This document shows, piece after piece, positions 1 through 64,000 of a stretch of 64,000 nt of DNA. The position numbers and the translations under genes were made by a program. Source of the DNA: Carcharhinus amblyrhynchos (lineage: Eukaryota); contig OZ336897.1 of the NCBI GenBank assembly GCA_965287045.1, positions 25,482,001 through 25,546,000 of the forward strand, read 5' to 3'. Position 1 is the first letter of the stretch. Every line of letters starts with the position of its first letter. The notes below the pieces were generated by a model. The model searched no databases. It saw only the letters and a program-made list of their open reading frames with translations, and was not told the DNA's origin.

Positions 1-487
1 TTGAGAAAAGTACAGAAATGCTATAGTATCTGCACTCTATTTTCACAATGCAAGCAGTGAGTTGCCTCTCCAATGACACTTACTCTGTTGCAATGATAAT
101 TGAAACATTTCTTGTCCAAATCTGCTGATGTCGCAGTCAGAGTTAAGAACTTATGTTTTGTTTTTAATGATGCAGGGATTCCTCACCATTTCCTCGAGCT
201 TGTATTATGAGCCAGGCTAAAAACTCCAAGGTGTTTTATGAAGTTAGCCGAGACCCTAAATTTTTACCTTTGAATTTGCCATGGGTGAGAATAAGATGTT
301 TCACTCCAGGCATGAGTAATGCTTCAAGCTGAGAACTTGCAACAATAGAAATTTCTTACTCCTACGCTAGAAATGTTCATTTTTCTATACCGTTGCTTTT
401 GCTCAGTTATATATTGTACCTTGTAATGATAATAGTTAATAGAGATTATTGTACAGTATGCACTGACATCACTTGTTGAAGGTTAAT

Positions 488-773
488 CACCATTTTCCTC
501 CTCCTTCCATTGGGAAAAAGATACAAAAGCCTAAGATCACATACCAACCGGCTCAAGAACAACTTCTTCCCTGCTGCCGTCAGTCTTTTGAATGGACTTA
601 CCTTTCCTTGATCTTTCTCTACACCGTAACTATGCTAGAACACTACATTCTGCACTCTCCCCTTTCCTTCTCCCCATGTACTGTATGAATGATACGCTTT
701 GTCTGCATATGCTCAAGTAACAATACTTTTCACTACATACCAATACATGTGACAATAATAAATCAAATCAAAA
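488..773 (+). mobile_element. Rex1/Babar-type LINE, 3' fragment
   Basis: Translates as LLPLGKRYKSLRSHTNRLKNNFFPAAVSLLNG, the typical C-terminal motif of Rex1/Babar ORF2. Ends in TGTGACAATAATAAATCAAATCAAA. A second copy lies at 3378-3853. Confidence 0.75.
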
Positions 774-1849
774 CCACCCTGACTTAGACATGGAAACTTT
801 CTCGCAGATATAAAAAATCTTTAATAAATCTCCCACCAGAGGCAGGACCTGAAAAAAGCCCCAACCCCTCTATCCCACCACCATCTGGAAGATTCAGCCT
901 CAAGTTCCTAGAGTGGATCTTTAACCCACAAGCTAGTGACTCAGGGGCAGGAGTACCAGAGCAAAGCAATATAATGATATATTTTGTCCTTTGTCTATAC
1001 TTCTATAAACACCTTGATTATATCCATACTTGGAAGGATATCCAATAGCATGTGTCCTATGAATTAAACTAGATTAGGTACTGGCAACCACACTAAAAGC
1101 TAAGTGTGTTGTAAATGTGCCCATGTATTATGATTTTTAAAAAGGCTCACCCAGAATGTTCTAATGGAAGTAACCACAGAATTTTAATGAGACCCATAAC
1201 TTTACCCTCCTATGGAATAAGAAAAGCTGCCAAATAAAACTGTTTTCCTGGTGGCACCTAGATGCATCTTACTAGCTCCCTCCCATGTGAGCAAAATAGG
1301 CTGTCCAGCTACACGAATTTCATTTTTTTTTAATCATCCATTTTTTAATATGATTAGCAGTGATAAGGGTGAATAAATGCACCACTCTGCATAGAACTCT
1401 ACATTTGACTGTTCCACGATCAGCTACCAGCTGTGTCTTTTAATGATTGTCGCCGTAAAATACCATCGGAAGCCATGCCAGAAAATTTAAATGCTGCCTT
1501 TCATCTGGGTGAGATGTTAGTGCAGATTTGATAGTAGCTGGAATCTTAAAAACATGAAAATAGATAAATTCTAACTTGTGTTAGCCTGACGCTTTCATTT
1601 TCACATGCTTACTTAGCCCAGGGTTAACGTTGCAGAGAGATTCATTTCCACGTCTTTGCATAATGGTACCTGGCAACATACAACCAAGAGCAAGAAACAG
1701 AGATGTGATCACAACCTTTCAAATAACCATAAGAATCAAAGCTGTTATTCTTTCAGAGGCAGCGACATTTTCAGTTCATTTTTCTGCTTTGATATAAGAC
1801 ACTTGAATTGGAAAACTGTATGCAAATCAGAGAGTGCTTCCTTCATCAG

Positions 1850-2147
1850 TGGCACGGTGGTTAGCACCGCTGCCTCACAACACTAGGGACCTAGGTTCAA
1901 TTCCTGTCTGTGTAGACTTTGCATATTCTCCCCATATCTGTCTGGGCTTCCTCCGGGTGCTCTAGTTTCCTCCCACAGCCCAAAGATGTGCAGGTTAGAT
2001 GGATTGGCGATGCTAAATTTCCCCTTAGTATCAGAGAGATTAACATATGACTATGTGGGATCATGGGGATGGGTGGGATTGTTGTCAGTGCAGACTCGAT
2101 GGGCTGAATGACCTCCTTCTGCACGGTAAGGGTTCTATGATTCTATA
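1850..2147 (+). mobile_element. tRNA-derived V-SINE (HE1-like) with CR1-type tail
   Basis: A-box-like GTGGTTAGCACCG, B-box-like GGTTCAATTCC, V-domain core (CCTCCGGGTGCTCTAGTTTCCTCCCACAG...GGATTGGCGATGCTAAATT), and tail GATGGGCTGAATGACCTCC...TTCTATGATTCTAT resembling CR1 3' ends. Confidence 0.85.
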
Positions 2148-2640
2148 ATTTTGGCTTGGGAATGATGCTGTATTGATCAAAGGGTTAAATAGTCTACAAT
2201 TAGAGGAAGATCTAAAATGTTGCTAGTTAGGTGCAATATCCATTTGTAATATAAATATAAACTCAGTTATTGCCAACTTACATTCTTCTAAACATTTCCC
2301 TTGACACCATTGGGACATTCCGTCGCTGTCAATAAAGGTTCACACATGCAGATAAGATGAACTACTTTAATGATTCTTGCAAGTTTGCAATAACAAGGTT
2401 TGACTGCGCGTAATTAAAAGAATTGAGTGCATCTTCATTAACGTACATTTTGCAATTCTGTGGCAATAATTGACATGAAATCTATTTGAAATCATACCTA
2501 CTACATCTAAAAGAAATTTCAGCAACGCCCCTCATTTACCCATCATTTCAGAAGATTTTTTAAGAAAAGTCCAAATAAGGCAGATGTCACATAAACAATT
2601 ATACTACTTGCTCATTAAACATTGCCTACTTTTATATCAT

Positions 2641-2951
2641 AAAGTTCAAAGTTTATTTATTAGTGTCACAAGTAGGTTTATATTAACACTGCAATGAAGT
2701 TACTGTGAAAACCCCCCAGTCGCCACACTCCAGCACGTGTTTGGGTACATTGAGGGAGAATTTAGCATGGCCAATCCACCTAATCAGCATGTCTTTCAGA
2801 CACTGGGGGGAAACCAGAGCACCCGGAGGAAACCCATGCAGACACAGGAGAACGTGCAGACTCCAAACAAACAGTGACTCAAGCTGGGAATCAAACGTGG
2901 GTCCCTGGCACTGTGAGGCAGCAGTGCTACCCACTGTGCTATCATGCCGCC
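2641..2951 (-). mobile_element. tRNA-derived V-SINE, alternative-tail subfamily
   Basis: Same head and V core as 1850-2147, on the minus strand. The 3' tail differs: TTTTCACAGTAACTTCATTGCAGTGTTAAT...TACTTGTGACACTAATAAATAAACTTT. Confidence 0.85.
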
Positions 2952-3377
2952 ACTAACTAAAGAGGGTTACATGTTTTCATGCTGAATCTGTTGGGTCTCT
3001 GATTGTTTCATATAGTTGCTTTCTTCTGACCCAAACAGAGATGCAACAAAAAAAGTTTCTGCAGAAAATAGCCAGTGATATTTGCATTGTGAATATTCAA
3101 TAATGAAGTATAAAATATGATGTGTAACATATGATGCATAAAATTGTTATGTTCGATCTGTATGGCAGGGTCCTGTCAATTATAATTCATCTTCTCATTC
3201 AATGTGGAATTGTATTTTGGAAACCTCTGCCAAAGAACACATTGTAGTTGAATAAAAGGTCTGAATCTTTTGAGGCATGGCAATCACAATTGGGGTTGCC
3301 ATTCCATTTCTTAAGTTTCAGTTGCATGATTTCCCTCGCATCTATGGCTGTGTCTTCCGATCCCAGCTTGTTCAAGT

Positions 3378-3533
3378 ATCCACAAAGGGCTGTGAAGGAC
3401 CCCAGCCCATCACTCAAACCAGCCTCCCATCCATTGACTCTGTCTACATTTCCCTGCTGCCTCGGAAAAGCAGCCAGTATTATCAAGGACACCAGACCCC
3501 CGCCTCCAAACCCCCCCACCACCCCCCCCCCCC

Positions 3534-3574
<41 letters not shown>

Positions 3575-3853
3575 CATACTCTCTTCCACCTTCTTCCATC
3601 AGGAAAAAGATACAAAAGTTTAAGGTCACGTATCACCTGACTCAAGAACAGTCTCTTCCCTGTTACCATCAGAGTTTTGAATGGATCTACCTCACACTAA
3701 GTTGACCTTTCCATACACCCTAGCTATGACTCTAACACTACATTCTGCACTCTCTTTTTCTCTATGAACGGTATTCCTGGTCTTTATGGCATGCGAGAAA
3801 CAGTACTTTTCACTGTATACTAAAAATGTGACAATAATAAATCAGATCAAAAA
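3378..3853 (+). mobile_element. Rex1/Babar-type LINE, 3' fragment with internal poly-C/(CA)n expansion
   Basis: Reading frames give ITQTSLPSIDSVY, CLGKAASIIKD and HTLFHLLPSGKRYKSLRSR. The 3' end matches 488-773. (CA)n at ~3538-3570. Confidence 0.8.
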
Positions 3854-3856
3854 ATA

Positions 3857-3941
3857 CCTTCTCATGAGCAACTGGGGATGGGCAATAGATGCTGGTCTAA
3901 CCAATGATACCCCCATTCCATGAACAACTAAATTAAAAAAA
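3857..3941 (+). mobile_element. Short LINE/SINE 3' tail fragment (CR1/L2 group)
   Basis: CCTTCTCATGAGCAACTGGGGATGGGCAATAGATGCTGGTCTAACC...CCATGAACAAC plus A-rich end. Similar to 11847-11925. Confidence 0.6.
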
Positions 3942-3989
3942 TAGAGAAACTATGCCCACTTGTTATGGTACTAGTTGTTGGATTCTGGT

Positions 3990-5222
3990 CAATGTTCAAA
4001 AACACATCAAATAGCCTTGGGGCATTTAAACAGCTTTTCAGTGTGCTCGTCAGTTAATGCAGGAGTGAATTGATGAATGAATGGGTGAATGTGTAGGTAT
4101 TTAAGTAGGCATGTTGGGCGAGGTAAGTTTTGTGGATGAGGTCATTTGAGTATGGTTATAGGTGGAGAGGCTAGCAGTTAGATAGGGTGGTACCTGGGTA
4201 GGGTGGGGGGGTTGGTGGTTTGGAGTATTCAGATTATATTGGGAGGAGATGTCAGATTGAGACTAATCAGGTCTTGTTGGATGGAAAGTTTGCAGTCAGA
4301 GGAGTGTAGGCTGGTGAGGGCTAGTCAGGTGGATTTGAGGGTGAGTCGGGTGGTCTTGGGGTGAGTCAGAGCTCTTAGTTACCTAGGAATTAGAATAGGA
4401 ATTTTCTGTCAACATTTTCTGGGTAACTACTTAGGTAAGCATGTTGGAGCTGTCTGAGCTCTCTAACTTTAATTTGGAGTCGCAAATTTACCATTTTCTT
4501 GCAGAATGTTGCAGGGGATAAGAAAAGTGTCATTGAAGCCCCAGTAGTGGTTTTTCTGCCTAAAGTTAGAGAGATAGCAAAAAAAATTGGAAGGGGTGGG
4601 TTCCACAAATTCACATTGGTGAATCAGACTCTTAATGAACATTGGGCTACATTTTGAAGAACACACAATAGTTAAAAACAATGTATATTCTGTCTCCCAT
4701 GCCCTCACACAATGCCCCACCCTGCACTGTCCTTAGCATGTGCAAGGGAGCAGTGCCCAGCTGTGACCTTCTCCCCTCCTAAGCATTGCACACACCTGAG
4801 CTCCTCTGGCAGGTTAGCCTGCCAGATGTGCACCATGGAGGACCAGTCATAGTTCACACGGCATAGCCTCCTGGTGTAGATCATTAACTCAAATTTATAA
4901 TAATAAAGTTGCAGATATTGAATTTCAGGATTCCTGTTCGATCACTGACAGGGGCAGGAACAACCACGATGAGGCTTCCCATTGACATAAAACACGATTT
5001 GGGCTTCTCGTGAGATATTCCAGCCCCATCACCAAACTTGCCAGAGAAGGATGTGAGTGAAAAATCCCGCCCGGTGACTTTTTCAGAGGGCTCCTGGGAG
5101 CAGGGGAACGTCAATTAGAAGTTCAAACTTCCCAAGTACTTCCTGCAGAGTCATTGCGTGGAGACTTCTGCTGGGTCCCAAAGAACATCATGGTGGGTAT
5201 AGTCCAGACACTGGAAGATCTG
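3990..5222. repeat. Unclassified interspersed repeat, copy A (interrupted by an insertion at ~4478-5072)
   Basis: 4376-4480 aligns by eye with 13196-13300, and 5078-5220 aligns with 13308-13440. Both copies are preceded by GGGT-rich tracts. Confidence 0.65.
4478..5072. mobile_element. MITE-like insertion nested in repeat copy A
   Basis: Absent from copy B. Right end GAAAAATCCCGCCC; degenerate left end GTCGCAAATTTACC. No coding capacity. Confidence 0.45.
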
Positions 5223-5244
5223 TTCGCTGAAACCTCTTTATTAT

Positions 5245-5608
5245 GAATTTTAATTCTATTGATTTAAAAATTCTCATGTTCATATCCTGCCATGACTTTG
5301 TCCTTCCATATCTCTGTATTCTCCCCAAGCTTCTGAAAGTTCTGTGTTCCTTAACCCTGATCTCTTTTCCATTCCTAACCTTTTCTCATATTGCCATTCC
5401 TGTCTAAGGCTTCAGCCATCTGGGCACAAAGCTCTGGAATTCCTCCATCAGCCTCCTCGCGATTCCCAACTCTCCTCTGCTTCCGGAGTTTTTTTAAAAC
5501 TTACCTCTTTGACCAAGCTCTTCCATCTTTGGCTTGAGATAAGGTATTGCCAAGCAGCACTCCTGTGAACTTCCTTGGCTTGTTATACTACTTTAAAGGT
5601 GCTATATC
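5245..5608 (+). mobile_element. L2-clade LINE, 3' fragment
   Basis: Degenerate FSHLGTKLWNS...LKTYLFDQA motif and terminal TTAAAGGTGCTATAT. Similar to 16990-17223. Confidence 0.65.
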
Positions 5609-5936
5609 GAATCATAGAATCCTACAGTATAGAGGGAGGCCATTTGGCCCATCGAGCCTACAATGTCAGCAATCCCACCCAGGCCCTATCCTCGTAACCC
5701 ACCTATTTACCCTGCTAATCCCCCCGGCACTAAGGGGAAATTTAGCATGGGCAATCAGCCTAACTGTACATCTTTAGATCGTGGAAAGAAACTGGAGCAC
5801 CCGGAGGAAACCCACACAGACAGTGTGGGCAGGGGGGTGGTGGGGGGGGCAGTGGAATATGCCAACTCCACACAGACAGCCACCCAAGGCCACAATCAAA
5901 CCCGGGTCCCTGGTGCTATGAGGCAGCAGTGCTAAT
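5609..5936 (-). mobile_element. V-SINE (HE1-like) with CR1-type tail
   Basis: Reverse complement of the 1850-2147 family (GAATCATAGAATC tail; GGAGCACCCGGAGGAAACCCAC core). Abuts the L2 tail. Confidence 0.85.
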
Positions 5937-5949
5937 ATTACAAGTGAAA

Positions 5950-6153
5950 ATGTATAAATGCCTGGAACGTGCTGACAGAGGAGGTGCTGAAAGCAGATTC
6001 TATAACAACATTCAAGAGGCATCTGATTGATTCATAAACAAGCAGGGAATAGAGGGGTATGTAGAGGCAAGAAAGTATTAGATTAGAAAGGCATCTGTGT
6101 CGGTACAGATTTGGTGGGCTGGAAGAGCCTGTTCCTGTGTTGCACTGTTCTTT
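5950..6153 (+). mobile_element. CR1 LINE, 3' fragment
   Basis: NAWNVLTEEVLKADSITTFKRHL matches the ORF2 C-terminus of the 8340-9122 element. Tail GTGGGCTGGAAGAGCCTGTTCCTGTGTTG. Confidence 0.75.
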
Positions 6154-6982
6154 ATATATTGATAAGAAGAAAAATAGATATTAAAAACCAAAGAGTTAAA
6201 AATTATAACATCTGCTGAACAAAATAAAAGAAAAAATTTGGCAATAAATGCTTTGCTGTATGCAATCAGCACACAGACCCAATGACTTGTTGCATGATGG
6301 CCAAAATTCTTGTAATGGATCAGGAACTTTGAAATGTAACTGTTATCCACATCCAGGTCACTAACCCCAGGCCAATGAACTGAATGATTCACCCTGTGTA
6401 GTTAACTGCCACACATCATCCACTGCCTTGACAATTGAGTCGATATCAAATGCCAACTAGCATGAAAGTCAAGGGTTCAGATACATGGTAGCGTGCTCAA
6501 GACTGCTCCCAAAGAGTTCTATGTGATTATTGCAGCCAGAACGAACTGGCAATGGCTCATAACATGATTACCAATCTGATCTGAATTCATGAACAAGGGG
6601 GATACCTAACTTTACACTGGGCCAGCATTATCAAGAGCGTGGGAGAGAGGGATTGATTGGCACATGCACAGTGGAAAATCAGTATTAGTTAAATGGATGG
6701 AACATGAGATGGTCAATGGGGGAGAGAGCAATGTCAAGGAAGATATCATTGTCTAACTTGACTAAGATCAGCTGTTCTTTTCAGTTCTAACCAGCTATCA
6801 TAAGCTTATATTACATTTCTCATCGTTGACATTCTTGTTACATTTCCTTTGTTGCACCAGTGCAAAATAATTCGTGTTGCGCAATCCAGTGAAACCAATC
6901 ACAGCATAAAACATAAACTCTATGTAGAAATGAGGCCAGGAAACACTTCACGCTACATAAGCACTGAGGGCAGCAAACAACA

Positions 6983-7531
6983 TTGGATTGGATTTTCCCT
7001 TCAGGGGAAACAGTCACTAATGGGGATTTTCATTGGGGATGGCCCTGTAATTGGCATGGAGACAGATTCTCTGACCAACAGAAAGTGAGGGATGTAGCCT
7101 TGAAGCTGGCTGGCAAATCAGAGGCCTTTGAGCTTGATATTAGCTGCAAGTTGTAAAGGAAGGTAAGCAAATGGAACTTTTTTTTTCTCATCTTTAATTA
7201 CAAATTAGGTTCAGTCACCACACCACTGCTGTTGTGGGGTGGCAGGTGGGAGGATGTTGCTAAAAGGGGCAAAAGGAGGGGAGAGTCTGAGGGTGTGGGA
7301 GGAGATCCCTGCAGAGGATGATCTCTACGCAGATCTTGCAGGCTTCTAGGCCTGCCTTGGAGTGCTGATCCCATCCCTTGTTGCATCCCATCCCAGTCAG
7401 CTGATGGGTATCTGCATCCATGCACTAAACAAGCCTCTCCCTGAATGGGAGAAACTAAAGGCAGATTGGGAAATCCCAATTGACCTCCTGCCTCCAAACC
7501 CATCCCAAAACTGAACCAAAAATCCTACCCA
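6983..7531. mobile_element. Possible degenerate MITE
   Basis: Imperfect terminal inverted repeats TGGATTGGATTTTC ... AAAAATCCTACCCA. The right end resembles that of 4478-5072. Confidence 0.35.
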
Positions 7532-7606
7532 TTCATGTGCAAGAGTCATATGTTGCTGACAGCACCCAGCATTCTTATTTAACATCTTTGGGAAGAAATA
7601 CATATC

Positions 7607-7928
7607 TCATAGAATCATGCAATGCAAAAGGAGACCATTCAGCCCATCAAGTCTGAAGAGACAATACCACCCAGGCCCTATCCCCACAACCCCATGCACT
7701 TACCTCAGCTAGCTCCCCTGACACTAAGGGGAAATTTAGCATGGCCAATCCACCTAATCCACACATCTTTGGACTGCGGGAGGAAAGCAGAGCACTTGGA
7801 GGAAACCCACGGGGAGACACAGGGAGAATGTGCAGATTCTACATCGACAGTGACCCTGAGCCGGGAATCGAAATCGGCTCCCTGGCACTGTGAGGAAGCA
7901 GTGTTAACCACTGTGCCACTGTGCCATC
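7607..7928 (-). mobile_element. V-SINE (HE1-like) with CR1-type tail
   Basis: Full head-core-tail match to 5609-5936 and 1850-2147. Confidence 0.85.
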
Positions 7929-8252
7929 CCAATTCTCCTTGGAAGAATTCGGAATTAGGTGTATCTGACAGCAACTGTAGTTTGTGCTCAACTCTAGACC
8001 TCTGGAAGCATCTTAAAAGTGGGAAAGAAAGCATCAAAAGAGTCGTCCTTGAGACTGAAAAGAATTCAGGCAGCCACCTTTTATTTGTTTGATGCACACA
8101 ATGCAACAGTATCATTTATGTCCAAACATAGCAGTATATCATGAAAATGCAATTGTGTTGGTTGTGCATGACCTCCTCCCTAGAAAAATACCAAAATTCT
8201 GGCTCTCCCCTCTCCTCGCCAAGAGTAACAAATCTTGACACATAAATGGAGT

Positions 8253-9122
8253 ACATAGAACATAGAACATTACAGCGCAGAACAGGCCCTTTGGCCCACG
8301 ATGTTGCGCTGACCAGTTAAAAAACAATGACCCTCTAACCTAAACCAAACCCTTTCCATCCAAAAACCTATCCACGGATCTCTTAAACGCCCCCAAACTA
8401 GGCGCATCCACAACTGCAGCAGGCAGGGCATTCCAATCCCTCACCACCCTCTGGGTAAAGAACCTACCCCTGACATCCGTCCTATAACTACCACCCCTTA
8501 ATTTAAAGCTATGCCCCCTCGTGCTAGCTTTCTCCATCCGAGGAAAAAGGCTATCACTGTCCACCCTATCCAAACCTCTGATCATCTTATATGTTTCAAT
8601 AAGGTCCCCTCGCAGCCGCCTTCTTTCTAAGGAAAACAACCTCAAATCCCTCAGTCTCTCCTCATAGGACCTCCCCTCCATACCAGGCAACATCCTGGTA
8701 AACCTCCTCTGCACCCTCTCCAAAGCCTCCATATCCTTCCTATAATGTGGGGACCAGAACTGCACACAATACTCCAAGTGCGGCCGCACCAGAGTTTTGT
8801 ACAGTTGCAACATGATGCTGCGGCTCTTAAATTCAATCCCCCTACCAATAAACGCCAAGACACCGTATGCCTTCCTAACAACCCTATCTACTTGATTCCC
8901 AACTTTCAGGGATCTATGTACACATACACCTAGATCCCTCTGTTCATCCACACTATTCAGAGTCCTACCGTTAGCCCTATACTCTACACAACCATTATTC
9001 CTACCAAAGTGAATTACCTCACACTTTTCCGCATTAAACTCCATCCGCCACCTCTCGGCCCAGCTCTGCAACTTGACCAAGTCTCCCTGTAGACTAAGAC
9101 ACCCTTCCTCACTATCTACCAT
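8253..9122 (-). mobile_element. 5'-truncated CR1 LINE (HER1-like) with uninterrupted ORF2 C-terminal segment
   Basis: 260 codons without a stop, containing WRMEFNAEKCEVIHFG, QRDLGV, LYKTLVRPHLEYCVQFWSP, LERRRLRGDLIETYK and FFTQRVVRDWNALP. Ends in (TTCTATG)n terminal repeats. Confidence 0.95.
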
Positions 9123-9821
9123 ACCTCTGACTTTGCCTTGTCATGAAGTGAATAAGTCAGATGATACTGAAAAAAAACTACCCCTATTAAACTTTACAAT
9201 AGTTTAAAAGTGCACAACTGTGTGCAATAAGAGACCACTGCCACAAATTTGACCTTCATGGATTCAGGTTAAAATCTCTATCCCTGATTTAACTCAACTG
9301 GTGGCTGAATGGATATACTTACTTTTCACGTGGACCATTTTCACTGCAGGAGTGCATGTAAGTTCCTTGAGTTCACTGTTCCTTCCCATTTTCCCTTTAG
9401 ACCCCTGCACCTTTCCTTCATTTGAAAAGCTTTGCAAACAGTCACAGGTGTTATTGTATGCAGGAACTTGAGTTTGATCTCAAGTCATACTGTTTTGTGA
9501 TTTAATATGTTGGCAGATTGGCCCACTGTGCATCAACAGATGTAATGGGGATTATTAAAGGAATCCAAGTTTTGTTGCATACTGCACAGTACATGTCTAT
9601 TATCCATCAGTCCTTAGGTCCCTAGCTGCTCATTATTAAACTGGCATTGAAATTCTACTTGACTTCAGCACATAAATTATTGGCTGTTCTAATTACCAAG
9701 GAATTCAAAGTGCTTTAACAATATTCCTGTTTTCTAATTGATTTAATTTTGCTTTCTCTTTAGTGTAGTTTTTAAATGCCTTATATTCATGATGCTATAT
9801 TGAATATCTTTTATTATTTAA

Positions 9822-10110
9822 GTGAGTGGCATAGTGGTTAGCACTGCTGCCTCACAGCACCAGGGTTGCAGATTCGAATCCCGGTTTAGGTCACTGTCTG
9901 CATGTGGGTTTCTTCTGAGTGCTCCAGTTTTCTCCCACAGTCTGAAAGATGTGCTGGTTAGGTGTATTAGCTAAATTCTCTCTCAGTGTACCTGAACAGA
10001 TGCTGGAGTGCAGCGACTAGGGGATTTTCACAGTAACTTCATTGCAGTGTTAATTTAAGCCTACTTACACTAATAAATTAGTAACACTAATAAATAAGCT
10101 TTAAACTTTA
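9822..10110 (+). mobile_element. V-SINE, alternative-tail subfamily
   Basis: GTGGTTAGCACTGCTGCCTCACAGC head and V core. Tail GGATTTTCACAGTAACTTCATTGCAGTGTTAAT as in 2641-2951. Confidence 0.85.
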
Positions 10111-10189
10111 ACTATCCATGAAAATAGAGCCCAAGGTTACCACAATATACTTTCCAATGAGAAAGTTGGTCTAAATCATTTGTAACAAC

Positions 10190-10760
10190 CCAACACTTCC
10201 CTCATTGCAGCCTTTAGTTATTTCTTGAATAATTCCAGCACCTTTTCCAGAAGTTTGCTTAAAGTGTTGCCCACTCTCTGTGTCAACAAGAATCTCCCGT
10301 TTCATTTTGTTACTTTGAGTTTACATGCCTTTACTATCAAGTAGTATTCTGGATTAACCTTTTCCATACTATTTATTATCTGACTTACCTCTACAAGATC
10401 AGCATTCAGTTGCCACTCCTGCAGGCTAAAGATTCCAGTACTCTCCAGTCTTTTCTCAGAATGCAGATCCCAATTGTGGGGATTATTTTGTTGATATTCT
10501 GTGCATCACCTCCAGTGCTTGAGTCTCAGAAACCAAGACTACTCACAGTTGATCTGCTCAGAACCTATACAGATTGACCATCATTTCCTTTGATTTGTAA
10601 TTCAGTATTTTGGGTTATGAAGCAGATGCTGCTTTTCATTGACTGGGCACATGTTTAGTGTAAAGCCTTTTCTGGTCTTAATCTATTTCATCTTTAGCTA
10701 TTTCTGCACCATTCATGAGGTATGCATGTTGACCATTTTCCCTTTCTATGTGCCTTACCT
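10190..10760 (-). mobile_element. Old degenerate CR1-like LINE fragment
   Basis: CTGTGCATCACCTCCAGTGC...AAACCAAGACTACTCACAGT resembles CTCTGCACCCTCTCCAAAGC...GACCAGAACTGCACACAAT of the 8253-9122 element. Boundaries are approximate. Confidence 0.45.
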
Positions 10761-10814
10761 CATGTCTATCTGATAGAGCATGAAAACAATGGAAATGGAG
10801 TTAGCTCACATACT

Positions 10815-11338
10815 GTGGATTTTTAATTCCACACTTTACAAATTGAGACCCCAATGTGTTCCCCACCCAGAAGCAAGCCTGATTAGCAAGCTTGATGTTC
10901 AATCAGGCTGGGAGAACTTCCAAAGAGACTGGAGGATTAGCTCGGCCCAAACCTGAAGTGGGGTTCAATCACCAACTGAGGGAGGAGTGGGTCTGATTCT
11001 TCATATCCAGTGTAGGGAAAAGCAGAGCTTGTATGGGGGATGGCACACCTGCTCTGGATGATAAGGAATGTGTTAGAAGTATTTGCCTTCCTCTTGAGGC
11101 TGTCAAGTTTCATGGTTGTGTGTGGTTAAGTCTGCAAAGCTGGTTAAATCTGAAGTTTTCAGGTTCCTGAATATATTTATAATGCCAACCCACCTCCTGA
11201 GAACGGGAGGCCTGTCCAATGTCCTGCCTCAGTAAAAACTAGACGTGCATGGTTTAGAACCAGCTCCTAGGCGTGCTCAGACTTTTTGTTAACTCTCTAC
11301 CCTTGTTCAGTCCTACTCACCCATGTTAAAATTCTCCA
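10815..11338. mobile_element. Possible degenerate MITE
   Basis: GC-richer block bounded by imperfect inverted termini TGGATTTTTAA ... TTAAAATTCTCCA. Confidence 0.3.
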
Positions 11339-11699
11339 GATACTTCATTCCTGTGCTACCAATCCTACCACTGAAAGTAATCGTGTGATGTGGCTACACT
11401 CAATTCAAAATACATACATCCAAAAATAGGGAATTTTCCTTCTGGCTAGTCTTATAATCCACAGTCTTTCCTATGAATTGATGATATTTTATATGAATTT
11501 TTATAAGAAGTGGACTTTATCAGAAGGGCATAAGGAGTAGATGTGTATATCAATCTCACCACGTATTTTATTTAAGCTGAATATATTTTGCAATTATGTA
11601 AAATCATGTGAAAATCGTCTTTCTAATCCAGTCATTTTCTCCTTTTTTGAGCAGACCTACCATGACAGACATGAGACAGATGAATATACCAGTCACAAA

Positions 11700-11925
11700 C
11701 CACGCCAACTTAGAAACATATCCTTTCCACCGTTCCTGGCCGTTTCTTCACTGTTGCTGGGTCAAAATCCTAGAATGCCCTCTGTACCAGCGCTGTGGAT
11801 GCACCTACACCACATGGACTGTCGTGGTTCAAAAAAATGGGTTACCGTCTTCTCAAGACCTGTTAGGGATAGGCTATAAATGCTGGCCTTGCCTGTGACT
11901 CCCACGTCAGGAGAAGGAATAAGAG
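11700..11925 (+). mobile_element. LINE 3' fragment (CR1/L2 group)
   Basis: FFTVAGSKS*NAL-type terminal motif, followed by tail TAGGGATAGGCTATAAATGCTGGCCTTGCC...CCCACGTC shared with 3857-3941. Confidence 0.65.
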
Positions 11926-12574
11926 AAAACACTGGTGATACAATAGCTTTAATTAAATGTGTACAATGGCTCATGGAAAAGGATAATTGCAACTTGCACA
12001 TGTGTATGTGTGCCATTGATATCTGTAATTTGCTGAAATATAATTTTTAATCTTCCACCATTTATGCAGCAAAAAGTAATCTTTCGGAGCCAGCTCAGTG
12101 GTCTTGATAACAGAGGATTTCTTACATCACAAAATTGAAAGATTGACCTTCCTTCTGGCATCTAAAATTGAGTAAAAGAAAACCCATCTCTGACTAAGTT
12201 TGAGAGTTGATGTCAAAATTCAATCTGGAAAGCGCATAGGAAAGAATTTGTGAGCTGCCTTGAATCCTGTATAAAAAAAAATGCAATGAGTAAATATTTT
12301 AAATTAATTTATTCTTTTGGGGGAAAAGGGAAAGCTAATATTGCAGCATAACTCAAATGTAACAAGCACCATTGAGAATGGTCATAGCAATGTGATGCAA
12401 ATACTCTCTGACCCATATCTTCCAATCAAGATCAGAGCCCCCTATTTCTGACACTGAAAATGCACAAGTACCTGCCTCCAATTGTTCTAGGCAATCTTCC
12501 AGTGGGAGATCCTTCACATTCCTCCCAGCGCGGCCAAACTTGTAGAAAGCATTGCAGAGAAGCCATGATATCCT

Positions 12575-13490
12575 TTGCTGACACAAACTGCTGTATTTCC
12601 AATAAGTGAAAGGCTTAAATGCCCCAAAGTTGCTTTGAAAACAGCTACAGGAAGTAAGTATGGAAAGTAAGTGGGTATGGGAGTAGAGCAGGCAAAGAAG
12701 TAGAGTGGGTGAAATAAATGGGTAACGAGGTAGAGTGGGTAAGGTAAATGAGTGAGGGAGTCGAGTGAATAAGGGGATAGGGTGGGTAAGGCTGTAGGGT
12801 GGCAGGTGGGTAGGGTGGCAAGGTGATGGGTGGGTCCAGTGAGCAGGCTGGCAGGCGGATGAGAGTGTAGGTCAGGGCTAATCAGGTCAAAGCGTTTTGG
12901 AGCAGGTTGGGGGCTAATCAGGTCAGGTCAAGGCTAGTCAGGTTGGGTTCAGGAGAAAACGGGAGCTCAGGAATTGTCAGATGGTTGGCACTAGCTAGAT
13001 AAGTTCAATGGCTAGTCAGGCTGGTTGGGGGGAGATAGGGCTCGGGAATCATCAGTGATTGGAGCTGCCTAGGTCAGTTCAGGGGCAAGTCGGGTGGGGA
13101 AATCAGTGATTGGGGGTTGTCAGTGTGGTAAGTCACGGGGGGAGGAGAAGTGGGGGGGGAGCCTTCAGTGTCAGTGATTGTGGAAGGTGAGTTGTTTAGT
13201 TACCAGGTGTTAGGCTAGGTTTGTTCCGTTTAGCAATTCCTAAGTAACTCTCCAGGTAAATACCGTGGAACTGTCTGAAGTTCCCAACTCAAACTCAAAG
13301 GTGAGGACATTTTCTGAGGGTCATGGGAAGCAGGAGAATTGCTTTTTGGAATTTCAAACTCCCCAGGCAATTCCCACAGAATCCTTGCATTGAGGCAACT
13401 GAGCATCTTCCTGATGTGTCCAGTTGCTGGCAATCCAGAGACCAGGCGATTTGGGCCTATGTTATTTGAATTGTTAGCCATTTAATTCCC
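12575..13490. repeat. Unclassified interspersed repeat, copy B
   Basis: Colinear similarity to copy A (3990-5222) without the nested insert. Long GGGT/TAGTCAGG-rich interior. Confidence 0.65.
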
Positions 13491-14295
13491 CTGTACATTT
13501 ATATAATACTTCCCATCATTGTGAACTCTCAATTAGGAATTATCAATAATCTCAAATACAGGACTGTGTCACTTAAGCAGACACCTGAACCCATTCACAA
13601 AATCCCTTTAACTACATGTGCTGTTTAAACATTCCAACATTGAATATATCTCATTGTTAATGATCCACAATGTGCTGATTATAAATTTTTATTTTTAAAA
13701 ACGTTCTTTAACATGAGCCGAAACTGGTCTTTGAAAGGGGTACTAGTTTTCTGGCTGGAGGGCTTTTCATTTTAATAGACTTGCATTCTTTCCAGTAAAC
13801 ATAAATATTATCAGTGTGAGTAGATAGCTCATAAATTCATCTCCATGTATTCTGAAATTGTGCGCAAGATCTTATTGCAGAGATTACTCTATCTTCTATG
13901 TTTTCTTGCGTTTGTGTTCGTCAATGCGAGGATCGACAGTGCTGCAGGAATGAAATGTTTTTACTTTGCACATGTTAACAGCATCGAGCACAGCCAAGAA
14001 ATATATGAAATGAACTAAATGCAATTAGCAGCTCTTTCTGCATTGTTATGACAGTGCACTTAGATTTTATACATACATACAAACAGACGCACACATACAC
14101 AGTTACATACACAGATGCACACCGACACACACATTCAGTATTAATATAACTTTTGCATCTCTTACACAATTTGTTGTCATTCAAATTCACAAATTATACA
14201 AGATCTGAGAACAAGTTTCTGCTGTGGACTTGATACCGACCATTTCACTTTGGAGAAAATAAATATTTGTCCTTTCTGATTAAGCTAAATTAATT

Positions 14296-14339
14296 AAAGT
14301 TGTCCCTTAACCTTAAATTAATGGTTAAGGGACAACTTT
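14296..14339. repeat. Perfect 17-bp inverted repeat with 10-nt spacer
   Basis: AAAGTTGTCCCTTAACC-ttaaattaat-GGTTAAGGGACAACTTT. Confidence 0.95.
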
Positions 14340-14899
14340 CAATATACAACTTCCTAATAAAGTTTTAATAAGAAATATCTTTTAACCATTGCTCTATTAA
14401 TTGCACCATTTCCCCAAAATGTCACTATTTGCAGCCTAGGACTTATTTTAGGTAGTGCTTAAATTCTATTTGAAACTAATGCTTCCTTTTTAGCAGCCTG
14501 TTATAAATTTAGGGATGATTTATTGAATTCTGACTTTGCTGGTCTCTGTCCTCAGACCTTGGACTGTTCTGTGACTATAACCACAGATCAAGGGAAGGAA
14601 TGTGTAAACAAGAAACTTTAACATTCCATTTGGTTAATTGATCCCAAATGCTGTCTTATATTGACTACTAGCACATACACATTTTTCTCCATTTATTTAT
14701 TTATGTTTCCTGATCAACAGCATTTACGAATCCTCGGTTGCTTGGTGTTGCCCAGCCGTCCATCCAAAAATATCTTGGAAGTAAATAAAGAAGCATCAGC
14801 ACCCTTTTCTCTGTGTTCTTGTTCCTAGATTAAGTCTTTCCCTATCAACATAACAGCTGAACCAAAGAAGCCCTGACATGTGAATGCACAGAGACATGT

Positions 14900-15132
14900 A
14901 GGTTTGCCAACTCTGGTTGGTATTCCTGAAGGGTTCATCGCATAATCTCTTGCTCCAATCACCCCACTCAGTTAAACAGCTTTCTTGAAAAGCAAGCCCT
15001 TTCCTAGCTAATAAACAAAAGTGAAAAATGCACACGTTTTTAACACTTCAATGGTTTTTGCTCTTGAGATTCATGGAGATGAATATTTCATTCCTGAAGA
15101 CTCCAGGGCAATCCAGGATGGTTGCGAACCCT
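14900..15132. mobile_element. Short MITE-like non-autonomous DNA element
   Basis: Imperfect terminal inverted repeats AGGTTTGCCAAC ... GTTGCGAACCCT enclosing ~230 bp of non-coding sequence. Confidence 0.55.
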
Positions 15133-16989
15133 AGAGACCAAAAAGGTCCAAAGAACTTATTTGGTTCAATTTAACATAGTGAAAATAAACACTTGAACAA
15201 ATTCAAGTAATGTTGGTCTAATGAAAAATCTGCAGAATATCTAATGAATTAATTTTCTGATTCCAGATAAGTGCAAGAGGCATCATTTACTTATACATAC
15301 ACTGATATAATCATATTCATATTTTGCATTAAATATTGATCATTCTGTGCACAGTAATTCAGGTGCAATCTCTGGCTTTTCTGAAACTTGTCTGGAAGTA
15401 CCAACAGGCATACATTCTAGAATGCCTGCCATCAGTGGCCATTGCCTCTGAATCCCTGAAGTCCTCATTAGAATGAAGCTGCCTCAAATTAGATCTACAA
15501 ACTCAAACAATCTTTCATCTCTTTTGAATACTTGTGGAAGTATTTTTGTTTCCTGGTAACTTCTATTGTGTCCAGCATTCTGTGACTAAACCCGGGAGAG
15601 AACAAAGTAAACCAAGAGACAATTACTTTCCTGCATCATATTTTTAAAGAAAATCTGACAATTACTGCTATAAAGCTGCTTTTGACCATAAATAAAGATT
15701 TAAGTTTGATTTAGGATATATCCAAACTGACAGAGCCTGTGATCTGCACATGGATTGCTAAGATATATAACTAAGAACTAAGGAAACCACAAATGATTTT
15801 GCTGTGGCTTAAAACATATTATCTAAACCATTTTATCCATTATACCTATGAAGACAAATTTTCTTTACTGGGTCCTGAGTTCCCGTCTGTATACATTCAT
15901 ACTTTAACATTTTCAGTATAATGCAGGAAAGTAAATCATTGCTGCTTGAGAACAGCAGCTCCTTAAAAAAGACAACTTATAAACAACATTTTAAAAAATG
16001 CTCAACCTGAAATATTGTGAATGAAATAATACTGTAGCCCAAAGCTATTTATGTAGAGGAACATGTATTCAAAGCATGTTTATCTGCCTTTACCACATAT
16101 GATTCCTGTCAAGGTGCACGATAATGCAGTATGACATTAACTTCTAATGCACTGCGTTTGTTACTGGCCGGCTCAGAGACTAGAGAACTTATTCCCATGG
16201 CTTCCAATTTTCTGTGACAGTGAGCATGGAATAAGAAGTCATTTTTTTAAAATCTCATAGCTTGATCTGCTTGTGTTTCGAGCTTTCTATGATACGTTTA
16301 ACTTTAGCTCTTGCCCTGGTTAGGTCTTCAGTTTTGTGGGTCTTGCTGAATGCTAAAAATGTGACCATTTTGAAAATGCAGGGTACTGGAAACCTGTTAA
16401 CATACAGCTAAGTCTTTGTTAACTAAATATTTTGATTGCAGTTTCACAATACAGTATCCAACCAACATAGCTTGAAAGTTCCAAGCTACAAAGGAATCCA
16501 GTGCTCATAAAGCAAAAGAACTGCAGGAGGTTTAAATAAGCCAGCATCTAATACCCTTAAACAATCAAATTAGTTTGTTTGTGTTAGAACTCAAATTGTC
16601 TGGAACATTTGCCAAACAAGCCCTTCAGACTCAATACATTATCACATTGTTTTTTGAAATATCTCAGTCGTGTAGACAATTGCATATGAAAATTTAATTG
16701 CTTAAAGGCATGATGGTTAACTGATGTTTATTCTCTATCTTTGCTGTTTGAAGACTGCAGCAGTGATCTGACAACCTAAAACAGGAATACAGTAAATAAT
16801 GCTTTGTACTTTCTCTCCTCTGGCAGCTTACTGTTGATATCCTTAATATGGCTCTTTGAATGTTAACATTCAATGATAATTTGCTACCTCCTGTATATAG
16901 GAATATTGTAAGGTTAATGTGATGGAATTGATAATTCGTCATTTTATGCACTAATTTTGATATGATGTTAACAAGTCATTTTGGTCACC

Positions 16990-17223
16990 ATTAGCAGCCC
17001 TGCATCCAACTGCTAGGTACCAAACTTTGAAATCCTCTCCCTGAACCTTACAGCCTCACCACCTCTCTCTGTCATCCTTTAAAACCCACCAAGCTTTTGG
17101 TCACTTATCCGCATATGCTACGTGGCTAGGCATTAAATTGTACCTGATAGCATTCCTCCAAAGTGCTTTAGAATGTTTTGCTTCTTTCAAGGCACTATAT
17201 AAAGCAAATTGTTGTTACTGTTG
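16990..17223 (+). mobile_element. L2-clade LINE, 3' fragment
   Basis: CCAAGCTTTTGGTCAC and terminal TCAAGGCACTATATAAAGCAAATTGTTGTT. Similar to 5245-5608. Confidence 0.6.
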
Positions 17224-17274
17224 TGAAAGTCCAGTGTGGAAAACATTTTAGCCTGATTCTGAGTGGACAGAGAC

Positions 17275-17780
17275 CCACAAATTAAAATTTAGTGCAATTG
17301 CTGTGAAGTTGTTTAGAGAGACCAAGCAATAGCTATTGTGCAAAGTGGGAATACATCACACTGGTGTAATTGGACATGCTCTTCTAAACTGGGTCCAGAT
17401 GCACATTATTGGACAGGCAGTAGGGAGCTGTATTCTTTATCACAACACCCTGAGCATTGGTGCTGACATTGGTTCCCGAAATGGAAAGTTATTGCACGAG
17501 CTAAAATTTTTGCTTCATGATCAGAAAATAACTGTTTTGGAACATGTCCCAAGGAGCTTCTCTGGGGGTCCTTTCCAAGATGAATGTGATGACCATTACT
17601 TTGGAATGATGGACATTGTAAATGTCTGCATTACAAACAAGGAAAGGAACTGGGACTGGGTTCAAAAGTACATTCCAAGACCAATATGTCTGACACATGT
17701 CATTTGATGATCCCAAGGTGTACAAAGAATACAAAAAAATTGAATGTAATTAAAGAGTATTGAGAGGGGGACAACAAGAA
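17275..17780 (+). mobile_element. Possible very old CR1-like relic
   Basis: Only faint motifs: an LKFSA..CEV-like stretch and DWVQKYIPR, resembling ERVQRRFTR. Confidence 0.3.
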
Positions 17781-20700
17781 GTCTCATAAATATATACTGG
17801 AGTATCTAGTAAAATGAACAAAAATATCCAGCTGGATTGAAATCACTGCTGAACATTCAGAATGTTATCTGCGTTTAAAAGTTCAAATATTCTATTTGAT
17901 ATTTACTGTCCAAAGATAATGGAATCTATTTACATTCCACAATATACCAAAATATATATGTAGATGTATGGAATTTTTCCATGTTTTTTCACGAAGAATT
18001 TTTTTAAAAAGACTTTCATTGATCTATGGAGATAGGAACTTGTTCAAAGTTATTGAAATAAAGCTATACCTATCTTTTAGAAAACTGTCCAAGGTAAATA
18101 ATTTTTGCTAATATACATTGAAGAGAAAAGTGACTTAAGTTTCTGAATGTTTTGCAATGTTCCTTGGCATAAGAAATGTCAGCAGAAATGTGTGCTTAAA
18201 TTGTCATTTTAATTACTGACTGTGCCATGGACAAGGATATAATTTTAATTACCGATTATACCATGGACAATAACTTTTTTTTCAGTGAAATATCAAATGG
18301 TACTTTACGTCGCTTTGTTCCTAATGGAATTCTGGCAGGGACACTGATAAAGAACAGGCTGATTACTGACATATTGGTCTTCAAAGGTATTCAAAACTGC
18401 AAAGTGTACGATGTGCAACTTAAATCGAAGTGTTGCAATATTATGATCAGCGGTCACACAGAATAGACTTTCTTCTTAGCACATGCTGCTGGCCCCAGGC
18501 TGTATTTCACTGTCCAAATATTGCTCAACAATGGAATTCAGCATCCTGCAATTTCATTACGACCAAACTTCCGGTTATACCTAATTTGTTATTTTACACT
18601 TCTCTCTTCTATAACTCGCTTTTGTTACTAAGGATTGTTGTTTGAAATTAAAGCATTACCTTTTTTTCGCATTATTATCCAAACAACATGGCGGGACTGC
18701 AAAAGTGCAGCTTTGCAAGTAATTTAACTATTTCATAATTCATGCTTTATTTTACTTTTCTAAGCAAAATATTTGAATGCAATCATCCTCTTCATTGCAT
18801 GCTAAATGTAAACAAACTTATTATTTCACACATTCGTGCATATGGGAAATTCAATTGCAAAATTAACATTCATTAGTTTTGCAGATGGGATATAGCCAGG
18901 GATGTATTAGGCTTGTAATTTGGTGGATGAATGGGGACATGTTGAACCAGTTTAAATTCTGCATGGCTGTAACACTTACTATGGTTAAACACGTCGCTTT
19001 CAAATGTAAAAAGGATTGCATAATAATTAGATTATCCCATGAGTGAAATTTCCGAACTGAAGTTCAACAATTTAAGAGGAGAACATATTGAATCTTCCGC
19101 CTCTAGTGACAGATTGACATTGACCCCACCTTGCCTCGATAAGAATGGAAAGAAATTTCACAGGTGCGATATCCTCTAATGCTTTATGTGAGAAAATGGG
19201 TCAGTTTACGGACTATGACCAATTTCATTACTGTATCCAAATTGACTCAAGTTGGCCAGAGACTCTGAGATGGGACAGGAAGTCGATTGTTAAAGTGCTG
19301 GAAATACATTGCCTGGTTTCTGAAATAATCAGACTACAGTCAGATTTAATTAATTAGATTAAAACTGGGGTATCAAGGAAAATGCAATTGGCATTTTAAC
19401 CAGGCATGGTGCAGTCTAGAATGGTTCCTCTTCTTCGGAGAAGTCGGGCACGCAATCCTGAGAACAAATAAAGAAATGTTTATTGTATAATCGAGTTCAC
19501 CATCTTAAAACATAATAGCTCATTATAGAATAACTGTGGAGGTAAATAGATATTGTATTACGATAAAGCCACAGAAAATACATGTGGGACACCTTCCTTG
19601 GTGTTTCTGCCTCCCTTTGGGCAATCCCATTGATCTAATCTTGCACCTGTTAAATAAATTGTATAAAGAGGTGATCGCGGGCTCCATAATTTTAACGCAA
19701 CAATCCAGAAGCACATTTCACAATTTGCAACTGATGCACATCCACGCTCTTAAGTATTGAAGCGTGCTGTAAATTGGCAGACGATTATCTTTATAAGAAC
19801 CCAGCATAAGGCGACCTCGACCTTAAATATATCGATGTTTTAAAACCTGTCGTTTTTAAACAAAATCTTGTCATTGCATGTACCTCTGATAACATCTTAC
19901 ATTTTCATTTCAAGTGAGGGCCAAGTGCAATTTGGGCTAAAGAGGCTGGTCGGATACTGCAAAGGAAGCCTGCTCTCTAAAGAATATGTGACCATTTTTA
20001 AAATAAAATACTTCAGCACAGCTAAAACATCCCTGGCATTTGCCAAATGTATTCGTTTCTTTCCAGCGATGGTAACAATAGTCACGAATTAATTGGGAGA
20101 GAGAGAAAAGACGTATGTTCCAGCTTTAAATGAACCATGGTCAGAATGATATTTGAGTCAACATAGTTGGACAAAAAAAAAGCTGCATTCAATGCCCAAT
20201 TTGCAATGAAGTCTCAGATTTGTGTATAATGAATTCGAGTACTGTACTGTTAAGTAATCCTTCTCTGTTATATTGCATTCTGTGCCAAAATCTCAGCAAT
20301 ACAAATTGCATTTATTCAAGGCTTTCTATTAAGTTATAAAGCTTCACATTCGCACAAAATATCCCATTTTCCATTGTGATCGCTAATCCAAACAGATGTG
20401 ATACAATTGCTTTTATTTGTGCCCAATCAGGAATATGTGAAAGGCGCAAACATGTTTGGAGGTGAAGTGATGCGCTGAATTAAACTACAGTTTAACTTTC
20501 CATGCTTGATTTTGTTTTCTTCCCCCTGCCCTAATCACTTGCTAAGTCAACAGTTATATGGAGGTCGTTGCAAAGCTAGAGGGCAGGACCAACGCATCTT
20601 AAAGCAACATTTTACAATGGATCTCAGACCCTATTCACTATCTGTCATGGAATCAATTAGCTAGACTCACAACACTATATTCAAATAACTTTTTTAAAAA

Positions 20701-23700
20701 ATATATGTTTTTCTCGCTATAATGATGCTGACACTTCACCCCCGCCCCCCACCCCCACCACCACCACCACCCGTTCCCCCACTAACCCTACTTCAAATTT
20801 CATACGGCCATCTCATATCATTCTACTTGTCTTGCAATATCAAAATGCTTTAAAGTCCAGGAAATTTGACCTGGGCCTGAGCTGGAACTTCTGAGACAGG
20901 TACTCCAGTGAACGGCTGTGATGGAGGAGCGGCGTATGAGGTGTCAGCCACTTCTGTGAATGCATCGAATCTTACAATGCATATGCAAAGTTATTATTCT
21001 ATTACACACTTTACCGCCGGCTTTTATTTTGGTCCCTAAACTCCTGGCATGAAGGATATGTTATATTTTCTCCTTACAGCTATTTCCATCACCGAAGAAG
21101 GAGGTAGTTAAATATTTCTGTCGGCTGCTTTTGATCATAAATCAGCGATTTGAATGATGCTGGCTTAGAATTAAAGGGTAAGCATAATATTTCAAATAAA
21201 GCAACGGGAATGGGGCGGGGGTGGGAGGGGGGGTGGAGGAGGTGGTGGTGGTGTGGTGCTTATCCATTTGACATAAATGCAAGGTTTGCCCGAAACAAGA
21301 AGTCAAAAGTAGCTCCGTTTGGAACAGACATACTTTAATTATCTCACGAAGCTGATTTCCTACACAACATAATTTCAGATTTTGGAGAGGGTGGGGGAAA
21401 AATTACTAATTAAATCTAGTATCCGAGGACTGGAGATGTTTGATAACTAAAATCTTCATCAGCAATTTATCTTCCTGCAGCATAAATTTGCTGCAAAGCT
21501 GTGCTTTCATAGCTCTGACGAGTCCTATTAATCTTCTTCACCAAGTTTTCGATAGGAGTCTAGAGCTATTTGCGCCATGTGATCTGCTAACATCTAAATT
21601 GTCATCTAGAAGGGCAGAAGGGAGCTTCCAGCTTGAGCTACTCCGCCTGCACGGTCCCAGGAAGAGCATAAATAACATAGAATGCCAGATCTATTTAATT
21701 CGAATTGATCAATACTTTAATATTACACGGAAATGTTACGTGTAATTTAAGTGTCATGGTGGGTGGGGGGTTGTGGAGGGACTCTTCAGGCTAGGTCACT
21801 TGATGCCCACAACATTATAGAGAAATGCAGAAACAAAACTTAGCTATTATGCACCATGGAGATTTATTGATCAACTAGTCCGTTTATGTGCCAACATATT
21901 AGCTGGAATAATTAGGAAGAGACAAGATTTCAGCAAGTAACTCTGGGCAATGGGATCAAGTAATTAAGTTGCTTGCATTAGGGAAGAATAAGGGGGGCTG
22001 TGGGTGGGAGCTCGCTCCTGGCCAGTCACTTCAGATAGCAGGACGTTTTGAGTCATTTTTTTTTAAATGACCAAAAATGGGGTTTGATAAATTTGCCTGT
22101 ATCAGCGTATTGTTCCGTTTTGTTCACACTCTGTTATATAATGTCAAGAATCCCTTCCGATCCAATAGTTATTCGAAAATAAGTTGAACATGAAAAATAT
22201 ATGCCAAACTTTAAAGTGACTGATTTTGCATTTGGCATGTAAATAGTGTCAGGAATAGGTGGTTCACACAAACGCCTTTGTTGCTGAATTATAAACAAGC
22301 ACCCACAGACATAATAAATTTGAATGTAAAGTTCTGATCAGATAGCTAACAGTCATTTTATGGAGATAGGAAATCACAGTGTAACCCTATTGCAATGTCA
22401 CGCCACGGCAGAGTCAAACGTATCTCTTACTATTATCTCCCTTACGAACTACATCTACTTTGGTTGTAAAGAGGAGAGGGAAGGGGGAAAAGGAAGAGAT
22501 AGAAAAATGCTGGCGTTCTGCCTAAAGAGAAATCATTGAAACAAATTAATCCTTCGCCGGTTAAATTGACATGGCAATCCATCATCTCAGAGCCAGCCTC
22601 TGAAAGCAATCTACTGGCTGCATGTTCTCAGATTGGCCCGGAGGGCACAGAGACAGATAGAGAAGGGGAAAGAAGGGGGGGGGGGGGGGGGGGGGGTGGT
22701 GGAGGAGGAGGGGTGGGGGTGAGCACGCCTGTAGCCTGCACCTTTAAATGAACAACAAAGTGTTTATGGAAGAAATGCGAGGACAATAAAAGAAACCTAA
22801 AAGTTAAAGCAGCACCCACGTCGGTGATTAATGGAAGTTAAAACGAACACTGAAACTGACTGTTCACAGAGGAAGACAAGATAGACAGCAGGTGAAATGT
22901 CTGCTCCCCACATCTTGTGTAAACAATATGGTACTTTGGTTAAAAAAAGTGACACTGTCCCAGAAGCGTTAATTAATAGCAAAACTGAAGTTTTTTTTTG
23001 AAAAAAATGAAGCGGTTAGGACATCTATCCATCTTTTAACACATAAAATAAGCATAGAATAATCATATTTCAAAATAAGCCATAAAATGTCAGTTATCTA
23101 AAAGCTGAATTGGAACCAGTTGCAAACAAGGGAAACCCCAACTGATTGACTAACAAATAGGAGTGAGGGGAGAATGCAAATCTAATTTCGCACCTATATT
23201 ACTGCGGTCTTGTTGAATTTGGGGTGGGGTGGTCTGGAGGGGGTGGGGGAGACTAATCATTTGCTGTAATACTTTATTGACGGCTGGACCCAGGTTTAGC
23301 ACAAACTTGTAAACGTCGCGCTAAGAGATCGCCGAATTCGAGAGGTGTGTGAAGTTGTGTGGCGAGGAAAGGCTATCCGGAGACGCGAGTAAAAGCCTTT
23401 AAACAATATATTAAGAGGAAAGCTGTAGAACCCTAGCGTTTCCCCAATAATTAAAGCGGACAGTGACAAATTGGTTTACATCGGTAATACAAATCGTGTC
23501 TGCAGCAGTCTAGAAGCAAGTACCAAAGTTTAAAAAAAACAGCTTTTCGTAGTAGTTTTTTTTGTTCTGAAGAAAAGTTGAATTCTCTGCGCTCCAAATA
23601 AATGTGCCTGTTTCTCTTGTCCAGCCAAGACCAGACTGGACATATATTCACGACACAAATGCCTCTATTAAATTCTATTTGCTCTCCGTCCCTAACCCCA

Positions 23701-24531
23701 AACTCAGTCCTTACAATATCCATCACTCTGTTACCCAAACTTTTACTTTCTCCGCCTCAAATCATCTTTCTGACACCCCCTGTTGACAGCTCTTGTTTCT
23801 TGTTTGTTTCTGGGGGTCGGTGAGTATCGATCCCATTGCTTCGCTACCTTTCAGCATCATTCATCCTTGCAGCGTGAGCGAGTGCAAAGTGCGTCGCAAG
23901 TTGGGGTCGGTTAAAGGAAGCATTCGAAATGGACTTGAAGTCAGAAATCTGCATGAGCTGCCAATTGCCATTTGTAACCTGGGTCGGAAAATGTGCGGTT
24001 CTTACTGTGAATCAGTGTATAAACATGCAATGTGTAAGGAAAGGCGAGAGGAATCTCTTGTGCAAACAATGATTGCAAAAAAAAACTACCCGACTAAACA
24101 AAAATCAGCAAAATTCACAACCTGCGATTTCACAAGAAATCAAACACTTGTCAACTATTTCTGAAATTCTAATAGCCCCGACCTCTACCCAGTTTTTAGC
24201 TAGTCTTGTCATTTAATCCTCTATTGTCTGGTATCCTCGCATCAGACCATATCCCAGGGAAGTTTATCACCAGAGAACTATATTATTTCCCCTCTCTCCA
24301 GCCAACGAAACGCCAGTGAGTTTCTAACAGGACCCTCTCCTGGTCTAAAGCTTTCCGCCTCCCCTTCAAACTCTATCAGATGTGTTTTACGTGTTCATTA
24401 GCCTGGTTAACCTTTGCTATATCTTGGGCCGGGATGGGTTAATCAGGGCAACACCGTGAGGCCTGGGGTCAGAGGCGACCATCTTGAGCTTGGAGTGTGG
24501 GATTTTTGCTTTAAGGTGAGGGTGCATGCAT

Positions 24532-24538
24532 CCTCTCT

Positions 24539-24583
<45 letters not shown>

Positions 24584-24595
24584 TCTCTCTCTCTA
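24532..24595. repeat. Compound (CT)n(CA)n(CT)n microsatellite
   Basis: Read directly from the sequence. Confidence 0.95.
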
Positions 24596-27531
24596 TCACT
24601 ATCATCCTCTCCACCTGCAGCTCTCAGTTTATCTCCAGGGAGTGCAAAACAGGAGATGACACTCTACAAATCGCTAATTAGACTTTCCCAGATACCTCGG
24701 GATGCGGTTTGCCTTTTCGCTTCTATGCGGCTTTATAGCTAAATATAGATAGAAGCTTAATTTATTTAAAAATGTTAACACGCAGCTTTGCTTCGGCATC
24801 CTGCTGTTTTTTAAGTGTATCTATTTACATCAATGTTATGACACCTAGTATTTATCTGTGTATATGCATTGGAATGTATAGATATACTGTGTTCTTATAT
24901 TTTTTCATCCTTTCCTTTTTTTTGTATTTACATTTCAGCCAAATGGTAGATGTTATTCACTAATACTGGAAGCTAACACTGACACCTCTTGTCCTTTCTC
25001 GTTCCTTTCCCATAATTTTCTATGGCAGTCTGCTTTTTTAAAATATATATCCTTAACACTGCACTTTCCCCACCGTCTGAAATCACCTCCTAATCAGTGT
25101 CTATCGATTTTCGCACCTCTTTTTATCCGGTTATCCCAGCATCTGAAACATGCCTTTAAAACCTCTCTCTCTTTACACACAGTGATTTACCCCCTTGCTC
25201 TCTGCTCACCAGCGGAAAAAAACAATCGATATGCCCGTGTTATTTGTGTGTGATCAGTAAATATTTGGTCTGGTGACATCTTCAGCTTTCCTCCCAATCG
25301 ATACAGGACCCAATAGGAGGCGTGCTGCAATCTGTAGACAACTACTGTCTCCATGGTGTACCTTTCTAGCCCTTCTCGTTTTTTCTCTCTCTCTCTTTCT
25401 CTTCCTGCTCTTCTGTTAAGATCAATTTCTTCTTGACTCAACCCCTGAGTCACGCCCAGTATCCCTTTAATGCGACACGATTGTTAATAAGCTAGTTGTC
25501 TTGTTATCATCAACTTTCCATTCATAAAACGGAGTGACTTATTAAGTCTAGAGCGTACATAATCACTTAATAGCACAAGTATTGGCGCTAACCTGATTTC
25601 TCTAATGCCATGCATTCACAGGACACCCCGGCAATGCAATGTTGTGCTTATCTTCAACAATACCATACATTTTAAATCGGTGTTAGTTCTATTTTTCAGT
25701 TGCAGCAGAGTTCGCGCGTCGACCATCATTTGAGTGCCGATGCTTTCTAGAAGTGAAATCAATGAGACATTTTATGTTGAGTTTCAACGCTGCAGTGTTA
25801 ACTTTTTTTTTAACTTATTGACAAGACTTGGGTTACAACCATTGCATCTGACCTTTTAAGTTTCAGCTATCCCTTCCCAATTAGACCACAATGTTATTTG
25901 CTTACATGTTAAGCGTACGCCGCTGGACTTCACCGCCGCCCCTACCCCCCTCCCCGCCACACACACACACACCCAGTTAACTTTAAAATGTATTTCTCTA
26001 TACGATGCTTAATTGAAACCAAAAGGAAACGTTTTATTTGTTCGAATTGGACAAATTTCAGTTGTGCGCTGCAATTACTTGTTAAGCGGCGTCCTTACAA
26101 TGCAACCACAAGTCCTTTGAGAAAGTGCATAAGTTATATATGTCTGCAGACATCAAACACCTAGGACATGTCCAGTTAGGTTTTTATTTAGCATCATTAA
26201 CAATTAAAATAGGGTTTCATATACAGGAATGACTTATGTTCAAATGCACTTTAAATTGTTCTCCCTCGTTTAGGCATTTCACTTGCAGGTTTGCCTCTTA
26301 TATACCACACAAAAAAAAATCAATACATTTCTGATGAGCAAAAGGCGTTTTAAAAACATATACAGATGTATCCATAGAAATGTCTATATCATGTTTAGGT
26401 TCTCTCACCTATTACTCCATTAAAAATGGTTGTATGGAAAAGTAGTGGAGCGGCTAATACTGGCAAGATCTGGAAGTGCACATATACTTAATGATTTAAT
26501 TGCGGCAGATTCCTACCCTAGAATCCGGAGAGTGAGCAGTATTTAGCTGCAATCAGGCCAGAAATGTTGCACAAGATTTTTCTCTTGAAAGAGTGCCTAT
26601 GTGTCCATTGAAGGGCGCTGATCCGAAAAGACAGAGCGGACAAATAAAAATCGATCTGAAGCGACCCTGGCCGTCCTTTTCACACGATTCACACACAATC
26701 CCCTCTCAACTCTGCCGAGACAAAGGCCCGAGGGCTGGGGGGGTGGGGGGGGGGTAGTGTTGTGGAGGAGAGATTCTCCACAAGCTACAGATACCCTTTC
26801 CAAAACGCGCAGATAATTTTACACTGGCCACAAACCACATTCTACATCAACAATTCTTCTCAAAACCTCAAAGCAATATTAGCTCTTAAGTCAGTGCGTT
26901 GATGGGGTAAAGCGGGGGGCGGGAGTGAGGTGGGGGGGGGAGCGGTTAAGCGTTGGAGAAAATCATCACCTTGGTAATTCTGAGGCTATGGCAAGTTTGC
27001 AGAAGGAATAAACTACAGACAAATAAACTTTGACAACAAGAAAGTTGCCCAAACTCCAGCGAGCACACGAGTCTATATTATTTGGGGATGTGTGTTTAAA
27101 ACAAAAGATTTTAATTCAATTATTCCTCTCTCTCTTTCTCCATCTCTCTCTCCCCTTCCTCTTACTTAACTAACTCAGGGGCAAAGCATTTCTGGTTTGA
27201 GGCTGAGAGTTCCAAACTAGCTGCTGTACTCTTGCCTTCCACGTTTGCCTCTTTAAAAAAGGAATTAAAGGAAAGGGAATTTTAGTAAAGAGACGTGGAA
27301 CTGATCTCAGCAAAAGAGTCAAAAATTGCTAAGAGTAATCGCTCTTGTATTGCTCGGGGGGTGCTTTGACCGCTCGCATTCCGGTGCACTTTGAATAGCT
27401 CGGGCAGCAACGCCAGTCCCATAAAGTTTACCACGAGATGGGGCGAAAGTTAAATTGCAAAATCGAAAGTGCTTCACTTGTTTCTGAGTATGCCAAATGC
27501 AAAGCTTCTCGCCAAAGGTTAGCCTTTTCTT

Positions 27532-27540
27532 TATATAAAA
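27532..27540 (+). promoter_or_regulatory. Candidate TATA box of an upstream alternative NR2F2 promoter
   Basis: TATATAAAA ~60 bp upstream of the open frame of the putative alternative first exon. Confidence 0.4.
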
Positions 27541-27600
27541 ATATATATATCACAGTTTACACTATCGGTCGGGGCAAACAGATGACGGTCGATGGAATGA

Positions 27601-27817
27601 ATGATTGTCTTCAATAGACAAATAGATCAGGTGAGGAGGAGACAAACCCTCCTTCTGTTCACCTGCCAGAAAAAAAAGAGATTCATCTCACTCAGTAATT
27701 TCCAACTCAGTTCCGCCAAGATTCACAACTTCCTGTGTCCAGAGAGGAGACTCGAACCCACCACGACGCAAATAATTTCGGACACTGAACAAAGACAATT
27801 GCAAGCAATGATGTTTG
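27601..27817 (+). CDS. NR2F2: Putative alternative first exon of NR2F2 (DBD-less isoform); start codon uncertain (ATG 27601, ACG 27766, or ATG 27808/27811)
   Basis: Open frame ending TTT G|GTATGT, a strong phase-1 donor compatible with exon 2. The peptide TQIISDTEQRQ...F resembles the recalled human isoform-b N-terminus MQAVWDLEQGKYGF. Confidence 0.6.
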
Positions 27818-29012
27818 GTATGTTTTTAATAAATATATATGTATATATATATTACTTAGCTTGGGGGGGGGTTGTTTTTTTTTTCTTGATCAGGACATAA
27901 TCGTTCTTAAACACCTGTATTTATTAATTAATCTATATTATTTTGACATCAAGCAGTTTAGAATTTCAACACTCGGAGGATATTCAATGTCCGTTCAAAT
28001 AATTACATTTGGGGCTTTAATTCATTTGAGTTTTTTTTGCTTTCTCTGTCTGTCTTCGAAATGACATTAAATCAGGCTGGTGTTTTATATTTTTGCTCTG
28101 GCTATTTTTGACAATTGAGCGAACAGCCCTTGCGGTTCCGCGTAGTTGTGTGTATGTCTCCCAGCGCAATAGCCATCACCCGTCGGACATTCAATCGCAC
28201 CCGCGTATGGGTCGCGGTATCTCCCCACTGTGTAATATTAGCATTAGACAACAGAAGGTCCCGCAACAATACGAATTCGCCAACTTAGAAATAAACGGGG
28301 GCTTCGAATCTTTCTGAAACGGCTTGCCCCGTCCTGGAGGTAGAAACCCAAAGCCTCTTTGCCCCTGCGTTTCAATGAATTAGATTTGTTTCCTCCCCCC
28401 CTCCCCATTCATTGTCAAATTGTAATAGTGTAATAGTGCTCTGATTTACAATGCTAGGCTGAGCTCATTTCTAAAACTTTTTAAAATAGATATGTAAAGC
28501 ACAGAATCGCCGCAAATAAGAAATTAGCCATTACTACAATCAACAGATATAATATTTGAACTGGGCATTAGAAATTGGTACTCACCACTTTTCTATCTAG
28601 ATCCACATACCCATCTGATGATTTGGGGGCAAAGGCGAATTTATTTATAGGGGGGTAGGAAGCAGCCGTCTTCGATTTAGCTTTACGGCGTTAGAAGAAT
28701 CGCTTTAGAGAGAGAGGGAAGAAAAACAAATCTGTTACCAATCGGTTGTTTTGGAAAAGAAGTCTTAACGCCAACCATCTAAGTCAAGCAAGCGTCCGGG
28801 CAGATCTGGGTAAAATAAAAACACAAAGCGACGGAGATCAGCAGTCCCGCTCAGTAACGTCCGAGTCAATTAGAGCAAAATCCTAAAGAATTAATCACAT
28901 TAAAGGTGCAGAAGTTTTTTTTTCGGGGTATAAAGGGCGCGTTGTGAGCGAAGAGGCGCCGCGATCCTTTTGAAAGGCTTTTCTCCTCTGGAGTTCTACA
29001 GCGACACTCCAT

Positions 29013-29038
29013 ACGCTAGGTGGCAGCCAGATACTGTA
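29013..29038 (+). promoter_or_regulatory. Candidate CTCF site with accessory motif
   Basis: ACGCTAGGTGGCAGC closely matches the CTCF core and is followed by ATACTGTA, similar to the accessory ACTGCA-type motif. Confidence 0.5.
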
Positions 29039-31814
29039 CAAGATTTTGACAAATTCTCCAGCATATGCTGCGATTTAGCACTGTAAATTTTTCAGGAGCC
29101 CGCTGCACTGACAGCTCCCGGTGTCTATCAAAGTGCCACAAGTCACCGCTTCAAAACTGCAATGACTTTGAGATCACCGGGACACAATGGGAACCACTTT
29201 CCCTATTCATCGTGTTGCAATGTAGTGTGTGTGAGAGAGAGAGGGGAGAAAAACCAGGGCAAAATCACAGGGAACTCAAATTCAATAGATCTAGCTGGTT
29301 ATCAGAGAACAACTGAGAAGTAAGTGGCAACCAGATCGTCTTATAAATAGGTTACTCTGGCCATGCTATGGTTGGCACCCAATGCAATATTCAATTAACC
29401 AAATACTATACGTTCCCTCATCTTTTTTTAAAAAAAAGAAATACATTTAAATGGCGGTTGCTGGTTTGCTCCAGAACAAATCCGAAGTTACTTCTGAAAT
29501 TATTGCAACCTGTCCATTTGTAATAAAGAAAACAATGAGTACATTCTGTTCCAGAAAACCTACAAAATCCAATCTTGTGAGGCCGGGGAGGAGGAGGTGG
29601 GGAGGGGGAACTCACCTATACTGGCTTTATGCACATTTCACCAAATAACGTTGATATCCTGGCACGTTAGTTTAATTAGCAACATAAGATATTTCCTTCA
29701 TATTTCTCAAAATTGACCGCATGTTGCATTTTGGATTGTTGAGTGTCAATGCTTCATATTATCTTTTCCTCTGACACTTTTTTTAAAAAATCAACTGTTA
29801 CGTTTGAAAAGATGCATGCATTTTGCAAATTGCAATTGCTGAAGATGCTTTATGCTGAAGGGTTTTGCCCATTCTTTGCTAATGTGAGTGAGCGTGGTTT
29901 CTGTACGATTGCATCAAATGAGCATCAAGTCGAACTTGAGTTTATTCACCCTCCAAGTAACCAGATTAATAGTGCGTTATAGCTTTTTTTTTTAAAAAAA
30001 ACACTTTATTAAATTGTAAACACATCACCAAGAGATTGCTCCCACAGACTATCGACATTCAGGCAAATTTCTGAAAGAAATTCAAAGCAGCAGAGAGGGG
30101 GAATAATTGTGCCGAGTAACGGTATTTGAAGTACTACCCTACTTGCACCTCAAATCGAACACCTGTTTAATGTCATCTTTCCCTGGACCCGTGTTCTTCC
30201 CTCGAATGTTCATAATTTCACATTTTATATGTTAACTGGCAGTCGTCGTTTAAGCGTGTAAATATTGGACCATTAAAAGTAACACGTACTTTTAGTTTTC
30301 CACAAGTGAATTGCGAAATGCACAGGGCTCCTCTAAAAATGTGCAGTAAAGTCCATCTTTTTAGAATGTTGGATACTGTGAAACTTGCGTCTGCAACTCG
30401 GCGCCAGCGAATTCTTAACACTTTGCAATTTCCTACAATAACACAATACGTATTCTTTTTTTCTCTCCAAACATCAGTTCATTTACATCTACTTACTTAG
30501 CTGTCTAGATAAATTTCGCAAATCACCCATTGCTACAATTAATTATAACCCTAAATGCGACCAGAACCTCCAAAAACCAATGAATATACCTGAGCCAGTA
30601 TATTTCTCACGAACATAATAACATTTGTCAATTTTGCTCTGTTGAAACCATCACTTCTTAGTTAATTCTAGCAGCGCTACCAATAGACTAACCTCAACCA
30701 ACCCGAGTGACTACTGGATGTAATGTGGTGTAAATGCAAAATAAAGACATTGGAAATTCGAATCTATGATCATTGAGGGGCATGAAGGGGGGAAAGCGTT
30801 ATCGGGGCAGCCCGGTTCCAAAGATTCGCCGCTCTTCCACATTGTTTTGGGGGAATTTGAAGCGAAATTATTCATCAATCTGCATGCATCTCTGTGTATC
30901 TCTGTCTATGTGTTTCTATGCATCTAGCTAAGTGCACGCACACTTCAAAGCTGTTTCCACTTTTAAGTATTTCAAAGTAAACGTGATATTTATCCGTATT
31001 AATAATGGTTCATCAGATGAATGAGACCCTCTCTAACATTCATGGCTTCTCTCAGCCTACACACCTTCTGCAACCCGTACAGGAACAATTCTCCTTCATA
31101 AACCAGCCGTGGCTGATTTCTGACATGGTTGGTCCTTAATTTTATTTGGATACTTTCATTTTAAAAAAAATCTTGAAATAATCCTTGCCACACTTTCCCC
31201 AACAACTCCCGTCAGGACATCTCAATCAGTGCAAAAAAAAAGCCTCGCCGCCAATGTTCCATCTTTCAGCAGCAACTTTTGTCCTTGACCAGAAACTGAT
31301 TTGTGAATAGTGTGTGTTTTATTCTCTGGTATTGATGGGGTGGGGGTGGTGATGGGGGTAGCATTTGTGTTCGAGAACCTGCTTGCTAAAGAACCTTGGG
31401 GGGGAAAGATATATATTTACCTATTTGCTCATACAAGCTATAGGGTGGATTCTTTATTAATATCAAGTTGGCATTGCAATATTCCACCTCCAATAAAAAA
31501 AGACGAGCTTATACATAATTGGGAGTATTCAGTGTGGTTGAGAATTTCTGCTTTATTGGATTATTTAATATACATGTTGTTAATTTGTGATAGCAATATT
31601 TTAAAAAAAAGAAAATTGAGTTATTGCCCATTTTATTAAAAAAATGAAGAAACAGGGTGTGGGGGGTAGGGTGGGAGTGGGCTGATGGGGAGGGAGGGAG
31701 GGAGGGGGAGAGAAATAGAAAACTTATTTTTTTCCCCCCAAGTAGACCTCTGCGCATGGATGTAATGTAAATTTGTTGGCGGCCAGGACGTGCTGGATAA
31801 TAAGTAAGGCGACT

Positions 31815-32000
31815 GTCCAATGCGGTACAGGGGGCGGGCCAGATGTCCCAGCCCCCCGAACCTAAAGCTCTGACCAGTCGCCTTTGATTGTCAGTCGCCA
31901 GCAGCCGCCGCTTGGCTCCGTCACTCGGCAGCCCCATATAAGGAAAGCATCTCCATAGAAACGTGTCAGTTTCAATAGTCGTGTCAAAGTTCACTATATA
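31815..32000 (+). promoter_or_regulatory. NR2F2 main proximal promoter
   Basis: CCAAT (31817), GC box GGGGCGGG (31831), CArG box CCATATAAGG (31934-31943), DR1 GTGTCA-A-AGTTCA (31981-31993) and TATATA (31995-32000), in a CpG-rich context. Confidence 0.8.
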
Positions 32001-32024
32001 CAGCCATCCGCGCAGATTTCCCCT

Positions 32025-32746
32025 TTCAGAAAAATTACTCCGCAAGCCCGCTCGTTCAAATCGGATTCACTTCCAACCCCCCTTTTTGCATATTTGATCA
32101 GTTCGATTCTCTCTCCCTTCCCTTATTTTTCGCCTCCTCTCGCATGAGAGAGGTTCTATAGCTCCCCTTTTTTTTCCACGACGTCGACTCCTATTTTTTT
32201 TGTGTGTGTGTAGTCTCTCTCTTTTTTTTGCTGGCGAGTTGTTGAGTCTCTTCCTCTCTGTGTGTATGTGTGTGTATGTGTGCAGTTCCCCTACCAGTAC
32301 GGCGAAGAATTTATGATCAGTTGATGGTCGGGCACTTCTACTCCGGATCGTGCATTTGCCTTCAAGAGTCGATCCCCCCTCTCTTTTTTCCTTCTTTTTA
32401 ATCTTTTAACCTTTCGTTCCCCCCCTTCGTCCTTTTTTTATGGGTTTCCTGAATGGCTGACTGCGTGCTGCCCTGGTACTGGCCCCCCGACACTCGCTTC
32501 TTCTCTGCCGATCGGATTTGAGCTCCTACTCTTTCTCCCTCTCCCTCCCCCTCTCTTTCTCTTTCTCTCTTTCTCTTTCTCTCTCTCTCTCCCCCCTCTC
32601 TCTCCTTCTCTCCCTCCCTCTCTGTATTTTTTTTGGGGGGGGTTGTTGTCAGCTAATCGACTCTTCCTCCTTCGTTTTGTTCCTGATCTGACGATTCCAA
32701 GACAAGACAGGTTTTGTTTTGTCTGATAACACTCTTGCCCCGAGAT
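32025..32746 (+). other. NR2F2: Inferred NR2F2 5'UTR, pyrimidine-rich with upstream ATGs
   Basis: Lies between the TATA-predicted start and the ATG at 32747. CT tract at 32528-32622; short uORFs at 32440-32460 and 32453-32521. Confidence 0.6.
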
Positions 32747-33167
32747 ATGGCAATGGTAGTTAGTACGTGGCGAGACCCGCAGGACGACGTGGCCGGAGCG
32801 CAGGGCACACAGCCACCCCCGCCTCAGCAAGGACCGCAACCGCCTTCTGGAGCACCCCTTACCCCGCAGACCCCAGGGCAGCCGGGAGCCCCGGGCACCC
32901 CGGCCCAGTCCAACCAGCAGAACCAGCAACAAGGCGAGAAACAGCAGCAGCATATCGAGTGTGTGGTGTGTGGCGACAAATCGAGCGGCAAACACTACGG
33001 CCAGTTCACCTGCGAAGGTTGCAAGAGTTTCTTTAAGAGAAGTGTGCGCAGAAACTTGACGTACACATGTCGTGCCAACAGGAACTGCCCCATAGACCAA
33101 CACCACCGCAATCAGTGTCAGTACTGCCGCCTGAAAAAATGCCTGAAAGTCGGCATGAGACGGGAAG
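32747..33167 (+). CDS. NR2F2: COUP-TFII / NR2F2 coding exon 1 (N-terminus and C4 zinc-finger DNA-binding domain)
   Basis: [14 protein letters not shown]...[33 protein letters not shown]...CLKVGMRRE. Phase-1 donor G|GTATTG. Confidence 0.98.
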
Positions 33168-33414
33168 GTATTGAGAATTCATTTATTTCCAAATGTTTGC
33201 GCTTACTCTAAACCAGCAACCCACCCTTTCCAACCCCAACCCACCCACCCACTCCCACCCTGGCAGAAAGGGAGCTGAACTGCTCAGACTTAATTCTGTA
33301 AAGTTGTAGTGTGTGTGCTCCCTGGCATGCCAGTTAAAATCAATTGAGTCTGTACTTTAGAGGGTGCCTCTGGTTGAGAAAGTCCTCTAAGTATTCTTTG
33401 CAAATGATTTTGAT

Positions 33415-33486
33415 CTGTGTGTGTGTGTGTGTGTGTGTGTGTTGTCTGGGGGGAGAGAGAAAGAGAAAACTGTATGTGTGTGTGTG
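33415..33486. repeat. (TG)n microsatellites in intron 1
   Basis: Read directly from the sequence. Confidence 0.9.
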
Positions 33487-33908
33487 AAAGAGAAGGGGGT
33501 CTTTTGAAAATAGTAAGATGCTGAAAGAAGTGTGCTTTGATTGTAATCTATATTGAAAAAATGTGTTATGTTACCCACGAAACTTCACACGAAAAGAGAG
33601 GAGGGTGTGAATAATGTCCTGTGCAAGTTGGAACAGTTTGCAGAGTGAAGTCCAGATAGGGAAATAAATCAGCCATTGTTGTAAAAAAAAGATTCAATCA
33701 GTTTTTTAACACACGCTGTAGGGAAATGACATAGCAAAATGGCATGGCAGTGTTCGGTTTAAAATATGCCGGCTAGCTTTAATACACACAGCTTCACGTT
33801 GTACAGCCGGTGGGAGATTTTTTTTGTCTTTAAAAAATGATAGTGTATGCAGTAGTTATTGTTGTTGTAAAATGGCTCAGGGGTGTGTATTGTATGCAAA
33901 CTGTCTGA

Positions 33909-34520
<612 letters not shown>

Positions 34521-35816
34521 TGATCTGTAATCAGAACAGCCATGATATCAGGTCAGAATGAGCATACAGTCAATTACTAAGCTCTGATCTCACTGTAGTG
34601 TCATGTACCCTTTATATAACATCTATATTATTATAAACATGGCTCCATGTTTTAGCACTATGTAAGTTTTAAAATATAATTGAAACAATTACTTAAAAAA
34701 ACACATTTAATCACGATTAAAGGTTTCATCTCAAATAGAGTTACTACAAAATTTCCAATGTTTCGCATGAGATCCCATCCCACTAATATTATTTTAAAAA
34801 TAAGTGCAAATGAAGACCAGGGATGGTGATGAAAATATTGTTATATTTTGTCATTTTGCAAAAAAATTCAGTTTGAGTTGAATACGCTTTCATATAGTGT
34901 GCAAAATTGCTGCATTTAACTTCGAACAGTAGCGCAATCATTCATCTGGGGTTGGGATAAAGCGTCCAGGGGTTGATATCAGGAAACAGAAATGTTCAGT
35001 TTCTGTGGGAAAGCGGCTCACAATCCTTCCCTTGTTGTGTTAGGGTGATCTGGGTATCCAGAGGACTCTCTGGACCCCTTCCAGTGCTCGGGTCGTGACC
35101 CGAGCTTCCTTTTCTATATTATTACTTCACACATAAAAAAAACCATGCTTTTCCAAAATGTCCTTTTTTAAAAAACCAAACTAATCAAATTAGAAGCGAA
35201 CATTTAGTTAGAGGGAAAAAAATATCCAGGCGGCTGAGCTTAAGTGGGGGTGACGTGTTGTGTGTTTGCTTTAAGTTATCACATGCCAGTTTTTGTGAAG
35301 TACTATTTTTCTTAGTCTTTTTTTTATACTTGAATTACTAACCGACTTGGAAACACTTTTAAATGTTATGCGGTTTATTTTGTTTGTTCAGTCTACTTGA
35401 TCCTACTCAACCAAGAGCAATCGATGACATTACCATAGCAGTTAATTTATTACTATTTGTGAAATGTCAGGCCTTGTGTGCAGTCAAGCAAACTCACTGT
35501 TTTGTGAGCACTTTGCTATTACATGCTGTTGGGGGGTGGATATACATACGCATAAATATACAACGCTACATGCCAGAGATAGTAAAATCTGGTTTAAGTT
35601 TAGGAAACCCCCAAAAAAGTGAAATGTGGTTGTGAATGGTTGCTGTATCTGTGCATTGTGTTTTCTTTGATGACTATAATAATATGCGTCTGTTGGGCTG
35701 GGTCTAGAACATTGCAAGATGCAATGGCTAGGTCAGGTCATAACCTATGCTCTCTAATTAAAGGTCCTATGCACGTATGGGTGTAATTTATTTAATCCTG
35801 CACTTTTTTTCTCTAA

Positions 35817-36143
<327 letters not shown>

Positions 36144-38685
36144 ATAGGGAAGGGGAGGGCAAAAGAAAAGGCAAGTGACATTATTTTGCAAATTCCTTCT
36201 CGTAAGGGAGGAAATAAAAGGCTGTTACAAGTTTACCTATGTGACACACAAAAAAATGAAGAGAGGGAAGAGAAAAAAAGGACTGTGGATTTCAATGACT
36301 GTACAAGAACTTTAAAAAAAAACGCATTCAGAAACTCTCCTGTGTCGTTCAGAACAACTTGCTACTTATCATTTTTGTAACAAAAGGAAATTAGTCTTTT
36401 ATTTTGGTTTATTTTGTAAACTTTTGAGAAATATCGATATAAAGATAAGTGCATTTAAACAAGAATTTCAAAATTAGGAGGAAAGAAAGAAACATTTTCC
36501 AAATTATTATAAATTGTCCTGTGTCTATGTATCTATAGCTGTTTTGTATTTTTCCTGGTTTCAAACCAGTCTCCTCTGTGATTCTCTACTAATAATTTTG
36601 ATATAACCATTGCTTCTTATCAGATACGGTGTATCACGTAAATATGTTCTGCAAGAATTAAAACTGAATCCACTAAAAAAGTTAGACGAAAGGTTTTATC
36701 GACAGGATTGAAACTTAATGCTGGAAACGCACTTATAGTGTTAACTCATAAGACGTTTAATTTGGGGGAAATGGACTGCAGACCTGTATTAAATGATACA
36801 CACTTGTAATTTTAAAAAATCCATTGTTGAAAACTGGTTAATATTGACATGTTCGGGGGGCGGGGGGGGGGGAGGAGTACTTTGTGGGTATATTTCTGAA
36901 AGCAAAAATCTTTTATGTGTCCAAGACACAGTACAATTTTGTTTCATTAAATTTAAGAAATTTTTAGTGATCTGAATGTGGCTCCATTTAGTTCCTGTTG
37001 CAGTATAGAGTCCGACCAGGCTCCAAAAATTAAAAAAGCGCCTGTTTGTATATTTCCAGCCCATTTGTAACAATTATCAACCCATTGCCCTTTTAAAGGA
37101 AAAGTAATGCCACAATTTCTTTTCTTGGATTCAGCATGGAACTCTATGTCGGCACTTACTATTTGACATGTGGTTAATTAAGTATCTAGAGTTTACAAGT
37201 CGTGTATACAAGCTGAAGGTTTTTTTTAAGTGCAACATTTCTGTACTGTAAAGAGTTATGATCGGATTGTTTGGTCAGTCTTGTGTGTTATATTCAAGAA
37301 AAAAAATGAAAGTATTCGGAGATTATAATATTATTTGATATATGGAACTTTTTCGCTGTTACAACTGTATGTTCACCCAAGGGAAAAAAAAATCTCATTA
37401 CAATGGTCAAACATCGCAGTTTACTGGAGTCATTACAATTCGTGGATTATTTGTCTTATTTACTCAATATACCTGTATGGTTTACTACCACTGTCTGTAG
37501 TAGTGGACAAACCACATGCTCTTTCGATGAAAGGATAAACCGTGGACTCATGCTGCTCATTGTCTTTTGGGTTTAGCAGTGACACCTCAAAGATACAGTC
37601 AAAAAATCCCCAATACGAAACGCCGTTCCCCCTCCTCTTTTAAATTCAAAATGCCATAGGGATTTTGACCACCGACCCTTATTTAGTTCTAACTTAAGTG
37701 CCTGTGCAACCAATGTACATTAGACAGGTGTTAGGAAGCATGGATCATTATGTGTTTTAATGGTCAAGATTTTGTTTTGAAGCTTATTGTGTCTAAAGTT
37801 CACGCACAGAACACACTTAAACAAGCAATTGCTACTAGGAACAGTGTTGATTGTAAATAAAATATATTAAATGAGATTTATTCATAAAAAAGTATGTCTG
37901 GAAAAATGTGGTTGCCAATTTTTGTTATTGGAAGTTCTTCAAACTGAGGATGATGTGACTGACGTTTGATGTGTAGCACTATAAGTGAGCCTGATTTAAT
38001 GTATATACATATAAATTCATTTGAATTTTTATATATGGGAATAGACTGTGAGAGCATGGCCACAGGTCGCTAACACATTTTACATTTGTTACATACATGT
38101 AAATGTTGGATTGTATAGAGGATATACATTTTGGCGAATGTTTGCCTTCAGTGCTCCCATATACCCTTGTATTAAAAACAAAACAAAAAAAAAACAACAG
38201 AGCGAGCTGGTTTGAGTTGGCCAAGCCATTTGTTCTAAGCTTTTCTGGTAGTGCTGCTACCTACCTACACTGCAGTGTGAAAACTTGCATTTTGTCCCTT
38301 TTTTTAAAAAAAAGACAAAAAAAAACTTTTTTGTGTGTGTGGCTGTCCGGCCACATACTACATCATGTTGTGGTTACACACAAAAAGAATCATTTTGTAT
38401 AGTTGATGGAACAGTGATCTTTACCTGTTATAGAGACAGATCTGGACCAGAAATGATGTATGGTTGTGATTATTAACACGTTTGCAGCTGACCCACGTTT
38501 TTTTACTTCAGGGTATTGCTCCGCTGTTCTAACTTATAGATCGAGCCTTCTCAGATGTTTTTTTTATTGCAAGTAATATGTGTATGGAGTTACTCCGCCA
38601 GACTCCTGTTTGTGTTAGCTATTGTATACAGCGTTTTTGTTGTAAATTGTTATTGGTATTAAATTATAATTTATGGCTTTGAATC
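36144..38685 (+). other. NR2F2: Inferred NR2F2 3'UTR (end uncertain)
   Basis: AT-rich and free of interspersed repeats, with many TGTA motifs. Poly(A) signal candidates: AATAAA 37856-37861, ATTAAA ~38171, ATTAAA 38658-38663. Confidence 0.55.
37856..37861 (+). terminator. Candidate polyadenylation signal
   Basis: Canonical AATAAA immediately preceded by TGTA. Confidence 0.45.
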
Positions 38686-39173
38686 AAAGGCTCTCACTGT
38701 TTTATTCCCTATTTTCTTAATTTAAATATTGATAAGCGGGAGGCCTTGACCATAACCAGATATGATGCAGCATGGTATCTAAGAATCTCTGTACAGTAAA
38801 GTTTTTCAACTGCAGATCGCTTGATTGCCTATTCTACAATTTAGATTAGCCTAGTTTATAAATACTGATACCCTAAATCCGTCCCCACCCACCCCCCTCA
38901 CTCAAAAAGTTACCCCCCAATCTAGCTGCTTTAGAACAATGAAATTAACCCGGGGGTGAAACTGACAAAAGGGATTGAAATTGACGAGCTTGTCCTTTAA
39001 CTGGCGAGATCTGAGGCTGTTGAAATATGGTGACGCTCGCCCTGAAGTGTCCATTTATTTTTCCCGCGGCCTTTTTTTATCTGATCTTACCTCGCGTTTC
39101 TGTGCGAGGGGTTAAAAAGAAACCAGCCAAACATGATCTGCAAGCTTGTATGGCTCCGGCGTGCCGCCCCCCT

Positions 39174-39205
<32 letters not shown>

Positions 39206-42200
39206 AACACACTTTTTTTTCACAGAGAGTGGAGGGAGGTCTGTGCAATATGACTTCACTCGGCTCCCTCAGTAATCCAAGCGATCTCCCTTTAACCGCT
39301 AATGATCAAAATTGTGAGGGGTGAGGGGAGATCAGATCATGTTTTACAACGCGGCTTGGTGATATTTAAACTGCAACAATAACACACACACAAAAAAAAG
39401 CCCAATTAAGCGGATACAACTCAATATTACACCATCTGCACTGCACCAAATCCAGTGCGATTTCTGAAGGTTGCTTTAGAAAGGGACGCGGGTGGCGTTG
39501 TGTTAGAAAGTTTTTTTTTGTGTGTGTGCAGCCTTCCTCCTTGTGTGTTTAATGGGAGTTTTATTTTTTTCTTCTGGGGGAGGGGGATGGGGTGGGGTAG
39601 GTGGGGGTTTATTTGTAATCGGAGACGGAGCGTGTGAAAGAATGTGTTCAGTCGGCCGGGTTCTCAGTATCGCTGTTCGCAAACCCAACATGGCGGCGTG
39701 TAATATGCTGCTGTTTGCAGGCAAGCCCTAATAAGAAACACATTTCAAATCCCCCCCCAGCCCCCCCTTTTTTTGGTGCCATTTGTGTACAGAGCGGCTG
39801 CAATAAAACTATTAACAGCAGGATAGGTGTATCAGCCTTATCTATTTATTTATTCCTTTGCAATCGTAAACCAGAATGGTGGTGGGGGTTGTGTGAGAGA
39901 TGAGGAATCTCGGGTCTGGAAGTGTAGTTGTTTCTGGAGCCGACCAGATTTTTATTCCTCGCAGTCCTGGAGATATATGTATATATATAAAAGGCCCCGC
40001 GTTTCATGCGAACCCATTGTGGGTCTGGCATTTAAATATGCAAAAACAACACACACACACACACACACACATACACAAATCGCCTGCCTTTCAATTCAAT
40101 CGTCTGTTTTTTTTTTAACCAGGGTGCAGTGTATGGGCTTGTACACAGTACCGCAAAATAATAACGCATATTTGCATAGATAGTTGTCTCATGAATGATC
40201 TATTTACATTGCTGGACTCCCCACCGCCCCCCCCCCCAACTCCCCCCACCACCTCCCTGCAGAACGTGCTCCTCAATTTATCCGTCTCAAGTCTCCCTCT
40301 CTCACCGTCGCGAAGACTGAATGGGTTAAAATTCAGGCTTGTTCGGCTTTTAATGGTGCCAGGACAAAGCTAACCACAAACAACACAAAAAAACGCAAGT
40401 GTTCTGACAAAAGTCTGAATTGGCCGCGCCATCGACCTGAGGGGGGAGATGTATTAAACAGCTTCCGAGACGCAGAAACCTTCAGAATCTTTAAACTCCC
40501 TGTGAGCATTTATTTACTTAAAACTGGTCTGAAAAGTTCCCTCAAGATGATTCTGCACCCCTCTCCGCCTCCTCCTCCCCACCCCCCCAACCATTTTCTC
40601 GAATTTCAAAGCTTCCCTACTGTGTTGTTGGTCTAATTAATGGTGAGACGCAACTAAAGCTAATTACTCAATAATTTTAAAGTAGTTAATTCTGGGCGTT
40701 GGGTGTAACAGGATTCGAGGTTGCCGAAGACAAAGTTTGATCGTTATGTGTGGCTGTTAATCCCATCCGATATAAATGTATTTAATGGCTAGATTGTTAC
40801 TTAAAACTCAGACCATGAGAAGCCGGTGGAGTTATATATTTATATAGGGGTAGAAAACATAAAGCACAAAGCACAATATTGAAGAGATGTGATTTTTTGC
40901 AAAATTTGTGTTGTGCATCTTCCATTCATTTTAATGCCGCTTGCAACTCATAAGATGATTGTCACTACACTTGAAGGGACTAGGATCCAATTTTGCAGCA
41001 ATTTCTATCATGGTTCTAGGGGGCTGATTCCAGTTGACAACGCGTGTGCTTGGTTTGAACTCTATAATTTGCACTTATGTCCCCGTATTAGGAGCGTACA
41101 GCGAACTAATGAGCGCTTGCTTAGCCGAATGTCAGCTTTATTTATTTTCTTCTGCAAGAAAGTTTGAGAAAGAGCCGAGGGTTTGCACGCCGTCGCAGCG
41201 TTCCGTGGGTACAGCACCGGATAACTCCATGCACACACACATACATACACTATCCACACACTTTTGTCTTCAAGGAAGGAATATTTATTTTTTTAAAAAC
41301 AAGAAGGGAAATGTCATCTTGAATGGCGCAGCGTTCTGTCACTTATTGCACTGGTGAAATGGAAGTATAATCAATAATAGAACCGTGTAAGCATGAAACT
41401 GCGCACACACACATACTTTTAACTAGTCGGAGTATATGTTGACTTTAAAACGGTATGTAAAACATTGATATTGCGGCGGGAAACTGTCTGGATTTTAAAT
41501 AAAGTGCGATTCGCCATGAAACCCTGTTGCAGCGAGTGACAACACAGACAGACTTCAATACGTTACACACAAGGTTTTTTTTTCATTCCTCCCCCACCCC
41601 TCGCCAGGAGGTTGTTCATCGTAAGCAGTTTTTACCTTTTGAGGGAAGGTAATATAAATTTCTTGTCAAGAGAAGTGTTATTGATTACATTGTGAGCACA
41701 CGCGGATTTTTTTTATTGTTGCCTTCTGTGTAGAACATGTTGAAGTCTGGAGTAAGTTTTTTTTGCGGGGGGGGGGGGGGGGGTGCTGGAGGCGGTGTGG
41801 GGTATGAAGACATATTTAACCGGGAGACGCCAAACTGCATTATAAGAGGAATATTAGGCGCTCCTATTCCAGGCGTTTTATCTGGGCACTCAGACGCTAT
41901 CCCAGCTGAGGTGTGTGATTGAAAACGATTATCCTGTCATGCCAAAAAAATGCTGTTCATTCATTTCCATTTGAGATATATATATATATTCAGTTTGATA
42001 TGGCGAAGTAGGACAAACCGATTACTACTAACTTGCGCCTTTGATGCTTCGTTTCTAAGTTTCTGTAATTAGGCGCCCCACGCGCTTTCCAAAGTCATTT
42101 AATAAATGTCTATTAAAGCGCTACAAAAACGGGATAAATTTACTGTAGATGCCGCCTTACAGGAAATAAATGCTAATGATGGATTTACCACCAGGGATTC

Positions 42201-44179
42201 GCCTTCAGCTCAAGCCGGCTGATGTTCGGAGCCCAGTCCCACTAAAACTCAAAAGCTTCCACACTATTTATTTTCGGTTCAAATTGACATTTCTTGGGAG
42301 GGAGAATTAATTTATTGACAGCCCCGGCCGAATAATGTTGCCCTTCACCCACAATCTTTACTTCTGCCATTTTTCTTCATAAACGCGTGATTTGCGAATT
42401 CCTTTGTGCAAACTTTTACAGGCTTCATTGAGATGTCTATGTTCTGCATGTCTGTCAAGTTATCTCTATGCACACAAAGAGAATGCTTCTAAATGGACTT
42501 AGTGCTCAGCGTGTGTGCTCGCTAAATGTTAGAAAATTGTGCCATCTACCCGTTATTCACAGAATTGTCACTTAAGACCTACTTCGAGTTTCAACCACAA
42601 GTTAAACACGACAGGGAGAAGAATGATTGTAAGTGGGGGAAAAGGCTATATTATCTTAATGCCTGCACTCAGACAGAAGTTAACCCTGTTACTCAATTCT
42701 CTCCCCCCACCCCCACCCCTACGCCCCCTCCCCGTTTCTCATAATTACTAATCTTCACCTTATTAAAATCTGTCCTATGTTACCCACCTGTTAGACACAA
42801 GTCTCAAGATTTCGGAAGGTTCCCTGTCATGGTCACTGTTTGTGGGCCATGTCAATTTCCGCAGATGCCAATATTTGACCACACATAGAGGGCCAGAGAA
42901 AGAGGAAACACTGGCCTATTTTGCTCCAACTTTTATCATGGGACATCCCTGGCTTTGTAGCCTGGGGCCGGATCCTATCTGCAGAAATCAAGTCTGGTAT
43001 CATAGATGGTGGAAAAGTGTGGAGAAGGGATATGCAGAAATCGTGCACAACCCCACACACACATGGATGGGGATTCGTAGGCTGTGAGGGGGATTACATT
43101 GACTGCTCAACAAATAGGAAGTTAAAGAAACCATCCACACATTAGTAGAACGTGTTTGTCCGTTTCTTTGTTTTTTTGTGTGTGTTTATTTCCAGATATA
43201 TTTCTACTTCCATTTAATTGACGGGGAGGGAAACTCCATTATGGGGCGATTGCTATTAAACAGCTATACTCGTTTTTACAGGAACTGGTGTCAACACACA
43301 CTCACACACACACACACATGGGGGGAACAAGACATTACTAACGAAGCCAGTTTTGTAACTTTACTCTTGCGCCTATGGTTTGGCTGCAAACACAATTTGA
43401 GGACGCCGGGAGCCTCACCAACTAACTGCCCGGTATAGCCGCACGGTGCCTCCAAGTTTTAAATGAAATAACAGGGAGTTAATCATTAAATAGACACCCG
43501 GGTCTGGATGGGGACTTGCAAGCAGAGGATCATTTTCTGTCTGTTTATCATTGATGGGCGAGAGAGTGCGGATGCTTGGGAAATGTAACCTGGGCTGTTA
43601 ACAGAAGTCGCTGGTTGGTTTGCAGCTCCGTGCTAAAGATGAGGTTGATTATATCATTGCCACGCCGCATAAATGAGACGTCTGAGAGACCAGGATCAAC
43701 CATCGATCCCTTCCTATGTAACGAAAGGACGGGTTAACTTTCACTCATTAGCATGTCCCATTGCACGACAGCTAACACATCTGTTCCTTGCTTATTTTTA
43801 AAAAAAGCTTTCCCCCCATCACAAATAGCGAATCTTATCTACGTTCTCCCCCCTTTTTGTCTTTGGTGATTCGTAAACAGACACACACACATAAACAACA
43901 AGCCACCCAATCAATTTCCCCTTTATCTTCACTGATTTTTTTCTTAATTCCTCCCCCACCCGATTTCCCCCTCTTGTTGTTTACTATCTCCTTTTTTTGT
44001 TTTCTTTTCTGCCCCCTCCCCCTTTCCCCCCCCCCTCCCCCGTTTCTCCGCCGCCCAACTATATTTCGTCAACTTCTAATAACCCCGTTCCTCTCTCTCC
44101 ATCCCGGAGCCGTGGTGCATTTGTTTGTTCTGGGAAGTAGGCGAGATTTAGCCGACACCGAAGTGGCAAAGTTCAGAAT

Positions 44180-44358
44180 GAGGGAGAGGGAGAGGGAGAG
44201 GGAGAGAGAGAGAAAAAAACTCCAACCATGAACAAAAGGATGCCTAGGCTTGGAAACTATAGCAGGGATATGAAAACCGCAGTCTCGACTGGTGTATGTA
44301 TGCGTGTGTGCGTGTGTCTGTGTGTGTCTGCATGTGTGTGTGTGTGTGTGTGTGTGTG
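44180..44358. repeat. (GAGAGG)n/(GA)n and (TG)n simple repeats
   Basis: Read directly from the sequence. Confidence 0.9.
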
Positions 44359-47300
44359 GGTCTGCGTGGATTTTAAAGGTTCCTTTGAACTGCCTTTGTG
44401 CTGAGTGGGCGCTGCTTTTGCCAATGCAAGTCACGGTCGTACGAACTTTGTGTTAACCTCTTATGTCGAATGATTCTTTTCATTCGGAAAGCCATAAATC
44501 TCATTCCGTAACTCCTTTTGTGCGACACGCTACGACTTAGTAAGCCAAGTGTGCGTTCAACAACAACAGAAAGTGAAAAAAAACTAAAAAAAAAAGTTGC
44601 GACCGATATCAAAAAAAGTATAAACTTTTTTCAAAAAAAAAGCACAGATTCCAGTGTAAAGTGCGGAACTGGCTGCTCACAGGAAGGGGATCCTGGAAGC
44701 GATCGGACTGGAAGCGGAGCACACACATAACACAGTAAGCACGCTATTTTCTAAAAAGCTCCTTCAAGGTTTACAGGGGAGACGGTGATTTATCATTCCG
44801 AAACGGGTCATTATTTTGGTGAATTTCAAGTAGTTAGAACCTGCTGTGATTTGAGCCGAGTGGGTAGAAACGGAGCGAAGGGCTGAGGGGAGGGGGTGGG
44901 CAGGAGAGAGGGAGGGAGGGAAGGGGGTTATATATAGGAGAGAGAAAAATACATAAATAAATGGTCATTTGAAAAGGATACGAACTGAACAACGACACGC
45001 ACACGCAAAAAAAAGAATATTTTAGCTTAAGTTAATGTCGGACTGTCAGCATTTGGGGGTTGGTAGGGATGGGGTGGTGGGGGGGGGGAAGGGCCTGTAA
45101 ATATTGTGCATGCGCGAGAAAGAATGAGTGTGGAGAGAGAGAGAGAGAGAGAGAAAGTTTAATATTAAAGCATCTGGCCCGCTCAAAAGTGTCCGATTCC
45201 AAAATGGAAATGTCAGCAGTGCATTAAACAATGACTGGTCATTCCCGTACTGTGATGAGTTTGTGTGTGTTATACTTGTAAGTGAGTCCTACTTGATTGT
45301 CGGTTTGTTTTAGGGTTTTTTAAAATTTAAACCTTTATCAGTAAGTTCTCCGTGGCGACTGCCCGTTCCTTCTTGACGTTTGGGAACCTATTTCAATTCG
45401 CAGAACTTGTAGTCATAAAATGCTCTTTAAACAGCGTGTCGTGCATCCGTTGCGGCGTGAGGTATTGCAATTAGCATCAATGTTTTCTTTTCCCTCCCTT
45501 TCTCTTTCTCTCTGTTTCCTCCCCCCGCGCCCCCCCCCCCCACCGCCCACCCCCGCAACACACATCTCTCTTCACCTTTGCTTCCTTCCTCTTTTTTTTC
45601 CTACCTGCGAACGCTCCATTACTAATGCTTTCTCCCAATCGACTCTTGCAAACCCCCTACCTCCCCCCACCCCCCCGCACACACCACTCAACACACCCAC
45701 CTCACCACCCACCCCCGCCCTTGTTGAATCTTTCTATCACTCGGCATCATTGCGGGACAGCTGTGCTTATCACTACCGGTACAGGAGGATTCATTCGTCT
45801 TCGGCTGTTCCACTCAGAGTGTTATTAATTGCCTTTACAATGCTGGTGACTTTTAACTATTGAGAAAGTTGTGAATTAACGCGTTCCTGCAAATATTTCT
45901 AATTTGTCAACACTGATTGATTTGATGAGTACTCCAGTAGTCTAGATAATGTTGCAACTCGTAGACTGACCGGGTGACTGTGTGGCAGGCTGGTAGTGTC
46001 CTATTATGAAAAAACTTAATGACACAAATGTATTCTTTTTTTTGTGTTGTTAGTGGCATTATCAGCACAACCTTTTGATAAGGAACGATTGCATGGCTAA
46101 AATTTCCATCGTGCCATAATGTAAAATGCCAGTTTATTCGGTGCTCCTGTCTGTAACAGAGTGTTACAGTACAGTAGCTATGAATTTCGATATGCATTTG
46201 TTCACATAGACACTCACGCAGACCGTTCACACGACACCCATCTTGATCAATGTAAGTTCCTATATGTATATATTTTTTTAAAAAGGGACAAGAAAAAAAT
46301 ATCCTAGGTGTAGTATAGCAGCGTTGATGCTTGAATACGGCATGTAGAACACCTGGAAGTCAAGAGAATACTGTTAAACTTCGACCTCTGGTCCTTTGGT
46401 TTTTTTTCTGCTGGGATAAAGCCGGAGAGAGAGTGGTTTGAGTCGTCTCAAAGGATGGTTAAAAAGCCTGAAAGAATAGCACGCTCAGATGATGAACTTA
46501 CTGCCAGTGTTAAGCCTTTAAGCCCTTTGGCGCATTCTGACACATTGCTATTGGAAAACAGTAACCAAGATTTGCAAAGTTCTCTCATTCTATGAACACC
46601 CATTGTTTCATTTCATTTCCACCGCTTTCACTAGATTCTAGCCAACCTTATATAACATATATGTGTATGTATGGGTATAAAAAAATCAAACGCATCCATT
46701 TGGGCTCCTTATTCCTTCAGAGCTAAATGCAAGAAACTTTTAGCTCGCACGAATTTGGTTCATCTACTAGCTTAAGGAGAAACGAGCAGCAGGCTATTTT
46801 ATTTACCTTATCAACCTTCATATTAGGAGCACAAACGTGCTTGTGCGAGACAAACTTTCGACAGAAATTAAATTTAAATGGAAGTTGCAACCCCTATGAG
46901 ACCTTATATATATATATGAGGAATTCAATCTGCCGAGTATTGTCACCCGCCTTTAAATAGGTTGTATTTGTGTGCACGAAACCTTTGTCTGGATTTGGGA
47001 GCAACGCTTTTCAAGCAGACCTAGCGATAGTTCAGGGTCACTGGCAATTTACTGTCCCATTACTTGAAAGCATAGCCCCCCCACCCCTCCCAAACTATTC
47101 AAGAAATAAGAAAATTGGAACGGCTGCTAAATACTTACCTTGACGTTTTCCTCTCACACAACCCCGTTTAAGAATTCGGTTTATTTAAACGGAAATATAT
47201 TGAGGCACATCAGGCACATTGCACGTCCCCATTATGAATGGAATATTTTGCCATGTCACAAAGCATAACTCGCACAGAAAGCACCCCGGCAGCAAACATT

Positions 47301-50300
47301 TGGCGAGGCGTTTTAAAAGTAGGAATCCTTGCAAGAAAGATGACACAAAACGCTCTTTTAGCGACTTGCTAGTGCAATGGACTGCATTATATGTACTTCA
47401 TGTCTAAATGGCTGAATGACACATCTCAACAGTGAGGAGAAGTCGGCTCTGCTATCATGCACTGGTCTAAATAATGCCCTGATTGATCGAGGCAAATTTA
47501 TTTATTACTAACAGCATAACCTTAAATACATAACAACAGCCTGGAGGACTCATGTTCCTCCGAATAATCTGATTCGTTCTGTTCTTCCCTCGCTAAACGT
47601 GGTTTGAAAAGAATGTTACATTTCTGTCAATTGTCTTAGAAATCAACGCAAAAAGAATCCACACCTCAGAACCAGCAGAAAGTCTAAACTTCTAATATCA
47701 TTAGCTGGGGGAGACAGAATGAGGCATCATATGGCGATATAGTAAGTAGTTAATCCTTGCAGCATCTCCTCAAATTTGATTATTAAATCGGTGGCCAGCA
47801 ATAATTTATTTACAGAGTGACTCACACATCTTGTATATTGATGACATATCCTTCAACCACATCTGCTCGCTGCCTTCCAATAACACGCGGAATCTGTAAA
47901 ACATTTAGAAAAAAAAGTCACACCGAAGTCTTCGCAGATTTCATCTTTTGTAGATTGTATAATCTTCAGCTAAATCTTTGCCAAATTATGCAGAATATTT
48001 ATTAGAAAGCACACGCCAGGCCGTGTAAAGTGTGGAAGTAGATCTGCTGGTACCATGATGGTGGAATCACAATTAAAGTCGTTTCTTACTTCCACGTACT
48101 AATTGAAAATTGTATGTTAAGTGGGACAATCAAATGAGGCTGAAATGATATCTGCCGTTCTCCCGAATTATATAAAAAAAAGGCTTATGTTACAATGAAG
48201 TACCCAATTAATTTGGTACGTTTAACAGATATTATCCCTCCCTCCCCAAAAAACATCACCAACATAGCGTATCTAAATAACCATCGGGGTGCAGAATAAG
48301 AAACACACACAATCATTGAAATCATAGCATGCTCTTGCTGACTGGGAGTCCATCTAATACATTACTGTAGGGCAATACTTAAAACATTTAGCCTCCCAGT
48401 ATTACTTATCGCAGCTTCAGCTGGGCATGCTGACTTTGGAGCTCGGGCAGGGTACTATTTATGTGTTTGTTTGCAGTCATTTATTTAGCAATAAAACTCT
48501 GATTCGATTGTTAGGCGGATCAGTTTATTGTATCAATACTTCACCCAGGCACGATTTCTAAGCGATTAAAAAATGGCTGCTGTGTAGCAGGTTATCAACT
48601 GCCGCCATTCCGTGGACGCGGATAAGTGGGACTATTTATTGCGAGCCTTAATAAATAATTTCGGCTGGTATTGTTAAGTATTGCGATTAATCGTTTTTGG
48701 ATAACATTAGGAGGGGGGAAAAATAACTGCGTTGGGTTGAAAGTTGGTAGAATAACATGTTTCCGCCGAGCAGTTAAAACAATCTCATTTACTGGCTTTT
48801 ATAATATTGCTGATATATCGGGGAAATAGCCTGGGTGCGTTATTTGCTTTAATAAATTGCCCGCACTGGACAGCTAACCCAAGTGGACTGGCGTACATAG
48901 TCCCAACACAATCAATGATAGCGGAGATAGATTTACTATCCCCAGCGCACACTGATCTTAGATACTGCATGCATTAAATATTATCAAGTGGGATGATATT
49001 TGCACTATATATATATGATATACATACACTACGTATATCTGGAATATCTTTTGGATTGATCCGATACCTCCGCTCCTTTCCCAACGTGGCGTTCAATAGA
49101 CACACATACCTTAGTGCTTTGTGTGTTTGTGTGTGTGTGTGTGTGTGTATGTGCATGTTGTTTTTCTATATAATAAGGCCCTTTTTTTAAAATTCTGATT
49201 TTTTTCTCTCTCCCTCTCTCCCCGAAGATCCGACGATTAAAGCAAGCTGAGAGTGAGTAGATTAAATCGGATCTTGAGATTGGAATCCTGGCCTAGCACG
49301 TGACTCTGAACAATTGCATTTATTATAATATCAGAACAATCGAACATAGAGCAAGACTTATTAAAATATCCAACATACTGCCTTCATTTGAATGGAGACA
49401 GGACAAATTGCGGAGATCGGGTGCGACTATAATGCGCGATTAATACTGCACGTTATTACAGCGCATTGTTCAATATATTAATAAAGTAACATGCCTGCAT
49501 GTTTATGTTAGACCCAGATACGTGCCTGCTGTGGCACGGTACAAACTGGTGGTAGTCAGGAAATTTGCAACATATTTGCAGCAGCTTTAATAAGCAGTGC
49601 CACACTTTTACAGTTGGCATCTTCTGAAACGGGAAGGTGAGGGGGATTGATTTGTATAGCGGTGTATTTGATAAATATGTCTTCCCAAATGGGTTCAGTG
49701 TTACTTGCTGTTGCAGCCTGTCTCGAGGCAGTGATCCGCAAGCATCTTTGCAGTGGTCCCAAGTTGTTCAAATGCACCAGATTATTCCGTTGAATACTTT
49801 CCGAATTAGAAGTCTATTGCAGGGGCAAGTGTTCCTAAGCAAAAATTCATACTAGCGCGCGAAATCTATTCAAGATTTGCTGACTCAAACTGCAGTGAGA
49901 CTCGCATTAGTGCAACAAAGTGGCCTGATCAGTCTAATAAGGAACTGGACCAGAATCATTTCCTCCGAGATAAATAACATCTAAAAAGATGACCAGAAAG
50001 TAGTCCCGCCCTCTGTTCATCATTACCAATGTTTCCACACTCTCCCAACACTTAGACATGAATTCAAATACTCCTTTTCAATAAAACGATGGACGATGAT
50101 TTACAACCTGCACAGCCACGTCCGGCCAGATTTAATAAGTCCCCAACTTTAATAAGTGTCGATTTTGCAATGAATTCAGTTCCGCCTTTTTAATTTTCCA
50201 AATTGTCAAAAATAAAATCTCTTGATCCCGCAGTATGGAATATCACACGAATTGTTAGGAAACTCGATGCACACACACAAAAAGGCCTGACTTATATTCT

Positions 50301-50986
50301 CTATCTGGTATTTTAAAAATGACAAATGTCTTGTCAAATGTAGAAAATCTATTCCATCTGGATCTCCACAATTACTCATTCAGTGAAATGCGGCTGGAAA
50401 GGACTGACGGCGCGTCACATAAAATAAATTTGTAATGTAATAGCAAAAACGTAGGGATAATTTGCTGCTAATCGTTTTGTAGCATGGTGCCGGAGAGGAA
50501 ATCAGCTGGATAAAGAGTGAGACCGGGTTTGAAAAGAAGAGGAAAAAGTTTATAATTAGCATTGAGATATAAAGCATCATATTTTTTTAAAAAAAATCTT
50601 TATGTTGGAGTGCTATGTGTTTCTTGTTTAATAGTCCAGGGAGAGTTGGATAAGTGCCTGACCACTGAATTAATAATGGCTAGTTTCTAGGCTGCCTGTT
50701 CTGTTGGAGCCGGGTTTTATACTGTAATCATTAGCAGCCCCTCTGGCTACATGTTTTGCATCGGTGTAACACTATGACACAGTTGTAATACAAACTCCTC
50801 AGTCTTGCTTTGCATTTTGTGGCAGGAAGTTTAACAGCAGCAGAATTCACCCCTCACATTCTTGTCTAAAGGTAGTCATAAAAAAACAGCGACGGGCTAC
50901 AATAATCGTAGGCGAAAAAGAAAAAAAATGCTGATAATTTTGAGCAAGCATCTACATGTATCATCCTTGAGTTTGTTTGCAGGGAT

Positions 50987-51416
50987 GAATTGAACCATTA
51001 CTCAATGGGGGAATTATTATTTTTTCTCAATATTCATTTTTATTTCATTTAATATAGATTGCCAGTAGAATTCATTGGCATTGCATAACTTTGTCACCAA
51101 CAGATAAACCTTTAAGTTTCCGAGAAAAAACAATACTGAATTTACGACTCAATGGGGAAAATCTTATTATTTTTCCAATATTCATTTTATATCGTTTAAT
51201 ATAGATTGCTAATTGGATTAATTGACATTTATAACTTTGCCATCAACAGATAGACCGCTAAATCTCAGAGCAAAACAATACTGAGTTCACGACTCAATGG
51301 GAAAAAAAATATTTTTTCCAATATTCATTTTTATATCGGCTAATATGATTGCTAATGGGATTAACTGGCATTGTATAACTTTGCCATCAACTACTAAGTC
51401 TCCGAGCAAAACAATA
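50987..51416. repeat. Diverged tandem triplication, unit ~135-150 bp
   Basis: Units begin at 50987, 51138 and 51283. Each carries ACTCAATGGG, CAATATTCATTTT, GATTGC, ATAACTTTG(T/C)CA and AAAACAATA. Confidence 0.92.
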
Positions 51417-54400
51417 TTTTAATGTGAGCGGCTCGGGATCAGCACGTCAAAAAGGATGCTGTTGTTGGTGTCTAATAAAAGGTTCAATAATTTAATGAAA
51501 AGTTACAAAGGGTAACGATGTGTGTGTCATGTCTGAAAGACTGTTTGATCTGCTCCCTGCTTTTGGAGTGCACATCCCACGAATGACAGCGGGGTGGCGC
51601 TAATATCTGTGGTTTTCCTGCTGTCCTTCCAATACAATCAGACACAAAAGAATTTTACATTATTCAATTTGTTTGGGGGTCCATGAAATGTGACAAAATC
51701 CCACATAGATTTTGTGCATCTTTGCAAAACAGAATTCTGCCCAGATCCACATAATTTAACCATTACACAACTCCCGTAGGTCAGTGATCATTGCAGTGAA
51801 TACTTTGGCAGATTAAAAGTTTTATTTTTTCCCCCCCAGCCATAGATGGAATAAGTAAAACTGATGCCTTTTTTTCACGAAGAGATTTCTTTAATTTTGA
51901 TCCTTCTTTAGACGAACTGTGGAGCCTCTGAACTCAGTCAGATTACATTTTTAACTGTTTTGCTTGAATAAATATCAAAGAATAGAAACGGCACCTCTCT
52001 CCTTTAGCATAACTGCCCACATCCTTTACATGTAATGATTGCATTTACATGTTTGCCCTTTTTAAGTTAACCAAAATAATCTCAGCTATAAAATGTTGGA
52101 GACAAAGACACATTAAACGGTAAGGCAGGCCATTTGAAAAAAATAGTGTTGGTAGTTTCAATGTGAAATGATTTTTAGTTCTACAAGTTTATCAAATAGA
52201 AAAGTATCTGTTTATAATATAGTAGCGAAATGACCACAGTACATTAATTCCACCCCTCCCCCCTTCCTTACCTTCCCCACACAAAAAAAAACATACTTTA
52301 GGACCTGGCGTTTTATCTGGTTAATGGCACCTTCTTCGAAAACGAAATATTTATACGGTGTCGCTTGTTACATTTTGTTTATTACGGCGGGACATGGGTA
52401 AAGCCGGGCAGGTGAAAGTTAAGGGACTAAAAGACTGTGAAATAATTGGAGCCTGTCGTAGCTGCCTACTCGTACATACGATTTTTGTTGATAAACTGTA
52501 CTCGATTTATAAACTCTTGAGTTAACAGAAGATGCTGGGATCCTCATAACCAACAAAATAAAACCATATGTATTGTTTTTTTTACAGCTAGCATTTATTT
52601 ATTGTTCACCCTCGTCTGTCGGGCACGATTAATCACCAATAAACGTGAAACACTTTAGCTATGAGCACAGTTTCTCGCATTGAAGAATCGTTTGATTTCA
52701 GACGGAATCCGTACAGTCATAAAATGAAACCTAGCCAGGCATTGTGCTTTGCGACGATATCGGGAGTTAGAATTTTGCAATAGAGTGGCGCTGACAGATG
52801 TAAAATTGCCGCCCGACCACTTTCTTTAAAAACCCTTAGCCGTGTGGTCATGTTATCTGTTTTAGTTTATATGCTATAATGATGGATCTTCAGGGGAAAC
52901 TATTAGAGTTATTACCAAGTCAGGTACTAGGAGGCGCTGGTTCCTGAACAGAATTATGTGCTTTAAAAAAAAAGCCCAGTTCTTTGTCTAGGTGATATGT
53001 GTCGAAGGTAATATCAAATTCCAAAATTAAATTATTTCGAACGAAAAACTAGCGTACGTCTAATTGTAAAAAAAAATACCGCACCGTCTGCTGTTATTCA
53101 AAGACCTCTTGGTTGCAAAATTAAATTACATACATTTAAACACAGACTTTTATCAAAATGTCTTTGCTAAATTGCATGAGCCTGTTTAGGAAATGCAAAC
53201 ATATCAAACCTTTTTTTTAAAAAAAGAATGAAGTATGTACACGCTATCACGAATTAAAAGCGAGAAAGACAGATATCTTTCTTTTAAGCTTGACAGGACA
53301 AAATGAACCGAAACCTATTCATTGGTGCCCCAATTTCGTTGAATATCATACGTCGAGAATGTTGTTTGTCTTGTGAAATTAAAAGTGACATTCTACCATT
53401 AAAATTTCTGAAATGTAATAAGTGAAGTCGTACCAGGGATTCGTCCAGGGCCCTGATAGATAAACCTGGAAAAGACAGAGGGGCTAATCAATGAAAGTAT
53501 GTTTTCTCCACGACGTTTGTGGGGGGACTGATGGATTGTAATTGAAAAAAGAGCTGATGTAAAAGTGGGCACCAATCTAACCATCCCAAATGAATATCAG
53601 ACAGTCAACACGGAACTAATGCTACTATTAAACTTCTGACCATTTCACATCAGGATGATAACGATGATAATTAGAATACTTTTCTCTTTTTTGACACACG
53701 CAAGAGAATATATAAAAACAACTAATTCGCATATAACGCGTTCACACGTTAAAATTAAGAGGAAAGTGATGAACTTGTGTGCAGTTTTGAACTCGACGGT
53801 GCTGACTTGAGATAATTAATATGAAATTACAGGAAAAAAAAGTTAGTAGAAAATTGCAGGCGGCAAATTTATCGTGCAAATTTGATTACAGATTTGCTCA
53901 GGCGCCGAAATAATAGTTTACAGAAAAGTAATTTCCCGCATACAAATTAAAATTTCATTTGTTGCGTTGGAATAGATTGCAGGTATGTTTCAAGGATGGG
54001 GCCGTTGTCATAAATTAATGATCAATCTACTCGCGATCTGCTATGGCCTGTGTTCTGAGCGTCAATTTCACCGAGGCTTATAGCCCTCGGTGTTTTTTTC
54101 CCCCCTAATTTCCTGTTTTCTTATAATCTTTGCACTCGTCAGGTTGCCACCGCCGCCGCATCAATATAATAACGTCCAGAGCAAATCAATTTGTTCTTTG
54201 CATTTTGTTCCCTTTTGAAAGCTGACTCCAGGTTACAAAACAGGTTATTTTTCTCTGCAGATTTCAAGAAAAATGGACAAACGAGGTGTTGCATGTTCCC
54301 TCCGTGAAATTAGGTCTCGGTTTAGATAATTTTACATCACTAATGTGTGAAAAGGTAAAGTGCTCAGAAGGCATATTTAATCATCGTATTGCATCCTAAT

Positions 54401-55049
54401 TTTAAACACCAGAATCCAGTACTGACATTATCTTTTAATGAATCGTTACAGGGTTTAAAAGCAAAAAAAACATTCTTATCATAAATATTTTTCATTGCAA
54501 TAAAGGGAGAGATTTGACCAAATGCGTTAAAATATTTCCGCAGTGCAAACATAATAATTCTACTCATTATATAACGGTTATCTTGTCAAATGAGGTGTAT
54601 TGACATGAAATGTGCATCCTCCCGCTGTCTACAATGGAATAAAATGTTGCGAGAGCCGATTCACGCAAGATTTGCTCGCATTTTAATTTCATATGAAACT
54701 ACCGATTGTGATTGTGTTAGATTTGTAAGTTTTTATTCTTGAAGTTTTCTTAGCCGAGTTGTCTATTGATATATCTTTCAAAAATGGCCTTGACGATAAG
54801 GTCAATTGGATGACGGCTTGGGAAATCATTTTTTGCACGTTGATAATTAAAACAGGAAAGTTGCCGTGTAGGCAATGGTTGTCTTTTCTTTAAATTCTTT
54901 CCCCCTATATTCTGGTCAACTGATATAACGTTTCCCCCCAAAAATCTGAACAATTAAAGCAACCATGTTATTTTAGGATATTTATGGTGCTAACCTTCGA
55001 TAAAATAAACTCCTGCCCACAGTTAATGTGGTCTCTCTGAATCAGTGTT

Positions 55050-55118
55050 AGTTTAGTTTATTTATTTATGTCACAAGTAGGCTTACATTAACACTGCAAT
55101 GAAATTACTGTGAAAATC
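55050..55118 (-). mobile_element. Isolated 3' tail of the alternative-tail SINE, or of its partner LINE
   Basis: TGTCACAAGTAGGCTTACATTAACACTGCAATGAAATTACTGTGAAAATC is nearly identical to 2664-2712. Confidence 0.85.
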
Positions 55119-57567
55119 TGTTGCCTTTGTTTCATTACTTGAAATTTCTGACGGACAGTATGAAAACTAGTCTTAGTATTGCGACATGCTGTACAAATAT
55201 GTGAATTTGGAGTTCAGTACAATAGTGTTTACAGAAGTTGTGGAACAATCAGTGTCTGCTGAGAGAACCCCGTCAAATCAATTTATGAAATGGCCTGTGG
55301 TTGTCTGTATTTTTATGTTGTGCTGAGGCTACCGGGTTGGCATCAGTAGGAGAGCACAAGTTTAAAATCATGTTTCTTGAGTAGACTTTTAGAAGGTTTG
55401 CTTTAGCACAATCGATGGCTGCAGTACAATAGACATCCTTTGTTTAACGGAGACTTTAAAGTGTCTTGGAAACGTGCAGCCGGTATGCATGAGAACTGCT
55501 TAGAACATGGAGAGTTCCTGCAAAGCACCTGTTGAGCATCACATTAGACAAGTTCACTGCCGAATGTATTAATTCTAGAGACCCAAACGTCTTTCCACTT
55601 ACCTAGCTTTTTAATGATTCCCTAGCTGCGCAAGATAAGGGAATATATGTTGCTGTCGTTTTTAACTAATATTGATTGGGATGTGAATCTAAATGTCTGC
55701 GTTCATCGAATATATATATACTTTTTTATATTTGCTGCTACCTGGTGTCAAAAAAGCTCAGTTCATCTCGAACGAATGTGTAGTGTACATTTCGCGAAAT
55801 TTGGGCGGCATCTTCGCAAACCGAATGCATCATTTCAATGCAATCGAACTAAATATTGAAGGCACTTAACAACTTAAGACACCCTTGGCATTTTACTTAA
55901 CAAGTTACTGTTTATGCACTTCCCGCCCCCTTGCCTCTCTAAATAGTCCAAAATATATCAGCACTTTTAAGTGTCAACAATGTGGAATAGCTGTCAGGGT
56001 AGACACTATAAGCATCGCCTGCTGATTTTAAGGGGAATTCGAACCTAATCGACAATTCGCATTGTTGTCAGTTCAAACATTTTAATAATACACCTCCACA
56101 GATGGCACTGTTACAGGTGCTTGGGAACTCAGGCTGCTGCGCTTGGGAGGGACAGTTTCAAGTGGATGTTGAGTGGCCTGAAACGAAATTGCCTTTAAGT
56201 TGTGGGTGAAGAAGATATTGCGCCAGGGTACTTCTTAACCAAAACAACAAAAAAAAACACGTTGATTAAAATTGTTTTATCCTAGCATCGTGGTTTGAGG
56301 AATTTTTATTAAAAAAAAGCATAATGCATGCAGAAGGCACGCCCGCAACGGATTTACTGTAGCATTGATTTACTGTCCATCCACCTCCACCTCCCACCCC
56401 CCAGCCGCCTCCCCTTACCCCCTACCTCGCTTCCTAAAAGGCGAGCTCCACAGGGGATGAATTTGGGGAGTTTTGTTTTACCCTACATGAGAAATCTCGA
56501 GGCTCAAGTGATTTGAGGCAAGATGCACAAATCCAATTAAACTCTACCACAAGTTTATCACATTCCCAAGATCTTAATGACTAGGAAGGGAGATTAAAAT
56601 AGGAAAAGTTCATATATTACGCGAGATATTTCAGTTCAACCTAAAAAAAGACTTGTGTCTGTAACGCATATCATAGAGGATTGCTGCAAGATACTGCAAC
56701 ATAAGACTACGGTAGTTATTCTAACACAATTAGGTGTGTAATGCTATGTTTTCCAAACCCACATATCTCCATAACATATAGCAAACCTAACATAAATTAA
56801 ATGCTACACTATAACGTGGATCCTCCCAGCCTCTGAAAATATAGAAAATATTGAAATATCATAGGATTTTAACAATGGGAATACTTGACTAAACTTAAGC
56901 CATTCATACAGTTTACTGCACTACACCAAAACCATAGAGTAACTTATATCAAGGATCGGTGCCCACTAAGATTTGAGTCATTGCTCTGCACAGTTCACAG
57001 TTATGAAATTTTCATCGAATCTTAAAGGAGCAAATTGTTCAACCTTGATGCGAAATCTGTCAAAAGTTTACATCAAAGACTATACATTATTCAGTTACCA
57101 GAGAAACTGTCTCCTCAGATAAGAATATCTCAATGACTACAACACAAAGGTAACGATTGCAAGGGAGGGAAAAAAAAAACAAAATAAGATTTCTAAAAAG
57201 GAGCCATTCGGTCTATTTCTTTGAAGGATTTCTATGTGGGATCACGACGAAGTTCTCAATCGGGGAAGCCTGAAGTTCGCTGAACTCGGTAGCTATAAGT
57301 AAACAAGTTGTCAGATTGGAATAATCTCTCTTCTTTGGGGTTCTGAGAACATTTCGGCCTCACATTCTTAGATGTAGCTAAATCTACTTTCTCCTCGAGC
57401 CGATAGTGGCGTACTTCATGTCTTGGACAATAATGTGGCAATTGTTGAAGTTTTGTGACCCATAAAATTTCGGGGTTAGTATTCCGGCTATGGCATGTAA
57501 TTATGCAAAACACTTACCATAAAGACTTGCCATTCGATCTAATGACATAGTCTACGGTCCAAAACTC

Positions 57568-57590
57568 TGTGTGTGTGTGTGTGTGTGTGT
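57568..57590. repeat. (TG)n microsatellite
   Basis: Read directly from the sequence. Confidence 0.9.
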
Positions 57591-60500
57591 ATATTGGGGT
57601 TGGGTAGGGAAGGGATAGTGGTGGCGGCGGGTGGTGGGGTGCGTGGGGGGAGAAAGTTGCCTCCCTCATCCCCCTCCACCACCTCCTCCTCCCCTCCATG
57701 AAACAGCGCATTAAGTCTACCTGCAAAGTTAAAAGCTGCAGTGAAGATAATCCAGGCAGCTTCCCTTGCCCTTTCTTATCCTCATGCTAGATGCACAATA
57801 TCAGCCTGCACAAATATGTATCTCTGAGCCTCCCCTGCTTATTTTGATTTAATGACAGTTATTGATAGCAACGAGGGATCAGTGCCTGGCATGCATCTCT
57901 CTGTCTGGGCTGACGGGACATTGACAAGTGCATTGTGAAGGGGACCTGACAGTTGGGATTGAATTAGTTGCATTTGTTCAAAATTTGAGGAATCGATAAT
58001 CAGGAAATCAAAGGAGCAGCTACGACATCCAACAGAAACAAGGCTGGAAATCGCTGATTACTTAGTAGAACTTTCTTTCATCATCAAGGCAAAAAACAAA
58101 GACTAATGTGTTAAATGTAACCCGACAAGCTGAAACAAGTGTAGCTTATTGACAATGCGGGGGTGGGCTGGGGGTGGGGGAGGGTGGGGGGGGGGCTGCA
58201 CATTCCAGAATTTTGAGAGCTGTTATAATTATCATCTAAACAGGGACAAATAAAAACAGACATAGTTTCACTTTCTGTAGTTTGTTGTCGATTTCCCATT
58301 TTACTGTTTCATCTTTTATTTCCCTTAAGGAAGTACAAGGATTCTGGAAGCTTTGCCTCAGAATTTTATTGATCAGAAATTTGAAAAGAAACCTCTCGGG
58401 TAGTTATAGGGCAGGGGTTGTGTTTCAGATTTCAGAAGTAAGGGCTCTGCAGTGGGTGCCTTTAATGATGAAGGCATATCAACCAAACTTTTTTTTAGCT
58501 GTGCAGGTGGAACAGGACACATATCTGACTTGCATTTCAAAACTTTTTAATAGATTTCTTTTATTCAATCCGAAATATCTTCATAAGGTTATGCTAGCAT
58601 GTGAGAATTGTGTTTGCAACATTGCTTGTTACCCCTATAACAGTGACGGGAATTCTGCGACTGAAAACTTTTGACTTGTTTTACAAAACTTCCCTTAATA
58701 CCAAATGATGCAATCGCACCTTAATTAATCAATCCGATATAAGTGAAATCAAATGGGTTATATGGCATTTTGCAGCTACCCTTGCTCACACACAACGATA
58801 CCATTAATTTCAACCCCATATAATTGTTTCTTTTTCTCACAGATCCTAGAGCTGTGCCATGTTTGTCCCCATACAGGAGCAGCCCATTCATAATGTGGGC
58901 GCGAACCGAGAAAGGTATTTTATTTAGCGAAGAAAATACTGCCAGGGACACAGAGAGAGAGAGAGAAAGAGAGAGAGAGGCAGAAGAGGCTGGCTCTCAG
59001 GGGTCAGGCAGCCAGAGATTGCTTCTGGAGATCTTTCAAATTTCACACGTTTGAAGGCTTATAGGGTTTACTGATTCGCATTTCAAAACAAGATCAGTGG
59101 ATTCGTAATCAAAAAATTGAGGTCTGTAACTGGGCTGCATTTTGATGCACAGAGATGTCTTGTAGGGCGAGTTGGAAAGCACTGTTCTGACACGTCTCTG
59201 ATCGCTGGGATGACGGGTCTCTCCGAGAAAAGAGGAGATTGCTGGTTGTCTTGTTGCCACTCTGCCATCAAAGCCCGAGTGGACGGAAATTGGGAATCAA
59301 ATTAAGCCCGTGGAGAGTTTTTTTTTGAAAAAAACACGAGTTGCTCATGAGGCTGGTCGCGGGATTTTTCCACGCGTGCATTTTTTTTTTGCTTTGCTTT
59401 CTCAGAAGAAGGCAGAGATTTAAAAAAAAAATCCAGCGCAGTTTCAAATAAGTGACGTTTAAAGGAAACGTCTCCCTTTTCCAGTGACATTATGGAGGTT
59501 AAATCAATGACGTCATCAGCTCAAAGGAAAGTTTGCTACAAAAAAAAGCCAAAGACCCAAAATAATAATATCAGGAATATTAAAAATGAACGCCCTCTGC
59601 CAAGATATAAAAATTAATGCCTTATTAAAATGAAAGGGAAGATCATTACCATTCCCAAACCTTGCGATGCCTGCGGGTTTATCCTATCGAGTTAGCTACT
59701 ATTATTTCCCCATGTTAACGAAAATAGTTGGTTTTCTAATAGCCTCCGGCGATATCTTTTCTGTTGAAGAATTTTTTAAAAAAAGTTTAAAGTTGGACAA
59801 CATGTATTGGCGTACAGAATGAAGAGGCGATTGGATTGCCATTTATTTTAGCATTCTGAAACTAAAAGATTTGTGTAAAAAATATCACTTTGAAGGCGAA
59901 TAATTTGGGAGGGAGGGGGCGGGCATAAGCCAATCTTCCATACATCATCATTGGTGATGGATATCTATTGCTATTACCTTAATAATGACTTCTCGTAAAA
60001 TAAAATTCTGCGGGGCGTTGTAGATATGAAGGTTTTTAATCACGCTTCAGAGAACCTATGTGGGCGTTCTCTCCACGAAATAAACTAACGACGTGTTTTG
60101 GGAAAAGGGAAGAAACGAGATTCATTTTCTTAATTAGTGAGAGGTCACAAGTCAAAGAAGTTTTTTTGGGGGGGGAGGGTAGATTTAAACCCAAGTCTCT
60201 TTTTGATGCATTTCATGTGGTATGATGATACTGTAACTAAAGTGCGGGTTTAATAGATATAGGAGTGAGGACCTCAGCATAAACCCCCTTTCAATTGGTT
60301 CGGTTTTTTTTGTACTCTGGTAAATCAATAAAGCTGTGGCTAAATGTTACCCTTTCCTGGGAGACTTTTTTAAATATAAGGTATACTGCTGAAAATTGAA
60401 AGGTAGTTTGAAGAGAAAAAAAGGGGAGGGGTGATCGGTAAGATAACGAAAGAGGGTGTGGAGAAATAAAGGTAACATTAAATAAGGCAACTTGAGATGC

Positions 60501-63500
60501 ATGCTATCCAAGGAGGATAATGTGGAACAAATGGGCATTAACATCAGTGTAAACACTAAGAACAGGATGAGAAATGATCGCAGCGTGGGGAGAGGAAAAC
60601 GGCTGAGCAAGAAAAATGTGTTCAAAAGTGTACCACAATAAACAGGAAGAATAGAAACAGGGACGACAAAGAACTTACGCAATAAGCAAAAATGGAGGGG
60701 AGGGGAAGAGTTGGCAGACGAGAGAAAGTGTGAATCTGAGGAAAGTAAGATAGAAGGGACGAGAGATAAAGGCCTATTCTGATTGATGACCAGTTTTTGT
60801 AGCTGACATTACCATTAAATTATTGCCCAGTATCCTAGTTGTGTTGTCTGTGGCGAACCTCTACCACAAGCTGCTTAATTTTTTTCTAATAGTCTTACGC
60901 CTGGCTGCCTTTAGTGGCTCGCTATTAATCAGCGAAAGACTCTACGTCCAGGAAGAAAAGCATTTGCGCCGCACGTGTTTGACAGTGTAGGATAGTCTGC
61001 ACTCAACCATTTACACAACAAATTATTCTTATCAGATGCACTTTATATTTCAATAAAATTTCACGCAGAAAATATACTGCTTTGGAGTTCAAAGAATAAA
61101 CAGTCTGATCGGGGGGAAGCACAAACCGGTCTGCCTGTCTCGTTTTTATGTACAAATCATAGCCAATCAAACCTCTGAGTCGGAAGCTAACGGGGCGTAT
61201 TCATCTCATGTAACCTCGGTGATATTAGTTCACTTGAATTCACCTCGAAAAGAAAGTGCTCTCCACTCTCAGACTGGCATGCAGTAATTTTATTAGAGTA
61301 CTTTTAACCCATCTAAGTTTCTAGATTCTCCGCATGGCTAGGGCGTTCAAAGGAGCGTGGCTGAGGTGTATTTTTTTTGTTGTTTGTGGCGGGGTGCATC
61401 AGCGGCGTGTACCATCTCACGGATGCTAACAGTTAACCATTAATTGGAACTTTCGCCAATCGAAACATAGCGCACTTTTTGAAATCCTTCGCCCCTTCTT
61501 ATATGAGGCTATTTATATATTTCACATCAGTGCTTTTAGGTTGATCCTGAGACTGTACGATGGGATTGACATTCACTTTTCAGTTGAGTCAGATGATAAC
61601 AATTATTGATTAGTCCCTCTGAGCCCCCAATTGTGGGTTCAGTCATGTCTTTAGGTGACGACTCTTCTTAGAAGTTTGCAGACCACGAATGAAATAAGTA
61701 AATGCCAGAATCAGTCGTCTATGTATCTTTTTTGTTGCCGAATATTTGTTTTTGAATTCGATTTGTTCTAAAGGTAATGACATTGGGATTTCTCAGGGGA
61801 ATCAATAATTAGCTCTGCACTTAAATGGTAGTTCATTAATGTGATAAAGAAGACAGCAAATTATAAGGTATCGGTTTCTATATCCCTTGCTTTCACGATA
61901 TTCTTTAAATAATTCAAATTGTTCACAACTTATATGCCAACTCTGGGTTTCCAGGATTAGATATTATAGCAATTTTCACCATTTGCATCGATTGGACACA
62001 ATACTTGAGGGGGCTTGAGAGCGACTTGGGTTTTTTTTACGTAGCAAAGGCAGTATTAGTCCATCTCGAGGAGCTAGTCTCGACCTAATTAGACTCTCTG
62101 TATAAGCTGCAGTTTAACTCCAACCGTGATTGAAGGCACGGCTCAGATGATCTATGCTTCAGTCGTGTTAAAATTGACCTGAACAGCAAGCAACTGGTTA
62201 AAAAAAACATTTAAAAAAAATTCGTAAGTAAAGAGAAAATCTGCCCTGGGTTGGATATTTCCCAGAACGGGGACAATGAAAAAAAAAGAAGAAACTTGCA
62301 AGCAGAATGGTACACTGACTATAAAAACCACTAGATATATATCAAGGTAAAATAATTGAAAGCGGGAGAAATGCCACAGAGAGCGATCAAGACGAGATGA
62401 GAGAGAGGAGAGGGGAAAAAAAAGAGAATTAACATATCTCCATCAACAAGAAATGAGGACAGCAAATGAAAAGTAAATGTTTCAGCGCAGAAGACCGGCA
62501 GCTTAGTAGGAAACGTCCAATCAAAAGTGTAACATATACCTTGATGTTTCTACTTCATTACATCGCTGGTTTATCTGGTTATTTAACACAATGACCACCC
62601 CCCCCCCCCCCCCTCCAAAGTGACCAACTGACAGAACATCTAGGGTTACCTATCGAATTAAAAGGCATCAGATTTGTTTGCTGCAAAAGGCTCTTTTTTT
62701 TTGGGTGGGGGGGGGCGGAGACGGGGGCGTGGGTGTTTTTGGAAATGGAACCTAACCTAGCCATTGACACGGCTGTTGCAGTCCCATACCTTATTTGGTA
62801 GGTTAGCATTTTCACAGATCCGAATTTATGAGTTCTAAAGTTCAGCATTAGATTGAAGGCTGATTTTGATGGTTTGGGTACCTGCCCCTTCTTTTGGGGG
62901 TAGGAGTGCCCGAATAGGGCTCATTTCGATTTGAAGGCGTTTGGCCACTTGTAGTTCAGATTGGTAAGAGTTGGTGGACCATGAAATCTGAGGAAGTGGA
63001 ATAAAAAGGTGTGTGCGTCGTGGGGGCGGGGGGGGGGGGGAGGGTGGAGGAATCAACAACGCTTTTGGAAAAATCATGATAAGATCTGTTTACATATTCC
63101 AAGCATCGGGGTATGAGTATCTCAGATTAACACATCATGATGCAGTCCCTGTAATTCAAATGTGACTATTAAACGTCAGTCACAATTGATGTGTTTTGGA
63201 GGTTATATATAAACAAGCAACGTGCCATTCTTAACAAAACAAGAGGTTTTGCTTATTTTCCACCTAGCAGCTTTGAGTTGGAGCGATTTTAACGGTAACG
63301 GCAGCACATGTACATTCGCCGCCTGGGTTGAAATGACAGTGTAGTCAGAATTCTCCCAGCCAGGGCTGGAGTGAGTTTGGGTATTGTCAAGAGCTTCTAA
63401 GCTTAAGGACAAGGATAGACCAATTCAAGCAGAAGTCCATGTAATGCTTGGTGCAATTCGAATACAAAGTGAAGGTAAAGAAGGTCTCCTTCATAGGGCC

Positions 63501-63938
63501 AGCAGCGAGATGTACTTTGAGGCGAAATTAGAGAGAAAATAGCTAACATAAAAATGTCACTCGAGTTCGAAAAAAAAGGATATATAGAATCACCGGACGC
63601 CTGGTAGCCTTGAAACTAGGAATATCTCTGAAGCGACCAACCTTAAAGATTCGGTTGGCAATGTGATTAGAGTGAAAAATGCAAATATAGAGAGAGAAAT
63701 GGTTGATTCCTCTGTATCTGGCGAAGTTACAAACTGCGATGGAGGTTTGGCACACCTCGACACATGTCCGGATTGCAGCCAGGGAGAAGGAAAATCGTGG
63801 ACGTGTAGGAATCGCGTAATTTCTCCAGCTCATCTGTGCCGATTTCATGATGGAATTCCGCCCCCACCCCGCCCTCCCCCAACCCCGCCGTGGATAGGAA
63901 GCAAGCCAAATATTCCCAATAAAAAGAAAGGTGCTTAA

Positions 63939-64000
63939 ATAGAGCAATACAGCGTGGAAACAGGCACTTCGGCCCAACCAGGTCTATGATGCCTTCCCAG
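63939..64000 (-). mobile_element. CR1/HE1-type 3' tail running off the window
   Basis: ATAGAGCAATACAGCGTGGAAACAGGCACTTCGGCCCAAC resembles ATAGAACATTACAGCGCAGAACAGGCCCTTTGGCCCAC at 8262-8299. Confidence 0.7.

Follow-up and report, generated by a model that had tools for sequence, protein, structure and literature searches.

A likely shark counterpart of the NR2F2 isoform 2 first exon, with ACG at the probable position of the ancestral start codon

The 64,000-nucleotide stretch of Carcharhinus amblyrhynchos DNA analysed here (the window) carries the NR2F2 gene and, upstream of its zinc-finger exon, an alternative first exon that we call exon 1b. On balance, we favour the explanation that exon 1b is the shark form of the first exon of NR2F2-Iso2, that it would have its own promoter and give an isoform with the ligand-binding domain (LBD) but no DNA-binding domain (DBD), that the ancestral ATG start of this isoform became ACG, and that translation would now begin at two ATGs at 27808 and 27811. 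This kind of isoform is known, and the shark exon is already present in automatic annotation.

Exon 1b and its predicted join to exon 2 of NR2F2

Six diagnostic residues and the C-terminus match NR2F2 and not NR2F1, which identifies the host gene as NR2F2 and not a paralogue. The main NR2F2 protein has 407 aa from ATG 32747, and its coding parts are:

32747..33167 (+), main exon 1, coding part with the zinc fingers (zf-C4 at residues 71-139), which the isoform would skip
33964..34491 (+), exon 2, hinge and first part of the LBD
35869..36143 (+), exon 3, coding part with the remaining LBD, dimer helix, AF-2 and stop

The residues encoded by exons 2-3 are identical to those of three shark NR2F2 models (266/266) and nearly so to those of skate (264/266). 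Since the zinc fingers lie wholly within main exon 1 and the LBD within exons 2-3, a join of exon 1b to exon 2 would lose the DBD and keep the LBD. Indeed, the predicted short product is DBD-less and has a complete LBD, covering the whole crystallized COUP-TFII LBD (3CJW). The features connected with exon 1b are:

27582..27617 (+), out-of-frame short uORF of 11 codons with ATGs at 27582 and 27597, overlapping ATG 27601
27592..27600 (+), minimal in-frame uORF (Met-Glu-stop), ending just 5' of ATG 27601
27601..27603 (+), upstream in-frame ATG in weak context (-3 T, +4 A), start of the 338-345 aa database models
27601..27817 (+), open part of the alternative first exon (exon 1b), based on the frame and database models
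27670..27677 (+), A8 run with inferred length variation among five elasmobranchs, one base longer than in horn shark
27743..27744 (+), extra AG, of ambiguous placement within 27741-27746, which restores the frame shifted at the A run
27766..27768 (+), ACG where the ancestral start probably stood (skate and sawshark models have Met here, those of horn and whale shark Thr), with a second ACG at 27763
27766..27817 (+), 17-codon counterpart of the 14-residue isoform 2 N-terminus, with three extra codons
27808..27813 (+), two in-frame ATGs (-3 G and -3 A), putative working starts for products of 270/269 aa
27818..27823 (+), phase-1 splice donor GTATGT
33943..33963 (+), 21-nt extension of exon 2 through an alternative acceptor, encoding VCSFRTA as in the skate X3 model

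ATG 27601, ACG 27766, ATG 27808 and ATG 27811 share a single frame without stops up to G 27817, directly 3' of which the sequence reads GTATGT. Exon 2 starts at 33964 and is preceded by CAG, in a NAGNAG arrangement whose second AG would lead to 33967. Because G 27817 is completed by the CA of exon 2, the joint would encode Ala, after which the frame runs into AVQRGR. The predicted spliced products have 339 aa (from 27601), 284 aa (from 27766), 270 aa (from 27808) or 269 aa (from 27811), and all end in NWPYMSIQ. A phase-1 donor that fits exon 2 is therefore found upstream of main exon 1, as in NR2F2-Iso2; 4930 nt separate it from the main ATG 32747, and exon 1b is present as a single copy in the genome. 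A preliminary description of this region had given the frame 27601-27817, the phase-1 donor G|GTATGT and products of 339, 284 and 270 aa, and all of these coordinates are right. We consider the splicing of exon 1b to exon 2 to be very highly probable.

Exon 2 itself has three in-frame acceptors, one at 33943, which adds the seven residues of skate X3, and the NAGNAG pair at 33964/33967. Their use would vary the hinge of the full-length and the short forms alike.

Twenty-four sequencing runs were considered, 18 of which were presumed, by guess, to be RNA. Contigs of four of the 24 (X1, X2, X5 and X6) over 27171-28100, a stretch that does not include exon 2, had neither joints nor loose ends. 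They were few (depth 2-7), were spread over the exon, the part upstream of it and the intron alike, and left 27728-27890 uncovered. The X1 contig over 27551-27727 matches the A8 run of the window without gaps.

Elasmobranch gene models with the same exon

A comparison of the 72-residue frame of exon 1b with longer proteins gave two matches among 22 candidates (E-values of 3e-12 and 5e-11). In the clusters of these two matches, 5/5 elasmobranch NR2F2 models join exon 1b to exon 2:

Amblyraja radiata (thorny skate), X3 and X4, XP_032906396/7, each with a second accession
Rhincodon typus (whale shark), X3, XP_048471873, with a UniRef entry common to two Galeoidea records
Heterodontus francisci (horn shark), X3, XP_067873881
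Pristiophorus japonicus (sawshark), X3, UPI00398F4119

The exon had been called hidden, which it is not, as RefSeq/UniRef models of these four named species already contain the join. The accompanying proposal, that an upstream first exon gives a DBD-less NR2F2, is borne out to the extent that these models join the same exon to exon 2. All five models begin with MI[LV]FNRQIDQVR at the upstream ATG, and their exon ends with QAM[M/T]F, followed by exon 2. The exon and the junction are the same as in the window, and the LBD part is identical at 264-266 of 266 positions, whereas the leader of the window is in another frame over about 24 codons. All of the models start at the far upstream ATG, and none marks the ancestral start or its loss. 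Skate X3 and X4 use acceptors 21 nt apart, and the window shares both of them as well as the seven residues that lie between.

It should be noted that these entries are computed gene models, which can be carried over between species. NCBI models of alternative isoforms rest mostly on transcript evidence. A second listing of the cluster contained no further elasmobranch isoform, and no chimaera was among the models listed. In the main cluster of LBD-only forms, 40 of the 136 members were read and 15 listed, and shark models of 270 or 284 aa may stand among the others.

Relationship to NR2F2-Iso2

NR2F2-Iso2 of human and mouse, also known as COUP-TFII V2 or isoform b (NM_001145155), has 281 aa in mammals. 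The preliminary description had proposed homology to the N-terminus of this isoform on the basis of a 14-mer, which is indeed present in the database (P0158), and the proposal is upheld by the comparisons that follow. A protein search with exon 2, limited to entries of 96-307 residues, gave 672 matches among 1962 candidates, the best 120 of which were considered. A 14-residue start of the type MQ...F/L was present in 18/68 further cluster members listed, all LBD-only forms of NR2F2, and its carriers are primates, bats, carnivores, turtles, a parrot, lizards, frogs, a caecilian and the reedfish. In three teleost entries (P0014, P0017 and P0135), the corresponding peptide has 13 residues and finishes with AF.

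Eight distinct 14-mer N-termini of isoform 2, all from bony vertebrates, were combined into a profile, from which the teleost N-termini were kept out owing to their length. Among 416 donor-linked open-frame candidates upstream of exon 2, exon 1b ranked first, with a score of 9.9 (candidate mean -12.8, standard deviation 6.2, next best 7.4); without this constraint, its peptide ranked fourth among 127,936 six-frame positions. Compared with the individual bony-vertebrate 14-mers, the peptide of the window has 4-6/14 identities and a three-codon gap, and it shares EQR with the reedfish. The first codon of the Iso2 peptide is not AUG in the window but ACG. From skate to mammals, the reading frame between the ancestral codon and the donor is preserved, and so are the phase and the final Phe. 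The alignment to the Iso2 14-mers marks the codon at 27766 as the old start, and Met was then found at this place in skate and sawshark.

Taken alone, the single signals of exon 1b (donor, TATA motif, open frame) are ordinary or weak. On the + strand of the window, 328 of 3419 GT sites (9.6%) fit the U1 consensus as well as the exon 1b donor does; a stretch of 204 nt free of ATG arose in 150/2000 shuffles and the open frame in 169/2000. What lifts exon 1b above chance is comparison, namely the rank of its peptide in the profile search and the five elasmobranch database proteins.

Three further searches ended without related sequences. HMMER against representatives at 50% identity gave one match, a repetitive protein of 1548 aa that was judged to be due to chance; a metagenome scan with a 20-mer gave four loci, all of them (4/4) chance matches of 21-22 nt; and short unspliced ORFs of other species, sought with an alignment of five sequences, were found in none of 118 candidates.

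Judged from these sequence comparisons, exon 1b is very likely orthologous to the first exon of Iso2. The elasmobranch models, the profile rank and the Met in skate and sawshark together make it likely that the first exon of human and mouse Iso2 goes back to the jawed-vertebrate ancestor. Accordingly, the suggestion that the isoform predates the split between sharks and bony vertebrates is supported by the peptides from reedfish to mammals and the elasmobranch exon. The modest likeness between the shark and mammalian peptides counts against orthology, as does the unconstrained rank of only fourth.

Like Iso2, the product predicted from the window would start from an upstream alternative first exon joined to exon 2, would lack the DBD and have the full LBD, and would carry a short N-terminal peptide with Q2, D/E6, E8, Q9 and the final F; the leucines of the dimer interface are kept. 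The window differs from Iso2 in having three extra codons with an in-frame ATG ATG before the donor, ACG in place of the ancestral ATG, a further in-frame ATG 165 nt upstream, and a second acceptor that adds seven residues. Methylation control and function of Iso2 have been shown for human cells only. DBD-less COUP-TF forms that use other first exons or peptides are NR2F2 isoform c (261 aa, with its start inside exon 2) and the LBD-only models of NR2F1.

Probable change of the ancestral start codon

An ACG had been proposed to stand where the ATG of the isoform once stood, and the models agree with this: at the position of codon 27766, skate (two proteins) and sawshark have Met, the horn and whale sharks have Thr, and the window has ACG. 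The sawshark belongs to the Squalomorphii, and horn shark and whale shark belong to the Galeomorphii. Skate lies outside the sharks. Since Met is found in skate and sawshark and Thr or ACG in the galeomorphs, the simplest explanation is that T changed to C once, on the galeomorph stem, and we regard an ATG-to-ACG change at 27766 as likely, where the Thr of horn and whale shark is known as a residue only and the polarity of the change rests on one squalomorph and one named skate.

A first Met beside the donor is present in all five database proteins and in the window, but in none of eight bony-vertebrate peptides, all of which keep the first ATG. With one or two such Met residues in elasmobranchs and none in bony vertebrates, the old ATG appears to have had a backup. 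The history may therefore have begun with an ATG-Gln codon pair as the start of the isoform in the jawed-vertebrate ancestor; elasmobranchs have three additional codons, and in-frame ATGs beside the donor, and with these as a backup the old ATG could have turned into ACG in the galeomorph stem lineage.

Possible starts of translation

From 5' to 3', the region contains ATGs 27582, 27592 and 27597, ATG 27601, 204 nt without ATG, ACGs 27763 and 27766, and ATGs 27808 and 27811. Both ACGs have A at -3, ATG 27808 has G and ATG 27811 has A, so that two in-frame AUGs in usable context follow ACG 27766 after 42 and 45 nt. For ribosomes that pass the short uORFs, or re-start after them, ATG 27808/27811 (270/269 aa) would be the main start, and ATG 27601 (339 aa) and ACG 27766 (284 aa) would each account for less of the product. 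As the original start has likely decayed from ATG to ACG, translation would be expected at the backup ATG 14 codons later, and we put the chance that 27808/27811 is the main start at about even. Several observations count against it. The 13 codons from ACG to ATG 27808 are identical in the window and horn shark, with one change in whale shark, as expected if they are still translated, although variation in the part upstream is not significantly greater. ATG 27601 is open in the same frame in every one of the five species seen, and a 10-pair hairpin is predicted over ATG 27808/27811 across the junction (z of -2.4).

A start at ATG 27601, with the same exon and splice, would give an LBD protein of 339 aa. 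Its leader of 55 residues would be kept in frame but free in sequence, and this upstream start would have made the old ATG dispensable. We consider this rather unlikely. It is in its favour that ATG 27601 is the start of all five database models and is in frame in all five species seen, although the leaders differ by indels: relative to horn shark, the window is longer by one base in the A run and by two at the AG repeat, three in total, whale shark has a different +1/+2 pair that also sums to three, and sawshark has +3. The A8 of the window is the length found in the X1 contig, and no ATG in any frame follows over 204 nt. However, the models were found with the exon peptide itself, so that species with ATG 27601 out of frame would be invisible, and gene predictors choose the longest ORF. 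The context of ATG 27601 is weak, and short ORFs with better-placed starts run over it. Moreover, the frameshifted middles of the leaders imply that the residues themselves are under no selection, and the indels of whale shark, inferred from protein only, could be assembly slips.

It is less likely still that ACG 27766 (or 27763) serves as the main, low-efficiency start, which would have kept the ancestral peptide, lowered the dose of the isoform and made this a natural conversion of AUG to ACG at an orthologous start. ACG 27766 coincides with the ancestral Met and has A at -3, the peptide that follows is identical to that of skate and horn shark (16/16), and the hairpin predicted 32 nt downstream buries the next AUGs. 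According to passages of PMC5666671, ACG is a documented initiator, with Met, but a weak one, near-cognate starts being much weaker than AUG, and here two in-frame AUGs follow within 45 nt. No strong hairpin is predicted 10-45 nt behind ACG 27766 (z of +0.4), including the helpful distance of 14-18 nt, and the codons that follow the ACG are not significantly more conserved than those that precede it (2/16 versus 9/42 variable columns, p-value of 0.71). Doubtful to a similar degree is the wider proposition of a DBD-less NR2F2 isoform throughout jawed vertebrates whose AUG start turned, in galeomorph sharks, into an ACG that still works, while an upstream AUG guarded in frame provides a second start, in a lineage-wide switch to non-AUG initiation that lowers its dose.

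Finally, three upstream ATGs before the first in-frame start, a leader that tolerates frameshifts and the shortness of the Iso2 likeness (4-6/14) could mean that the exon is transcribed and spliced but gives little protein, as a uORF-damped regulatory transcript, or that it is an unrelated, shark-only exon, but this is very improbable, since skate and mammals, and the groups between them, share the phase, the final Phe and an open frame between the ancestral codon and the donor, and since two lineages have Met at the place predicted by alignment.

Possible promoter region

Exon 1b is likely to be transcribed from its own upstream promoter and then spliced to exon 2. A TATA box had been assigned to this region, for which the motif exists:

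27532..27541 (+), TATA-like motif TATATAAAA within an AT-rich tract, a possible promoter element

Its role as a promoter was not substantiated, as the motif is common, lies in an AT tract, and there is a weak hint of a promoter further upstream. The + strand of the window has 26 TATAWAWR clusters, which amounts to a chance of about 11% within any 300 nt. The hint comes from the five human bisulfite primers for the Iso2 promoter given in passages of PMC10073109, two of which match weakly and in order at 27077 and 27199 (p-value of about 0.09 each), the other three giving nothing useful; it points, weakly, to an Iso2-type promoter upstream of the TATA motif. The interval 27330-27600, upstream of the open frame, contains 15 CpG with an observed/expected ratio of 1.13, but the 620-nt region is only in the top 21% of 204 windows. 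This CpG patch might contain a methylation-sensitive promoter.

Paralogues and other features of NR2F2

The 2.9-Gb genome has four NR2F loci, the NR2F2 of the window and three elsewhere. Passages of a review state that sharks have retained Nr2f5, which is missing from skates and chimaera (PMC8608329). The set of loci therefore marks the window as shark DNA, and the residues that it shares make a galeomorph likely. Within about 16 kb upstream of the NR2F1 paralogue, no counterpart of exon 1b was found by blastn, nhmmer or the peptide profile (best score 8.7 among 205 candidates), so that an origin of exon 1b before the NR2F1/NR2F2 duplication is unsupported. This search covered NR2F1, the other two paralogue stretches having ended short of exon 1 upstream or being without exon 1.

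About 400 nt of the main promoter and 5' leader (31750-32150) can be aligned at 74% with the NR2F1 paralogue, as a paralogous conserved non-coding element. The leader of main exon 1 also contains a uORF of 22 codons at 32453-32521 (+), MADCVLPWYWPPDT..., which is shared with the NR2F1 of this genome. The NR2F1 uORF has 17 codons and lies 325 nt before the NR2F1 main ATG; 13 of its first 14 residues are identical to those of the NR2F2 uORF, with 90% identity over 53 nt and the same start context. The peptide is also found at the N-terminus of the coelacanth NR2F2 model XP_005993516. Kept in both paralogues, this uORF would predate their duplication, which suggests translational control. A literature search on a leader uORF shared by NR2F1 and NR2F2 found nothing.

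The second zinc finger is overlapped by another frame without stops, 33067-33165 (+, shifted frame), which begins at an out-of-frame ATG. The counterpart of this frame is the start of an NR2F1 model from an eagle (P0146), and the NR2F1 of the window's genome keeps it open over the aligned part. This frame may only mirror the codon constraint of the zinc finger.

Many LBD-only models of NR2F1 with other first peptides were found in amniotes (P0009, P0010, P0101, P0137-P0149). A single eagle NR2F1 model places such an exon behind exon 1, which suggests that DBD-less forms arose separately in the two paralogues.

Possible function and significance

The COUP-TFII LBD dimer is a solved, textbook pair. 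The short protein would have the whole ligand-binding and dimerization domain and no zinc fingers, and would pair with full-length NR2F2 and tune it. Human Iso2 is described, in passages of PMC10073109, as having an upstream start site controlled by methylation, as binding full-length NR2F2 via L231/L232 and as moving targets up and down. Both of these dimer-interface leucines are kept in the shark form, which makes a heterodimer-based modulator the best inference, and by analogy with the human isoform we deem such modulation probable. The isoform had been termed potentially dominant-negative. This is too narrow: the human isoform raises or lowers full-length activity depending on context (passages of PMC7016888 and PMC10073109), inhibition being one documented outcome. 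According to the review passages, which name the isoform for mouse and human, it was inhibitory in one cell type but enhancing in another (PMC7016888; also PMC5785710), and the human isoform is both nuclear and cytoplasmic (PMC8997336).

The literature treats the isoform as a feature of human and mouse, mostly in cancer (PMC7016888, PMC10073109, PMC5785710, PMC8997336), and links the human isoform to cancer spread; melanoma and pancreatic cancer are where it is known from. The literature searched, which excludes most subscription papers, held no report of the isoform outside mammals or of a change of its start codon, and the word 'isoform' is absent from the main text of the paper on Nr2f evolution (PMC8608329).

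The jawed-vertebrate root lies about 450 million years back. The presence of the isoform at this root, as suggested by the reedfish-to-mammal peptides and the elasmobranch exon, argues for a normal role in development, with the neural crest or the endothelium as plausible sites. The M/T split also means that the 339-aa database models may carry the wrong start. Above all, it offers a clean natural case of start-codon turnover in sharks, which tells whether the N-terminal peptide of the isoform matters or only its LBD.
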